A stretch of 64,000 nucleotides of DNA from a virus. The notes under the pieces were generated by a model, which was not told the origin of the DNA, searched no databases, and saw only the letters and a list, made by a program, of their open reading frames with translations. Each line of letters opens with the position of its first letter. Within the stretch, counting starts at the first letter, position 1. The stretch covers positions 44,475 to 108,474 of IMG/VR virus record IMGVR_UViG_3300020477_001475. One strand, 5' to 3'. Positions 1-64,000 of this stretch are shown here, piece by piece. Made by a program: the position numbers and the translations under genes.

Positions 1-3000
1 TTGTTTCATATGGTGCCGATGAATGTAAATTATATATACAATTCCTGGCACCAGTATCACAATTACTTCTTTTAAATGGGTTCAATCCTACACCATTGGG
101 ATCGGGATATTCATCTGGTAGTTTAATAGAAAATCCATCACACGATTCTTTTATACAATAATTTTCATCACCATCACATTCATCATTACAATTATTATTA
201 TCATAAATCGTACCATTAATATCATCAGAACATACATAAGAAATATCACCTTCACCATTTGTATATTCACATACACCTTGTAAAGCTATACCATTTAATG
301 CAAAACCATCTTGTGCAGGCCAACAATAACCTGAACATAATGATTCATCACCACTACAATCTACACCGAAATTATCATAATTTCTACAATACGAATTACC
401 TACTGTTGCTGATGCTGATGATCGACATTCACCACAGTCATCATACAAATTTGAATAACAAAGACAAGATATACCTTGCTCATCAGCATTGTTCACATGA
501 GGGAAATTACATATATTACCAGCAACATCACAACCATCGTCTTCACAGTTACAATTTTGACAAGTACCGCCCGAATCTGTACAATGTCCACTGTATGCTA
601 TTTGTCCTTGTCTATGTAATCCAATATTATCACATCGGAATTCTTCATATTCATGATAACCAGTTTCCCAACAACCTATCCCATCACCATCTACATCTGG
701 ATACCACTTCTTTCTATATTCACAACTACTGTTATGATGTGTTGCATCCGAATTATAATTACACACATAATCACTATTTTCATATTCTTGACATAAACCT
801 ATACAATCATTATCAATTTCAAATTGAGTAGTATCTACATTGAATATATCTTCTTCACTATCGTATTTACAATTTATCCACTTCATACCACCAGCTAAAT
901 CATCAACTTCACATCTGGTTAAAGGTCTATCATCCATACAACCATATACTGCAGAGTTTACTGTAAATTGTTCAGATTTTTTTATTAAACAATCATCATC
1001 TTGATAACATCCCGCTGGATAATATACAGTTATTTCATAATCACCAGGCGAATAATCTGATAACCCATAAGTAACATCATTATTTTCATCACCAAGAGTT
1101 ATTTTATTGAAGTCATCACCAGATGTATTTAAAAGAAATATAGAACCACCTGGCTGTAATTCTACACAATCACCACTACACACACTGTTATCCCATATAC
1201 CATCAATAAAATTCCAACATAAGGGAGGATCAGAATCATCATCACTAACGCATCTAAACCCACCAGGCAATCCATCAAATGTATTACAATTATTGAAACC
1301 ATTATCATAATAGATTCCAACAGTACAATCCACTTTCTTCACAGAATAAGAAAAAGTTTCATTTGTATAATCATCATCTGGATTTGTATTACGAATACAA
1401 TGATATCCACCATCATAATATGAACTTATATCTTGATATATACTGTCATTTTCACTTACATCATTTAAATAAAAATAAAAAGGATAACCTTCGTATATAG
1501 TTGGTGCTCCATTTTCATTAGCATAACTTGGTTCTATTATATCCAAATTAACACAAGAACCAACACAACCTTCTGGGTCAACATCATCAAAATTATCTAT
1601 AAAACTTGGATATGTTAATACATCACATTCTTCAAAAGTACAATCTACATAATTTTGACATAATTCATCACTATATTGGCCAACTAAATCGGCGTCAACC
1701 AAACTCATACAATAATTGTGATATTCCTGACATACACAAGAATTATCTTTACATATATAGTTATCCGCTTGAGCTTCTACACAAGCTTGGTGATCATTAT
1801 TATCACCATAATATGGAGGTTCAACCCACCAACCACATGTATCTCCTTCAATATTATGTGGTGCAGTAGGTATTTGCCAATAATATCCATTTTCATCATA
1901 AAAAGTTTGATTAACAATTCTTAATGGCCAATTATTTGAAAAATCTGAATCATTTGGGCAAAAGAACACACCACCATCACATTGTGCATTATTCCAAACC
2001 CATATTTCAATGGCCGTAGAATCAAAACCTAAAACATCATATGGAAATGGATCCCATGTACAAGCTCCACCATAACCATAACCATCACCATCCCAATCTA
2101 AATAGTAAGCAGTTGGTGCTGGTCCACCACAACCACATCCATAATCTAATATTTGACTATCAATATCACCCATATCACCAAAATTTTCATCTTCCCAACA
2201 CATACCCATACAATTTTCTATAGGTACATAATCAGAATTTATAGCTAATTGAACAAGTGATGGCCAATTATCCCAATTATTTATCAATACTGTATCCCAT
2301 TCATCTGGAGTATTAGAACAATCAGGATTAAATTGATCATCCAAACACATGAATCCGAAGGTAATATCTGTCACTCCACATCCAGGAATTAAATCTTCGG
2401 CATCCATTTCATCATCAGTTACAACATCATACCAATTGATATAATATGGTATCCAAGCATCTACACCATCTAAATAAGGTTCTACATAACAAGGCTCAGA
2501 TCCACCACCAACGATATATGTTAAAAATTGATTTTCATCTACATTGTAATAGCAATCCAATTGATATACCCAACCAGGTATATGATAAAAAATACCATCT
2601 ATGTCCTTTTCACCACAAAGATAATGAACCATACCACTCGCCAAACCATCACCATCTGTATCTTCCCACCATGTGTACTGACCACAACTGTCATTACCGG
2701 GTAAATCTTGACAAGATGTTAAACAAGCACAACACATATCTGTGTCTGGATTATTACATTGTACCCAATCATCTACGACACAACAATGTTCAACTTCATA
2801 TTGACCAGTAGAATCTATAGTATGATAACAATACTCTTTCATTTGAGTCCAATTAGGATCATTTATAGGATTATCATTACCATCATAACAAGGAATACCT
2901 TTACAATCACTACAACTCGTATTCCAATCTTGATTATTAGGTATTTTATAAACACCATCTTCTAAATTTGGATTATCCATACAAGGGTTATTATTTTTAT

Positions 3001-6000
3001 TAAAATAAAATACATTGTTTACATCCAAGTCATTTTTATACCATACTTGATTGTTATAACTAATCGCTGTATCTGTAAAATCAATATGACTCACATCACC
3101 AGAACAATTCAATTGCATACAAACACCACAATCATCTGATTTTAAACGGCTGTTATTACCACTACAAGTATTGGTTAAATCCACCGTACATAAATTACTG
3201 TCATCATAACCATACTCCAATGGATCACATCCATATGTTATACCATTTATAGAACTACATTCTTTGTCTGGTGTAACTGCTAGAGTATTACACACATTAT
3301 CGGTACAAGGTTCACCTGTAACATTATCACATATCGTAGTAGGTTCATTATTACATACCCAAGTATCTTGACAATAACCTTCCAATTTACATTCTTTTCT
3401 CCAATCCCTATAAACATCATCATCAGCAAAACAATCTCCACAATAATCACGACAATCATTATCATTCATGTAATCACAATATATGCATGTATCATCGTCA
3501 TCATCATAACACCTGTTTTCATCTGTACTAATACAATAACCACCCACCACCAATGGATCAGATTCATCTAATACATTAATACAAGCATTTTCTAAACAAT
3601 TTTCATCTTCACTACCAAAATAACAATTAAATCCCCAAGGCTGATAGTTTCCATCACCTATATGTTCACATGTAACACAACCTTCATCGTCCCAATCACC
3701 CAAACATATTTCATCTCGAGGCATACCAGATGAATAACCATCACCATCTTCATCAGAATAACAAGTTTCTACATACCCATCACCACCACATTGATCACAA
3801 GTATCACAATCAGTACCATCATTACACACACCATTACAACCTTGTGTCGCACAACCCAAAGACAACCCATTTTCACATCCAATTGGACCTTTACATTCAT
3901 ATTCACCATCACCATCACCAAGATCAAAACAAGTACCATTTGGACATTCTGGACAATTTTGTACACTACCATCATCAGGTATAATATAACCATCTGGATG
4001 TATTTGTATACATGTATGTGATGCATCTAAAATATTACCATCTTGATCTCTACAAAAACTCATACATTCATCTTCATGACCTTCTTCCACACAATTACCA
4101 CAAGAATCATAATAATCAGTATCACATTCACAATAAGCATCACCAACAATAGATTCACACATACCAGCATTTTGTGATTCACAATAAACATCACCACTTG
4201 ATAAAATACCATTCAATTGGTAAACTTTATCACTAGGATCACATTGTATATTTGTACCATAACATATACCACCTAATATAAAATCATTACCACACATTGA
4301 ATCTAAACTTCCATCTTCAATCAATTCACCAGCAATATCATAACAATACTTAACCCATGGAAAGTCACACGCTGCACCATCACCATCACAATCAGAATAA
4401 AAAGTTAATCTTGTATCAACTAAATTAGCTATACATTCATTATTATTTCCACTAAATCCAATAGGAGGTGGACAATTTTCACCTATTTGGACATCATTAG
4501 GACATGATGGTCTAAAACAATTATTAGGACTACCACATAATGCTGTAGTATTAGTACGTGGATTACATTCTATACCACCAGATTCACCACCACAAGTATA
4601 TTCATTACAAATTCTATCATAACCATCTGTATCATCCCAAACAACTGGATAACAAAATTCACCACATGTTATAGTAGAATAACTTGGATCACTACCATCA
4701 TATTTAAATTTACACGAACCATCTTCTTCGGTTGCAAATGGATTATAATTACAAGCTTCTGAATTAGTACAACCCCATACTTGACAATTCCAGTAAATAT
4801 TACCTTCACTACTTTGACATACTTCTGGATTAGCAACGAATCTTATATAAGATGGATTAGTATCAGAACCAGATGCACCATAACCATATTCAAAATAATT
4901 GGACCCCTCTTCTTTACTTGCGGTAAATTGTGCCAATATATATATGTTACCGTCATCAGGATTAAAAATTCTTATAGTATATTCATTTAAACCAACACCA
5001 TCATATTTAATATTCTCTGGAAAATCATATAGAGGTTTACCTTGAGCTCCTCTAGATAAACAATATTCATCACCTTCACAATCAGTAACTTCAGGATACC
5101 ATGTATTGTCATGTGTACTTAATAAATAATGCCAATCCCAATTTTCAGCAGTTTCTTCAAATATATCATCATAATGTGGATCGGTATCATTTAACAAATA
5201 TTGAAATACTAATGGTGAAATATTTTCAGTCGACCATAATCCATCCCAAATATATAAACAAGGATCATTCTGATTATTGTCACAATACACAGAACAATCA
5301 GGATTACTGTCAGGACATTCACTATTATCATCTGAAGGTAAACATGGTTTTTCTTCACCTGTTTGGCAGAAATAACCAGCTTCAGGATATAAACTATACC
5401 AGGTTTCATCTTCAGTACCTGTTAGTTCATTTACAAGATACGGTGGTTCAATATTACCAATATAATTTATATTAAAAGGAAAATGTCTGAATGTAGGCAT
5501 AATACCTTTTATTTCACAATCTTCAACACTTGTACAAGAATGGTTTGGATTGGGTAACCCAGATTGTAATGCAAATCCTTTGAATATACCAACCACATGA
5601 TTGTCATAAGGAGATATATCACCATTATCAAAATAACCTACATCTGGTACAGGTTGTCCTAACCAATCACCACCTTCTAAAGTTTCACCTTCAATTAAAT
5701 TGACATTCATATAGAATACATCACCATTAGGACCGTGAGAATCACTTACATTATAATAAGAAGTATACCAATTAAAAGGGAAATTTTCTATACAACTACC
5801 ATCATCGTCTTCACATCTAGCAGGATATCCACCATTGTCCGGTAATGCTGCATCAACATTTACTTCACATTCACCAGCACTCAAATAAGATAGTTTATTT
5901 CCAGAAGTAATCCATTCATTTGAAGTACTTGCATCAAAATGAGAAAGTGATTTCCATTCATAACTTTTCCATTCCGGAGTTAACCATTTTGCATATATCC

Positions 6001-7705
6001 ATTCCCATTCATGACCACTCCACCCATTTGCGTGATTACAATAATCATTATAATCTCTTCTACTACTACTGGAATAACCAATACCATGATGATCTTTATG
6101 TCCTGGTCCAGCACTTCCTATGGGATATGGTATATTACCCCTTATATCAGTTTCTTCTCCATCAGATGCATCAAAAAATTCTCTACCATTATCTGTATGA
6201 TGATAACCTCTAGCTTCACCATAATGTATTGCTGCATTTTTACGATCCCAACATATACCATATTTATTATCACACCTATCACCACCACTATTATCAAGTC
6301 TTTCATCCAAAAACCAGTAATATGTTCTAATTTCACTTTCATCATCTTCCCATTCCCATGGAGGTCCAGTAGGAGTACAATCACCACCATATAAGCAACC
6401 ATCAGTATCATAATCACCCATTAAATTACTAAAGCCAGCTGGCCAATAATTAAGATTACCACCATCTTCATAATAATGTTTATCATATTTTTGCCAATGA
6501 TAACCCCAGTCACAACCCACAGGACAGCCATCGTATTCTTCAGGATTACCAGTTTGTCTAATTATAGAACCATCATCAGGATTACTTAAACAATCATTAG
6601 ATAAACCCTGATAAAAAGTATCTACACTCCAAGAAACATATTTATAACATTCTCTTTGTGGAGTTAAAGCCCACAACTCAGTTGGACCACCCATTATAAA
6701 AGTTATTCTGTTTTCTTCATTTAAAGGTGCATTACCATCCCAAGGCCATTGTGCATAATCATCTTCGTGTAAACCACCTAGTGGTAAGGTAGCTCTTGGT
6801 AAATAACCACCTTCTGCCGACAATAGTATTTCGTCGCCTTCAAACCATTCACCATCATCTGTTTCATCACAATCATCTTCATTATCAATATCAGGATAAC
6901 CATCACAATATGATTCACCTCTATACCACCAATTTTCGTCATCCATTAAATCAAATACACAAAATCCTGTAGATTCACATTCATCTTGATCAGCTGCAAC
7001 TAGTGTTTCACCTGTTAAGGGATTAACACAAATTCCCATATCTTCACAAGTACTGTCATCTTCATACAAATCTGTAAACCATTCCAACACATTATCATCA
7101 TCATCGTATAATACACAATAACCATAATCTGTATCACCACAATATGTTTCCACATCAAAAGTTTCGGTGCACCCTTCACCTGTATTTGGATCACTCCCAT
7201 CACCACAAGATTCTACTATATAACAATTATTAAAACCTTCACATTCAGCTTGGTCCATAGTATCAGTTAAAATAACTATTGGGTCACAACATTGAGAACT
7301 ATTATCACATTCATGAATAGTACCAAAATACTCATTATTATAATTCATAACTTGCATTTCACATTCAGTGTTCCAACAAGTATTTTCAACTAATGTATTT
7401 CCAATATAAACACAATTTAAATCATTTTCATAACAACTATAAGCAGCCATTTGATAGTAAGATGTTTCGTAGGGATCATATGTTGAATAACCAGTATCAT
7501 CAATTTCCCATGGTTGATGGCCACTTGCAGGTGATTGTCTAATGATAGAATTACATTCAGCTTCTTCACACAATGATGCAGGATCCGAATACCAATCAGC
7601 ACAATGATAAAATGGTTGTCCACCATCTTCTATATCAGATTGCCAACAATTCCAATGAGAATTGACTTTTGTTGAATCTGTACATCCTGTTTTCCAACTG
7701 CTCAC
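1..7705 (-). CDS. Giant Cys/Asp-rich repeat protein (>=2568 aa, runs off the window start); putative virion-surface/adhesin protein
   Basis: GTG at 7703-7705 with GGAG SD upstream. Reads MSSWKTGCTDSTKVNSHWNCWQ... and the same frame is open at the window start (...CDTGARNCIYNLHSSAPYET). No ORF in this frame is in the track, consistent with no stop in the window. Contains GCTNSEACNYNPFATEEDGSC and WYPDVDGDGIGC motifs. Confidence 0.85.
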   Translation of the reverse strand, partial: MSSWKTGCTDSTKVNSHWNCWQSDIEDGGQPFYHCADWYSDPASLCEEAECNSIIRQSPASGHQPWEIDDTGYSTYDPYETSYYQMAAYSCYENDLNCVYIGNTLVENTCWNTECEMQVMNYNNEYFGTIHECDNSSQCCDPIVILTDTMDQAECEGFNNCYIVESCGDGSDPNTGEGCTETFDVETYCGDTDYGYCVLYDDDDNVLEWFTDLYEDDSTCEDMGICVNPLTGETLVAADQDECESTGFCVFDLMDDENWWYRGESYCDGYPDIDNEDDCDETDDGEWFEGDEILLSAEGGYLPRATLPLGGLHEDDYAQWPWDGNAPLNEENRITFIMGGPTELWALTPQRECYKYVSWSVDTFYQGLSNDCLSNPDDGSIIRQTGNPEEYDGCPVGCDWGYHWQKYDKHYYEDGGNLNYWPAGFSNLMGDYDTDGCLYGGDCTPTGPPWEWEDDESEIRTYYWFLDERLDNSGGDRCDNKYGICWDRKNAAIHYGEARGYHHTDNGREFFDASDGEETDIRGNIPYPIGSAGPGHKDHHGIGYSSSSRRDYNDYCNHANGWSGHEWEWIYAKWLTPEWKSYEWKSLSHFDASTSNEWITSGNKLSYLSAGECEVNVDAALPDNGGYPARCEDDDGSCIENFPFNWYTSYYNVSDSHGPNGDVFYMNVNLIEGETLEGGDWLGQPVPDVGYFDNGDISPYDNHVVGIFKGFALQSGLPNPNHSCTSVEDCEIKGIMPTFRHFPFNINYIGNIEPPYLVNELTGTEDETWYSLYPEAGYFCQTGEEKPCLPSDDNSECPDSNPDCSVYCDNNQNDPCLYIWDGLWSTENISPLVFQYLLNDTDPHYDDIFEETAENWDWHYLLSTHDNTWYPEVTDCEGDEYCLSRGAQGKPLYDFPENIKYDGVGLNEYTIRIFNPDDGNIYILAQFTASKEEGSNYFEYGYGASGSDTNPSYIRFVANPEVCQSSEGNIYWNCQVWGCTNSEACNYNPFATEEDGSCKFKYDGSDPSYSTITCGEFCYPVVWDDTDGYDRICNEYTCGGESGGIECNPRTNTTALCGSPNNCFRPSCPNDVQIGENCPPPIGFSGNNNECIANLVDTRLTFYSDCDGDGAACDFPWVKYCYDIAGELIEDGSLDSMCGNDFILGGICYGTNIQCDPSDKVYQLNGILSSGDVYCESQNAGMCESIVGDAYCECDTDYYDSCGNCVEEGHEDECMSFCRDQDGNILDASHTCIQIHPDGYIIPDDGSVQNCPECPNGTCFDLGDGDGEYECKGPIGCENGLSLGCATQGCNGVCNDGTDCDTCDQCGGDGYVETCYSDEDGDGYSSGMPRDEICLGDWDDEGCVTCEHIGDGNYQPWGFNCYFGSEDENCLENACINVLDESDPLVVGGYCISTDENRCYDDDDDTCIYCDYMNDNDCRDYCGDCFADDDVYRDWRKECKLEGYCQDTWVCNNEPTTICDNVTGEPCTDNVCNTLAVTPDKECSSINGITYGCDPLEYGYDDSNLCTVDLTNTCSGNNSRLKSDDCGVCMQLNCSGDVSHIDFTDTAISYNNQVWYKNDLDVNNVFYFNKNNNPCMDNPNLEDGVYKIPNNQDWNTSCSDCKGIPCYDGNDNPINDPNWTQMKEYCYHTIDSTGQYEVEHCCVVDDWVQCNNPDTDMCCACLTSCQDLPGNDSCGQYTWWEDTDGDGLASGMVHYLCGEKDIDGIFYHIPGWVYQLDCYYNVDENQFLTYIVGGGSEPCYVEPYLDGVDAWIPYYINWYDVVTDDEMDAEDLIPGCGVTDITFGFMCLDDQFNPDCSNTPDEWDTVLINNWDNWPSLVQLAINSDYVPIENCMGMCWEDENFGDMGDIDSQILDYGCGCGGPAPTAYYLDWDGDGYGYGGACTWDPFPYDVLGFDSTAIEIWVWNNAQCDGGVFFCPNDSDFSNNWPLRIVNQTFYDENGYYWQIPTAPHNIEGDTCGWWVEPPYYGDNNDHQACVEAQADNYICKDNSCVCQEYHNYCMSLVDADLVGQYSDELCQNYVDCTFEECDVLTYPSFIDNFDDVDPEGCVGSCVNLDIIEPSYANENGAPTIYEGYPFYFYLNDVSENDSIYQDISSYYDGGYHCIRNTNPDDDYTNETFSYSVKKVDCTVGIYYDNGFNNCNTFDGLPGGFRCVSDDDSDPPLCWNFIDGIWDNSVCSGDCVELQPGGSIFLLNTSGDDFNKITLGDENNDVTYGLSDYSPGDYEITVYYPAGCYQDDDCLIKKSEQFTVNSAVYGCMDDRPLTRCEVDDLAGGMKWINCKYDSEEDIFNVDTTQFEIDNDCIGLCQEYENSDYVCNYNSDATHHNSSCEYRKKWYPDVDGDGIGCWETGYHEYEEFRCDNIGLHRQGQIAYSGHCTDSGGTCQNCNCEDDGCDVAGNICNFPHVNNADEQGISCLCYSNLYDDCGECRSSASATVGNSYCRNYDNFGVDCSGDESLCSGYCWPAQDGFALNGIALQGVCEYTNGEGDISYVCSDDINGTIYDNNNCNDECDGDENYCIKESCDGFSIKLPDEYPDPNGVGLNPFKRSNCDTGARNCIYNLHSSAPYET

Positions 7706-7716
7706 TATAAGACTCC

Positions 7717-10700
7717 TTAATTACCTAAAATCATATTTACTATGCTTACTATGTCAGTTACATTAACTTGACCATCACCATTAACATCAGAACATTCTGT
7801 TAAATCATTTCCTACAGCACTTTCTAAACTTAAATCCACACCACTCAAAACAAAATTAACAATACTTACGACATCAGAAACATTAACATCACCAGTACCA
7901 TTTACATCACCCGGAATACATGACACAACATCTTCGACAGTACCACTGAATAAATATCCAAAAACATAATCTATTTTATCATTTAATTCTTGTTCTTTTT
8001 GTGTTATCCTTTCACTCTTTAACTTTACATTCTTCTTATTAGAAAATGTTTTAACTTTAGTGTGAAGACTTCCAATTTGATCAGAAAATGAAATTATATT
8101 TGATGTTCTGTATTTAGTTGGTATTATATTAGTAACAATAACTTCAACTACATCAGAACCTATCATTTCTTGTTCAGGTAATCCAAATGTTTCACCTAAA
8201 ACTTCCAACTTAAATTTAAGAACAATTTCATCATAACCTTGTGGTAATTCTGGTGCTTCCCATTCCAAATATGGAGATTCAGACCAAGGCAGTATATGTT
8301 CTGGTGTTCTTCTTTGTGGGTTAATAGGGTTATCTGTAATTGGATTTCCTATAAAAACCCATTCGTTACCATTCCAACGATACCATCTATATTTCAATGA
8401 TTCAGTACTACCATCACATATAGAATTAGCAGCTTGAAATGAATTACTACCATCTAACACAAATTTTCTCAATGGTTTAACCCAAAAATCTTCATTAACT
8501 ATTGCTACAACTGGTGGTATTATAGATGTAGAAACTTTAAACCCAGGTTCAAGTCTATGTACATACTCCCAACTACAACCATTTTGTTCACAATCTTCTT
8601 GATTTGTAATTGACAAATCACATTCACAAAATTCACTATACCATTGTCCTCCTGATGAATCTTGTTCCCATTCAAATACTCTATGGTCATCGTCAATAAT
8701 ATTATCCGTATATGCTTCTATTTTAAATAAGAAGTCAGTATCATAAGGTTCTTCTGAATTGTTATATGGATAACTACCACCATATCTTATCCATTCCCTA
8801 CAAGATAAATTTTGCCAATCATATATGGAATTATATCCAATAGAATATGAAGTATCATTTATATTAAAACCAGAATTAGTAATTCTTATATCAAAGGGTA
8901 TTTGATATAAATCATCAATACCTTGTACAGTACCAGGATTAGAAACTGTAAACCAACCATCTCTAGGAATTTCAAATAAGTGTCCATATTGGTCGTGTAC
9001 CCTTGATACAATTCTCAATCTAACATCAGTTATAGTTTGTGTACTATATACTTGTGCACGAAATTTTATAATATCATCTAAAATTACAGATGGAGTATCA
9101 TAATCACAATCACTTGGGTTATGATAATACCAATCAAAATCATAATTACCAGCATTAGGATCACTACAACCTGTACAAACATCCCAAAAATCTAAACAAC
9201 AATTACCCTCATCATACATACATTCTAATATATCACAAGAACAGTAATCACCACCAACATTAGAATTCCCACATTCATCTACACATGACCCTCTAAATGA
9301 ACAACAAATTTCATCAGTACCAGATGAAGGGAAAGTTTCATAAATATTACCACCACAATCTACCCACACAGATTCACCATCATAAATACCTGTTGGATAT
9401 GGATCAAAATTAATAGCTTCTTGATTTAAACATTCAGCACATACAGTATTATCACCATCACAAATATTACAAACATCAATTTCTGAATCACAGTAACATA
9501 ATGCTTCATTATCTTCATAATCATTAGTATCAATAAATTCGTAACCATCAGGACAACCACCATCTATGACAAGATTTTCATCACCTTCACATGCAATTAA
9601 AATTTGGTTATCTTGGAAATTACACCCAATACCATCACAATCATAATCCAAATAATAACATTTAGGTGTTATACAACAACCATCTAACCCGTGAGTTTCA
9701 GTACATTGAGTATTAGGTATACCTTCTTCCCAATTAGTTGTCCAAAAATTATAAATTACATTTTTATTACAATAATCGCCACTTCCACTTATCATACCAT
9801 TAGCAACACCAACACAACCAAAATCAACTGCATCTTGGTCAAGATTGTCAACACAACCCACAAATTCACAATCACCAGAATCTACTGTACAAGTTTCACA
9901 ATAATTGAAAGCTCCTTGATCTGTACAACCATAACAATAATCATCATCTTCAAAACCATTTGGAACACAACCACAATGTTCAGTGAGATATTCTTGATTT
10001 GTACAACAACATTCACAATGTTCTTCACCATCTTGATGCCCTAAATGATTTTGACATTCACAAGGACCATCACCATTACAGATACCACATTCATCTTCTA
10101 ATGCACTACCATTACATGAACCTTCACAATCAAAATAATTTTCTTCACAATCACAATATTCATCCGCTTCACCACAATCTTCTGTAGTAGGGTATTCAGT
10201 ACATTCTTCAAATCCTGGACACCAATATTGTAAATCGTCACAACATCCTATACCATCACCATCTGAATCATAATAACGAATATTTTCATAATATGGATTA
10301 CACAAATCTGGGTTGTGATGTACTCCATCTAAATCTTCAGCACAATCTACTACATTAACTTCATCACAATTATAATTACCATTATATATACCTTTAGCTT
10401 TAGGATTCAAACTACTAATATGATGGACATGTTCCTCATATAAAACTTCATAATCACCAAAAGTTGGATTATCTATACCTGAAATAGCTGGACAAGGACA
10501 TTTATCTATACCTTCAGGACAATCTACACCATTAACACCATCGTCACAATAAAATAAACATCCAGAAAAGATACAACAACAATTCTCATATTCACAATCA
10601 GGACATTGAGCACCAGCATTATCTGCACCAGAATCTTCATCACATTCATATGTAAGATCACATTGTAAATCGAACAAATCACTTCCATCTAGATAACAGT

Positions 10701-11301
10701 CCCAATTCGGATTAACAATATCTCCAGGATACTCCCAATTTTCAGTACAAGGATTTGCCATTAGCATTCCAATTGAATTACCAGAAATATCTGAACACAT
10801 ATCACCAAATACATCTGTATTACAAGAACAATGACCCCAAAGATTTGGATCAACAGTTTCATCTTCCCATACATAAAAATAAGCATCATGGGATAGACCA
10901 TCATTACCATCGGTGTTATACCAACAACCATATGGATGTGAGTTACCATTGCTATCATTACAAGCACCACCTTCAAATGCATTTAGTACTGGTACTGCTG
11001 TCAAATTAACACAAGGCCATTCACAAGTTTCTAATGTATCTTCTATATTTCCAGGAGTTGTTGTTTCTACTGCAATAGGTGATGTTACATTTTTAGAAGC
11101 TTCTATTGCATCTTGAAATTTTTGTATATTAATCCGTTTTTGAATTTCTGGTTTTAATTTAGGGTTTGTTGTAATTAAAACTTTATCCTTTTCTTTTTGG
11201 GATAATTTAGTCTTTTGTTTTGGTGGAGTTTTAGGTTTAGTTGATTTCTTTGACTTGTCAACATCCACTATACCCACATTAATTTCAAAATTACCACTCA
11301 T
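7717..11301 (-). CDS. Cys-rich repeat protein with somatomedin-B-like, PKD-like and C-terminal dockerin domains
   Basis: GCTDQGAFNY repeat, YYDSDGDGIGC, SMB-like SCVDEC..CSCDILEC..NCCLDFWDVC, PKD-like VLDGSNSF..LKYRW..LKFKLEV, duplicated dockerin GDVNGTGDVNVSDVVSIVNFVL / SDVNGDGQVNVTDIVSIVNMIL. Confidence 0.8.
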   Translation of the reverse strand: MSGNFEINVGIVDVDKSKKSTKPKTPPKQKTKLSQKEKDKVLITTNPKLKPEIQKRINIQKFQDAIEASKNVTSPIAVETTTPGNIEDTLETCEWPCVNLTAVPVLNAFEGGACNDSNGNSHPYGCWYNTDGNDGLSHDAYFYVWEDETVDPNLWGHCSCNTDVFGDMCSDISGNSIGMLMANPCTENWEYPGDIVNPNWDCYLDGSDLFDLQCDLTYECDEDSGADNAGAQCPDCEYENCCCIFSGCLFYCDDGVNGVDCPEGIDKCPCPAISGIDNPTFGDYEVLYEEHVHHISSLNPKAKGIYNGNYNCDEVNVVDCAEDLDGVHHNPDLCNPYYENIRYYDSDGDGIGCCDDLQYWCPGFEECTEYPTTEDCGEADEYCDCEENYFDCEGSCNGSALEDECGICNGDGPCECQNHLGHQDGEEHCECCCTNQEYLTEHCGCVPNGFEDDDYCYGCTDQGAFNYCETCTVDSGDCEFVGCVDNLDQDAVDFGCVGVANGMISGSGDYCNKNVIYNFWTTNWEEGIPNTQCTETHGLDGCCITPKCYYLDYDCDGIGCNFQDNQILIACEGDENLVIDGGCPDGYEFIDTNDYEDNEALCYCDSEIDVCNICDGDNTVCAECLNQEAINFDPYPTGIYDGESVWVDCGGNIYETFPSSGTDEICCSFRGSCVDECGNSNVGGDYCSCDILECMYDEGNCCLDFWDVCTGCSDPNAGNYDFDWYYHNPSDCDYDTPSVILDDIIKFRAQVYSTQTITDVRLRIVSRVHDQYGHLFEIPRDGWFTVSNPGTVQGIDDLYQIPFDIRITNSGFNINDTSYSIGYNSIYDWQNLSCREWIRYGGSYPYNNSEEPYDTDFLFKIEAYTDNIIDDDHRVFEWEQDSSGGQWYSEFCECDLSITNQEDCEQNGCSWEYVHRLEPGFKVSTSIIPPVVAIVNEDFWVKPLRKFVLDGSNSFQAANSICDGSTESLKYRWYRWNGNEWVFIGNPITDNPINPQRRTPEHILPWSESPYLEWEAPELPQGYDEIVLKFKLEVLGETFGLPEQEMIGSDVVEVIVTNIIPTKYRTSNIISFSDQIGSLHTKVKTFSNKKNVKLKSERITQKEQELNDKIDYVFGYLFSGTVEDVVSCIPGDVNGTGDVNVSDVVSIVNFVLSGVDLSLESAVGNDLTECSDVNGDGQVNVTDIVSIVNMILGN

Positions 11302-11304
11302 AAC

Positions 11305-12027
11305 TTAATTTTCCAACGAATAATCATTTGGATAATTGATTATTATTCTATTATGATTTTCTGATTCAGGTGGACAATCCAAATAATCGTGACAACAATT
11401 ATAATTATTCTTACATAATGAATTACAATAACAAGTAGCACCACTTGTAATTGGTGTATAAGTTCCACAACTTTCTACACAAGTATTACCATCATCATAA
11501 CCATTAAAATTATTAAAACCTGGAGTTATCCAAAAAGTTTCGGGTGTATCTTTGTAAATCCAATCACCACCATAAACATCATTTCCTCCCATTCCATCAA
11601 CAATCCGTTTCCAAACTGTATCAACTCCATTATCTTGGGAACTAAATTCATAATTAACAAAATTTATTTCTACATCATCACTGTCATTCAATGATATCCA
11701 GTCACTTGGATCACTTCCCCAACTGTAATCACAACCAATATGCCCATTACAATTGTCATAAGGTAAAAATATAATTTTATACCCACCCTTTTTTATAATA
11801 TAATCATCTAAAATAAGAGGATTTGGAAATGTAGATGCATTTAATACCCAACCACCCAATTGTATATTATAATTACTTCTATTATAAAGTTCAACATATC
11901 TATTCTGGGTTTCTTGTAAATCTGGAAGAATTTCTGATCCATAGTAAAATTCTGTAAGTGAAAAGTCTACATCACCACCCATCCAATTATATATTTCGTT
12001 TACAACTACATCACCTAAATTAGCCAT
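11305..12027 (-). CDS. Lamin-tail-domain protein with C-terminal somatomedin-B-like domain
   Basis: VVVNEIY..YVELYNRS..IQLGGWVL (LTD); SCG..CYCNSLCKNNYNCCHDYLDC (SMB Cys pattern). Confidence 0.7.
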   Translation of the reverse strand: MANLGDVVVNEIYNWMGGDVDFSLTEFYYGSEILPDLQETQNRYVELYNRSNYNIQLGGWVLNASTFPNPLILDDYIIKKGGYKIIFLPYDNCNGHIGCDYSWGSDPSDWISLNDSDDVEINFVNYEFSSQDNGVDTVWKRIVDGMGGNDVYGGDWIYKDTPETFWITPGFNNFNGYDDGNTCVESCGTYTPITSGATCYCNSLCKNNYNCCHDYLDCPPESENHNRIIINYPNDYSLEN

Positions 12028-12463
12028 TTATAAGCTCCATTTTAGAATCTACTATGTTTTTACCATTTTTACCAACACATATCAATTCATCAAACTTTAT
12101 ATATTTCATATCTACATTCTTTTCCATATCCAATTTAAATAAAAATGTCTTTTTTTCGGCTCTTGGTAATAAATTACCACCCATATTAAATGAAAGAATA
12201 CGAAAGTTACCAACTAACAAGTTAAATTTACTATCCGTCAATATACTTTTAACAGCATTTTTACTGAATACATTATCAGCCTTCTCAGAATCATATGTTC
12301 TATATAATTCCTTTTCGTTTGGGGCATTATGTTTCCTCTGTTTAACATCCAAATTTAAATTACGCAAATTGTGTTTAAACTGAAAACCCCTCATAACTTC
12401 TGTCGAAATGTATGAAAAATCTAAAGATATTCCTAACTTTCTTTCTACATAAAATCTTACCAT
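12020..12463 (-). CDS. Stand-alone cohesin-like beta-sandwich protein
   Basis: MRGFQF..ILSFNMGGNLLP..LFKL..ELICVGKNG parallels VAGFQF..VLGFSFDGSVIP..LTII..DIVISDTNG of the 59946 protein. Confidence 0.45.
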   Translation of the reverse strand: MVRFYVERKLGISLDFSYISTEVMRGFQFKHNLRNLNLDVKQRKHNAPNEKELYRTYDSEKADNVFSKNAVKSILTDSKFNLLVGNFRILSFNMGGNLLPRAEKKTFLFKLDMEKNVDMKYIKFDELICVGKNGKNIVDSKMELING

Positions 12464-12519
12464 ATTAATTTAAATCCTTATTGAAAAATAAAACAATATA
12501 TACATAAATATTTAATCCT

Positions 12520-12548
12520 AAAAAAAATACCCCTGTTGTTGGGGTATT
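12520..12548 (-). terminator. Rho-independent terminator
   Basis: AATACCCC-AACAACA-GGGGTATT hairpin followed by a T-run on the minus strand. Confidence 0.75.
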
Positions 12549-12577
12549 ATATAAAAATATTGATTTTATTTATGATA

Positions 12578-12775
12578 TTATCTTTCTATATCTGAATAAT
12601 TAACATACCATATCTTTCCTAAATCATCTTTAACTCTGAGGTCTTTATCAGGAAAACCTACTTCATCAATTTTAACCTTTTCACCTTCACGGAGCATTCC
12701 ATCTACCGTAGGAATATTTCTTATTACTATAACCCGTTCACCAATTTTAAAATTACTTTTTATCATTAGAATCAC
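12578..12775 (-). CDS. Small hypothetical protein (SH3-like barrel)
   Basis: FKIGERVIV..GEKVKI..GKIWYV pattern. Confidence 0.5.
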   Translation of the reverse strand: MILMIKSNFKIGERVIVIRNIPTVDGMLREGEKVKIDEVGFPDKDLRVKDDLGKIWYVNYSDIER

Positions 12776-12917
12776 CTTCCATTTTTTCCATAGCCGATTC
12801 CAATTCTTTCAATTCTTTTTTAAAGCCATCTAATGTCCAACCATCATGATAACCTGCGTGGGCTAATTCTGTTTTCAAATACTTTATTCTTTTTTTCATC
12901 TGTTCTTTATCCATCAT
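12753..12917 (-). CDS. Small hypothetical protein (~54 aa, below the ORF-track cutoff)
   Basis: MMDKEQMKKRIKYLKTELAHAGYHDGW...; fills the gap and overlaps both neighbours. Confidence 0.55.
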   Translation of the reverse strand: MMDKEQMKKRIKYLKTELAHAGYHDGWTLDGFKKELKELESAMEKMEGDSNDKK

Positions 12918-13192
12918 CTTATAGACTTTTTAGTTCTTTTTTTGGATTTAACAGATTTTTTAATAGAATCACCTATAACATCTGGTTTTTTATTTTTTTT
13001 AGATGTTTTTGGTTTAGTTTTAACAGCTTTTGGTTTTTCTTCGACCTTTTCTGTTGAAATAGTTGTACCAACTTTATCATCATTTAATAATTCTGATATA
13101 GTTCTCGATAAAAAAGCTCTATCTTGAGATGAAAATAAATTTAACCTATAATGTTCATCTAAAACTCTTCTTATTTTTTCTTTAATTTCCAT
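12914..13192 (-). CDS. Hypothetical protein with Lys-rich C-terminus
   Basis: AGGAG SD, 92-aa ORF in operon. Confidence 0.55.
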   Translation of the reverse strand: MEIKEKIRRVLDEHYRLNLFSSQDRAFLSRTISELLNDDKVGTTISTEKVEEKPKAVKTKPKTSKKNKKPDVIGDSIKKSVKSKKRTKKSIR

Positions 13193-13206
13193 ATGTAACT
13201 CCTATT

Positions 13207-13728
13207 TTATTTACAAAATCTTTTTGAACCAAAAAAATCACCAACATTAGTAAAATAACAATTTGGACACAATAACCTTAAATTATCATAAGTATAATTA
13301 TCAGTATTACCATCTATAAAATCCAACGATAAACATATCTTATCATCTGTTATCCTCTTTTCATTCCATTTACACAAACTACACTCTTCAACCATATAAC
13401 CAGCATTTATCAATCGTGTTTTTAATTTCGAAGATGAATAACCTTTATACTTGTTTGCTAAAATTTCATCCAAATCGTAGGAAGAATAAACAAATTTCTT
13501 TTCTATACCCTTCCCACTTTGATTTTTATGTTGTTCAAATATGTCATAATATTTAGCCCATTTTTTGTAAGTATTGTAATTAACACCTAACCATCTAGCA
13601 GCTTCAGAATTAGACCTTGTATTTTCTACAGCATCTTCGATCATCTTTTTAGTTAATACAAATCTTTTTCCTGGTATCTTGACATATTTTTTAACAGAAC
13701 CCATTAATAATCTTTTTGATATACCCAT
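13207..13728 (-). CDS. HTH plus degenerate HNH zinc-finger protein
   Basis: SNSEAARWLGVNYNTYKKW HTH; CSLC..LDFIDGN..NLRLLCPNCY HNH-like with His residues substituted. Confidence 0.65.
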   Translation of the reverse strand: MGISKRLLMGSVKKYVKIPGKRFVLTKKMIEDAVENTRSNSEAARWLGVNYNTYKKWAKYYDIFEQHKNQSGKGIEKKFVYSSYDLDEILANKYKGYSSSKLKTRLINAGYMVEECSLCKWNEKRITDDKICLSLDFIDGNTDNYTYDNLRLLCPNCYFTNVGDFFGSKRFCK

Positions 13729-13916
13729 GAATTAGGATCAATATTTACAACCTTTTGTTCACGTAAATGTGTAGCAGTTTGATTGTCTATCTTCCTATGA
13801 GGTGAATTATTATTACTCAAAGATTGTTCTACCCAAAATAATTCACTTGGTTCTATATCTTTATATCTATAAGAAAGCCAATCTATATGACCTTTTTCCT
13901 TTGGAAAATCCGGCAT
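13704..13916 (-). CDS. Hypothetical protein
   Basis: ORF in operon context. Confidence 0.45.
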   Translation of the reverse strand: MPDFPKEKGHIDWLSYRYKDIEPSELFWVEQSLSNNNSPHRKIDNQTATHLREQKVVNIDPNSWVYQKDY

Positions 13917-13917
13917 A

Positions 13918-14151
13918 TTATTTCCCCTTCTTGTCGTTGCAGTAACATTCAGGTACTGGTTTTGATGCTATAATTTCCAAAGAATTTGCTATTCTTTGTA
14001 AAACTTCTAATGTAATCGCATCCTTTGATTTAATTTCAACATTGGTGTAACCTTGTGCATTCACTTTAAATGGTATTTTAATATCAGACATTGTTTTCTT
14101 CCTCCTGTAACAATTGTTTTTTAGTTTGTTGTTTGTCTTCTTCAGGTACAT
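13918..14151 (-). CDS. Hypothetical protein (true start probably the internal MSDIK)
   Basis: GGAGG SD precedes the internal ATG. Confidence 0.45.
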   Translation of the reverse strand: MYLKKTNNKLKNNCYRRKKTMSDIKIPFKVNAQGYTNVEIKSKDAITLEVLQRIANSLEIIASKPVPECYCNDKKGK

Positions 14152-14299
14152 CTCCTTTAGTATGTTTCCTGAGAAATTCTTCTATATCAATATTTAACCT
14201 ATTCAATTCATTATAGGCTAAATCATGAACAAATTCATCTGCATCTTTATCCAAAATAGTAGTCATCAACTTTTGAATATATGGTCCAAGTTTATTCAT
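14084..14299 (-). CDS. Hypothetical protein
   Basis: GAGGAG SD, 71 aa. Confidence 0.55.
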   Translation of the reverse strand: MNKLGPYIQKLMTTILDKDADEFVHDLAYNELNRLNIDIEEFLRKHTKGDVPEEDKQQTKKQLLQEEENNV

Positions 14300-14323
14300 A
14301 ATATTCTCCTCATATATATATAT

Positions 14324-14467
14324 TTACTTTTTTCGTTTTTTGGCAATTTTACGATATTCTGATTGTTTCATTTTTCTATTCTTATGTTTCTTATTACCAT
14401 TTTTCCTTTTAGTTTTTTGGTAATTGTTAGAATATTCATCCAAATCATATAATTCATCATACTTCAT
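14324..14467 (-). CDS. Small protein with acidic N-terminus and basic C-terminus (47 aa)
   Basis: MKYDDELYDLDEYSNNYQKTKRKNGNKKHK...; fills the intergenic gap. Confidence 0.5.
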   Translation of the reverse strand: MKYDELYDLDEYSNNYQKTKRKNGNKKHKNRKMKQSEYRKIAKKRKK

Positions 14468-14469
14468 TT

Positions 14470-15681
14470 TTAAGCAAAACGCCTCCTTTTATTAACTTTC
14501 AAATTAGATTCAATTCTATTCATCACTCTTATATTTAAGTGAAATATATCATATTCCATTTCACCTATCTCTCCACTTTCATCAATAATTTTTTGTATGT
14601 CAAAAATAAATTGTAATTTTTCTTGTACATTATTTTCTGTAATTTCTCTACCACTAAATCTTAAAATTATATCATTATCTTTTTTATAATCATATAACTT
14701 AATTTTTTCAGATAATAAAATCATCGTATTTGGTTGTTCATTGGAAATATATTTAGATATTAATTCTTTACTACTATTAAACAAATGATTGTGTTTAACA
14801 TAAATGGTAGAAGCCCATGGTTCTAAAGCGTGTAATTTACCCAAATCACATTCATCTACAACCAATCCTATATCATATTTGGGTGGTACAGTCATATCTC
14901 TATTTTCATCCCAAACACCACTTGGCCAACACCCCCATTTCCTAACAAAGTTTCTTATGGACTTATTATATTGATTATCTATGTCTATATGACCTTCTTC
15001 TCTTTGCCGAACACTTTTGCTTGGCATATGATAAACAGCAGTTTCAAATAATTGACAATACTTCGCACCACTCATCTTTATTCTTAAATAAAAGTCATCG
15101 TCATCCACCATATATTTCAAAAACAATAAGTCATTTCCACCAACTTTATCATAAAGTGTTTTTTTGATCATCCATGGAAAAAACATTCTTTGTTCTACTC
15201 TACCTTTACTATCTTCAATGTTCTTTTCATGCCAATTAATAAATTTATTTTCTTTAAATTCTTCAGATCTTGTACCAAAATCAATTAAAAATTTATCAAT
15301 CGATTCTGGATAACCTATATTTGGTTCAACTCTTAAAGGTGTAATGAAATCATATTCTTTCATATACTTTAACATAATTTCATCAAACTTGGGTGGTACA
15401 TACATATCTGAATGCAACATACACACAATTTCATTAGAAGCCAATTCAACCATTTTATTATAAGAATAGGCTATTCCAATATTTTCTTCATTTCTATGAA
15501 TAACCATGTTTATATCTTGTGATTTCAATTCTTGTAATAATTCCCAAGTACCATCTTTAGAACCATCATCCATCATAACTATTTCATGTCTATAACCAAG
15601 ATTTTTCCTAATAGAGTTGTAACACCATTTAGTATATTTCTTAGTATTAAAATTGGATATTATGAAACTAATAGTTTTCAT
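14470..15681 (-). CDS. Glycosyltransferase family 2
   Basis: ISFIISNFN..MDDGSKDGT..LHSDM..DDDFYLR. Confidence 0.85.
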   Translation of the reverse strand: MKTISFIISNFNTKKYTKWCYNSIRKNLGYRHEIVMMDDGSKDGTWELLQELKSQDINMVIHRNEENIGIAYSYNKMVELASNEIVCMLHSDMYVPPKFDEIMLKYMKEYDFITPLRVEPNIGYPESIDKFLIDFGTRSEEFKENKFINWHEKNIEDSKGRVEQRMFFPWMIKKTLYDKVGGNDLLFLKYMVDDDDFYLRIKMSGAKYCQLFETAVYHMPSKSVRQREEGHIDIDNQYNKSIRNFVRKWGCWPSGVWDENRDMTVPPKYDIGLVVDECDLGKLHALEPWASTIYVKHNHLFNSSKELISKYISNEQPNTMILLSEKIKLYDYKKDNDIILRFSGREITENNVQEKLQFIFDIQKIIDESGEIGEMEYDIFHLNIRVMNRIESNLKVNKRRRFA

Positions 15682-16409
15682 TTATTAAATTCCTTTATTT
15701 CTTCTAACTGAATTTTAATATTTGGTGTTTCTATAGTTGGTACAAGACATTTATCTATTTTCAAAGAATCATTTTTATTTATTTCAACATCTTTTCCATA
15801 AACATCCTTCATTATATTTAATAATTCATATTTAGAAATACATTCAGTTGCTGGTATATTTAAATCTTTATAGTTATCCCAATTAGACATCATATCATAG
15901 GCAACTTTAGCCCATTGTAGTGTGGTATTACCATTCCAATAACATTCACTATAACCACCTATACTATCATCTTCAACATTCAAAAACCATTCTAATAAAC
16001 TTGCTTCAGTATTTAATTCTGGTCCAATGATAGATGTTTTTATAATTTTAGTCATCCTACCATCTTCTAAAATATATTCGGCAGCTTTTCTTTTAGAATT
16101 TCCATAATCATCATCATCTATTTCACAATCAGTTCCTGGGTGTATTATATAACAACCTATATTTTCATCTAACCATATAGGTAAATCTACATTAACATCA
16201 AAATCATTTGTTCTTTGGTGTATAGCACCTATACAATTTATTATATAACCACCATTTTCACTCCACCAAAAATCTGTAACGAAATCCTTAAATTCCCTTG
16301 TAGGCCACCTTAAATCTGTAGTAACTACTTTGCAGTCACCTTTAGTAGATAGATACTTGTAAACCATATGTCCTAACATACCTTTATGTCCTAAAATTAA
16401 AACTTTCAT
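15678..16409 (-). CDS. dTDP-4-dehydrorhamnose reductase-like (RmlD family)
   Basis: GHKGMLG Rossmann motif, INCIG, TDC, YGNSK. Confidence 0.8.
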   Translation of the reverse strand: MKVLILGHKGMLGHMVYKYLSTKGDCKVVTTDLRWPTREFKDFVTDFWWSENGGYIINCIGAIHQRTNDFDVNVDLPIWLDENIGCYIIHPGTDCEIDDDDYGNSKRKAAEYILEDGRMTKIIKTSIIGPELNTEASLLEWFLNVEDDSIGGYSECYWNGNTTLQWAKVAYDMMSNWDNYKDLNIPATECISKYELLNIMKDVYGKDVEINKNDSLKIDKCLVPTIETPNIKIQLEEIKEFNK

Positions 16410-16413
16410 ATGA

Positions 16414-16827
16414 CTATCTCCTCTCTATATTCCAAATGTTCCATTTATCCCATTCAAATCTAATATCATCACCCATACTATCTTCTAATGTAGATGTTGA
16501 AAAGAATAAAACTTTTGTATTATCTTGCAAATTCATAAAACCATTAGCATATCCTGGAGGTATATACAAAATTTGTGGTTTACTTGATGACAATACGAAT
16601 CTATCTATTTCTTCAGTTTTCATATTAACAGCACCTATTAAAATAGCACCATTGGGAACAAAAACATACTTGCCTTCATTTTCATGTCCATGCCAAGCTC
16701 TGATAAATCCTTTTTCATGATTTTCAACCATATAAAATCTCTTAACATTTTTAAAATCAAAATCATTAACAAATGATAATTGACCTCTATCATCTACGGC
16801 AACACCACCATTCATAACTTTTACCAT
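16414..16827 (-). CDS. Sugar 3,5-epimerase/isomerase cupin (RmlC-like)
   Basis: DDRG..IRAWHGH..LYIPPGYANGF. Confidence 0.8.
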   Translation of the reverse strand: MVKVMNGGVAVDDRGQLSFVNDFDFKNVKRFYMVENHEKGFIRAWHGHENEGKYVFVPNGAILIGAVNMKTEEIDRFVLSSSKPQILYIPPGYANGFMNLQDNTKVLFFSTSTLEDSMGDDIRFEWDKWNIWNIERR

Positions 16828-17114
16828 ATTCTTAACCTCCCTAATATTATATCCTTAAACATTAACCAGTCTGACAATTTAGCATATAATGGATTTACAA
16901 ATGCAGCTGGTTTATTACCTTCAAAAAAATAATGACCACTCCAAGCAAATGGGTATATTACAAATGGAATCAATGGAATTAAAAACCAATACCAATTATA
17001 CAATACAAATATTGTAAATGATATTGTAACCCATTGGCCAATGAAATGTAATAACCTACACTTTGGATGTTCGTGTAATGTTAAATAGTATTTATAATAT
17101 TCTTTAATTCCCAT
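16821..17114 (-). CDS. DUF962/Mpo1-like membrane protein
   Basis: YLTLH..RLLHFIG..FAWSGHYFFEGNKPA. Confidence 0.75.
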   Translation of the reverse strand: MGIKEYYKYYLTLHEHPKCRLLHFIGQWVTISFTIFVLYNWYWFLIPLIPFVIYPFAWSGHYFFEGNKPAAFVNPLYAKLSDWLMFKDIILGRLRIW

Positions 17115-18063
17115 TTTGTTCTCCTATATATTTAGCATTACTATAAAGGTTACTATAAGGATTTCTTATTCTATTACTTTCAAATATATCTGCTAATTCT
17201 TTGATACTATCTTCTAAACTAATATGTGGTGACCATCCAGTAGCATCTACATATTTTTTAGAACTTACATGATAATCTCTCAAATCTTCATATTTCATAT
17301 CTATATATTCAATATCAACATCACCCAAAACCTTATATATAGTTTCACCCAAATCTTTTATTTCTACATTTTTATCAGAAACATTATATATACCATTCAA
17401 CGATTTCATATTACTCATATTCAAATTAGTTTGATATAAAATATCAGCTACATCTCTAACATGTATTATTGGTCTCCATTGAGATCCACCAAAAACAGTT
17501 AATTTTTCACCCCTAATTGCCTTCAATGTAAGTATATTGATTACCAAATCTAATCTAGGTCTACTAAATCTATCACCAAATCCGTGTACTGTACCTAATC
17601 TGTATATAACAGAATTTCCTCTATCCAATAACATCTTTTCAGCTTCCAACTTTGTGGATGCATATATAGACAAAGGATTTGTAGGTGATTTTTCATTGAG
17701 GTTTCTTTTTCTATTTGCACCATAAACAGAACAAGTACTTGTAAAAATAATTCTACCATTATAATTATCACATAACCACTTAACTGGTTCTTGATTTATA
17801 TTTATCGTAGTTTCAGGATCCACAGCACATGCCCCATCACCTACTAAAGCAGCTAACCATATAACAGTATCATAATTATTTATAATTTTACCCAATTTTT
17901 TATAATCCCTGATATCACCATATATTAAATTTATATCTTTCAAATATAAATCTTCATACACTAATGAATCATAAACATCCACATCAAACATAGTTTTTCT
18001 AAATCTATCAGTCAATGCACCACCTATATAACCTGCACCACCAACTATTAATATTTTTTTCAT
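17104..18063 (-). CDS. NAD-dependent sugar epimerase/dehydratase
   Basis: GGAGYIG, STCSVYG, YASTK, RPIIHVRD. Confidence 0.85.
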   Translation of the reverse strand: MKKILIVGGAGYIGGALTDRFRKTMFDVDVYDSLVYEDLYLKDINLIYGDIRDYKKLGKIINNYDTVIWLAALVGDGACAVDPETTININQEPVKWLCDNYNGRIIFTSTCSVYGANRKRNLNEKSPTNPLSIYASTKLEAEKMLLDRGNSVIYRLGTVHGFGDRFSRPRLDLVINILTLKAIRGEKLTVFGGSQWRPIIHVRDVADILYQTNLNMSNMKSLNGIYNVSDKNVEIKDLGETIYKVLGDVDIEYIDMKYEDLRDYHVSSKKYVDATGWSPHISLEDSIKELADIFESNRIRNPYSNLYSNAKYIGEQNGN

Positions 18064-18627
18064 CTAATTATTCCCCTTTTTTTCAGTATATAAAATTATT
18101 CTTATAGCAGAATCCGCTGAATTACTTCTATGTGATGATGATTGTTTAATAATATTAAAATATTTTTCCACAGTTTCTTTTTGGTCTGGATTTATTTCAA
18201 ATACAGCATAATCACAATTCATTTTAGATAAAGTCAAGTCTTGATTTTCACAATGATGTAACATATTCAAACACAAAGCTATATCACATTCAGGGGTATC
18301 TTCACCTCCAACCCATTCTAAAAATTCCATATCAACACCAGAAAATTCAGTTATTAATTTAGCTGTTGGTATAACAGGTGGTGTTGCATCCAAACCAATT
18401 ACTTTTTTGGCTCCTTTTTTCATAACTTGTATACCAAAATAAGCATGAAAACATCCTAAATCACATACTGTTTTATCTATCCAATCTATTCCAAGTTCGT
18501 TTATAGTTTTCCAAGATTCGTAAGATTTAGAATAACCAATAAAATCTAATATTTCAATATCTTGGTAATACTTATCATAATCTTGAGAATCTAAATATTG
18601 TCTAAGTTGTTCTTTATTTTCAATCAT
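18064..18627 (-). CDS. Class I SAM-dependent methyltransferase
   Basis: VCDLGCFHAYF, VIGLD, LNMLHH. Confidence 0.75.
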   Translation of the reverse strand: MIENKEQLRQYLDSQDYDKYYQDIEILDFIGYSKSYESWKTINELGIDWIDKTVCDLGCFHAYFGIQVMKKGAKKVIGLDATPPVIPTAKLITEFSGVDMEFLEWVGGEDTPECDIALCLNMLHHCENQDLTLSKMNCDYAVFEINPDQKETVEKYFNIIKQSSSHRSNSADSAIRIILYTEKKGNN

Positions 18628-18637
18628 ATTATTTCCC

Positions 18638-19144
18638 TCATGGTACTATTGGTTCATTATCAATACTGTTATCATAAATATAAAAATCACCACGTATATG
18701 TGAATTTACCAAATTATCATCCACCCATTTACTATAAAAATCTTTATAATTTTTTTTATATTCATCTAAATTTTCTTCTTTATAAAAATATTTTGATTTT
18801 AATCTACCCAACCACACATCAATATCACCACATTCCACTAAAATAATAGTACAATTATTATTCAAATAATAATCTTCAAATGATTTTATTGGATTTTCTG
18901 GTGGTACAGCATCCATTATTAATTTATCACCATTTTCAATCAGTTTAAAAATATTTTTTATACCTTTGTCAGGATCATGATAAGGATAATTTTTATCAAA
19001 ACTAATAAATTTATAATCTCCATTCTTTTCTACAAATTTTTTAGAAAAATGTGTTTTCCCTGAACCGAATAAACCAGTTACAAATATTTTAGATTTAAAA
19101 TTACTACTGCCCATACTTTTTAGTTTCTGCATTAAAACCTCCAA
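18638..19144 (-). CDS. P-loop kinase-like protein
   Basis: GLFGSGKT Walker A, LIMD. Confidence 0.65.
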   Translation of the reverse strand: MEVLMQKLKSMGSSNFKSKIFVTGLFGSGKTHFSKKFVEKNGDYKFISFDKNYPYHDPDKGIKNIFKLIENGDKLIMDAVPPENPIKSFEDYYLNNNCTIILVECGDIDVWLGRLKSKYFYKEENLDEYKKNYKDFYSKWVDDNLVNSHIRGDFYIYDNSIDNEPIVP

Positions 19145-19454
19145 TATCTATTTTTTCTATATTTCTTTTTATTGTTGTTGATAACTTTTCATCTATACAT
19201 CTTTTCAACCTAGCCCGTTCTTCAACTAACCTAACATCCTCAACAGACGCCCAAGAACAGAATTCAGAATCATTCTTATTGTCCATTACTCTATCTTTTA
19301 ATGTAAATAATTTGAAATTAACAATCGATAATCTATCAACCAATTCACCCATACTTAAAAGTTGTTCAAAACTGTTATCACAATCATAACTACCATCATA
19401 ATTATCCACTGAATCCTTTATAATCAAATCTATATTTTCACTAAACTTATTCAT
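19104..19454 (-). CDS. Helical hypothetical protein (DUF4254-like)
   Basis: SMGELVDRLSIVNFKLF..ERARLKRCIDE. Confidence 0.5.
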   Translation of the reverse strand: MNKFSENIDLIIKDSVDNYDGSYDCDNSFEQLLSMGELVDRLSIVNFKLFTLKDRVMDNKNDSEFCSWASVEDVRLVEERARLKRCIDEKLSTTIKRNIEKIDIGGFNAETKKYGQ

Positions 19455-20443
19455 ATATTTAAATTCCTATACCAATTATGTATTTCCTCTACACCATAAT
19501 ATAATACAGTTTCAGCTTCAAATCCTAACATTTTTTTAGCTTTTTTCACTGATGGTACTCTTTTTTGGACATCGTGTTTAAATGATTCAGTTTTAATTAT
19601 ATTTGGTTTCCCTTTTTTACCAGATATATCCCATATCATATTAACCAATTCCAAAACACTTGTTTCTTGGTCACTACCCAGATTAAAGGATTCATTCTTG
19701 GCTTCTGGGTGTGTAACTAATGTTACAATACCTTTAGCTAAATCTTTAACTTGTGTGAAACATCTTGTTTGATTTCCCTGACCTAAAATTCTAACACTAC
19801 CATTGGTTGACATATTTACTTTATAAAATAAGTCAGGTATAACGTGTGCAGATCCAACTTCCAATTCACCATCAACAATCTTTGGTTCTTCACCAGGTCC
19901 ATAAGCATTAAATGGTATCGCAATTGAATATTCCATACCTTTTTCTTCTGAAACAGCTTTTAACATCCATTCACCGATTAATTTTGATTGCCCATATGCA
20001 GTTTTGGGTGGTAGTGTTTCTCCTATATGCCCTTCTTCATGTGGGTACAAATCTGAACCTTCATAAACCATAGATGATGATATGTAAACAAATCTTTTAA
20101 CACCCACTTCAGAAGCTGCATCCATAACACATGCATTTATTCTTGAATTATCATTTATCATAGATTGTGGTTTTTTATGAAAATGACCAATACCACCTAT
20201 CTTAGCTGCAGCGTGTATCACATAATCTTGGCCCGCCAAAGCATTTCTAGCTCCACCCATTGTAGACAAATCCAATTGTTTAAAAGTGATACCTTTAATA
20301 AATGGTTTATCTGTGGGTGATAGACTCTCTGGATTCGATAAATCATCAACAACAGTTACATCCCAATTACCATCTTGCAATAATCTATCAACAATATGTC
20401 TCCCAATAAAACCACAACCACCAGTAACAAGTATTTTATTCAT
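19451..20443 (-). CDS. NAD-dependent epimerase/dehydratase
   Basis: TGGCGFIG, SSSMVY, YGQSK, FNAYGP, QTRCF. Confidence 0.85.
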   Translation of the reverse strand: MNKILVTGGCGFIGRHIVDRLLQDGNWDVTVVDDLSNPESLSPTDKPFIKGITFKQLDLSTMGGARNALAGQDYVIHAAAKIGGIGHFHKKPQSMINDNSRINACVMDAASEVGVKRFVYISSSMVYEGSDLYPHEEGHIGETLPPKTAYGQSKLIGEWMLKAVSEEKGMEYSIAIPFNAYGPGEEPKIVDGELEVGSAHVIPDLFYKVNMSTNGSVRILGQGNQTRCFTQVKDLAKGIVTLVTHPEAKNESFNLGSDQETSVLELVNMIWDISGKKGKPNIIKTESFKHDVQKRVPSVKKAKKMLGFEAETVLYYGVEEIHNWYRNLNI

Positions 20444-20452
20444 ATATAACTC

Positions 20453-21763
20453 CTACCATTTTTTAAAAAAATTATCCAATGACGAAATAATCTTATTCAT
20501 ATGTTCGTCAGTGTTTATTTGCGAAACGCCTAACATCAAAAATCTTTCAAGAATAATGTCTGAATTTTTATGTTCATCACCATAAACATCAAACAAATGT
20601 TTTTTATTAGTATAAGCTGGATGTTTCAATAAATTAGCTCCAAACAATACTCTACTTTCTATTTTATCTTTCTGTAAATGATTTATTAAATGTTTCCTTT
20701 TAAATTTAGAATTTTCAGGTAATATAAATGGAAACGCGAATGGAGATGTTTCATCATCAATTTCCCATATATGTATATCATGTTCAAGTTTTGTAAAATA
20801 ATCATAAAGCTTTTTATAATTTTTTCTTCTTATATCATTAAATTCATCTATCCTATCCAATTGATTAAATAATATAGCACTTTGAAGTTCTAATGGTTTT
20901 AGATTATAACCCAACCATTCATATTGATAATTAACCATATAATCATCAGGAAGTTCACATTGAGATGTTAATTTTGTTGATGGACAAAAAGCTTCAGGAT
21001 TAACTGACCTTATACAACAATTAGATGATGCACAAAATCTACCCCAATTTCTAAAACCCCTCATTGCCAAATGTAAATTGTTATCATTAGTAACTATACC
21101 ACCACCTTCACCCATAGTAACATGATGTGCAACATAAAAACTAAATGTTGATGCTTTACCATATGATTGAATTGGTTGACCTTTATATTTAGTACCATAA
21201 GCATCACATGCATCAAAAAATACATGTATATTTTTAGTCCTAGCTATATCTAAAATCCTATCAATATCACTTTTAAAACCTAATGTATGTGCAACAAAAA
21301 CACCCTTAATATCTTCCTTATCGACTATTTCTTCAAATAAATCAGGTGATAAATTTAATGTATTTATATCAATATCAGCAAAAACAGGTCTTAAATTATT
21401 TTGTATTATTGGATTAACTGTAGTTGGAAATCCACATGACAAAGTTAAAATTTTATCATTATCTTTAAAATAACATTCTTTAGCTGCTGACATCAATAAA
21501 AGATTTGCTGAACTACCAGAATTTGTTACTAACCCATAATTTCTACCAGATATTTCAGCTAATTTAGTTTCCGAATTAAAAGTATATTTACCACCAGACC
21601 ACCATTCACTAAAAATAGCATCCATCATAGATGCGTATTCCTTTTTACCTATTTTTGGTCCAGAATATCTAACTTTATTTAAAGAATTTTCTTCATCCCT
21701 CTTATCAACCCAATATTCCATCAAAATTTTAATTTGTTTTTCTAAATCATTTTTATTTATCAT
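20453..21763 (-). CDS. rfbH: NDP-4-keto-6-deoxyglucose 3-dehydratase (RfbH/DdhC, DegT fold)
   Basis: NSGSSANLL, FPTTVNPI, AHTLG, SFYVAHHVTMGEGG with His at the PLP-Lys position, Cys cluster, GYNLK. Confidence 0.8.
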   Translation of the reverse strand: MINKNDLEKQIKILMEYWVDKRDEENSLNKVRYSGPKIGKKEYASMMDAIFSEWWSGGKYTFNSETKLAEISGRNYGLVTNSGSSANLLLMSAAKECYFKDNDKILTLSCGFPTTVNPIIQNNLRPVFADIDINTLNLSPDLFEEIVDKEDIKGVFVAHTLGFKSDIDRILDIARTKNIHVFFDACDAYGTKYKGQPIQSYGKASTFSFYVAHHVTMGEGGGIVTNDNNLHLAMRGFRNWGRFCASSNCCIRSVNPEAFCPSTKLTSQCELPDDYMVNYQYEWLGYNLKPLELQSAILFNQLDRIDEFNDIRRKNYKKLYDYFTKLEHDIHIWEIDDETSPFAFPFILPENSKFKRKHLINHLQKDKIESRVLFGANLLKHPAYTNKKHLFDVYGDEHKNSDIILERFLMLGVSQINTDEHMNKIISSLDNFFKKW

Positions 21764-21974
21764 ATTTTTCCTTAAAAAAATTATTTAACTTATCTAAAAT
21801 TATGTATTCTTTATTTATAAGTTCTTCACATTTTAACGCTGACTTTTTTCTTATTTTATAATCAATAGAATGATTTCTAGCATCATTGTCAGCCTTCATC
21901 CATTCCCACCAAACACTACATAATTCTGATATATGATCACTAAATTTATTTTTCATTTTTATTATCCATACCAT
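21753..21974 (-). CDS. Hypothetical protein
   Basis: Overlaps both neighbours in operon. Confidence 0.45.
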   Translation of the reverse strand: MVWIIKMKNKFSDHISELCSVWWEWMKADNDARNHSIDYKIRKKSALKCEELINKEYIILDKLNNFFKEKYDK

Positions 21975-22209
21975 AGGTTTTTATAGTTTTTAAAATTACA
22001 TTTTTTTCATTACCGTTTACAACATTTTCTATCTTTTCATCCAAAAATTTTGAAATGATTCCTCTATTTTCATTAAGAACCATCATTTTTTCATTAAGTT
22101 CCACATATTCATTATCAGTTAGTCCTTCTTCATGCAATTTATCTCTTATAGAAAATATTTTAATGTTTTCTATAACAAGTTTATCTATAAAATCGGCTAT
22201 ACTATACAT
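21946..22209 (-). CDS. Helical hypothetical protein (DUF4254-like), paralog of 19104-19454
   Basis: SIADFIDKLVIENIKIF..ENRGIISKFLDE..KTYG. Confidence 0.5.
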   Translation of the reverse strand: MYSIADFIDKLVIENIKIFSIRDKLHEEGLTDNEYVELNEKMMVLNENRGIISKFLDEKIENVVNGNEKNVILKTIKTYGMDNKNEK

Positions 22210-22943
22210 TTCATTTGCTCCAAATATTCTTGCATATCATCTTCCCATGTATCCAATTTAACGAATTTTTTAATTTTATCACACGACATCAAAAATTTAC
22301 CATAATTATGAAATTTTCTTTTATGTTTTTTTATTCTTTTTATTTCCAAATTTATATTAAAATATTTTTTTATATATTCACCATATTCATAATGAGAACT
22401 ATTGCCATCATTTGATAAATTAAAAATACCATTTAAATTATTATTAAATAATTCATATTCAACCACCTTCAAAACTTGTTTCAAACTGGTTGGATTAAAC
22501 ATCACATCATCCAACACAACTTCATCAGAAGTCATTATGTATTCAGTTAACTTATTTTGTTTAATTAAATTGGAATGCCCAAATAACTTACCCAACCTAA
22601 ATACAACTCCACCATTTTCTACAACTAATTTTTCACTCATCAACTTGTGTTCACAATATTTATATTCTTTAGTCACATTACTATCTTCCACACATTCATT
22701 TTCACCATCATATACATAATAAGAAGAAAAATGTATTATTTTACTATTAGGATAATTTTTAATAATATCAGAAACAACTTCATAATTTGAAACATATGAA
22801 ATATCTGAATTATCTTCACAAAATTCCAAATCTGGTTTACCTATACAATTAATAATATAACCATCAATATCATCTAAAAAATTAATATGATCTTTTAAAT
22901 ATGATCCCAAATACCCACTACTTCCTAAAATTAAATTATTCAT
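22197..22943 (-). CDS. RmlD-like sugar reductase
   Basis: GSSGYLG, INCIG, YCEHK. Confidence 0.75.
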   Translation of the reverse strand: MNNLILGSSGYLGSYLKDHINFLDDIDGYIINCIGKPDLEFCEDNSDISYVSNYEVVSDIIKNYPNSKIIHFSSYYVYDGENECVEDSNVTKEYKYCEHKLMSEKLVVENGGVVFRLGKLFGHSNLIKQNKLTEYIMTSDEVVLDDVMFNPTSLKQVLKVVEYELFNNNLNGIFNLSNDGNSSHYEYGEYIKKYFNINLEIKRIKKHKRKFHNYGKFLMSCDKIKKFVKLDTWEDDMQEYLEQMKCIV

Positions 22944-23704
22944 CTTTTATAAATTTTCTTCGTATAAATTGGATGTGGATCTATTTCTTCTTTTTTCCTA
23001 CTGACATTGGATATATGTGTAGGCGGATGCAGTCTATTACCACCACCTAAATGTTCCCAACCAGGCCAACTTGTTTCCCACTTATCTTTAAACACATCAT
23101 CATTAATACCATCATTCATAGGTAAGCGATCTTTAACATCACCATCTATCCTAGATTGTGTATCATCATCATCACCATGAGAATAATACCCTTCATTCTT
23201 TATGTTGTGAAAAATAATACCATTTTCAGAAGATCTTATCATAAAATCAACATCAAAATGAGGACCTATACCAAATTCTTCATCAAACCAACCCATTCTG
23301 GATATTGCCTTTTTATCAAAGCCAAATAATGCATGATTATCAATCAAAACATATTCACACCTATTGGTAATGATTTGATTATATAAGGATTCATACCAAC
23401 CTGATTTTAAAAAAATAGTATCAGAACTTGCAAACATAACATATCTATTATGTGTCAACATCATACCTAAATTCCAAGCTTCTGACAAACTACTTCTATA
23501 AGTAGTTTCACATATCCTTATTGTTCTACCATCTATAGTATTACAAAATTTTCTTAATTCTCTTATAGTTTGTTCTTCTGAAGATGCATCTATTAAACAA
23601 AAATCAACTTCTTTTGGACAAGTTTTATCTGCTGTAGAAATAGATTTCTTTAATATATCTACTCTATTCCTAAAGGACCAAATCAATGTAAAATTATTAC
23701 TCAT
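22940..23704 (-). CDS. Glycosyltransferase family 2-like
   Basis: LIDAS, SEAWNLG, GWFDEEF..DVDF. Confidence 0.7.
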   Translation of the reverse strand: MSNNFTLIWSFRNRVDILKKSISTADKTCPKEVDFCLIDASSEEQTIRELRKFCNTIDGRTIRICETTYRSSLSEAWNLGMMLTHNRYVMFASSDTIFLKSGWYESLYNQIITNRCEYVLIDNHALFGFDKKAISRMGWFDEEFGIGPHFDVDFMIRSSENGIIFHNIKNEGYYSHGDDDDTQSRIDGDVKDRLPMNDGINDDVFKDKWETSWPGWEHLGGGNRLHPPTHISNVSRKKEEIDPHPIYTKKIYKR

Positions 23705-24506
23705 TTGAACTTGATTTCCTCATACCTTTAAACACTGTTGTTTCATATCTTTCATTATCATCCAATATAGTTTTAAATAATTTACCACCAACTTTTAATT
23801 CTTTTGCCAACCTATTTAACGCTTTAGTATCTTTTGGTAAACATACACCACCAAATCCCCTGAAATTTTCATTACAATCCAAATATTTATCTGTAATATG
23901 TTTTCTATTTACTACAGCATTTTTCACATTAGTATAATTTACACCCAAACCTTCACATATTTCATAAAAACTATTAGCAAATGTAATTAATGTAGCCGCG
24001 TAAACATTATTAAAATATTTAACTAATTCAGCTTCTGTAACTGATAATTGAATTATATTTCGTGGGTATCTTCCATGTGCTTTTTTGATCAAATTAAATA
24101 CAGAACTTTTATCAGTACCAATTATACATAAATCATGATTTTCACAAAAATCTGTGATTGCACATCTTTCCCTTAAAAACTCGGGTACATAACAAATTTT
24201 CCTATCTGGATATTTTTCTTGTAATTTTTGTGTAGTTCCAGGTTCTACTGTTGATTTAATAGCTATAATACCTTTATAATCAATCTTATTCAATTCAAAA
24301 ACAACATCCTTAACAATATGAACATTACATTTACCATTTTTTAAAGATGGTGTAGGAACGCAAATAAATACAACATCTGTATCCATCACATCTTCTATTG
24401 ATGTATAATGTCTTGTATCATGAGTAAATACCTTATGACCTAATTTTTCAAAACCGTACTTTACAGCTGAACCTACTACACCTATACCTACTACACCTAT
24501 GTTCAT
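23697..24506 (-). CDS. ugd: UDP-glucose/GDP-mannose 6-dehydrogenase (short form)
   Basis: GIGVVG, CVPTP, KSTVEPGT, PEFLRE, GFGGVCLPKD. Confidence 0.85.
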   Translation of the reverse strand: MNIGVVGIGVVGSAVKYGFEKLGHKVFTHDTRHYTSIEDVMDTDVVFICVPTPSLKNGKCNVHIVKDVVFELNKIDYKGIIAIKSTVEPGTTQKLQEKYPDRKICYVPEFLRERCAITDFCENHDLCIIGTDKSSVFNLIKKAHGRYPRNIIQLSVTEAELVKYFNNVYAATLITFANSFYEICEGLGVNYTNVKNAVVNRKHITDKYLDCNENFRGFGGVCLPKDTKALNRLAKELKVGGKLFKTILDDNERYETTVFKGMRKSSSNE

Positions 24507-25309
24507 GTATAAATTCCTTTTTGCATATTCCTTCTAGTTTCAAGACCACCACAATGATAACTTATAGCATCCAATGATTTTGTTATTTCTACACCACCGA
24601 GTTTACATCTATCAAAAAAATCTGTATCACCTGTTATATTATATTGATTTAAAATTTTATTCATAGGTCCAAATCTATCCCATACATCTTTTGGTACTAA
24701 AAAAGGCATAGCATCTAACCTATGACCGTACTCACCACCTTTACCCAAAGTTTCATGATATAAACCTGGGATAGTTTCAAAAACTAATTTGTCAGTTTCC
24801 ATTTCATTACAATAATCTACAAAACCATCTTCATTGAACCCCCCATCAGTAGTTGTTCCAAAATTCCTAGCTGTATGTAAAGTCGGTATAGTACCAGGTT
24901 CTATTAATTTACAATTGACTATTCTATTAGATTTACCATGTTTTACCAAATTCTTCAACCAATTTTTATGAAATGCATGATCTGTAGCTATTGGACATAT
25001 ATAATCAGCTCCGTGTTCAAATCCTATCGTATACCCATAATTCCAACCTTTATATAGATTCCATAAAAATCCTTTACCTTCGTCATATTCCATATCAACA
25101 TATTTAAAATTATTCTTGTCCAACCATTCATATGTATGTTTCGGAGTTTTCCAACATATAAATACTATATCACAATCTTCTTCTGGTAATCCTATATTTT
25201 TCAAGGCACCATATTTACCATTAATGGCAAATTCTGCCATATCGATAGCACCACCTATTTGACAATACATTACAACCTTTGGTTTATTCCATTTTTTATC
25301 ATAAAACAT
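24503..25309 (-). CDS. Glycosyltransferase-like protein (GT-A fold)
   Basis: LYKGWN..ATDHAF..NWLKNL..GDTDFF; similar to 28780-29538. Confidence 0.55.
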   Translation of the reverse strand: MFYDKKWNKPKVVMYCQIGGAIDMAEFAINGKYGALKNIGLPEEDCDIVFICWKTPKHTYEWLDKNNFKYVDMEYDEGKGFLWNLYKGWNYGYTIGFEHGADYICPIATDHAFHKNWLKNLVKHGKSNRIVNCKLIEPGTIPTLHTARNFGTTTDGGFNEDGFVDYCNEMETDKLVFETIPGLYHETLGKGGEYGHRLDAMPFLVPKDVWDRFGPMNKILNQYNITGDTDFFDRCKLGGVEITKSLDAISYHCGGLETRRNMQKGIYT

Positions 25310-25310
25310 A

Positions 25311-25967
25311 CTATTCTTCTCCTCTCACAAATCTTTTTTTCACTAATGATTTTGATACATCCAACAAAATAGATTCTTCCCATTTTAAAAAAGAAACATC
25401 AGACAATTTTCCAAGATCATAATCAGGATTATGTTCTGGTTCAGGTGATAACCTTTTCACCAAAACTTCATTAACCAACCATTTTCTATTATGATATTCA
25501 TGATTGTGTGTTTTCCATCTACTACCACCACCTCTATACTCAATTTCATCCTTTTCATAATGAGCAATATCAGCTTCTTTAAGCCTTAACATATAATCAG
25601 AATCTTCATAACCACCACCCACATAATTTTCATCAAGAAATCCAACTTGTTGTATAAGTTGCTTTTTAAACCCAAAAAATGCAAATCTCCATAAACCAAC
25701 AAACCCATAACCATCATCCAATAAATTTAAAGTTCTTTCGATTTGCTCATAATTTGGTTTACATCTATCGGAACAAATTATAACTATTTCAGTATCGGTC
25801 ATTAATATAGAATCATTTATAAGTTTAGAGAAGCTAGGATAATTAGATCCATCTTTTCTAAGAACCATTTTTTCATCTATACCCAAAGAAATAATATGAT
25901 TGTAAATTGGATCAGAGTGCGTAGGTTCACAAGATGGTATAACTATTGTAAAATCTTTTCTATCCAC
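25311..25967 (-). CDS. Glycosyltransferase family 2-like
   Basis: VGFLDENYVGGGYEDSDY. Confidence 0.65.
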   Translation of the reverse strand: MDRKDFTIVIPSCEPTHSDPIYNHIISLGIDEKMVLRKDGSNYPSFSKLINDSILMTDTEIVIICSDRCKPNYEQIERTLNLLDDGYGFVGLWRFAFFGFKKQLIQQVGFLDENYVGGGYEDSDYMLRLKEADIAHYEKDEIEYRGGGSRWKTHNHEYHNRKWLVNEVLVKRLSPEPEHNPDYDLGKLSDVSFLKWEESILLDVSKSLVKKRFVRGEE

Positions 25968-25972
25968 TTTCC

Positions 25973-27223
25973 TTATACTCCCACAAAATTTTTCAATTCT
26001 AAATGACTATCCACTATTTGCATTTCTGGAAAAGCTACTATATATCTATAACCTCTACCATTTAACTTTTCAATAATCATTTTAGAAAAATTCCAAGCAA
26101 AAATAAAAATATAATCTGGTTTTTCATTATCGTTATCTAAATGTTCTTTACTGACAATAGGTACGTGAGTTCCTGCTATATATCTATCAATTCTTTCTGG
26201 TGATTCATCTACTATGTAGTCAACCATATCAGTCGTAATACCTGCCAAATTACAAAGCATTGTTGCCCTACCAGATGCACCATAACCCACAATTTTCATA
26301 TCTTGACTCTTTAAATCTTCCAATGTTTCTTTAATAACTTCAATATGTTGATTGACTTTTTTACCAAATGATGTAAAATATTCCAATGATGTTATTTCCC
26401 AATCATCTCTTTCAAGATATAACCTACCAGACACTTTTTTATTTAATTTTTCTTGTGAATTTTTAACTAAAACTCTAATACTTCCCGCGTGTATGGGTAT
26501 TTCTTCAAAATCTACAACAGTCATATCGTATTTTTTAAATAAGTTATACAAAGCAGTCAACGAATAATAATAAAGATGTTCGTGATAAATATTATCATAT
26601 TGCAATTTTTCAATCAATGGTTTAACATAATGAACTTCTATTTGAAAATAACCATCTTCCTTTAGTGTCTTTTTAACACCTTTAACAATAGATTGTATGT
26701 CGTCTATATGTGCAAAACAATTATTTGATATTACAAAATCAAACCTATTTTCAAATTCAAATTTACCAACAAATTCTTCATTGAAATATTCATTATATAC
26801 ATTACAACCCTTCGATTCGGCTATTTCACATATATTAACTGCTGGATCAACTCCCACCGCATCAATACCCAAATCCATTAAGGGTTTTAATAAAACACCA
26901 TCATTAGAACCAATTTCCAAAACATTTTTTGGGTTAAATTTACTTTTTATATTCTTAGCTACATCAGAAAAATGATTAGATAAACCAATAGATGACATAT
27001 AACGATAATCTTCAAATAATACATCAGCATCTACTATACTGTCAGTTTGCAATAAGCTACATTTTTCACAAAATTGAATATTCAAATTATACTTCTTATC
27101 ATTTTTTAGTCCTTCTTTATCCAAAAAATCTCCAGCTAACGGTACATTACCATATTCCATTATAGTGTGTAAATTTTTATTATCACACACTGCGCATCGT
27201 GTTCTTGTCTTGTATTCATTCAT
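25973..27223 (-). CDS. NDP-sugar C-methyltransferase
   Basis: N-terminal CAVC/CEKC zinc site, EIGSNDG, YHEHLYY, HAGSIR, GYGASGR, FAWNF. Confidence 0.85.
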   Translation of the reverse strand: MNEYKTRTRCAVCDNKNLHTIMEYGNVPLAGDFLDKEGLKNDKKYNLNIQFCEKCSLLQTDSIVDADVLFEDYRYMSSIGLSNHFSDVAKNIKSKFNPKNVLEIGSNDGVLLKPLMDLGIDAVGVDPAVNICEIAESKGCNVYNEYFNEEFVGKFEFENRFDFVISNNCFAHIDDIQSIVKGVKKTLKEDGYFQIEVHYVKPLIEKLQYDNIYHEHLYYYSLTALYNLFKKYDMTVVDFEEIPIHAGSIRVLVKNSQEKLNKKVSGRLYLERDDWEITSLEYFTSFGKKVNQHIEVIKETLEDLKSQDMKIVGYGASGRATMLCNLAGITTDMVDYIVDESPERIDRYIAGTHVPIVSKEHLDNDNEKPDYIFIFAWNFSKMIIEKLNGRGYRYIVAFPEMQIVDSHLELKNFVGV

Positions 27224-27872
27224 AATAAGCTCCTGTTATATAAACCTTTTTACCATTTTTATCTTTTATATATGCATTGGGAAAAGGATCCCGTAACATT
27301 CTTATTTTATTGTAAATATATTCAGCTGATTTAGTAGTTATTTCTTCCAATGTTATTTCAGATTCATGTGGCTTCCTTCTTGGAAAATATGTCATATCAT
27401 CTTCATTTTGTTTAATAAAATTATATCCATTTTTTAAAAAATCACATGTACCAGAAAAACCTAATTCAAACATCCTATCTAAAATATCTTCTATATCACC
27501 AGACAATGACATTGGCAATTGTCTTATAATATCACCCGAATCAATTTGACCATTCATTTTAAAAATAGTTACCGCACTCATTTTTTCATTTCTTATTATT
27601 TGATTTTGCAGTGGAGTTCCTCCCCTGTATTTAGGTAAAAGTGATGGATGCAAGCAAATACAATCATATTTATCAACTAAATGATCAGGTATCATCCAAC
27701 TCCAACCATACCACAATATAATATCAGGTTTAAATTTTGTTATAATATCTTCCGAGTAAGATTTTTTATTTCGTATTATCTTAAAATTATATTCTGGTAA
27801 TGAATTTTCTAACATATCATATATTTTACATGCCCAATTTCTATATGTTACACATAATATATTTTTTATCAT
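27216..27872 (-). CDS. Formyltransferase (Fmt-like, probably sugar N-formyltransferase)
   Basis: LHPSLLPKYRGGTP, IDSGDI. Confidence 0.8.
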   Translation of the reverse strand: MIKNILCVTYRNWACKIYDMLENSLPEYNFKIIRNKKSYSEDIITKFKPDIILWYGWSWMIPDHLVDKYDCICLHPSLLPKYRGGTPLQNQIIRNEKMSAVTIFKMNGQIDSGDIIRQLPMSLSGDIEDILDRMFELGFSGTCDFLKNGYNFIKQNEDDMTYFPRRKPHESEITLEEITTKSAEYIYNKIRMLRDPFPNAYIKDKNGKKVYITGAYYE

Positions 27873-28777
27873 GGTAATAACCTTGTTTGTGACGCGTCAT
27901 ATCTAGGAATCATCAATGGATCAAAACTAATAGAATCCAATGTTTCTTGTTTTGTGGTGAATGCCAAATCATATTCATATTTTGACATACATTTCAATGT
28001 ATCATTGTTATAACCACCATTGGGATATGCAAAAGTACGATACCCATTATAAAAATTATTAACAAATTCAATAGATTTAAATATTTCATTATCCAATCTT
28101 GCATCAGACATATTAGATAAATCTTCGGAAATATAACCGTGTCCACCAATATACATACCATTATTAACTAATTCAACAATATGATCAGTATTCAAATAAA
28201 ATTTATCACATAAATCCTTTTCATCAGTTGTAACATAATCTTTAAATAATTGATTAGCCAATCTTTTACCACTAGAATGATTCCTCAATATATTAGTAAC
28301 AAAAACCATTTCAGGTGACCACCAATTATCTTTCCATTTGGATACAGAATAAATATCCCACAACTTATCGTCACCCAATTCATCAATTATAAGAGATGTA
28401 AGTTTTTTTTCATCAACCAAAGCTAAAATAAATTGTATTTTATTGGACAAAAGAATTTTCCTTCTGGTTACAGCTTCACATGGTATAAAAAAAGTACCAT
28501 TAATTTTTTTATCAATCAAAATATCTAATATATCATAATGGTCTAAAAGTCCATCATCAAATGTAAGTATGGAATAATTACCCTTATCATTTTTATCCAA
28601 TTCTAAAAATTGAGATGTAGATATAATATCACTTTCATTTTTGATAAAATCTATTTGTTTGATAAACTTATTTCTAGTAATATATGACTTCAATTCATAT
28701 CTTTTATGAAATAACCTACCAAAGTCACTATCTTTATGATTTCTTATATCATGATACATGAAACTTTTTACTAACAT
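27869..28777 (-). CDS. Polysaccharide deacetylase
   Basis: MYHD, LTFDDG, IGGHG, FAYPNG. Confidence 0.85.
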   Translation of the reverse strand: MLVKSFMYHDIRNHKDSDFGRLFHKRYELKSYITRNKFIKQIDFIKNESDIISTSQFLELDKNDKGNYSILTFDDGLLDHYDILDILIDKKINGTFFIPCEAVTRRKILLSNKIQFILALVDEKKLTSLIIDELGDDKLWDIYSVSKWKDNWWSPEMVFVTNILRNHSSGKRLANQLFKDYVTTDEKDLCDKFYLNTDHIVELVNNGMYIGGHGYISEDLSNMSDARLDNEIFKSIEFVNNFYNGYRTFAYPNGGYNNDTLKCMSKYEYDLAFTTKQETLDSISFDPLMIPRYDASQTRLLP

Positions 28778-28779
28778 AA

Positions 28780-29538
28780 TTAAGCGTCCTTTTCTCCTTC
28801 AATAATATGATATACAATTGAATCGAATATAGTTATATGTTTCATACCAAACATTTTTTCCAATTTTTCATAAAATAAAAATGTATCACTGGTTTTATAA
28901 ACTTCCCTATCATTTGGATAACCTACAGAAATAGTACCATCAGTTTCAAGAAATACATTACCTTCTGGATACCCGCCAGATTCAATAAATCTGGATTTTT
29001 CAAAAACAGGTGAACAAAATATACCACCCGTATGAACTTCATTTCTTTCTATTGTATTTGCAAATTCATACCAACCATCAAATTCAAATCCATTGGGATG
29101 TCTACCAAAATCATTATTTCCCATATTTATACAATGTTTTCCTGAAGCCATTTTACCACTTTCAACAGTTCTACTGCATGGAATATTTGCACCATCATGA
29201 TGTTTTAATAAATTTGACAGCCAATTTTTACTAATAACATTATCAGAATTTAATAAACAAACATTATCATATTCACTAGAAAATACCGCATGATTAAAAG
29301 CTTTATATACTCTATTTAAATAAAATTCATTTGGGTCTAAATTATTAAAAATTGTATAATTTATATCTAATTTTTTAAGTTCGTTAATAACTTCTTCAGT
29401 TGCATCATTAGCAACTATACGTATACCTACTTCCCAACCATCCGCTTTACACATATCACTTTTCAATTGATCATATATAAAATGTAAATATTGGACAGAT
29501 TTAAAAATTAATGATACTATTTCTATATTTTTTTTCAT
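28780..29538 (-). CDS. Glycosyltransferase-like protein (GT-A fold)
   Basis: VANDA, LLNSDN, NWLSNL, GGYPEG. Confidence 0.6.
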   Translation of the reverse strand: MKKNIEIVSLIFKSVQYLHFIYDQLKSDMCKADGWEVGIRIVANDATEEVINELKKLDINYTIFNNLDPNEFYLNRVYKAFNHAVFSSEYDNVCLLNSDNVISKNWLSNLLKHHDGANIPCSRTVESGKMASGKHCINMGNNDFGRHPNGFEFDGWYEFANTIERNEVHTGGIFCSPVFEKSRFIESGGYPEGNVFLETDGTISVGYPNDREVYKTSDTFLFYEKLEKMFGMKHITIFDSIVYHIIEGEKDA

Positions 29539-30176
29539 TTATTAACAACCCTAAAAATATACCATTCAAATGAAAATGGATCATCAAACCAAAAAGGACC
29601 ACTTTCTTCAATAAGCTTTTTATCAGTCAAATTTATCATAGATTTCATTTTATCGGAAGAATAAAAATATAACATACTCCTATTGATATCATTTATAATT
29701 AATTCTGATAAAACTGTTTTTTTAGGATTCAAAGAAGCAAATTGGAAACTAAAGATACCATCATCTTTAATATTAACATCATCTATAATCCTAATAACTT
29801 CTTCTTCATGATTATGTTGTATACATAAATGTGAAAAGGCTATATCAACAGGTTCAATTTTATTTATATCATCAGTCAAATATAATTCATCATAAAAATT
29901 CTTTGATATTTCCAAAGATTTTGAAGAAATATCAACACCAATAATCTTATTAACTCGTGATTTAATCCCAACACCTGATGCACCACCACCTATACCTATA
30001 TCAAGAAAACTTTTATTTTTATCTATATTTAACCCATGATATTTTTGAATATTATCTTCAAAATAATTATTATTGATAGTTCCTGTGACAAAACTATCTT
30101 TATCATAATCATTATCAGAATCTATAGTAGAATGTTTTGAATCCCAATCCAATTGTTTATATTTTTTATATATCAT
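29535..30176 (-). CDS. Class I SAM-dependent methyltransferase
   Basis: LDIGIGGG, GVDIS, CIQH. Confidence 0.75.
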   Translation of the reverse strand: MIYKKYKQLDWDSKHSTIDSDNDYDKDSFVTGTINNNYFEDNIQKYHGLNIDKNKSFLDIGIGGGASGVGIKSRVNKIIGVDISSKSLEISKNFYDELYLTDDINKIEPVDIAFSHLCIQHNHEEEVIRIIDDVNIKDDGIFSFQFASLNPKKTVLSELIINDINRSMLYFYSSDKMKSMINLTDKKLIEESGPFWFDDPFSFEWYIFRVVNK

Positions 30177-30973
30177 AAATCTAAACTCCTTAACCCAGTC
30201 AAAGGATATACACTTTTCAATGCATCTTTATTTATTGGATTTTCATTATCTTCTATAACAAACCATTCTGGTAATATACCTTCAGGTAATTTTTGAACAT
30301 TTAAAGTATTTTCGTCAATTAATCTATCCAAATTCCAGCCAGATTGTCCTCTATCTTTATATATTTGATATCTATCCATAATTTGTTTATCTGTAGAAAA
30401 TCCTTTATGAATTAAATTAATATCTTTAGCCAATAATATATTTGATAAACCTATAGGATATTGTTGGCTGTGTAATCCAGAATTTTCTGGAAATGAAATA
30501 TTGCCATTATTTTTCCAAAAAGCCACAACTTTCTGATGTAACCAATGATATTCATTATCTGTCCTATAATATAAATCACTTCTCCACAAATTATAATGAC
30601 CAACAGCTAAACCATCAGCTTTATCATCATTGGAAACTTTTTTCAAAAAATCATATAAATTATTTTTATTCAATGCATTATTACTCAATAATGTATCTCC
30701 ATCCATCCAATAAATCCAATCTACATCAGGATGATCCTTTAATAACTTTTCTAATAATATTTTTTTACACTTTATTTCATTTTTAAAATCATTTATAGAT
30801 GATTCAATAACAACAACATTATCATAATTCTTATAATAATCCAAACTACCATCATCCGAATTTTGATCATAAATGTAAATAAAATCACATATAGACTGCA
30901 TACATTTAAACCAATTTTCTAAATTACCTTTTGATAATTCATTTCTCAATTGTGTAAAGCCAATTAATTTCAT
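30173..30973 (-). CDS. Glycosyltransferase family 2-like
   Basis: YDQNSDDGS, WIYWMDGD. Confidence 0.7.
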   Translation of the reverse strand: MKLIGFTQLRNELSKGNLENWFKCMQSICDFIYIYDQNSDDGSLDYYKNYDNVVVIESSINDFKNEIKCKKILLEKLLKDHPDVDWIYWMDGDTLLSNNALNKNNLYDFLKKVSNDDKADGLAVGHYNLWRSDLYYRTDNEYHWLHQKVVAFWKNNGNISFPENSGLHSQQYPIGLSNILLAKDINLIHKGFSTDKQIMDRYQIYKDRGQSGWNLDRLIDENTLNVQKLPEGILPEWFVIEDNENPINKDALKSVYPLTGLRSLDL

Positions 30974-32061
30974 ATGATTCTACCTTTCAATATAGATATT
31001 ATTTTATCTGATGCGTCACCATCACCTAACCATTCACTATTTCTATCAGACCCATTAAAATAATTTTCTAACCATTCAAATGACTTTTCTATATGTTCAT
31101 CATTTGGATCACCATTTACCCATCTTTGAGCAGTGAACATAAAACTATTCCCATTTTTAACCGATTCTGGTCTTTCAGTAAAACTTCTAGGAACTATAAC
31201 AGGAATATCCAACAAAGCAGGTTCCTCTTGTGCAGTTCCGCTATCACTAATAATAAATAAACTTTGTTGCTGGAAATTTATAAAATCCTTATAACCCATT
31301 AAATCAACTAATTCTATAGACCCCAAATCTAATTTATATTCATTTATATAATCCAATGTTCTACCAAATTTCAACATCTTAACAGGTAAATTAAATTTAT
31401 CAGAACATTGGTTAGCATAATCCAATATTACTTCCATCCTACCCTTATACTTAAAATTTTCTGGTCTATGTATGTCCATACATATGTGTTTAGAATCACC
31501 ATCATATTTTTCAAAATCAATAGAATTTAAAGCTTCAACGATAGTGTTACCAACTACAAATATTTTTTTAGAATTTATATTTTCCTTTAAAGCCTTTTCT
31601 TTATAATTTTCATGATATACAAATAAATAATCACTTACATGATCACAAGCTTTTCTATTTATTTCTTCTAACATTCTTTCATCATAACTTCTCATACCGG
31701 CTTCTATATGCCCTATCTTATAACCTTCTTTTTTAAGTGGTAGTGAAGCTAAAACTGAATTACTATCTCCCAAAAATAAAACTATATCAGGTTTTATATC
31801 TTCCGATTCAAACAATTCAATTATTTTTACACCCAATTCGGCTTGTTGATGATAATGCTGTTTACCACCACCACCTATACCCAAATTATAATCAGGTTTT
31901 CTTATGTTTAAATCTTTAAAAAAAACATCAGATAATAAATTATCATAATGTTGTCCTGTATGAATTAAGATGTGATTAAAATTCTTATCTAACTTTTTAA
32001 ATATTTCACACATTCTAATGAAATCTGGTCTTATTCCAGTGATTGTAACAATTGTCTTCAT
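30970..32061 (-). CDS. wecB: UDP-N-acetylglucosamine 2-epimerase
   Basis: GIRPD, HTGQHYD, LGDSNS, HIEAGMRS, EEINR, SDSGTAQEE, TERPE. Confidence 0.9.
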   Translation of the reverse strand: MKTIVTITGIRPDFIRMCEIFKKLDKNFNHILIHTGQHYDNLLSDVFFKDLNIRKPDYNLGIGGGGKQHYHQQAELGVKIIELFESEDIKPDIVLFLGDSNSVLASLPLKKEGYKIGHIEAGMRSYDERMLEEINRKACDHVSDYLFVYHENYKEKALKENINSKKIFVVGNTIVEALNSIDFEKYDGDSKHICMDIHRPENFKYKGRMEVILDYANQCSDKFNLPVKMLKFGRTLDYINEYKLDLGSIELVDLMGYKDFINFQQQSLFIISDSGTAQEEPALLDIPVIVPRSFTERPESVKNGNSFMFTAQRWVNGDPNDEHIEKSFEWLENYFNGSDRNSEWLGDGDASDKIISILKGRII

Positions 32062-32062
32062 A

Positions 32063-32947
32063 TCAATTTAAAATCCTTTTAATTTGTTCAGTTATATAAG
32101 ATGGATGTCCCAAATAATTATCTTTATTGAGATAATTATTAATTTTACACACTTCTTTTGCTCCAGCATACCAATGAATACCTATAGTATTTTTTGGAAT
32201 AAATCCATCAAAAGGTTCAAATAGTTGATGTATTAATCTCCAATCATAAGGATAAACAGTATCAGTATCCAAATTAACTACACCATCATAAACATCTCGT
32301 ATCAGTAAATACTTGTAAGAAACATTTAATAAATCAGCTCCAGCTGATTGATAATTAGAATTAACAGTTCCCATGGAATCATTATATATATCCCAAAATA
32401 ATTGATTATTACCAGATGACATTAAAAACCCAATAGCATGTGATTGAACTAAGTAACGTTCTGTATTCGTTTGAAAACAATCACAAATTACAGATTTAAT
32501 ATTTCTATTTTGATATGTATTTAAATAAATTTCATTCATTGGTTTCGTGTATATTATATCAAAATCAGACCAAACTCCACCTATATCAGCTAAAAGATAC
32601 CATCTGTATATGTCAGATTTTTGAACTGTTGTTAAATTTAATTCGATATCATTTAAATCCAATTCAAATTCAAAAATATTAATGTTATCATATTTATCAC
32701 AATATTCCAACATGTCTCCATAATAATTTTCACCACTAAAAGATAATCCATGCTCACCAGTGGACCATTTAGGATTTAATGTATCATTTGTATCAGCTGG
32801 TATATGTATTCTTATTTCCCAATTAGGATTAAGTTTATGAAAAGATAATATGGTCATATATCTCAAAAATGAAAAATCTTTTTTACCACCCCAATATAAA
32901 TGTAATATTTCAGGTATATTTTCTAATTTCCAACTATTTTTTCCCAT
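32063..32947 (-). CDS. DXD glycosyltransferase (GT32-like)
   Basis: IPEILHLYW, KSDIYR, GGVWSDFD. Confidence 0.75.
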   Translation of the reverse strand: MGKNSWKLENIPEILHLYWGGKKDFSFLRYMTILSFHKLNPNWEIRIHIPADTNDTLNPKWSTGEHGLSFSGENYYGDMLEYCDKYDNINIFEFELDLNDIELNLTTVQKSDIYRWYLLADIGGVWSDFDIIYTKPMNEIYLNTYQNRNIKSVICDCFQTNTERYLVQSHAIGFLMSSGNNQLFWDIYNDSMGTVNSNYQSAGADLLNVSYKYLLIRDVYDGVVNLDTDTVYPYDWRLIHQLFEPFDGFIPKNTIGIHWYAGAKEVCKINNYLNKDNYLGHPSYITEQIKRILN

Positions 32948-33780
32948 ATAACCTCTCTATTTAATTTTTCTGACTTATAAGGCATTGTATTAAAAGCTTT
33001 GCCGGAACCATTATTCCATATTTTTTCCAAAAGAAGTCTATTTCTAGTAACATCTTCTACTTTATCATCCCATGATGCATAATGAACATCCCCATGCCAT
33101 TGGTGAAATACAACCAAGTCGTCTATTATTTTAATTTTCATATTTTTAGCTCTTATCCTAAAAACCAAATCATCATCATCATAAGAACAACCAAAAGCGA
33201 ATCTTTCATCAAAACCACCAATATCTACAAAATCTTTTCTAGTAATAGCTGTACACCAATGAAAAGCTTTTGGTCTATAAACACTATGATTATAAAATGC
33301 CAATTCGTTACCATTATCTGGATTTGGATTATTATCACATGACCATGGATTTAAACTTATATCATCCAATTCACCATTACCTAATTTATCTGTAGTTTCT
33401 TTGTTTAAAGCGTAAACAGCTGTCGATATATATTCATTTTCAACTAAATTTTTATCTACATATGAACATATATCAGAAGTATGAAAACATTCAGGATTTT
33501 GAATTATAATAGCATCACCAGTAGAATTAGCTAATGCAATATTATAAGGTATACAGGGATTCAGCCACCATTTATTATGATTCTCTATTTTAATAACTTT
33601 TATATCTAAATCAAAATATTCCTTTATATCACTTAAATCATGTTCTGAATTACTACCATCATCCACTATAACAATTTCTAATTTATCAACAACTTCAGAT
33701 TGTGATATAGATTGCAATGTATTAAACAACAACTTCCTTCTATTATAATAAGACATTACTATTGATATCTTTTTATACAT
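32923..33780 (-). CDS. Glycosyltransferase family 2
   Basis: SIVMSYYNR, VDDGS, GGFDERF..YDDDD, HQWH. Confidence 0.85.
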   Translation of the reverse strand: MYKKISIVMSYYNRRKLLFNTLQSISQSEVVDKLEIVIVDDGSNSEHDLSDIKEYFDLDIKVIKIENHNKWWLNPCIPYNIALANSTGDAIIIQNPECFHTSDICSYVDKNLVENEYISTAVYALNKETTDKLGNGELDDISLNPWSCDNNPNPDNGNELAFYNHSVYRPKAFHWCTAITRKDFVDIGGFDERFAFGCSYDDDDLVFRIRAKNMKIKIIDDLVVFHQWHGDVHYASWDDKVEDVTRNRLLLEKIWNNGSGKAFNTMPYKSEKLNREVIWEKIVGN

Positions 33781-34413
33781 CTATAAACCACCTACTATTT
33801 CAGAGTAAAAATTATTTTGTTTTTCTTGTTTATTTATATCTTTAGGATGATATATTGAAAATTCTTCTTGTGCTGGTAACTCTGTATATTCTTCGAAGCC
33901 CACCAACATTTCATGAACTGGTCTTTCCCATCTGATATTTGGTCTGTTTTTCCATATTCTACCTTGCCAATCAGGAAAATTTATCCAACCACTACCATTA
34001 ACATGCCATTTCCAATGATTTATATGTTCATCAGTCAACCCATCTACAGTATTAATTCTGGGTACCCAATATAAATCTATCGTAGGATTAATTTTCAATA
34101 TTGATTTTATATTTGTTATTAATTGTTTATGTGGCATTTCATCTGCATCTATATTGAAAATATAATCACCCGAACACATACGAGTCAAGTGATTTTTTTG
34201 TCCAGCGTAATCTTTTAACAAATGTCTTTGCTCAAATTTAATTTCATGAATAGAACACATAGTATCAAGAATTTCTTTTGTCTTTTCATTATCTGAATAA
34301 TCATCTAGAATTACAATTTCATCTTCTTCATCTTTATGTTTAACAAGAAACTCTATTAGTTTTAATAGAGAATCAGTTTCGTTGTGTGTTAATATACTAT
34401 AACTAATTTTCAT
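33781..34413 (-). CDS. Glycosyltransferase family 2
   Basis: THNE, LDDYS, IDADE, PDWQGR, VHE. Confidence 0.85.
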   Translation of the reverse strand: MKISYSILTHNETDSLLKLIEFLVKHKDEEDEIVILDDYSDNEKTKEILDTMCSIHEIKFEQRHLLKDYAGQKNHLTRMCSGDYIFNIDADEMPHKQLITNIKSILKINPTIDLYWVPRINTVDGLTDEHINHWKWHVNGSGWINFPDWQGRIWKNRPNIRWERPVHEMLVGFEEYTELPAQEEFSIYHPKDINKQEKQNNFYSEIVGGL

Positions 34414-34970
34414 TATTTTAATAACCCATCCAAATTTAATTCTAAAACTCTTATATTTTTAATTTTATCCATAGAATAAGTTCTATATATATCCCATCTG
34501 TTAACAAACTTTTTTAATACTTTATCATATAACATTTTCATCTGCCTTTTGGATTCAGATAAAGACATGGGATTTCCTTCTCTTTCCATTTTAAAAACAG
34601 GTAAATGTATACGACTAAATTCTTTCTTCAATAAATTTCTATTAGGCAATTGATCATCGGTATCCACAGAAGAATCTTGATCTTCAATTCTAACAACATT
34701 TTGATTTTTTGTAGTATAAACACCAGACCCTCTTTGTAATTTAACCATAACTCTCTTAATTTCATTTTCTGTCATATAGTTTAAATTTATACCATGTATT
34801 AATTTGGAGTTTAAATCTCTGTGTAATACGATTACCATGGGTTTAATATCCGAAGCATTTGGAGATTTATACATAAATTCAACAAACATACCAGGAAGTA
34901 TTGCCTTTACGCCAGCTGGTTGTCTACCTTGAATTCTTCTTCTATGATTGTATGTGGTTTTCTTCGGCAT
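34413..34970 (-). CDS. Possible DNA end-protector-like protein (T4 gp2-like)
   Basis: PGMFVEFMY..PMVIVL..IHGINLNYM resembles the gp2 G.NLHYL motif. Confidence 0.4.
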   Translation of the reverse strand: MPKKTTYNHRRRIQGRQPAGVKAILPGMFVEFMYKSPNASDIKPMVIVLHRDLNSKLIHGINLNYMTENEIKRVMVKLQRGSGVYTTKNQNVVRIEDQDSSVDTDDQLPNRNLLKKEFSRIHLPVFKMEREGNPMSLSESKRQMKMLYDKVLKKFVNRWDIYRTYSMDKIKNIRVLELNLDGLLK

Positions 34971-35409
34971 TAACTTTATTTATTTCAATAAGAATTTGAT
35001 AAAAATAATCCTTTATTATTTGATTATCTATATCATACCTCTGTTTATAATAACTACCATCGGGTTTAGTATATTTTTCCCTATCTTCTTCCGATACATC
35101 CACCAATGGTGCAAATGCCCATTTCATTTTCCATGGTACTTCTTCATCTTCGATGGGATAAACTAAACCATAATTTAAACTTAATATAGATGGTATCCAT
35201 ATACGTTTATCTAAATAAACAGACCATTTTTGAATTTTTTCATCTAATGTTTTAAATTTTTTACATTTTTTAGGATGATTTTTAAGTTCATGCGTAGTTG
35301 AATAACCACAATACAAACACTGCATCAATTCAGCTGGAGGATTATTTTCTACAGTAAGACTTTCTTTATCACATAAAAAGCATGTTGTTTTTATTGTAAA
35401 ATCTTTCAT
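34942..35409 (-). CDS. Hypothetical zinc-ribbon protein
   Basis: CFLC..CLYCGY. Confidence 0.55.
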   Translation of the reverse strand: MKDFTIKTTCFLCDKESLTVENNPPAELMQCLYCGYSTTHELKNHPKKCKKFKTLDEKIQKWSVYLDKRIWIPSILSLNYGLVYPIEDEEVPWKMKWAFAPLVDVSEEDREKYTKPDGSYYKQRYDIDNQIIKDYFYQILIEINKVNAEENHIQS

Positions 35410-36786
35410 TTAATTAATCTTCTTTAATTTTGGTAATTTAATTTTCTTATGTTCTGGTTGTTTCATATCAATATTTTCCATATGTTTGTCTAAAATTTCG
35501 CCGAGTTTTTCAGTCATATGTTTATGTGTAAATTTACTATGATTCTTATTCATGAGTTTAAGTGCATTTGTTTTAAAATCAAAACTATTTTTAAATGCAT
35601 ATCTCATAGCATCTTTTGCCTGCGTTTCATCAACAGTAAACCACTTACTTTCTGGTATAATTATATTTTCCCATACTGCTGACTCTGGTACATTATTTAA
35701 TGTACCTTGTAATAAAATACAATTAGCTGGATCTAAAAAATCTACTTGACCACTCCAACCAGATGCTATAACAGGTAGTCCAGCCATAGTAGCTTCTTGT
35801 AATGGTCTACCATAACCTTCACCATGAGTAAAAGAAAGCATAGTTTTTATTTTTGGGTGATTATATAAACTATTCATTTCACTATCTGTCAAATCACCAT
35901 GTAACAAATAAATATTTGGTAAATTCCAATCACTTGGAAATTGATTTTTAATATTATTTATTTTCGAAATGATACTCTCTTTGTCAATTACACTAAAAGT
36001 AGCTCCACTGGTTTTTAATACAATAGCTGGTTGTTTTTTCTGATTAGCAAATGTTTCATAAAATAATTTAATCATTCTACCAACATCTTTTCTATCTTCA
36101 CCATAATTACCTTTTATCCAATGGCCTACAAATAAAAATGCAAAATCTTCTTTTACTATAGAATTAATATCATCTAATACATTTTTATCCATTTCATCAA
36201 TTTTTAATTGTTTGTATATAGAATCATCAGATCCTTCGAACAAAACTTCCATTGGTTTTTCGAGTTTTAATTCACCAACTTTATGATTACCACCAGTAGG
36301 TAATTTTTCCAATTTATCAAAAGCTGTATCAACAAAAGCTTTTTTAGAATGGTTAGATGGTACAATTAACATATCCATTCTATTACACCCTTCCAACCAT
36401 TGTTGTGATACAGCTGTTGTTTCTATACCAGCTGTTATACCAATATTAAAAAATTTACCAATGGGTTGAAATTCATTTGGTATTCTAACATCTATGTAAA
36501 TATCTGGTGAATTATGCCCAGAAATAAGATTAGGATCCACTACTATTGATTCAGATACAATAAGATCTTTACCATCTCTTAAATTCAAAGCATTTCGTGG
36601 ACAATTTCCCCACCGTACATCAAATAATTTAATATTAAATTTATTTAAAAGTCTTAATGAATGAAAAATATCTCTAGCATGTTCACCATAACCACTTCTA
36701 CTAGTGAATGGTCCAGTTATAACAACAGATGGTCTATTTTTTATACTCATACTACCTCCAATGTATATTTTTCTTTCGGTTTCCAT
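35410..36786 (-). CDS. Glycosyltransferase family 4 (GT-B)
   Basis: SRSGYG, RKDVG, GEGYGRPLQEA, PVIASGWSG. Confidence 0.85.
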   Translation of the reverse strand: METERKIYIGGSMSIKNRPSVVITGPFTSRSGYGEHARDIFHSLRLLNKFNIKLFDVRWGNCPRNALNLRDGKDLIVSESIVVDPNLISGHNSPDIYIDVRIPNEFQPIGKFFNIGITAGIETTAVSQQWLEGCNRMDMLIVPSNHSKKAFVDTAFDKLEKLPTGGNHKVGELKLEKPMEVLFEGSDDSIYKQLKIDEMDKNVLDDINSIVKEDFAFLFVGHWIKGNYGEDRKDVGRMIKLFYETFANQKKQPAIVLKTSGATFSVIDKESIISKINNIKNQFPSDWNLPNIYLLHGDLTDSEMNSLYNHPKIKTMLSFTHGEGYGRPLQEATMAGLPVIASGWSGQVDFLDPANCILLQGTLNNVPESAVWENIIIPESKWFTVDETQAKDAMRYAFKNSFDFKTNALKLMNKNHSKFTHKHMTEKLGEILDKHMENIDMKQPEHKKIKLPKLKKIN

Positions 36787-38102
36787 TTTTCAAACACGGT
36801 ATCCATAGATGTAATAAAATTATCAGACATTTTTTCCGATGTCATACCTTCTTTAATAACAAATTCTCTACCTTTTTTCCCAGCTTCTTTTCTTTCATCT
36901 GGTGTTTTGTCATACCAATATTTCATAGCTTCACCAGTTTCATCCCACCTACACCTATCATCAAAAATGTATGGAGTAACTGGTGATCCCATCAATGATA
37001 TTGTAGATGGAAATACAGTTTTTACCCATTCACCATGTTCTTGATATTTACCATTATGATTAGATCCCCATTCACCGATATAATCATTTTCTGTGAGATA
37101 TTCACCATCTTCATTTTTAAATCCACATTGGTCTTGTAATCCACCTGTAACATTAATAATAGTTGGAGTACCTGCCATAAGTGATTCACATGTAGCCAAT
37201 CCAAATCCTTCATTGGATGCTATATTTATAGTAACATCACATGAATTATATAAAAGATTTAATTCGTTGTCATTTAACTTAACTTCCGTAAATTTTATAT
37301 TATAGTTAGGACATATATCTCTATGTATGGCTCCTAAATCTGTACCATTTTCATCAACAATTGGTGTATGCATAACCAATATACATTTATCGGCTTCATC
37401 TTTAGGTAACATATCACAAAAATGTTTAAATGCTAATATCACATCACCTGGCATTTTCCTTCTAATATTTCTATTACAAAATAATATCTTAAAATTATAA
37501 TTATTTATATCCAATTTCGTTTCAAATTGAGTTAATCTCAAATCAGATTTATCTATACTGTGATAATTATCGGCATCTACTCCATGTGGAACATATGTTA
37601 TTTGCCAATCTTCATATTCTGGGACTACTCGTTTATTTATACCATAAGTTTGTTTTGAAATCGCCATCAATAAATCAGAACTTCTGTAATAATTTCTATT
37701 ATACAATGGATCTGGTAAATCATCCCATATATTATAATAAAAAATAGGAATTTGTGTTCTTACTTCATGTTCGATGTTATACAACCAAATCCAAAATCTT
37801 GGATCCGTGTAATGAAGTATAGCATCTGGTTTTTCAAGTTTAATTATTTCAAATAATCTATCAGCATCACCATAACCGCTAACTGGATAAAGTTTTAAAG
37901 ATCCACCTTTAGGAATTTTTATTCTTTCATCACCATTTATATTTAGTATTTGACCATGTTCTGGATGTTGTATAGCCCCAGCTAATTGTATCCAATCATA
38001 TTTATGTATAGTACCTCTAACAATTTCAAACGACATCCTAGCTACACCAGATGTCATTCTAAGATCATCGGATAATAATAATATTTTTTTTCTTTTTGAC
38101 AT
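36747..38102 (-). CDS. Glycosyltransferase family 4 (GT-B)
   Basis: NRNIRRK, NEGFGLATCESLMAGTP, TGGLQDQ. Confidence 0.85.
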   Translation of the reverse strand: MSKRKKILLLSDDLRMTSGVARMSFEIVRGTIHKYDWIQLAGAIQHPEHGQILNINGDERIKIPKGGSLKLYPVSGYGDADRLFEIIKLEKPDAILHYTDPRFWIWLYNIEHEVRTQIPIFYYNIWDDLPDPLYNRNYYRSSDLLMAISKQTYGINKRVVPEYEDWQITYVPHGVDADNYHSIDKSDLRLTQFETKLDINNYNFKILFCNRNIRRKMPGDVILAFKHFCDMLPKDEADKCILVMHTPIVDENGTDLGAIHRDICPNYNIKFTEVKLNDNELNLLYNSCDVTINIASNEGFGLATCESLMAGTPTIINVTGGLQDQCGFKNEDGEYLTENDYIGEWGSNHNGKYQEHGEWVKTVFPSTISLMGSPVTPYIFDDRCRWDETGEAMKYWYDKTPDERKEAGKKGREFVIKEGMTSEKMSDNFITSMDTVFEKWKPKEKYTLEVV

Positions 38103-38129
38103 ACATAACCTTTATTTTAACGATATTTA

Positions 38130-38336
38130 CTAAAAACTACTACCAGACATTAGAAGTTCATCTGTAATTTTTATTTTATCTCTAAAGTTATCATCATCAC
38201 TTATATATAATAATATACTTCTATTGACCAACTTTTGCAAATTTATATCATCATCCAGACTTATATGCCTAAATTCATTGTATAAATTTTCGATTATCTT
38301 TACAGATGTTAATTTTGTTTTACATTCTATACTCAT
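38130..38336 (-). CDS. Small putative DNA-binding protein (ribbon-helix-helix-like)
   Basis: LTSVKI..LY..LQKLVNRSI strand-helix-helix pattern. Confidence 0.45.
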   Translation of the reverse strand: MSIECKTKLTSVKIIENLYNEFRHISLDDDINLQKLVNRSILLYISDDDNFRDKIKITDELLMSGSSF

Positions 38337-38377
38337 ATATATACATATATATAAAATACAGAAAACAACTACTTTTT

Positions 38378-38785
38378 TTAATAAATTATTAAAGTTTTTT
38401 TATTAAATTTTTCGGCATATTTTAATGTAGATTCTGTACCACTCGTGCTTATGCCCTTTGGAATAAATGCAACTATATAATCACTAGTTCCAGCAATTAT
38501 CTTATTTCTAACATGATAATTCTTTACATGATAAGGCTTTCCATATCTAGATTCAGATAATGGGCAATATAAATTATGAGGAAAATGATCAGGTGGATAT
38601 TCTTCATATTGTAAACCCAATTCAAGAGCGTATTTCTTAGCGTATTTATCAGCCCCATCTTTACAACCACCACTTACGATTGTAGTATCTTCACCATGTT
38701 CTTGCTTCAATTTAAAAATAAAATCTTTTATTTTCTTTTTATTTTCATATTTACGACTGCCAATTATAGCTATTTTCATTAACAA
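38378..38785 (-). CDS. SLOG/DprA-like protein (YspA/DUF2493 type)
   Basis: IAIIGSR, IVSGGCKDGAD, RNKII, GTEST. Confidence 0.75.
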   Translation of the reverse strand: MLMKIAIIGSRKYENKKKIKDFIFKLKQEHGEDTTIVSGGCKDGADKYAKKYALELGLQYEEYPPDHFPHNLYCPLSESRYGKPYHVKNYHVRNKIIAGTSDYIVAFIPKGISTSGTESTLKYAEKFNKKTLIIY

Positions 38786-38866
38786 TTACCATTATTGAAA
38801 AGTAAAAACATGGCCAACATTATCAATTTATCTAAAATCCACAATGATATCAATATAGTCAATTTT

Positions 38867-39217
38867 TTATCTATTCCTATTTTCATTTTTTTTATCTATC
38901 CTTTTTATTTGTTTATAAATATTTTTATAATATTCCAAACCATCTAAAATATTACCTTCATATTTATACCTCCACCCACATTTATCACCATTATTTATAA
39001 CAAAAAAATTATAATTTATTATATCACCATTTTTATACGATTTATTTATCATATAATCATATTTTTTTACAAATTTATTAGTACTTCCATTCAACCCAAC
39101 TATATTCAATTCAAAATCTCTATTTTTGTAAAAAGATTTTAAAAAACTAACTACATTCTCTTCTTCACTTAATATATCTTCTATGTTAAGTAATAATGAA
39201 TAAACATGTCTACTCAA
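38867..39217 (-). CDS. Hypothetical protein
   Basis: 116-aa ORF abutting the upstream nuclease gene. Confidence 0.5.
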   Translation of the reverse strand: MSRHVYSLLLNIEDILSEEENVVSFLKSFYKNRDFELNIVGLNGSTNKFVKKYDYMINKSYKNGDIINYNFFVINNGDKCGWRYKYEGNILDGLEYYKNIYKQIKRIDKKNENRNR

Positions 39218-40078
39218 TTAAATTATACCTTCTTTACAATATTCAGTTTGATTAAATTCACAAAATCTACAAGCGTTTTTACTCGGCGTGGCGTGCAGAG
39301 CATCGGCCGAATAACTACCATCATTGGCAAACGCTTCATCTATAAACCTATTCAATTTTTTACCTATCTTGTTCATAGAAACCTTACCACTGGCAGGTGC
39401 AAACTTCTGAAATCTCTTTTGTGGAAAATCCACATTTTCCCACAACTTTCTTTTCAATATCAAATATTCAATATCTATTCTATCTATGGGATGATTATAT
39501 TGTTTAGAATAAAATTGTTTATATAACAATAATTGTGATGTTTTATCAAAATCCTTTTTCATCCATTTATTCCAACCTTTTGTGGATGTTTTCAAATCAA
39601 TTATCTTTATTGAATCTGTTGGTTTATGCCTTAACACCACATCAAGATAACCAACCATTCTAATATTATTCTTTAATTCCATATCTATTGGAACTTCACA
39701 ACCAATTAATTCCCATTTATTTTTGAAAAAATATTCACCCCGTTTCTTCCTAAAAAAATCAAGTATTTCAATACCATCATCAAAAAATTCTGATAATTGT
39801 TCTTTTGTACATGGTGGTTTACCATCATTTTCTTCAGCTTTTTTAAATTCATTTATCATTTCTTTTTGTAACAATGCTGGTAAATCAATTTCATTGGCCT
39901 TTTTCACACTTTCACCATACATCACATCAAGATAATGTTGTATTGTTTCGTGCATTGCTGTTCCAAATACCAAATGTATATTTGATTCTGATACGGATAT
40001 TTCATCCACATATCTTAGTTTCCAATGCATTGGGCATTGGCTATACATCGATAATTGACTGTATGATATTTTATTCAT
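39218..40078 (-). CDS. PD-(D/E)XK RecB/Cas4-like nuclease
   Basis: SYSQL..CP, GTAMHE, GYLD..IIDLKT, QLLLY, CRFCEF..C. Confidence 0.85.
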   Translation of the reverse strand: MNKISYSQLSMYSQCPMHWKLRYVDEISVSESNIHLVFGTAMHETIQHYLDVMYGESVKKANEIDLPALLQKEMINEFKKAEENDGKPPCTKEQLSEFFDDGIEILDFFRKKRGEYFFKNKWELIGCEVPIDMELKNNIRMVGYLDVVLRHKPTDSIKIIDLKTSTKGWNKWMKKDFDKTSQLLLYKQFYSKQYNHPIDRIDIEYLILKRKLWENVDFPQKRFQKFAPASGKVSMNKIGKKLNRFIDEAFANDGSYSADALHATPSKNACRFCEFNQTEYCKEGII

Positions 40079-40358
40079 TTTTGCCTACCATTCTATGATA
40101 TGGTTTTTTATAATAATGTGAAATAAATGTACTAATTTCTTCCATATCTAATTTTCTTCTTAAATTATTTTCTAATCTTGTATATGGACAATCTAATCTG
40201 TTTAAAGCTAAATGCATTATCCACGCTGATAGTGGTAATGCTATCCAAATAGGTTCATTGATAAATAATAAAGGAACACTTAATGTTATAACCCAAAGCC
40301 CAATATGATGTGTAACTACGGTAAATACAAACAATAATCTATAAAATGTTCTATTCAT
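40071..40358 (-). CDS. Small membrane protein (DUF2784-like)
   Basis: Two hydrophobic segments, CPYTRLENNLR. Confidence 0.55.
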   Translation of the reverse strand: MNRTFYRLLFVFTVVTHHIGLWVITLSVPLLFINEPIWIALPLSAWIMHLALNRLDCPYTRLENNLRRKLDMEEISTFISHYYKKPYHRMVGKNE

Positions 40359-41028
40359 CTTTCTCCTTTGGGTAAGGTAATATTTTATATTTTAAATTTT
40401 TCATCATATCCTTTTTTTCCTTTTTATTTCCCATTAAATACAAATATCTATATTTTCCATGTAATTTTTTAATTTCGTATTGAACTCCCATTTTTTTCAA
40501 TTTATCTTTACTACGAGTACCATACCTTTGATTCATAGTTCTGGGATGTACTTTTTTACCATCAATAATATACCAAGTATCTTCAGTACTAGTTCCACAA
40601 TACAACCAATTGGTTGCTTGATATATTTTTCCAAAATGACCTTGTTCTGGATCGGCAAAAGATACTAATATCTTTATATCAGGATGATTTTTCTTTATAT
40701 ATTTTATACTTTGACCTATACAATAACTTTCCATATTCTTACCAGCCCAATCAAAACTAAACAACCTAACTAATTCCCAATATTTTCCAGGAAGACTATC
40801 TTTCATAGTTGACGATGCACTTTGACCATAAACTAAAACTGCATTCAATTTCTTTTCTACATAAAATCCCAAACATAATTCAGATGCTGGAAATGCATGA
40901 CTATAATGATTTTTAATTATTATACTTTTAGCTAAATTGGATGGTATTCGTTCCATTTCAATATTATTCTTATCTAAAGTATCCATTTCTACTTCTGATG
41001 TAGGATCACCATCCCAGAAATTATTCAT
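40351..41028 (-). CDS. Mom-like GNAT DNA-modification protein
   Basis: HYSH, ELVRLF, SFADPEQGHFGKIYQATNWLYCG. Confidence 0.75.
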   Translation of the reverse strand: MNNFWDGDPTSEVEMDTLDKNNIEMERIPSNLAKSIIIKNHYSHAFPASELCLGFYVEKKLNAVLVYGQSASSTMKDSLPGKYWELVRLFSFDWAGKNMESYCIGQSIKYIKKNHPDIKILVSFADPEQGHFGKIYQATNWLYCGTSTEDTWYIIDGKKVHPRTMNQRYGTRSKDKLKKMGVQYEIKKLHGKYRYLYLMGNKKEKKDMMKNLKYKILPYPKEKDE

Positions 41029-41039
41029 AATTTTAATCT

Positions 41040-41798
41040 CTATAAAATATTAGAATTATTGTCAACAACAACTTTTTTTATTTTCAATTCATTATTACCA
41101 GTATTTTTAGGATAATCCATAGACGGATGTTTTAAAGATTTTATAAATTTTTTCTTTTCTTTTTTTGTACCTAAAAAATAAACATATCTGTGTTTACGTG
41201 GATCTTCTTTCAACCAAAATGTATGTCCTATCTTGTCTTTCAACTTTTCCATGTTATTAGTACCATACATAGCAAAAATAGTTCTGGAATGTATCCAATC
41301 ACCATCCTCTTCCAACCTTAATAACCAAGAATCACAATATCTAATTTTATCCCCTTGATATACCCAATTAGTTGCTTGATAAATACCACCCAAATGACCT
41401 TCTTTAGGATCTGCATAAGATAATAAAGCTTTAATGGATTTATCATTTGTTTTTAACCATTCAAAAGTCCTACTAATAAAAGATGATTCTATATTTTTAC
41501 CATAACCATCATGAATAAATAACCGTGTTAATTCTAATACATTCTTATTTTCCAATTCACTGGAAATAGATTGTGCAGCCAACCTACCAACAGGATAACC
41601 ATAAACAGCAACACCAATTAGTTTTTCTTCCTTTTCATCAAAAAATGCATGATCATTACCAGTTTCATAAAAAAGACCCAATGCATAACGACAACTTGTC
41701 CACGCATGAGAATAATGATATTTTTCAATCATTTTTTTACCTATATTTTTAGGTATAGATTTAACCTTTAATTTTTTTATATCTACATATTTTTCCAT
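41040..41798 (-). CDS. Mom-like GNAT DNA-modification protein (tandem paralog)
   Basis: HYSH, ELTRLF, SYADPKEGHLGGIYQATNWVYQG, KHRYVY. Confidence 0.75.
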   Translation of the reverse strand: MEKYVDIKKLKVKSIPKNIGKKMIEKYHYSHAWTSCRYALGLFYETGNDHAFFDEKEEKLIGVAVYGYPVGRLAAQSISSELENKNVLELTRLFIHDGYGKNIESSFISRTFEWLKTNDKSIKALLSYADPKEGHLGGIYQATNWVYQGDKIRYCDSWLLRLEEDGDWIHSRTIFAMYGTNNMEKLKDKIGHTFWLKEDPRKHRYVYFLGTKKEKKKFIKSLKHPSMDYPKNTGNNELKIKKVVVDNNSNIL

Positions 41799-41803
41799 AA
41801 TAA

Positions 41804-41838
41804 AATATACAACCTTTTTGTAATATAAAACAAGCTTT
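41804..41838 (-). promoter_or_regulatory. Conserved sigma70-like phage promoter
   Basis: GCTTGTTTTATATTACAAAAAGGTTGTATATT; same motif at ~49300, 51870, 53050, 63160. Confidence 0.6.
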
Positions 41839-41843
41839 TTATG

Positions 41844-41991
41844 CTGGAGCCGTAGGAGTCGAACCTACACGAAGAAGTTAGCCTTAGTTCAAGTGTGCAC
41901 CTAAGTAGTGGTCAACCCATTAAACCATGTTTATCCTTTTATCTTCACCCCCGAGACAAGAGGGCGTGTCTGCCAATTCCACCAGACTCCA
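41844..41991 (-). tRNA. Atypical tRNA-like RNA (148 nt), GUC triplet in the anticodon loop, 66-nt structured insertion in the variable arm
   Basis: Acceptor TGGAGTC/GGCTCCA+G; class II-type D arm GTG-GAATTGGCAGA-CAC; CCCTC-TTGTCTC-GGGGG; GAAGA/TCTTC V stem; T arm GTAGG-TTCGACT-CCTAC; no encoded CCA. Confidence 0.75.
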
Positions 41992-41997
41992 ATGTTA

Positions 41998-42498
41998 TTA
42001 TTTATCTAATAACCAAGATGATGATTGTATTTTGTCACCACCTATTCCCCAAATCATTTCTACACCTAAATCCTGGCAAACCTGCATTTCAGGTACATTA
42101 TCTGATGTTCTATCCCCACCGTTAGCAAAAAACAATTTATATTCTTTTTCACCGGTTGGGTTTGAATCTAAATAATCATAGTTAAATCCTTGACCACTAT
42201 AAATGGTTCTAACTTGTTTGATTAAACTACAAGCCGTATCATCTTTATCATCAAAGGCTAACACTTGGTTGACATATTTAAAACCTTCAAGTATTTCTTT
42301 TCTTTCTTTGAAATCCATAAATGGTTTTTCTTTTTTACGAGTTAACCAATCATCTGAATTTAATCCCACTATAACTTGATGTCCTAACCAACTTGCTTCT
42401 CTAAACATTCTTAAATGACCTTTATGTACAGGATCAAATCCACCACTCATTATGATGACGGATTTTCTCCAGTCTTTATTCCATGTCGTTTGTTTCAC
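41998..42498 (-). CDS. HxGH cytidylyltransferase (RfaE/TagD-like)
   Basis: SGGFDPVHKGH, GLNSD, FANGGDR, SSS. Confidence 0.85.
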   Translation of the reverse strand: MKQTTWNKDWRKSVIIMSGGFDPVHKGHLRMFREASWLGHQVIVGLNSDDWLTRKKEKPFMDFKERKEILEGFKYVNQVLAFDDKDDTACSLIKQVRTIYSGQGFNYDYLDSNPTGEKEYKLFFANGGDRTSDNVPEMQVCQDLGVEMIWGIGGDKIQSSSWLLDK

Positions 42499-43322
42499 TT
42501 AGTTAACCCCGACATTTCCATAGCTCTTACCATTCTCGTTACACCAATTCCACCACCGAATCTAGGGAAGAAATCGTGTGATAAGTATTCTTCTAATTCT
42601 TTTTCAACTCTTTCTTTTGTGAAATGGTTGTAAAGTAATTGAGCATACTCACCGTCTGAAATTGAATGGAAGTTTTCTCTCATTTCATCAACATTAACTG
42701 CTCTTTCAGCTGAACCAATTGTTTCTTGACCATGCATGATAACATCAATCTTATTGTAAAGATTTTTGTCATCATCATTTTGTTTCATGTTCCAGAATGG
42801 ATGTGTTCTATGTGGAAAATGTGATAAAAATGTACAAGTACCTAATTCTTTACTCATAGCTTCTTCTTCTGCATAATCTAATTCATCAACACTATATTTT
42901 TCACATGCTTCATCATATTTGATTTTACCATGTTCAGAACCAAAACCTAAAAACTCTAATAATTCTTCTTCCATTTCTTCTAATTTGTCCATACCACCGT
43001 GAGACTCAAACTCGAACATTGGGAATAATTTCTCATGACGACCTTCAACAGGATTTGGTTCATTTCTATAACTCGTTGATACACAAAATACACCTTTTAC
43101 TGTTGGATTCTTTAATAATTCATATTCAAGCCACATTTGTCCAGTCTGCGGTAACGGCCAGTTTACACCATTAAACACATATTGTGATATGGTTTTTGGA
43201 TCTTCACAAGCCGCTAATATAGACCTTCTTGATTGTGTTGGAACTTCTATAAATCCCTTTGCTTCTCTAAAGTATTGTCTCATTTTATAAACTGCTGCAT
43301 CAAATGCGAACATATCTTTCAT
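42495..43322 (-). CDS. Class II Asp/Asn-tRNA-synthetase-like catalytic domain lacking the anticodon-binding domain
   Basis: GFIEVPT (motif 1), YRNE..RH..FPMFEFE (motif 2), ETIGSAER, PRFGGGIGVTR (motif 3); only 275 aa. Confidence 0.8.
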   Translation of the reverse strand: MKDMFAFDAAVYKMRQYFREAKGFIEVPTQSRRSILAACEDPKTISQYVFNGVNWPLPQTGQMWLEYELLKNPTVKGVFCVSTSYRNEPNPVEGRHEKLFPMFEFESHGGMDKLEEMEEELLEFLGFGSEHGKIKYDEACEKYSVDELDYAEEEAMSKELGTCTFLSHFPHRTHPFWNMKQNDDDKNLYNKIDVIMHGQETIGSAERAVNVDEMRENFHSISDGEYAQLLYNHFTKERVEKELEEYLSHDFFPRFGGGIGVTRMVRAMEMSGLTK

Positions 43323-43333
43323 TTATCTTCTCC

Positions 43334-43801
43334 TTAACATCCTATATAAAATATAATCAAACCTAAAACACATACACCCCAATCAAATACATTTGAACGA
43401 GGTAAACTTATGTTCATCATTTTCCATGGTGCTTTACTTGCGAAAGGATCATCAAGACACACATAATTCAATGCTCTTTCATATACAAAATAACCAACCA
43501 TCCAACTACCTAACCAAATAAATAATAAATCGTAAAAACTAGTTCCAGCCCACATACCAAGTGTATATGCTGATAAGATACAACCTACAGTACCTATATT
43601 TTCACCTAATCTCCAAGCATGATAATCAAGAATACCTACCCCACTAGGTTTACCCTTTTTACTAATACTACCAAATATTAATTTATTTGATTTTCTTTGT
43701 TTTGCATTTGCCCATGTATATCCTTCAGTACACCCTTCACTAAACCAATATACAACCATAAAAAATAAAAAACATAATTCTAATAACATATTAATCTCCA
43801 C
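43334..43801 (-). CDS. Hypothetical membrane protein
   Basis: Several hydrophobic segments. Confidence 0.55.
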   Translation of the reverse strand: MEINMLLELCFLFFMVVYWFSEGCTEGYTWANAKQRKSNKLIFGSISKKGKPSGVGILDYHAWRLGENIGTVGCILSAYTLGMWAGTSFYDLLFIWLGSWMVGYFVYERALNYVCLDDPFASKAPWKMMNISLPRSNVFDWGVCVLGLIIFYIGC

Positions 43802-44786
43802 ATATTGTTTCTGTTAATTTAAAACAAACCTTATAAGGATCACAATTAGCAGAAGGTCTTCTATCTTCAAGATAACCTTTACCATCTTTTGCTACTTGCC
43901 AAGGAACTCTAACTGATGCTCCTCTATCCGAAACTCCCCAATGAAATCTATTAATTGGACAAGTTTCATGCAATCCAGTGAGTCGTCTTTCATTACCATG
44001 ACCATAAACACCAATATGTTCTTGATGTTTATTTTCTAATTTCTGTATAGCTTCATGTATAACTTTATCACCACCATCTTCTCTCATAGCCTTTGTTGAG
44101 AAGTTTGTATGAGCACCAGCACCATTCCAATCACCTTCAACAGGTTTTGGGTCAAGTGATACTTCTATATCGTTTTTAGCACAAACCTTTTCCAATATCC
44201 AACGAGCAACCCAAATATCATCTGATATTACTATTGGGTCATCGGCACCAATCTGATACTCCCATTGTCCAAGCATAACTTCTGAATTAATACCACTAAT
44301 CTTGATACCAGCTTTAATACAATAATCCATATGTCTGCGAGCAATCCAATCGCCTTTATTTCTACCACAATAGTAATCACCTTGTGGTGCAGGCTCACCT
44401 TCTATTGGCCATCCCAATGGTCTACCATTTTCATACAAAGTATATTCTTGCTCTATACCAACCCATACATCTTGCTCTCTATGTGTTTGGTATAACTCTT
44501 CCAATTCAAACCTATGATTAGTCGGATGTGGATGGTCATGGACATCCCAAACTTCACATAATACCAAAAATGAATCGTGTTTTTCCATAGGATTTTCATA
44601 TAATCTAACAGGTTTTAAAACACAATCAGAGTTAGCTCCTTCAGCTTGATTTGTTGATGAACCATCAAACCCCCATACAGGACAATCAGTTATACTCCTA
44701 CCAAATTCTTCTACAATTTTTGTTTTACTACGCAATTGACTTGTTGGTTCAGTTCCATCAATCCATATGTATTCTAATTTAGTCAT
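43791..44786 (-). CDS. glnII: Glutamine synthetase type II
   Basis: EYIWIDG, FDGSSTNQA, EQEY, EVMLGQWEYQ, DWNGAGAHTNFST, RLTGLHET, GYLEDRRP. Confidence 0.92.
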   Translation of the reverse strand: MTKLEYIWIDGTEPTSQLRSKTKIVEEFGRSITDCPVWGFDGSSTNQAEGANSDCVLKPVRLYENPMEKHDSFLVLCEVWDVHDHPHPTNHRFELEELYQTHREQDVWVGIEQEYTLYENGRPLGWPIEGEPAPQGDYYCGRNKGDWIARRHMDYCIKAGIKISGINSEVMLGQWEYQIGADDPIVISDDIWVARWILEKVCAKNDIEVSLDPKPVEGDWNGAGAHTNFSTKAMREDGGDKVIHEAIQKLENKHQEHIGVYGHGNERRLTGLHETCPINRFHWGVSDRGASVRVPWQVAKDGKGYLEDRRPSANCDPYKVCFKLTETICGD

Positions 44787-44787
44787 A

Positions 44788-45210
44788 TTATTTCCCCCAA
44801 ACTTTTTCTTTCACTAATTGTGCTATTATAGCGTAATTTGCTAAGTCCATAAAGGTATCCATTAATGATTCATTTTCAGGTTCTTGATTGTTTATAACAA
44901 TTTGTTGAAATCTTTGCATCTTATCATTCATTCTGAACCATAATCCTGTAAGTGCTAATTTAACTTCTTCTTCTGTTTCAAGGTTACTTCCAACTGATAT
45001 ATTTTTTGGACCATAATCTTTTTGTTTTTTACAGAATAATTCCCATTGATTAAATTGGATGTCTTGAAACATTTTTGTTGTATCTGGATATTTTTCTTCT
45101 ATAAAATTTATAGGGTTAGTGTCATCCCATCCCATATTATTATTCATTATAACACCATTTAATGAACTTTTTTTAGAAGCTTCTTTTATAACTTTAATTT
45201 TACTTTTCAT
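44788..45210 (-). CDS. DUF1599 / nucleotide-modification-associated domain protein
   Basis: KKQKDYG..RMNDKMQR..ESLMDTFMDLANYAIIA. Confidence 0.75.
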   Translation of the reverse strand: MKSKIKVIKEASKKSSLNGVIMNNNMGWDDTNPINFIEEKYPDTTKMFQDIQFNQWELFCKKQKDYGPKNISVGSNLETEEEVKLALTGLWFRMNDKMQRFQQIVINNQEPENESLMDTFMDLANYAIIAQLVKEKVWGK

Positions 45211-45635
45211 TTTTTACCCTTCAATAGTTTTTTAATTTGTTTTGGTTCCTTACCATATATTTCTAATAACGATTTTAATTGATTTTTATCCAAAATATCC
45301 ACATATTCAACACATTCTTTTTTACTGACTTCGTAATATTTGCAAACTATATCCACCAATTCTACATCATATTTCACTTGTTTTTTTCCTTTAATATACC
45401 TATTGAAACGTTTTCCTTTAGGAAGGATATCACGATACCATTTATAAGTATCCTTTGGTTCCAATAATCCAATAGAATATTTTTGAAAAAAATTGACTAT
45501 TTCAATAAATTCTCTATCCATAGACAGCCATCTATTTATAATAAAAGGATTAAATGTTTTTTGATCTGATTCCGAAAAATCATTCCAATCTTTTTTATGA
45601 ACCAACAACTGGTTCACCCAATCTACAATCGTCAT
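45207..45635 (-). CDS. gp62: Clamp loader small subunit (T4 gp62-like)
   Basis: PFIINRWLSM..KGKRFNRYIK; near gp44/gp45. Confidence 0.7.
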   Translation of the reverse strand: MTIVDWVNQLLVHKKDWNDFSESDQKTFNPFIINRWLSMDREFIEIVNFFQKYSIGLLEPKDTYKWYRDILPKGKRFNRYIKGKKQVKYDVELVDIVCKYYEVSKKECVEYVDILDKNQLKSLLEIYGKEPKQIKKLLKGKK

Positions 45636-45847
45636 CCTGGTTTTACTTTCTTTTTATAATCTGTTTCATAAAACCCATTACCTTTGAATTGTGGTTTACC
45701 TGTTGAACCATATATTCTTTCCATTCTTATATGTCTTCTTGGTACAGGTGTACTACAATCTTTACAGAATGGTGCATCATCACCCAACTTACCTAAAATA
45801 TCTTTTGTGTCACAACATTTTGGACATTTATAGGTATATATTGGCAT
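45632..45847 (-). CDS. FmdB-family zinc-ribbon protein
   Basis: MPIYTYKCPKC..CKDC..FKGNGFYETDY. Confidence 0.8.
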   Translation of the reverse strand: MPIYTYKCPKCCDTKDILGKLGDDAPFCKDCSTPVPRRHIRMERIYGSTGKPQFKGNGFYETDYKKKVKPG

Positions 45848-46068
45848 TATTCAAATTCACCTTGTTGAAATTCTTTATTAACATGCCCACATTTATTACA
45901 ACTGAAAACTTGCATTGGTATAATAGCTTCTTGACCTGATGGTGATACCAAAGCTGATAATTTTCTCATTTTATATCTTGTATTAAATACATCATGTTCA
46001 CATTCTTCACATTTATATGCCGTTGTTTTCGACATATCTACACCACTATGCATTTCTCCATCCAACAT
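45847..46068 (-). CDS. Small zinc-ribbon protein
   Basis: CEEC..CNKCGHVN. Confidence 0.6.
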   Translation of the reverse strand: MLDGEMHSGVDMSKTTAYKCEECEHDVFNTRYKMRKLSALVSPSGQEAIIPMQVFSCNKCGHVNKEFQQGEFE

Positions 46069-46421
46069 TATTTTACCTCCAATAATTCTACATCAAAAAT
46101 TAATATGGAATTTGGTGGAATTTTACCCATATTTCTTTCACCATAACCAAGTTCAGGTGGTATAATCAAAGTTCTTTTACTACCAACATTCATATCAGCA
46201 AATCCTTCATCCCATCCTTTAATTACTCTACCTTTACCGATAGGAAATTCAAAAGGTTTGTTTCTATCATAAGAACTATCAAAAACAGTACCATCTTCTA
46301 AATAACCTTTATAATGAGCAACTACAGTTTGACCATCAGTAGGTTTTTTTCCAGAACCCTTTTTATGTTCTAACATTCTCAAACCACTATCCATTACCAT
46401 TTCATTCATTTTGTACCCCAC
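46068..46421 (-). CDS. FKBP-type peptidyl-prolyl isomerase
   Basis: [38 protein letters not shown]. Confidence 0.92.
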
Positions 46422-46621
46422 ACAGATGTATCTTCAGTTATTTCCCACACTTCAGATTCATTACCAATTTCTTGTAAAAAATTTTCTATTTCTTCTACAT
46501 GAGGTTTAAAATCAACATGTTCAGATAAACCTCTATCTTCCAAATGTAATTTTATTTGAAATAAAGGCATTCTAATTCTTTCCAATACTTCCTGATAAGC
46601 TTTTTCATTTAAATACTTCAT
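46406..46621 (-). CDS. Hypothetical protein
   Basis: GGAG SD, 71 aa. Confidence 0.5.
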
Positions 46622-46634
46622 TTAATTATCTCCA

Positions 46635-47633
46635 TTATTTAATATTATTTATTGGTATTAATTTCTTAATATTTTCATCTACATGTTGTGGTACAAATCC
46701 TTTAATTTTTAAGAATTTATTCCATTTGAGTTTTTTTCCATATAGTTTATCTAAATTTGATTTATATTCTTCTATATTAGATAAACATTTTTTTCTACCT
46801 TTATTTAATGAATCTAAACCTTTAACACCTCTAATGACATGGAGTATTATCTCTGTTACTTTACCATGTTTTATCCAATTTCGTACTGCTGTATATAGTT
46901 TTGTATCTTCATAACTATATGGTAAAGCTATCTGATGACAGTCACCACCCTCATTATAATCATTACCTGTTTGAAATCCATATACTGGTTCACTTTCCCA
47001 GCATTTATCTATCCATTCAGTTTTTATACTTTTATCAGTATAAGTCCAAGTTTTATTTTTTGGTTTATTAGTTTTTAATCTATCCATAACTGCAGTTAAA
47101 ACTTTACCTTTGGAAACTTTATCTAAGTGCGGTTCACATTCTTTTAGAAAATCCTTGAAAGCTTTCTCTGAATTTTTCATTTCCTTCATTTCTACTGCTT
47201 CTATGATAGAGTTTTGTAAGTCGTGTTCTGTGTTATCCCATTTTGGTAATTTCCTATTAGACCAAATCCTTAAAGCTCTTTTTGATCTTGGAGTAGAACA
47301 TTCTACAACAATATGTGCATACCAATTAACATTACTTACTTCAAAATAACCATCTCTACCAAACCCATCAATTCTATCATAAATCCCATCAGTCCGTTCT
47401 TCAACAATTGGTATTGGTTGATTAAAATCTAAACCACCTTTAAATGATTTTTCTAATTTATCTACTCTATTTGTTATTTCATCATGTACTCTGTGTTGAC
47501 CATAAATCGTATCATTATTAACCATATTACGATGTAATATTTTAATACCTATAACTTTAATACCCTTAATTGGAATATCTGGTATATTAAACTTATCAAC
47601 ATTTCTTTCCAAATATTCTTTTGTTATTTTCAT
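46635..47633 (-). CDS. Hypothetical protein, possibly with a ParB-like N-terminus
   Basis: PIPIV..IDGFGR resembles ParB DGxHR. Confidence 0.4.
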   Translation of the reverse strand: MKITKEYLERNVDKFNIPDIPIKGIKVIGIKILHRNMVNNDTIYGQHRVHDEITNRVDKLEKSFKGGLDFNQPIPIVEERTDGIYDRIDGFGRDGYFEVSNVNWYAHIVVECSTPRSKRALRIWSNRKLPKWDNTEHDLQNSIIEAVEMKEMKNSEKAFKDFLKECEPHLDKVSKGKVLTAVMDRLKTNKPKNKTWTYTDKSIKTEWIDKCWESEPVYGFQTGNDYNEGGDCHQIALPYSYEDTKLYTAVRNWIKHGKVTEIILHVIRGVKGLDSLNKGRKKCLSNIEEYKSNLDKLYGKKLKWNKFLKIKGFVPQHVDENIKKLIPINNIK

Positions 47634-48535
47634 TTAATTATCTCCATTATTTTAATCATTGTAGACATAAAGTTTATTTCTTTATCCACCACATTAACAT
47701 CTTGATATTGTCCTTGAGCAATAGCTAATATACATTCAGCATCTTTGCCATTTGAATAAGCACCAACATCATCATATAATAATCTATATAATTCCGAATA
47801 ATCACTTATAGAATTATCAGCAATCAACTGCCTAACATCAGTAAAATTATTACCATTAGACAAACATTCTAATAATTGTAATTTATAATTATTTTGAATA
47901 ATAGAACTATTATCAATCTTCAATTCACCACCAACCACTTGTCTTTGTGCAGAATTTATAACTCTACGAATATCTGGATATCCAGCGTTTACAATTAAAG
48001 CTACATCATCTAAATCATAAACAATACTTTCTTGATTTAAAATATTAACCATTTGTTGAGCTACCTCTTTTTTAGATGGTGGAACAACTTTGTATGATTG
48101 ACATCTCGATTGAATTGGATCGATTATTCTTTCTACATAATTACAAGTAAGAATGAACCGACAATGTTTTGAAAATGTTTCCATTAGGTTTCTTAACGCT
48201 GCTTGTGCATTTGGTGTAAGATAATCACACTCATCAAGAATCACAACTTTCAAATCTTTAAACCCAACAGAAGATGCAAATGTTTTAACTTTATTCCTGA
48301 CATCATCAACCTTATTTTCGTCAGAAGCATTTATATACATGTAATCACAATCAATGTTCTTAACAACTATCTTAGCAAGTGTGGTTTTACCTGTACCAGC
48401 TTTACCATAAAGTAAAAGGTGAGGTACATCTTCATTTTCTAAATATATACTCACCTTACTTTTAAGATGTTCATTACCTATATAAGTTGATAAATCAGTA
48501 GGTCTGTATTTTTCTACCCATAAACTATGACTCAT
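47630..48535 (-). CDS. gp44: Clamp loader large subunit (T4 gp44/RFC)
   Basis: LWVEKYRP, GKAGTGKTT, INASDE, LDECD, IQSRC. Confidence 0.92.
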   Translation of the reverse strand: MSHSLWVEKYRPTDLSTYIGNEHLKSKVSIYLENEDVPHLLLYGKAGTGKTTLAKIVVKNIDCDYMYINASDENKVDDVRNKVKTFASSVGFKDLKVVILDECDYLTPNAQAALRNLMETFSKHCRFILTCNYVERIIDPIQSRCQSYKVVPPSKKEVAQQMVNILNQESIVYDLDDVALIVNAGYPDIRRVINSAQRQVVGGELKIDNSSIIQNNYKLQLLECLSNGNNFTDVRQLIADNSISDYSELYRLLYDDVGAYSNGKDAECILAIAQGQYQDVNVVDKEINFMSTMIKIMEIIK

Positions 48536-49257
48536 TAATCATTATCCTGCATTGCAACTAAATAATAAGTAACATCAAAGTCGTCAACTTTAAAGTTCAT
48601 TTTCATTAAACCATCTTTAGCTACTTCTAAAATAGCTGATGTACACTCTTTATTAGCAACTAAAACTTCCTTGAATAAATTAGCGTTAAAAGAAATGGGT
48701 TTTTCCAAATCAGATTCAATTAAATTAGTTGGTATATTGATCCTATTTGTATTTGTAGATGAATAACCAATAATACAATCAACCGACCCATTATTAGAAA
48801 CTAATGTAAAACTATCAACATCAGATAAAGCAGATTTACCTTTAATAAATGTATTAACAAAATCACTATCCATCTTTATCTTAATACCAAATGGAGGTGT
48901 TCTTTTTAATTTAGGTGGCGTACCTATAACTGATGTTTCTGATAATGTATAATTAACAGATATATTATTATTATCATTTACTTTAAGTGATATAGGTTTA
49001 TCATTAACTTTATTCAACGATAATTTTATATCATCTCCTAAAACTCCAAGTAATTTATCTAATTGATCCGTAGAATAAATACCAACTTCACCATTTTCTA
49101 AATCAACACCACAAACTTCTAAATTACCCAATAAACTCTTATCAGCAGTGACAAATGATGTATTCAACACATTATCTTCCACTTTCCACACAACAGAATT
49201 AACATTACCAGATAAACCATATTTTTTAATAAACCCATTAAGTTTATTCTTTTTCAT
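48535..49257 (-). CDS. gp45: Sliding clamp (T4 gp45-like)
   Basis: 240 aa between polymerase and clamp loader; GIY..L..L and C-terminal YYLVA. Confidence 0.75.
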   Translation of the reverse strand: MKKNKLNGFIKKYGLSGNVNSVVWKVEDNVLNTSFVTADKSLLGNLEVCGVDLENGEVGIYSTDQLDKLLGVLGDDIKLSLNKVNDKPISLKVNDNNNISVNYTLSETSVIGTPPKLKRTPPFGIKIKMDSDFVNTFIKGKSALSDVDSFTLVSNNGSVDCIIGYSSTNTNRINIPTNLIESDLEKPISFNANLFKEVLVANKECTSAILEVAKDGLMKMNFKVDDFDVTYYLVAMQDND

Positions 49258-49295
49258 ATATCATTCTCCTTATTATATGATTATTTAATTATTAT

Positions 49296-49330
49296 AATAT
49301 AAAACTTTTTTAGAATATAAAACAAGCTTT
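49296..49330 (-). promoter_or_regulatory. Conserved sigma70-like phage promoter
   Basis: GCTTGTTTTATATTCTAAAAAAGTTTTATATT upstream of the clamp gene. Confidence 0.6.
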
Positions 49331-49332
49331 TT

Positions 49333-51858
49333 TTAAAAAAATCTTTCAATAGAATTTTGTCTATCAGTAGGCATTTCCCAATTTAATGCATTATAAAACA
49401 TTATTATCTTCTTTTCCATAGCACCTTTGTATAACTTATCATAATTAGCATACTGCTTAATAAAATCCATAATTTCAGGTGGATCATCATAACCTTTAAA
49501 TGCTATAGCTTCAATACCATAAGAATTGTTTTTCAAATATATCCATTTTATTTTAGAACTATTTCTAATTGGTTCTATATTATTTAACCCAAAATGTTTT
49601 AATAAATCGTTATATTTAATAGAAGCTTTAACATGAACAGGAGTACCCTTCTTTAAATTACTAAATATAGATCCAGTGTTAGAAAATTTACTTCTCTTCT
49701 TATCCAAATACTTTTTCAAACCTTTAACACCAGTTGGTAATGCTATGTCTTCAATAGGTTCGGTTTTCATACTCTTTTTAAATTTCATTATAATATCATC
49801 AATGTCATCTTTTGGTTCATTTGATAATATCATTTGTAACACATTTTTCATTAAATCTCTCATCGCTGGTGGGAAATTACTTCTAACAATATCTAAACCT
49901 TTAACATCAAGTTTATCACATTTAACACCACCATCATTAATAATCCATTGACCATATCTTTTCTTTGTAACCCAAAATGCTGATTTGGCAACACACTCTT
50001 GTTTGATATCAAATCTATGATCACCTTTAATATTCAAAAACTTTTTAGCAAAATAATTATAACTATTATTAATAAAATCTTGAACTTCTTTAGCAACATC
50101 CAATATTTGTGTTGTCATAAATTCTTCATTATTAACATCTACATCTGGAAATCTTTTTTTAACAAGTGGTAAAGCCGGATAGAATACAGAATCAGTATCT
50201 GTATAAATACAATAATCTTCCTTATCATCAAGTTCTTTATTATAATAATGATTAGCTATCTTCTCTGTAAATTTTATTAATTCTTGTCCTGTTAATGTAG
50301 TAGCTTCAGCATTATCAACATCATAAAATCTGAATACAGGTAATCCTAACACACCATACAGAGAATTAAGAATAATCTTTTGAATATGTTGTCTTCTTTT
50401 AAAATAACCATATTTTTCATCATCACCTTCATTACCATATTTTTTCATAAGAGTTTTATATTCAACTCTTTCATTAAACCATTTTTCCAATAATACAGGA
50501 ATCAATCCCTTCCTATCATTTCTATATAATATACCATTAGAAGATATAGTTATATTATTTTCACTAAATAATTTTTTTAATTGTATTTCATCGAATGTAC
50601 CTTGTATCCTATTATTCTTTTCCAACGAATATGTTTTCGATGTACCCCTGATAAATTCTTCTGCATCCCAGCCAATCAATTTACCCAACTTCATTTCAGG
50701 TGATATATTTAAAGACATAATAACTGAAGGGTACATTGATGTCAAATCTAAATCATAAACCCAATCATATCTACCAGATTTTGGATCTTTTACATATGCC
50801 CCACTAAATTTTTCATCATCACTTTTCATTTTAGCACCAAACTTTTTGTTTGGGGCTATAACACCAACCTTCTTCATATAAACCAACATAGCACCTTCGA
50901 GATACCTACTACTATAAAAATTATCTTCATAAGGTACATGACCAAGATGACTAACACCACGAGCCAAATCAATAAATTTTAATTTATCATCTAATGCCTT
51001 TACAATAATAACATCATTTAAATTATATTCCACATATTTGTTTATATCGGTTTCATATAAATCTTGTAAAGTTCCCTCATACTCAATCTTACCAATACCA
51101 ACTTCAAGTTGACCTATGAAATCTAATCTATATGATGATTGTTGTGTATATGTAAACCATCTATACAATTTAAGATAATCAAGACATGATACACCAGCTA
51201 TTTTATACATTTTTCTGGAATCATTATAATAAACTTCACCTATGGGAGATAAAGTATTGGCAAAACTTTCACCCATAACCCTTTTAGTTCTATTATACAA
51301 ATATGGTATATCAAAACCATCTATATTCCAACCACTCAATATAGTTGGGTTTATTTCTAGATACTTTTGATAAAACCTCTGCAATAATTCTTCTTCACTA
51401 CCAAAAGCTTCTATAGTAGTTTTTTTATGAATTGAATTTTTGATATTTCCTAATATCAAACAAGTATAACTGTCAGCAACTTTATCATATAATGCTATAG
51501 ATGTTATTTTATTTTTAGCTATTGATGGATCTGGAAATCCATCAGTAACTTCAACTTCAATATCAAAAAATACTTCTCTGTGTCCAGTAGAAGATTCATC
51601 TGAATCACCATATCTATCAACTAATATTCGTGTTTCAACTGGAACATCAGATTCAAATACTCTGCCGTTTTCTAAATCTTCTTGTTCCCAATAATTAACT
51701 TTCTTCAATTTATCACCATATAAAGATTTATATGTTCCACTAGCAGATTTTAAGTACGCATATGGTTTGTAAATAAATTTTTGATAACCAACTTGATCAT
51801 CCCACAAGTGAACTTCTGAACCTTTAGCTAATCTTTTAACAAAAATGTTTTGATACAT
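49333..51858 (-). CDS. gp43: Family B DNA polymerase (T4 gp43-like)
   Basis: Exo FFDIE, GWN..FDIPY; pol DLTSMYPS, KIILNSLYG, YTDTDS, KKRY; C-terminal clamp-binding-like SIERFF. Confidence 0.95.
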   Translation of the reverse strand: MYQNIFVKRLAKGSEVHLWDDQVGYQKFIYKPYAYLKSASGTYKSLYGDKLKKVNYWEQEDLENGRVFESDVPVETRILVDRYGDSDESSTGHREVFFDIEVEVTDGFPDPSIAKNKITSIALYDKVADSYTCLILGNIKNSIHKKTTIEAFGSEEELLQRFYQKYLEINPTILSGWNIDGFDIPYLYNRTKRVMGESFANTLSPIGEVYYNDSRKMYKIAGVSCLDYLKLYRWFTYTQQSSYRLDFIGQLEVGIGKIEYEGTLQDLYETDINKYVEYNLNDVIIVKALDDKLKFIDLARGVSHLGHVPYEDNFYSSRYLEGAMLVYMKKVGVIAPNKKFGAKMKSDDEKFSGAYVKDPKSGRYDWVYDLDLTSMYPSVIMSLNISPEMKLGKLIGWDAEEFIRGTSKTYSLEKNNRIQGTFDEIQLKKLFSENNITISSNGILYRNDRKGLIPVLLEKWFNERVEYKTLMKKYGNEGDDEKYGYFKRRQHIQKIILNSLYGVLGLPVFRFYDVDNAEATTLTGQELIKFTEKIANHYYNKELDDKEDYCIYTDTDSVFYPALPLVKKRFPDVDVNNEEFMTTQILDVAKEVQDFINNSYNYFAKKFLNIKGDHRFDIKQECVAKSAFWVTKKRYGQWIINDGGVKCDKLDVKGLDIVRSNFPPAMRDLMKNVLQMILSNEPKDDIDDIIMKFKKSMKTEPIEDIALPTGVKGLKKYLDKKRSKFSNTGSIFSNLKKGTPVHVKASIKYNDLLKHFGLNNIEPIRNSSKIKWIYLKNNSYGIEAIAFKGYDDPPEIMDFIKQYANYDKLYKGAMEKKIIMFYNALNWEMPTDRQNSIERFF

Positions 51859-51863
51859 ATTAT

Positions 51864-51895
51864 AATTTATAACCTTTTTTAGATATAAAACAAGT
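51864..51895 (-). promoter_or_regulatory. Conserved sigma70-like phage promoter
   Basis: CTTGTTTTATATCTAAAAAAGGTTATAAATT, 5 nt before the polymerase ATG. Confidence 0.6.
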
Positions 51896-51896
51896 A

Positions 51897-52769
51897 TTAT
51901 TTATATAGGCTGAAATATCTTTCACCCCTATCACATAGAATTGTAACTACAACTCCATTGGGATTATGTTTTTCAATCCACCGTTCAGATGCTAACACAT
52001 TGGCTCCAGCCGATATACCAACAAATAAACCATTCTCTTTCGCAAGTCTTAATGCTCTTTCTTTAGCTTCTTCTGTAGATATAGTTATAACTTCACCCAC
52101 TTTATCTAAATCTACTAAAAACTTTGAACCATCACCAATACCTTGTATTCCGTGAAGTCCTTTTTCACCACCACTCATTACAGGAGATTCTGCAGGTTCT
52201 ACTGCTACAATTTTTGTTTTAAGATTTCTTTCTTCAACACCTTTTTGTAAACCCATTAAAGTTCCACCAGTTCCAGTACCAGCAATAAAAGCTGATATTT
52301 CTTGATTGAATTTTATCTGTGATGCATCGTTTAGGATTTCTTCAAATGTTGTCTTATGGTGACATTCAATGTTTAATGGATTATTAAATTGATTTAACTC
52401 AACATAACCATACCATTGAGCTAATTCTTCTTTATATCTAATAGCTTCATCAAAATCACCAGCATCAACTTCTTCTAAATCTGCTCCAAAGAACTTCATC
52501 ATCTTTTTTCGTTCTTCTGACATATCTGATGGCATAACGATTACACATTTATATCCTCGTTCTGCACACATCATAGCTAATGATATACCTGTGTTACCAC
52601 TTGTAGCTTCTATAATAGTATCACCTTTTTTTAATAATCCATCTTTTTCATATCTATCAAGAATATATTTAACAGGTCTATCCTTTATAGAACCACCAGG
52701 ATTGATAGCTTCTAACTTACCATATAACTTATCTGACAATTTTATCAGAGGTGTATTTCCTACTTCCAT
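51897..52769 (-). CDS. cysK: Cysteine synthase (O-acetylserine sulfhydrylase)
   Basis: GNTPL, NPGGSIKDR, ATSGNTG, GTGGT, HGIQGIG, DRGERY. Confidence 0.92.
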   Translation of the reverse strand: MEVGNTPLIKLSDKLYGKLEAINPGGSIKDRPVKYILDRYEKDGLLKKGDTIIEATSGNTGISLAMMCAERGYKCVIVMPSDMSEERKKMMKFFGADLEEVDAGDFDEAIRYKEELAQWYGYVELNQFNNPLNIECHHKTTFEEILNDASQIKFNQEISAFIAGTGTGGTLMGLQKGVEERNLKTKIVAVEPAESPVMSGGEKGLHGIQGIGDGSKFLVDLDKVGEVITISTEEAKERALRLAKENGLFVGISAGANVLASERWIEKHNPNGVVVTILCDRGERYFSLYK

Positions 52770-52770
52770 T

Positions 52771-53031
52771 TTATGACTCCAATTCCTCTATCTTATTTTC
52801 TAGAACTTTTATTTGTATTTGTTTATTTCTCATATCAAAATGATAATGTTGTTTCAATTCTTCATATTTTTCTTTCAATTCATTATATTTTTCAATTGAA
52901 ACTGCAACAGTTTCCATACCATGATATGAACTTTCATTTAATCCACAAAACCCATATGGATTTTTCTTTGGCGTTTTCCAATCTTTTCCTTTTGGGAATT
53001 TCTTTCTATAACTTTCTTCGTATTTATCCAT
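52771..53031 (-). CDS. Hypothetical coiled-coil protein
   Basis: 86 aa, downstream of a promoter motif. Confidence 0.5.
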   Translation of the reverse strand: MDKYEESYRKKFPKGKDWKTPKKNPYGFCGLNESSYHGMETVAVSIEKYNELKEKYEELKQHYHFDMRNKQIQIKVLENKIEELES

Positions 53032-53038
53032 AGGTGTT

Positions 53039-53070
53039 AATATATAACATTTTCAGGTATAAAGTCAAGC
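53039..53070 (-). promoter_or_regulatory. Conserved sigma70-like phage promoter
   Basis: GCTTGACTTTATACCTGAAAATGTTATATATT. Confidence 0.6.
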
Positions 53071-53081
53071 ATTTTTTATTA

Positions 53082-53336
53082 TTATGTGGGAATATTTTCT
53101 TGAGGTTGTATAGGATAAACAAATTGACATTGTGAACCACATACATTTATATTTCTACCCATCAAACAACACATAGAAATTGACAAATCGTTTATTGTTA
53201 TTTCACCATCACCATCATAGTCATTGAATTTAACACAATGTGAAGAATTACATATATCAATACCTGATTGTGCAACATTACAGTCTCCACCACAACCACC
53301 ATAAAACCACATTAAAGCTTCACTATAAGTTGACAT
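53082..53336 (-). CDS. Small Cys-rich protein with a single dockerin/EF-hand-like loop
   Basis: DYDGDGEITINDL. Confidence 0.55.
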   Translation of the reverse strand: MSTYSEALMWFYGGCGGDCNVAQSGIDICNSSHCVKFNDYDGDGEITINDLSISMCCLMGRNINVCGSQCQFVYPIQPQENIPT

Positions 53337-54448
53337 TATTTTCTCCTCCCAGGCCTATACCCACCTTTTCTCTTTTTTATTCTTTTACCACCATTTCCTT
53401 TGTGTGCATTCATCCCAACATTAACACTTTGATTTAAATATTGTGAAATAGTCAATGGTGTTCTTTCTACCGGTACCTTTTTAGTACCCTTTCTTTTAGT
53501 AGTTACCACAGGGGGTATTGGCGTTTGTTGTGTTGTAAGTTGATTGATAATTTGATTACCTTGAGTTGTATTTGGTCCTAATATACTATTAACTAAATTA
53601 ACAATATCAACTACATTTACTGTTCCATCACTATTAACATCTGCATTTTGAAGTGCTTGACCAACTAAATTATTACTACCCAATACATGATTTACAATTT
53701 GAACTATATCTACAACATTTACAACACCGTCTAAATTTGTATCACCTACTAAACCTTCCACTACAAAATTTTGTTCATAATCAGGAGTGGGATATCCTGG
53801 TGATGCATTATTTGAAAAAGTTGTGGGTGTCCAACTATTAGGATTATATGGATCAGTCAATGATATGGATTTAGTACCTCCCACATTAGTATTCCCATCA
53901 TCCGTATATTGAACATAAGTATGTGCATTAGTATAGTTACCTGTCCACTTACCTGTTGTATTATTAGTTGGTGGAGAAATATTTGATGGAAACAGAGCAA
54001 TTAAATCACAATCCCCATTTTGATGTGAGCAATCATAATCACCACAACCATGATTAGAAGTATTAGCTGGTTGATTAGAATCATTATACCCCATAACATA
54101 ACAAGGAGGATCTGGATTAGGGAAATTATTAATATTTTTATCATATATATCAGTACAATTCAAACCACCACATGGAGATGGAGATTCATATACAACTAAA
54201 AATTCTCCAGGTGGTAATATACAATCATTATTACAATAATTGGCAGTACCTGTCCAACCACCTTGACCTTGATAACATAAATCAAAATCAATCCATTTAT
54301 CGTCTTCATATCCACAATCAGTATTCCCAGGATGTCCATTATAACCAACAAACTTCCAACCACTTAAAGGTACTGGTGTATTACCAGCATTAAATATTTC
54401 AATCCATTCTGGTTCTGATTTTGATGATATTTCTGTTATTACAATCAT
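53336..54448 (-). CDS. Lamin-tail domain plus dockerin protein with basic C-terminal tail
   Basis: IVITEI..EWIEIFNAG..LSGWKF..LPPGEFLVV (LTD); GDTNLDGVVNVVDIVQIVNHVL / ADVNSDGTVNVVDIVNLVNSIL. Confidence 0.8.
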   Translation of the reverse strand: MIVITEISSKSEPEWIEIFNAGNTPVPLSGWKFVGYNGHPGNTDCGYEDDKWIDFDLCYQGQGGWTGTANYCNNDCILPPGEFLVVYESPSPCGGLNCTDIYDKNINNFPNPDPPCYVMGYNDSNQPANTSNHGCGDYDCSHQNGDCDLIALFPSNISPPTNNTTGKWTGNYTNAHTYVQYTDDGNTNVGGTKSISLTDPYNPNSWTPTTFSNNASPGYPTPDYEQNFVVEGLVGDTNLDGVVNVVDIVQIVNHVLGSNNLVGQALQNADVNSDGTVNVVDIVNLVNSILGPNTTQGNQIINQLTTQQTPIPPVVTTKRKGTKKVPVERTPLTISQYLNQSVNVGMNAHKGNGGKRIKKRKGGYRPGRRK

Positions 54449-55215
54449 TTATCCATAAACCTATCATAAGGTGTTTTTTCATAATTTCTGGTAGAACTTC
54501 TATTCCAACTTACTGGCATATCATTTATAAGTTCAAATGATCTGGGATTATAATTTGCACCAGATTTTATTCTATCCAATTGTTTATCCGACATAGATTT
54601 CCCATCCCTAATAAATAAATATTTTGAACCTCTAACTTTTTTAGAAATTCCAGTAAAATCTTTATATATTATATTATTTATAAGCATTTTATCCACAATA
54701 CCAATACTTTGATGATTAACTAATTGCATATGTTTAATTTTTGTTGCATTACCCATGTTCGCTGACGACCACATTTCTTTTCTTTCTTCAAAAGCTGGTA
54801 TTTCCAAATAATATAAATCCATAAAAAATCTGTGATCCATATGAGCATACCACATACCTTCATATATAATTTTTTCAACTAACTTGGCATCAAATTTTAT
54901 ACCAGGTTTGGGAACCATAACTACATCTATATCCCATGTAGGATATTCATATAACCAAGAACCAGTTAACCAATAATCATATAAATCATAATGTGCTATT
55001 TTACTAAAACTTTTTCTCCACCTTTTAAATAATAATTCATTTGGTTTATAAAAAGTTCCACTTGTAATTAACGGACCTATTTCAATTGAATTCACATTCC
55101 TACTTAAATTTTTTCTACTGATTGGGAATATCTTACCATCATTATGCTTTTTAATTCTAGAACGATTAGAATTATTGAAAAAAGATCTATCTCTATTTAT
55201 AATTTTTTTTAACAT
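54445..55215 (-). CDS. Pol-beta-superfamily nucleotidyltransferase-like protein
   Basis: WLTGS..WDIDVV..FMD. Confidence 0.55.
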   Translation of the reverse strand: MLKKIINRDRSFFNNSNRSRIKKHNDGKIFPISRKNLSRNVNSIEIGPLITSGTFYKPNELLFKRWRKSFSKIAHYDLYDYWLTGSWLYEYPTWDIDVVMVPKPGIKFDAKLVEKIIYEGMWYAHMDHRFFMDLYYLEIPAFEERKEMWSSANMGNATKIKHMQLVNHQSIGIVDKMLINNIIYKDFTGISKKVRGSKYLFIRDGKSMSDKQLDRIKSGANYNPRSFELINDMPVSWNRSSTRNYEKTPYDRFMDK

Positions 55216-55227
55216 AAAATATTCTCC

Positions 55228-58200
55228 TTAAGACCAATCATAATCATAGTCAAAATAATCATTATAATCATCCCACCAATCTTGTTCAGGCCAATAATCC
55301 CAATAATCAATTATATCATCATCTGGATCGTCATAACTATAATCCCACCAACATGTATAACAATATGGTATATAATCACATTCACCAAGACAACAGCCAT
55401 CAGGACAAAAATAGTCATCATAACCACCACCAAATATTTCTTCCCAGTTACAACTATTATCATAATAACAACCCCAATAATCTATTTCACTACCAGGAAG
55501 CCACCAAGCACTACAATCAGGTGTAGTACATGTTGGAAATTTTGTATATCCCCAATGATTATCACTCTTACAAACCCCAGTAGATATAAATCTACCCAAA
55601 CCTTGTGAAAAATTAAGTCTATACCACATCGCATTATATTTTGCAATACTATGAGGTTCACCTTCTTCATTAAGATAATAGTCAGAATTAAAATTAAACA
55701 TTTTATAATTAGGCATACCTTGATAATCATCTATAATGTCACAATCATTGACATACATCCATTGTTGACCACAATCATCATCCATCAGATTTAGGTATAT
55801 TTGTTCCGGGTTATTTCCCATGTCAACAAATGATTGTGATAATTTCATAGGACCTTTTATTGGTTTACCATCTTCACCAATTCTATAATACCATGGTGCA
55901 CCTTCTTGAAATGGAAATTTAGTATAATTATACATATCATATCTATTTTCAGACTGATTAAAAATATCTCCTTCACCATATACATTATATTCATCTGGCA
56001 TTGGTGAAAATTCATTTGGGTTATATAAACCATCAGCATTTTCAGCGGAAATATTAACAGGAATAGCCGCATTACTTGAAGTTGGTAAAATTTCTTGTAC
56101 TCTTCTAGAAACTATATATGCCCAACCATCCCATGTAGATACAAAATCTATTAATCCAGCATGCCAATGTTCTCCATACCAATAAGGATCCACACCATTT
56201 ACATAATCATCACACGAACCATCTTGTTCATCATGATCAAAAAAACAATTTCTCCAACCATCACCGAGAGCAATTCCTCTCCTATGCCCTAAAAGTACAG
56301 TAGTATTGCTATTACCTTCAACATTTTGCCTTAAAAAATCCAAAGGACTAAAAGGTATACATTGACGTACCAAACCACTAGCACCCATTTCTTGATCATC
56401 AATTGAATCTGTATAATAAACCCAATCATCATGGTCATTGGAATTTGGTGCACCATTAGTTGGTCTAAAATCACATGTGTCTGGGTTGTGACAATGTTTA
56501 ATAGATGTTAAATTGAATCCTTGATCCCAACCTAATTGATCTCCTATAGTACCATCTCCACCTACATCATCACAATAACCAAAATTTCTAGGATCTTTTA
56601 TCACATCCAATAAGTCATTATCATCTGGGCTCAAACCTTTATATCTATCCTTAAAGAAATCAATTACACCCTCTTTTGTTTGCCCATCAGATCCAACACC
56701 ATAAGGATAAGGAACTGTAAAATGTTCCCACCCATTCCTTTCATCCATATAATGAACCCAATCATCTACCCAATCAGGATAAACTTGGAATAACAACCCA
56801 TCATTAGCTGAAAAATCTCCTTCAAATCCATGTTGATCTGCGGGAGTCCATATAGGGTTACCATCATCATCATAAGGGTGTGATCCTGGCCACCTTTCCA
56901 TAACAGGTTGTTCCCATTGAGTATCTGAACAACCTTGAAACCAATTACTATCCTCTGACGGGTTAGAAACGGATATCCCAGGTGAAACTCCCTCTACAGG
57001 GTTAGATTGTAACCAACTAAATCTAATGGAATAATGATACCCATTTTGTACTTGAAATCTATATATAACTACAGATTCATCCATACCACCAGTAGATTCA
57101 TCACCATTTTGTTGATAAAATTCACTTTGACTGATAGTACCAGTATCCTGCCAAGACCATAATATACCAGCTAATTCTTCACATATTGGGTTTGAAAAAG
57201 TATAATTTATCCCCATTTCTTCAGCAGAAGTAAAATTTTCAATTTCTGATTCACATTCATCCCAATGTGAAGAAGTAAACCCATCATCTAAAAATTCAAC
57301 AGAATTTGACCAAAAACAACTACCATCATCCACATTTGCTTTTGGATTATAACTTAAAGCAGAAGGATCTGTACAACCTTCTATTACTTCATATTTTTCC
57401 CACACATTATATAAACCAGTAACATAAAATATACCAGGATAAATTTGAGAATTACCTCTATCTTCATAAGTATCAATATCATAGTGATTTGGGTCTGTTA
57501 AATAAAAACAAAACTTTTTTTGTGGTTCTGAAGAATATGGATTATCACCCGGAAACCAATAACCATTACCATTATAATTTATACCCAATTCTGGTGTTGG
57601 ATTAGATAATTCTAAATTTTCAATAAAACAATGTAATGGAGCAAAATCTGCTGGATATTCATTTGATGGTATTTTACCATGATAACTATTATTAAAAATT
57701 CTGCTACCTTGTTTTGCAATATCAACCCAAGTATCACCATACACAGTAATTGGAGAAGTATCTGTATAATCAGAAGGTATAGAATTATGTGTGGGATATT
57801 CAGGTAAGGGTACACTTGTAGCCGAACCAGCAAACACATCTAACATCGTACCATCATAACCTTGAGTACCAGACGATAATTTACCCCATATATGATCGTC
57901 CACTGAAAAATTATCTTCATCTGTCCATATAACAGCTGATGGTTGTATTGGTAACATAGATTGACCATCATTATTTAACTGACCAGTAGCTTTTTCCGCT
58001 AAATAAATTATAGTTGGGTCATTAGAAAAATATATATTTGCACATTGAGTAGTATACATACCCAGTTCAACATCACCAGCTTGAAATTGATTATCACATT
58101 CTTCTTGACCAGGTCTAGTTAAAAATACCCAATTTTCTATGTCGTCAAAATCAGGTTCATCATCAACAGTCATATCAATGTCCAATGTTTCCAAAACAGT

Positions 58201-59310
58201 ATTGTGTGTATTAGGAGGTGCAAAGTTCATACACCCTTGATTAGAATCATCACCACCACAATATGAATTCATACCATCTTCATTTTGAAATTGTTGCCAA
58301 TATGTTGGAATCCATCCCCAATTATATTGAGGATTTTCACCTCTTTGATAATGTGGATATAATTTACTTTTTGATAAACCATCATTATGACTTAAATCAA
58401 ATTTAAAATACGTTTGGGGTATATCTTCACCTAAATATGTTTGATAAGGAAAACTAAATGTATTTACCCATGCATATTCATCCACATCATGTTCAAACGC
58501 GTCTTGTGACCATATATTAATTCCGTGAGGTAAACAATCTAAAGCAGAACTTTTACAATTATCACATGAAGGTCCAGGACCAAATGGATTATCACAATCA
58601 TTAGAAGTAAATATTTCTTCACATAAGCTATCATCTGATGGGTAAGTATAACCATCACAACCATATAAATTTCCAATTGAACCATCTTCATTTACACACA
58701 CACTGTTTTGACACCAATTTACTGTTTCTTCTGGCCAATTTTCATAACCAAAAGCAGCTGCTCCAGTATTACCATCATAATCTGCAAATCTAGCTCTAGC
58801 TTTAAAAAGAATACCAGTACCAAATTGACTATCAGGTCCACTATTTTCTTCATTAAGTGATATAGCTGTTATACGACTACCAGGTTTAAAACCAGATCCA
58901 TCAGTTTGTTCATTACCTTCTGGATCCAAATTTTTAAAATCCGTATAAAAACCAGCTTCATTATAATAATCACTATAAATTCTTGTTATTTGTATACCAT
59001 TTGGATTTAAATCACCACTTGTGTCTGGTGTTAATGTGTGTTCTGTGTTTGTCCAATCAAAAAATAAATCAAATGAACCTATAGGATTCCAGCAAGGAGG
59101 TTCTGAACAAGTATGTGTTGATGTATCCCACAATACACCATCCCATTCAATATTATCACCCCGAGTCCAAGCTACAGAAAAATTGAAATAACCATTTTCT
59201 TCAGGTTCATTACTAGCAAGAGGGTTGTCACCTTTTGTAAACCATATTTGATTTATATAAAGGTATACATCACAATTACTTTCTGCAACACAATTTTGAT
59301 TAAAAGACAT
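55228..59310 (-). CDS. Large acidic Cys/Trp-rich protein, possible cohesin-like N-terminus, D/Y/W-rich tail
   Basis: 1360 aa; GCTDPSALSYNPKANVDDGSC repeat; PIGSFDL..GF..ITAISL..GILFKA. Confidence 0.7.
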   Translation of the reverse strand: MSFNQNCVAESNCDVYLYINQIWFTKGDNPLASNEPEENGYFNFSVAWTRGDNIEWDGVLWDTSTHTCSEPPCWNPIGSFDLFFDWTNTEHTLTPDTSGDLNPNGIQITRIYSDYYNEAGFYTDFKNLDPEGNEQTDGSGFKPGSRITAISLNEENSGPDSQFGTGILFKARARFADYDGNTGAAAFGYENWPEETVNWCQNSVCVNEDGSIGNLYGCDGYTYPSDDSLCEEIFTSNDCDNPFGPGPSCDNCKSSALDCLPHGINIWSQDAFEHDVDEYAWVNTFSFPYQTYLGEDIPQTYFKFDLSHNDGLSKSKLYPHYQRGENPQYNWGWIPTYWQQFQNEDGMNSYCGGDDSNQGCMNFAPPNTHNTVLETLDIDMTVDDEPDFDDIENWVFLTRPGQEECDNQFQAGDVELGMYTTQCANIYFSNDPTIIYLAEKATGQLNNDGQSMLPIQPSAVIWTDEDNFSVDDHIWGKLSSGTQGYDGTMLDVFAGSATSVPLPEYPTHNSIPSDYTDTSPITVYGDTWVDIAKQGSRIFNNSYHGKIPSNEYPADFAPLHCFIENLELSNPTPELGINYNGNGYWFPGDNPYSSEPQKKFCFYLTDPNHYDIDTYEDRGNSQIYPGIFYVTGLYNVWEKYEVIEGCTDPSALSYNPKANVDDGSCFWSNSVEFLDDGFTSSHWDECESEIENFTSAEEMGINYTFSNPICEELAGILWSWQDTGTISQSEFYQQNGDESTGGMDESVVIYRFQVQNGYHYSIRFSWLQSNPVEGVSPGISVSNPSEDSNWFQGCSDTQWEQPVMERWPGSHPYDDDGNPIWTPADQHGFEGDFSANDGLLFQVYPDWVDDWVHYMDERNGWEHFTVPYPYGVGSDGQTKEGVIDFFKDRYKGLSPDDNDLLDVIKDPRNFGYCDDVGGDGTIGDQLGWDQGFNLTSIKHCHNPDTCDFRPTNGAPNSNDHDDWVYYTDSIDDQEMGASGLVRQCIPFSPLDFLRQNVEGNSNTTVLLGHRRGIALGDGWRNCFFDHDEQDGSCDDYVNGVDPYWYGEHWHAGLIDFVSTWDGWAYIVSRRVQEILPTSSNAAIPVNISAENADGLYNPNEFSPMPDEYNVYGEGDIFNQSENRYDMYNYTKFPFQEGAPWYYRIGEDGKPIKGPMKLSQSFVDMGNNPEQIYLNLMDDDCGQQWMYVNDCDIIDDYQGMPNYKMFNFNSDYYLNEEGEPHSIAKYNAMWYRLNFSQGLGRFISTGVCKSDNHWGYTKFPTCTTPDCSAWWLPGSEIDYWGCYYDNSCNWEEIFGGGYDDYFCPDGCCLGECDYIPYCYTCWWDYSYDDPDDDIIDYWDYWPEQDWWDDYNDYFDYDYDWS

Positions 59311-59390
59311 GAAATCCCCTATTAATTATATTTCTATACATAGATAAATATAAAATTAATATTTTTTAAATAGGGGGAATTAAATAAAAA

Positions 59391-59795
59391 CTATCCGTTG
59401 AATACTTTTTTCTTTTCTCCATGATATTCGTAAGCATGACCATTCTCTTTAAGTAACTCATTTACTGACTTTTCGTGACCTTTTACAAATAATTCACCTA
59501 ATACTCTACCATATTTACCAGTTCCATGTGATATGATTGAGAACTTACCTTCATCTGAATTTTCAAGTAAATCTTTTGTGAATGCTTTAGCGGCTAAACC
59601 TTTTACTTTTTCTTCTTTGTTTCGTGTTCTTGATTCCCAAGTATCAACTCCCATAAATCTGATTCTTTTCTTAACCCAAGTATTAAAACCTAAGTCAATC
59701 ATAGCATCACAAGTATCACCATCAACTACTCTATCTAACTTACAGCTATATCCATGTTTTTTAACTTGTTTTCCCATTATCTTTCTCCCCATCAT
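59391..59795 (-). CDS. Staphylococcal nuclease (thermonuclease) homolog
   Basis: RVVDGDT, RIRFMGVDTWE, GKYGRVLG. Confidence 0.88.
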   Translation of the reverse strand: MMGRKIMGKQVKKHGYSCKLDRVVDGDTCDAMIDLGFNTWVKKRIRFMGVDTWESRTRNKEEKVKGLAAKAFTKDLLENSDEGKFSIISHGTGKYGRVLGELFVKGHEKSVNELLKENGHAYEYHGEKKKVFNG

Positions 59796-59949
59796 CTTTT
59801 ATATCAGCTGTAAAGTATGAATTTATTTTTTTAACTGGAAGTTTTCCTAATTTATCAAATACAATATTTCCATCTTCATCTGTGACATAATCACTTGGTT
59901 TAGTTCCAGCTAATCCATACTTGTCCTGTAATTCCATTCCTATATTCAT
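59761..59949 (-). CDS. Hypothetical protein
   Basis: ATGA-coupled to the upstream gene. Confidence 0.45.
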   Translation of the reverse strand: MNIGMELQDKYGLAGTKPSDYVTDEDGNIVFDKLGKLPVKKINSYFTADIKDDGEKDNGKTS

Positions 59950-61448
59950 TCAGTACTCTCCCAATTATAATTCAATACGTCTAATCTATTTCTAACATCT
60001 AATTGTGGAAAGTTTTCTTCCAACCATTCAACTGATTCAGTGAATGTCGTTCCAAGTATCTGACCTACAACTTGTATTATATCTAAAATATTTAAAATAC
60101 CATCATTGTTTATATCACTAACTAAAAATTGTAAATCAGTTGGTTGGTTTACATTCAACACAAAATTAACTATTTGAACCACATCAACTATATTAATCTC
60201 TCCATCAAAGTTAACATCACCATATAGAATTGATTGAACATCTATACAATCAGGTGTATTACTTTCTATTTCATCACCATTTGTATCTGATATAACTATA
60301 TCTGATGCACAAACTTCAACATCTTCATAAGTCGGTGTAAAATTAATTATCGTTAATGTACCACTACCCGCAGGAATCACACTACCATCAAATGAAAATC
60401 CTAATACAACACCTTGTTCACTTGTAGATACCGTAAAATCATAATTTTCAGCTTCACCACCGCTAGCACCCAACACATCAATTAAATCAGGGGTATCTGT
60501 TAGAGTGAATTGAAATCCCGCAACATCAATATTTGATTCATAATTCACCAATAAATAATCAGTTCCTGGATATTCAAATGTTAAATTTATATAATCACTT
60601 TCTTCTTCTTCAGGTTCACCAATGTAACCAAAAAACCAATCAAGTCTAGACCAGACTTTTGAGTATACTCCCGGATACCCAGCATCAGCTCAACCATATC
60701 CCCAACTGACTATACCGATAAGTTCATATTCACCATCTGAATTAGTCATAATAAGTGGTCCACCACTATCTCCTTGACAAGAATCTTCACCACCATTGTT
60801 ATCACCTGCACATATCATATTATTTGTTATTTCATTACTAATGTAACCACAATCATCATCAATAGGTACATCCACTTCTAATAATACATCAGAACCCCAG
60901 CCACCAGAATAGGTTGCACCCCAACCCATAACTGTTGATATAATTGGTTCTTCATGATGTGATTCATCTGTAACTAATTGTATAGGTTCAAATGTAGTAA
61001 CTGGTTGTGTTAAATGTAATAGAGCATAATCATTATCCAATGACCAACCACTATAATTTGGATGAACTATAATTTGGTCTACATTTCTTGTAACAGCACC
61101 ACTTGTTCCATTCACATTATGCAATCCAACCTTTACTTGTAATCCACCAGGAGATTCTCCTTCTACACAATGTGCGGCTGTTACAACCCAATCTTCTCTA
61201 ACAAGTGAACCACCACAAAAGTGCCCCCAACCATTTCCTTGTAATGAAACCATAAATGGATATTTACAATCCGGACATTCAGGATCAACTTCCTCTCCCC
61301 CAACTATAAATGGTTCTGGCAAATCACCATGATTAGGCATTTCATTTTGAGTTGAATATGTTTCTAAATAACTATTTGTTATCGGGATTGAATTATCACT
61401 CTGGCACCCTAAAACCATTAATAACATTATCAAAAATAATTTCTTCAT
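59946..61448 (-). CDS. Lipoprotein trypsin-like serine protease with cohesin-like and dockerin domains, 500 aa if the in-frame UGA (60690-60692) is read as selenocysteine
   Basis: Lipobox LVLGC; IVGG, TAAHC, DYALL, DSCQGDSGGP, SWGYG-UGA-ADAGYPGVY continuing without a stop into the 59946-60551 ORF. Confidence 0.8.
60642..60689 (-). promoter_or_regulatory. Candidate bacterial SECIS element(s) directly 3' of the UGA
   Basis: Hairpins TGGGTAT-CCGGGAGT-ATACTCA (60660-60681) and AAGTCT-GGTCT-AGACTT (60642-60658). Confidence 0.55.
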
Positions 61449-61639
61449 CGTTTTTTCCTTTTTGGTTTTAATTTAGTTTGTTTATTTATAAAATTATACA
61501 TTGCTTCATTAATAAAATACTGTAATCTAAATTCTGTAAGTTTATCCCAATCCATCACGGCACACAAAGTTTCTTCAAATATCTTATCATATTCAATTGA
61601 TAATTTATTACCCTTTTCTTCGACTATTTCAAACTTCAT
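61445..61639 (-). CDS. Hypothetical protein
   Basis: ATGA-coupled to the protease gene. Confidence 0.5.
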   Translation of the reverse strand: MKFEIVEEKGNKLSIEYDKIFEETLCAVMDWDKLTEFRLQYFINEAMYNFINKQTKLKPKRKKR

Positions 61640-61647
61640 ATCAATTA

Positions 61648-61854
61648 TTAATCATCACTACCCATCATCATAGTTTCAAGTGATCCAGTTTCTATATTCA
61701 TATACAATCGTTTACCATTTTTATTCTTACGTTCTAACCCATAATTTAATGCTCTACCAAACCTCATTACAATATTTTCAATAACCCAATCTTTATTATT
61801 TATAGTTATAATATCACCTTTATCATATTTTGTTTCCATATCTAGATTATTCAT
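61648..61854 (-). CDS. Hypothetical protein
   Basis: 68-aa ORF in operon. Confidence 0.5.
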   Translation of the reverse strand: MNNLDMETKYDKGDIITINNKDWVIENIVMRFGRALNYGLERKNKNGKRLYMNIETGSLETMMMGSDD

Positions 61855-61860
61855 AACATA

Positions 61861-62001
61861 TTATTTACCTTGACCTCTATTTTTTTTCCTATAATATTTA
61901 CTTTGTGTAGAACCATTTGGTCCACCACCTTTTCTACCATATTTAGTATTATTACTAGCACCTTGTCTAGTCTTCTTTGGTCTTTTACCATGTTTTTGCA
62001 T
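61861..62001 (-). CDS. Small basic protein ending in RGQGK (46 aa, not in the ORF track)
   Basis: MQKHGKRPKKTRQG...KKNRGQGK; KTxQG..RGQG is a recurrent small phage protein pattern. Confidence 0.65.
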   Translation of the reverse strand: MQKHGKRPKKTRQGASNNTKYGRKGGGPNGSTQSKYYRKKNRGQGK

Positions 62002-62016
62002 AACTTTAATTTACCT

Positions 62017-62442
62017 TTATTTTATTCCAGTACTTCCAAACCCATTTTCTCCTCTATGAGTATTGTGTAATTCTTTGACATCCTCAACTTCAAAACTAAC
62101 AACTTGTGTTGGAATTAATTGTGCTATTTTATCACCTTGTTCTATTTTAATTGATGTAGCACTAACATTATGAAATAAAACTTTTATTTTACCTGTATAA
62201 CCTGCATCTATCACACCTGCATGTGTAAACAACCCTTTAACTGCCATAGAACTTCTATCCTTAATAATCCAACCCCATCTACCATTAGAACATTTTACAG
62301 AAATACCAGTTGAAATTAATTTATATTCACCAGATGGTATCCATTTATCTTCGTCTGCAAATATATCATATCCCAAATCACCTTGATGTGCTCTAACAGG
62401 TAATTTCGCAGTTTTCGAATGCCTTTTTACATTTAATTCCAT
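62017..62442 (-). CDS. dut: dUTPase (trimeric)
   Basis: GYDI, DRSS, AGVIDAGYTG, IAQL, RGENGFGSTG. Confidence 0.93.
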   Translation of the reverse strand: MELNVKRHSKTAKLPVRAHQGDLGYDIFADEDKWIPSGEYKLISTGISVKCSNGRWGWIIKDRSSMAVKGLFTHAGVIDAGYTGKIKVLFHNVSATSIKIEQGDKIAQLIPTQVVSFEVEDVKELHNTHRGENGFGSTGIK

Positions 62443-62459
62443 TAATCTCCCGAAAATTT

Positions 62460-62868
62460 AAATTAATGTGTAGTTAGGGAATACAATAACACCCATCTCT
62501 ACTTTTTTTGTATGTTGCTACACATTATAATAATGTCACCAATCCGTTGGTCCTTTCGGTGGTCTATTGGGATTTGATGACTCTTTTTCTATTCATAAGT
62601 TTGAAGTGCTGTAAGACCAAATATTACCGTTTATTTTAACTCGTCAAATGTACACGAACAATTCGTTCATTATACCTCCTTGATTTAGTTTAAGTCGATA
62701 CCCCTATAATACTTTCAATCTCAACTCAATCAAATTCAAACCTTTCGGTAACCCCATTGATATTTTGTATCTTGATTACTACTCATATTATAGAGTATTG
62801 TATCAACCCTTTTGATTACGCTATTGCGTTCTTTTATCATTAAGTGATAAGTGCTGTAGGGTTAAATA
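62460..62868 (-). ncRNA. Candidate large structured non-coding RNA
   Basis: ~470-nt gap with no ORF >=60 aa in a gene-dense genome; many hairpins, two ACC-GAAA-GG tetraloops, duplicated TACAGCACTT, 10-bp stem TAATGTGTAG/CTACACATTA. Confidence 0.55.
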
Positions 62869-62913
62869 TGTATATAAATATATATAATATTATCTATACA
62901 AAACAACGTTTTT

Positions 62914-63147
62914 TTATACTATTTCCATTTTAGTGAAATCAGTTTCTTCAAATGATTGATAATAATCATCATCACTTTCAAAATCTAAAAGATCATTTGA
63001 ATTTTTTATATCAATACACAAATCTTCCAAATGTTCTGACATATCATCACTTGTAAGATTTCCATTTTCATATTCAGCCCTTATGGCTTCTATTTGTTGT
63101 ACTATTTCTACAATTGTCATATTAAATACTCCTTTTCTTAATGACAT
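62914..63147 (-). CDS. Acidic hypothetical protein
   Basis: AGGAG SD before the internal MTIVEI. Confidence 0.5.
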   Translation of the reverse strand: MSLRKGVFNMTIVEIVQQIEAIRAEYENGNLTSDDMSEHLEDLCIDIKNSNDLLDFESDDDYYQSFEETDFTKMEIV

Positions 63148-63183
63148 ACGTTAAAACATTTTAACAATATAAGTCAAGCTTTT
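63148..63183 (-). promoter_or_regulatory. Conserved sigma70-like phage promoter
   Basis: AAAGCTTGACTTATATTGTTAAAATGTTTTAACGT. Confidence 0.5.
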
Positions 63184-63308
63184 TCTTTAAATTTTTTATT
63201 GATATAAAATAACCTATTGTGATAAAAATGCCACTTGCAACCAATACAAATAACAAATAAGTAAAAAACATAAACATATATGGTAACATAAATATAATAT
63301 CCATAATT

Positions 63309-63539
63309 TTATTCAAAAAATTCATCCCATCTTAATAATGTCCAAGTTGTAAATATACCCATAAAACCTGATAATGAAAATACTAATCCACTAAATGTTG
63401 TTATTATATTATACAAACATATAATAGTTGTCATCCACAATAATGTTTTTATCATTAATGATTTATTCATATTAAACTCCTTAAAATATACATATAACCT
63501 TGAATGACCCAGTACAGAACTATCCAAGCTATAATCCAT
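63309..63539 (-). CDS. Small membrane protein
   Basis: AAGGAG SD before the internal MNKSL; two hydrophobic helices. Confidence 0.45.
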   Translation of the reverse strand: MDYSLDSSVLGHSRLYVYFKEFNMNKSLMIKTLLWMTTIICLYNIITTFSGLVFSLSGFMGIFTTWTLLRWDEFFE

Positions 63540-63560
63540 TGGAATAATATATCTGTCATT

Positions 63561-63764
63561 TTACCTATCTTCATTAGGTGGCCATCCTATAATATCTACT
63601 TCATGTGTTAAACAATGTTGTATATTACCATTTTCCAATTCTACTGTAAAGGTAGTTGGGAATTGTGTAATTTCCTTTAGTATACACATTTTACTTGATT
63701 TTTTTATAATCATCTCAGTACCAATTGGAACATCATTCATCGTGTGATATATATTTTTTTTCAT
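63561..63764 (-). CDS. Hypothetical protein
   Basis: 67-aa ORF with AGGA SD. Confidence 0.5.
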   Translation of the reverse strand: MKKNIYHTMNDVPIGTEMIIKKSSKMCILKEITQFPTTFTVELENGNIQHCLTHEVDIIGWPPNEDR

Positions 63765-63880
63765 TTCCTATTTTGTCTATCTTCATACCAAGCTCCAAAC
63801 TTGGCTATTAAGTAGAATCCTAAAATCGTTCCACCTATTGATAATAATGTTTTTATTAAGTCATCCATTTTTATTTCTCC

Positions 63881-64000
63881 TTACTTAAATTTCTTAATAT
63901 CATTGATTTAACCTCTCCCCAATCAAAGCAATTTTCTGTTGATGATACCTCTATTTCATCACCAGCTTTCCACTTTAATTCTTTTAACAATTCTTTTGGT
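63881..64000 (-). CDS. Partial AbrB/MazE-like small protein (5' end outside the window)
   Basis: PKELLKELKWKAGDEIEV... Confidence 0.4.

What the first reader, a model, noticed from the sequence alone, without database searches (positions are those of the whole stretch)
62460..62868. Unannotated ~410-nt structured RNA candidate with a two-module repeat
This is the largest ORF-free gap in the window. On the minus strand TACAGCACTT occurs twice (62849-62858, 62604-62613), each followed downstream by an ACCGAAAGG GNRA hairpin (62741-62749, 62552-62560). Further stems: TTATCA/TGATAA, ACGC/GCGT, TTGAT..TACTC/GAGTA..ATCAA, long-range CCCTACAGCACTT/AAGTATTATAGGG, CCAAT/ATTGG and a 10-bp TAATGTGTAG/CTACACATTA. 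It starts right after a TTGTTT promoter-like motif and an ATATTTAT motif. I do not recognise it as tmRNA, RNase P or a known riboswitch. An alternative is a DNA element such as an origin with iterons.
Basis: partly seen in the sequence, partly recalled or inferred. Interest (0 to 1): 0.7.

Follow-up and report, generated by a model that had tools for sequence, protein, structure and literature searches.

The report
Orphan non-coding leader with RNA hairpin
A 471-base gene-free stretch in a marine T4-like phage starts at one of the phage's own standard promoters and holds one unusually stable RNA hairpin, but no related phage has it and no known RNA family matches, so it is most likely a lineage-specific regulatory leader, not a new large RNA.

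Summary
The gap (62443-62913) is real and is the largest ORF-free stretch in the window.

The proposed 410-nt two-module fold is not supported:
- The whole gap folds only slightly better than shuffles (z -1.8).
- Module B is ordinary (z -0.5).
- The 10-bp stem is as common as chance allows.

That structure is a 118-nt hairpin capped by a GAAA loop (62692-62809, minus strand). Its energy is -32 kcal/mol (z -5.2). It forms only on the gene strand.

The gap begins with a member of a ten-copy phage promoter class, so the start is near 62870 and the leader before dUTPase is about 427 nt.

Rfam gave nothing. None of 28 related loci has a comparable gap. Motif scans of viral and genome collections gave only chance hits. 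One metagenomic protein shows that part of module A exists elsewhere, fused to another small gene.

Covariation and transcription could not be tested.

Best reading (0.4): a shuffled, lineage-specific cis-acting leader.

The parts
62877..62910 (-). Promoter P1. An A-tract is followed by AACGTTGTTTTGTAT. The -35 TTGTTT is at 62901-62906, then an 18-nt spacer, then the -10 TATATT at 62877-62882. The inferred start is near 62870.
   Evidence: The pattern TTGT[TA]T-N18-TA[AT]ATT occurs 10 times on the gene strand of the contig, always intergenic, and once on the other strand. The 15-nt core recurs exactly at three sites. The start site is inferred, not measured.
62829..62869 (-). Copy A of the 41-nt direct repeat. 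It contains ATATTT, then 7 nt, then ACAGCACTT (TACAGCACTT at 62849-62858).
62584..62624 (-). Copy B of the 41-nt direct repeat (71% identical to copy A; TACAGCACTT at 62604-62613). Its ATATT overlaps the -10 of a sigma-70-like match: TTGACG at 62642-62647, 16 nt, AATATT at 62620-62625.
62834..62850 (-). 6-bp hairpin UUAUCA/UGAUAA.
   Evidence: Base-pair probability 0.92.
62818..62829 (-). 4-bp hairpin ACGC/GCGU.
   Evidence: Base-pair probability 0.98.
62692..62809 (-). Long imperfect hairpin of about 42 bp. The basal helices are 10 and 11 bp, separated by a 4-nt bulge. The apex is ACC-GAAA-GGU at 62740-62749.
   Evidence: Energy is -32 kcal/mol, z -5.2, matched by 0 of 200 shuffles; the plus strand gives only -13.4 kcal/mol, z -1.5. 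It would rank about 5th of 4259 windows of 120 nt after GC correction. The arm alignment has 6 G.U and 0 A.C.
62736..62840 (-). 34-codon ORF without a Shine-Dalgarno sequence. It overlaps the 5' arm and apex of the long hairpin. Its coding status is unknown.
   Evidence: 30 of its last 32 residues recur in P0121, a 63-aa metagenomic protein.
62638..62690 (-). Hairpin that encloses a perfect AAGGAGG (62675-62681), an AUG (62668-62670) and the whole 8-codon ORF (stop at 62644-62646).
   Evidence: z -2.1
62535..62581 (-). Module B hairpin: an 11-bp stem with one bulge. The second ACCGAAAGG (62552-62560) lies in its apical loop.
   Evidence: z -2.2
62464..62527 (-). 10-bp perfect stem with a 44-nt loop, just upstream of the dUTPase ribosome-binding site (GGGAG at 62447-62451).
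   Evidence: Stems of this kind are not rarer than chance genome-wide.
62017..62442 (-). dUTPase gene, the first gene downstream of the leader.
   Evidence: Pfam PF00692, E 7e-30. Its N-terminus aligns from M1 with 27 relatives.

Best explanation
The gap is a lineage-specific, non-coding 5' leader of the dUTPase transcription unit. It lies in a fast-shuffling region of small early-type genes in a marine T4-like phage.

Transcription starts at a standard phage promoter near 62870 (inferred). It runs about 427 nt before the dUTPase start codon.

The leader was assembled by partial duplication and illegitimate recombination: a 41-nt start-proximal repeat, the ACCGAAAGG apex motif, and a junction at TGATAAAA seen in another contig.

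Its one strongly structured element is a 118-nt RNA hairpin with a GAAA cap. About 21 bp at its base are nearly continuous duplex. The most likely role (inferred) is in cis, as a processing or stability element of the kind double-strand-specific RNases cut in phage early transcripts.

The following hairpin buries a strong ribosome-binding site and a mini-ORF, and may modulate ribosome loading.

This is not one compact 410-nt RNA.
For: - Promoter class: 10 of 10 copies are intergenic on the gene strand. Other members sit 5-45 nt before start codons, so this leader is exceptional in length.
- No intrinsic terminator lies within the gap.
- The hairpin 62692-62809 has z -5.2. It is specific to the gene strand: -32 against -13.4 kcal/mol, with 6 G.U and 0 A.C. 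It is in the top 0.2% of local structures.
- Module A as a whole gave z -3.6 and -3.3 on recomputation. Two of 48 background windows reached -3.0 or lower.
- The internal repeats exceed chance.
- The gap is absent from 7 dUTPase relatives and 21 trypsin-module relatives. The gene order upstream is not conserved.
- P0121 fuses 33 residues of an unrelated small membrane protein family to the module A reading. This shows modular shuffling.
- Composite terminator-promoter cassettes occur in this genome. Such cassettes are described for T4-like hyperplastic regions (PMC4122927, PMC2839356).
Against: - No transcript data were obtained, so the start, the extent and any processing are all inferred.
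- No homologous DNA was recovered, so neither conservation nor covariation of the hairpin is known.
- About six coding-region windows in the same 64 kb fold comparably well after GC correction. I estimate roughly a 3% chance that a gap this size holds such a hairpin by accident.
- The hairpin boundaries were chosen after seeing the fold.
- The exact 9-nt conservation of ACCGAAAGG between the modules is not explained by a simple processing role.
Confidence: 0.4

Rival explanations
1. One or two free-standing small RNAs (module A about 230 nt, module B about 170 nt). Each starts at ACAGCACUU behind its own -10-like ATATT and carries a hairpin with an ACC-GAAA-GG apex. They would act in trans on phage or host targets or bind a protein.
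For: - Both modules share ATATTT-N7-ACAGCACTT and the apex motif.
- A sigma-70-like match precedes module B.
- Module A is significantly structured.
- One promoter of the same class lies in the gap that another first-reader note says holds tRNA-like RNAs.
Against: - No terminator or defined 3' end.
- Module B has no excess stability.
- No Rfam match.
- No homologue in any collection searched.
- The relative seen through P0121 lacks the shared 5' motif.
Confidence: 0.2
2. A non-functional recombination scar. The sequence is left over from gene loss and cassette duplication in a hyperplastic region, and its hairpin and repeats have no role.
For: - The gap is unique to this lineage. The relatives are tightly packed, with no gap of 250 nt or more in 28 loci.
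- There is a microhomology junction.
- Most of the stems are at chance level.
Against: - The strand-specific stability of the hairpin, z -5.2.
- Phage genomes rarely keep 471 useless bases.
- No detectable coding remnant: stops of all three kinds occur in all frames, and tblastx hits are chance antisense matches.
- Fourteen DNA runs hold 42-93% of the sampled words of 62300-63000. Their recorded years are 2014, 2021 and 2025, and four rows give no year. None of them was laid.
Confidence: 0.2
3. The gap encodes small proteins: the 34-codon ORF (62739-62840) and perhaps the 8- and 10-codon ORFs. The RNA structures would be incidental.
For: - 30 of 32 residues of the ORF are kept in P0121.
- This phage seems to use starts without a Shine-Dalgarno sequence, and leaderless starts.
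- The 8-codon ORF has a perfect AAGGAGG.
Against: - The P0121 match is near-identical sequence read through by a gene caller, so it says nothing about selection.
- The module B counterpart is not in the same frame (and the sequence itself).
- No family match in PHROGs.
- The ORF lacks a ribosome-binding site and runs through the 5' arm of the hairpin.
Confidence: 0.12
4. A DNA element such as a replication origin with iterons and an AT-rich unwinding tract.
For: An AT-rich tract at 62863-62898 with a 12-nt x2 repeat, plus the short direct repeats.
Against: - Only two copies of the 9-10-nt motifs, and no iteron array.
- The AT-rich tract is the promoter itself.
- The main inverted repeat pairs well on one strand only, so it would make a poor DNA cruciform.
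- Cumulative GC skew is monotonic across the window. This is a weak test, because only 1.1 kb lies beyond the gap.
Confidence: 0.05

Closest known systems
PeSL cassettes (promoter-early stem-loop) of T4-like hyperplastic regions (PMC2839356, PMC4122927)
   Same: - A conserved sigma-70-like early promoter class is reused across the genome (TTGTTT-N18-TAWATT, close to the published TTGYVH-N17-TAWWAT).
- Terminator-promoter composites are present elsewhere in this contig.
- The locus lies in a region whose gene content differs between relatives.
- There is evidence of recombination at short homologies.
   Different: - PeSLs are short (tens of bases) and repeated many times.
- Here the promoter is followed by about 427 nt of unique sequence.
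- The 118-nt hairpin is single-copy and has no U-tract.
- The 41-nt repeat occurs only inside this gap.
RNase III processing hairpins in phage early polycistronic transcripts (T7 early region; from general knowledge)
   Same: - An irregular hairpin with about two turns of near-continuous duplex interrupted by a bulge.
- It is located between genes in an early-type transcript.
- It has no terminator tail.
   Different: - Cleavage has not been shown.
- This hairpin is about twice as long.
- It carries a GNRA cap.
- There is no sequence relation to the known sites.
Large phage-associated RNAs in Rfam (GOLLD, ROOL, HEARO and others) and riboswitch tandems
   Same: A long non-coding stretch in a phage, with GNRA loops and a two-module look.
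   Different: - No match at gathering thresholds.
- The best permissive hits are unrelated eukaryotic families at E 0.15 or worse.
- No conservation outside this lineage.
Lambda-type nut sites (boxA plus boxB hairpin; from general knowledge, a lead only)
   Same: A conserved linear motif followed by a hairpin with a GNRA-type loop. It occurs twice, downstream of early promoters.
   Different: - The motif-to-hairpin spacing is 99 and 43 nt, instead of a few bases.
- The motif matches about 5 of 9 positions of the rrn-type boxA consensus as I recall it (from memory, not a tool result).
- No N-like protein was identified.

Membership tests
Any Rfam 15 family (including GOLLD, ROOL, tmRNA, RNase P, riboswitches, group I/II introns) | Covariance-model score at or above the family's gathering threshold. 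| tested here: not met
   No hit in the whole window at gathering thresholds. In permissive mode on 62300-63000 the best hits are 22 bits against thresholds of 50-83. ARAGORN found no tRNA or tmRNA.
Group I intron | It interrupts a gene whose exons join into one reading frame. | tested here: not met
   The dUTPase is complete from M1 and aligns over its full length with 27 relatives. The upstream 77-aa ORF ends at its own stop. Relatives have no split gene at this position.
PeSL mobile regulatory cassette | An early sigma-70-like promoter of a genome-wide conserved type. | tested here: met
   10 copies on the gene strand, all intergenic.
PeSL mobile regulatory cassette | A short stem-loop or terminator directly joined to the promoter, with the composite repeated at many sites. 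| tested here: not met
   No stem-loop precedes this promoter. The long hairpin and the 41-nt repeat are unique to the gap. Composites do exist at other sites.
PeSL mobile regulatory cassette | Association with insertions or deletions between related phages. | tested here: inconclusive
   The gap is absent from all 28 related loci, and the upstream gene order varies. The available relatives are too distant (61-81% protein identity) to define the indel ends.
Iteron-type replication origin | An array of three or more direct repeats of about 17-22 bp beside an AT-rich unwinding element. | tested here: not met
   Only two-copy repeats of 9-12 nt.
RNase III processing site | About 20 bp or more of duplex RNA in a transcript. 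| tested here: met
   Basal helices of 10 and 11 bp with base-pair probability 0.92-0.98. This is a prediction only.
RNase III processing site | Cleavage by the enzyme. | not testable with these tools
   Needs an in vitro cleavage assay or mapped RNA ends.
Conserved structured RNA (general criterion) | Homologues with compensatory base changes. | not testable with these tools
All collection scans gave only chance hits.

The most novel reading that the evidence does not exclude
Module A (about 62625-62870), or both modules together, is a new phage-encoded regulatory RNA. It would be built on long hairpins with an invariant ACC-GAAA-GG apex behind a conserved ACAGCACUU 5' motif, recognised by a phage or host protein or docking in trans. 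It would be restricted so far to one abundant marine myovirus lineage.
Probability: 0.12. Interest if true: 0.55.

Novelty: new member of a known kind. Interest (0 to 1): 0.3.

Why it matters
If the hairpin is functional, it would be an example of RNA-level control of an early operon in an uncultured marine T4-like phage that occurs in many ocean samples. The locus also illustrates how promoter cassettes and short homologies reshuffle small genes in such phages. As it stands, this is a single-lineage element with no comparative support. Its value is mainly as a defined target for transcript mapping: a promoter class, a predicted start and one hairpin.

Tried and rejected
- **Rfam.** Gathering and permissive modes gave nothing.
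- **GenBank phages.** blastn of the gap: no match.
- **IMG/VR motif scans.** Three scans (TACAGCACTT..ACCGAAAGG, ATATTT..TACAGCACTT, promoter..ACAGCAC) gave only chance hits in coding DNA.
- **Relatives through dUTPase.** IMG/VR single protein: none. Alignment: 53 loci. JGI metagenomes: 4 loci. None has the gap, and blastn/nhmmer found no similarity.
- **Relatives through the 77-aa ORF.** None.
- **Relatives through the trypsin gene.** 21 loci, with no similarity and no dUTPase upstream.
- **Whole related records.** BLAST found nothing.
- **P0121 as a query.** No relative in IMG/VR or in the genome collection.
- **Apex 19-mer in the genome collection.** Five hits that match the motif only.
- **Stop-codon recoding.** Rejected, because all three stop codons occur in every frame.
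- **Decayed gene.** Rejected. An apparent tblastx hit turned out to be an antisense chance match to a PLP-enzyme gene.
- **Plus-strand 43-aa ORF.** No homologue.
- **The 34-aa ORF.** Too short for the word-indexed search.
- **The look-up of encoding contigs.** Closed.
- **Sequencing runs.** 14 DNA and 6 RNA marine runs hold parts of 62300-63000. Since none was laid, I cannot say which part the RNA runs hold. I do not count this as evidence of transcription.
- **Paper search.** The search for the nearest isolate, Mel-JY01, found nothing.

Full report
**Context**

The window is the last 64 kb of a 108-kb IMG/VR virus contig, estimated about 55% complete. It is AT-rich (26-34% GC) and all its genes lie on the minus strand.

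Its family B DNA polymerase is T4-like. The nearest isolate is Microcystis phage Mel-JY01, at 47% identity.

The finding lies between a 77-aa ORF (62914-63147) and a complete dUTPase gene (62017-62442; Pfam E 7e-30). It is 1.1 kb from the contig end.

**The observation**

The gap 62443-62913 (471 nt) is the largest stretch in the window without an ORF of 45 codons or more on the gene strand. The next largest are 236 nt at the contig end, which an open-ended ORF partly covers, then 199 and 172 nt.

ACCGAAAGG occurs nowhere else in the contig.

Two direct repeats of 9 nt or more, each with at least four G/C, arise in 1 of 1000 dinucleotide shuffles of the gap. The first repeat extends to 41 nt at 71% identity. 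A local alignment of the two halves scores 3.3 sd above shuffles. So a partial internal duplication is real.

The listed stems exist, but most are unremarkable:
- Perfect 10-bp inverted repeats with loops up to 60 nt are as common in the contig as in shuffles.
- The whole gap folds at z -1.8 on the minus strand and -1.2 on the plus strand.
- Module B (62443-62612) folds at z -0.5.
- In a GC-corrected scan of 150-nt windows, the module B region is less stable than the genome average.

Module A (62625-62870) folds at z -3.6, matched by 0 of 200 shuffles. Recomputed with 60 shuffles it gives -3.3, while 2 of 48 random windows of the same size reach -3.0 or lower.

The signal comes from one element, a 118-nt hairpin at 62692-62809:
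- It has basal helices of 10 and 11 bp separated by a 4-nt bulge, then five shorter helices.
- Its apex is ACC-GAAA-GGU.
- Base-pair probabilities in the basal helices are 0.92-0.98.
- Alone it gives -32 kcal/mol, z -5.2, and the minimum-energy fold makes up 23% of the ensemble.
- The complementary strand reaches only -13.4 kcal/mol, z -1.5.
- Aligning the two arms with a score that treats both kinds of transition mismatch alike gives 38 Watson-Crick positions, 6 G.U and no A.C.

The pairing is therefore a property of the gene-strand RNA, not of the DNA.

After GC correction the hairpin would rank about fifth of 4259 windows of 120 nt. The others at that level lie in coding regions. I estimate roughly a 3% chance that a gap of this size contains such a structure by accident.

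Those two stems are not the preferred fold.

Next comes a 53-nt hairpin (62638-62690, z -2.1). It encloses the perfect AAGGAGG, the AUG and the entire 8-codon ORF. This agrees with an earlier first-reader note.

In module B the second ACCGAAAGG also sits at the apex of a hairpin, an 11-bp stem at 62535-62581 (z -2.2).

**Promoter**

The gap opens with A-tract, AACGTTGTTTTGTAT, 18 nt, TATATT. The pattern TTGT[TA]T-N18-TA[AT]ATT occurs ten times on the gene strand of the contig, every time between genes, and once on the other strand.

The other members lie 5-45 nt before a start codon, or in the gap said to hold tRNA-like RNAs. Only this one is followed by about 427 nt without a gene.

No intrinsic terminator is predicted inside the gap. 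Genuine terminators elsewhere in the contig are easy to see. So read-through into dUTPase is the likely outcome. Neither the start site nor the read-through was measured.

**Search for relatives**

- Rfam gave no hit. ARAGORN gave none.
- GenBank phages: no DNA match. The closest dUTPase there is 49% identical.
- The dUTPase itself has hundreds of marine relatives at 71-83% identity.
- In the seven relatives whose DNA I could fetch (64-77%), it directly follows another ORF. One has a 159-nt spacer with a similar promoter-like GTTGTTTCGTATA. None shows similarity to the gap.
- Twenty-one contigs share the downstream trypsin-dockerin-nuclease module at 61-81% identity. They have other genes upstream and no dUTPase.
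- Across these 28 loci there is no ORF-free stretch of 250 nt or more.
- Motif scans built on the repeats, the promoter and the hairpin apex returned only chance matches.

**The one outside trace**

The 34-codon ORF that overlaps the 5' arm of the hairpin matches the last 32 residues of P0121 at 30 of 32. P0121 is a 63-aa protein predicted on a 530-nt metagenomic contig.

The first 33 residues of P0121 are those of an unrelated family of 46-56-aa membrane proteins. A short paralogue of that family lies at 38779-38886 in this window.

So module A from about 62834 downward exists in another genome behind a different 5' part. Back-translation of P0121 is compatible with a TGATAAAA microhomology at the junction; this is inferred, not seen in DNA.

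This shows modular shuffling.

It says nothing about coding selection, because the sequences are nearly identical. The DNA could not be fetched.

**Alternatives examined**

- Recoding of a stop codon does not open a frame.
- No decayed gene is detectable.
- The 34-aa ORF and P0121 match no phage protein family.
- An origin is unlikely, for the reasons given under the rival explanations.
- An intron is excluded, because both flanking genes are whole.

**Limits**

- The Logan index lists 14 DNA runs and 6 metatranscriptome runs that hold parts of 62300-63000. Without laying them I cannot tell which part the RNA runs hold.

**Verdict**

The best reading is a lineage-specific leader driven by a standard phage promoter, put together by duplication and illegitimate recombination. 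It holds one credible RNA hairpin that most likely acts in cis on the dUTPase transcript.

A new trans-acting RNA remains possible, at about one chance in eight. The element belongs to no known family.

Noticed in passing
window 62906, 51893, 49325, 41833, 12496 (minus strand) and five more sites upstream of the window in the contig: A phage promoter class: A-tract, TTGT[TA]T, 18 nt, TA[AT]ATT. There are ten copies on the gene strand, all intergenic, and one on the other strand. Three copies are followed by ATG within 5-8 nt, which suggests leaderless mRNAs.
   Followed up: partly
G000 contig 18981-19014 and 13860-13900 (upstream of the window): Classical GC-rich hairpin plus U-run terminators. 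The first is followed directly by a promoter of the class above, giving a terminator-promoter composite like the PeSL cassettes of T4-like phages.
   Followed up: partly
G000 contig 33636-33755 (window -10839 to -10720): A perfect 15-bp inverted repeat, GTAACAATATGTAAC / GTTACATATTGTTAC, encloses one promoter of the class. It lies in the gap where another first-reader note places tRNA-like genes.
   Followed up: no
window 38779-38886 (minus strand): An unlisted 35-aa ORF is a short paralogue of a family of 46-56-aa marine small membrane proteins (P0122 and 16 other sequences in metagenomes).
   Followed up: partly
window 59391-61448 and loci L075-L095: The trypsin, dockerin and staphylococcal-nuclease gene trio is conserved in order in 21 IMG/VR contigs (nuclease up to 91% identical), while everything upstream of the trypsin gene differs. 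This marks the border of a hyperplastic region.
   Followed up: partly
window 7813-7822 (plus strand): This is the only other exact TACAGCACTT in the window. The mRNA of the 1194-aa gene therefore carries its complement about 110 nt before the start of the giant downstream gene. The scan expected about 3 matches at up to one mismatch and found 7, which 5 of 100 shuffles reach, so this may well be chance.
   Followed up: no
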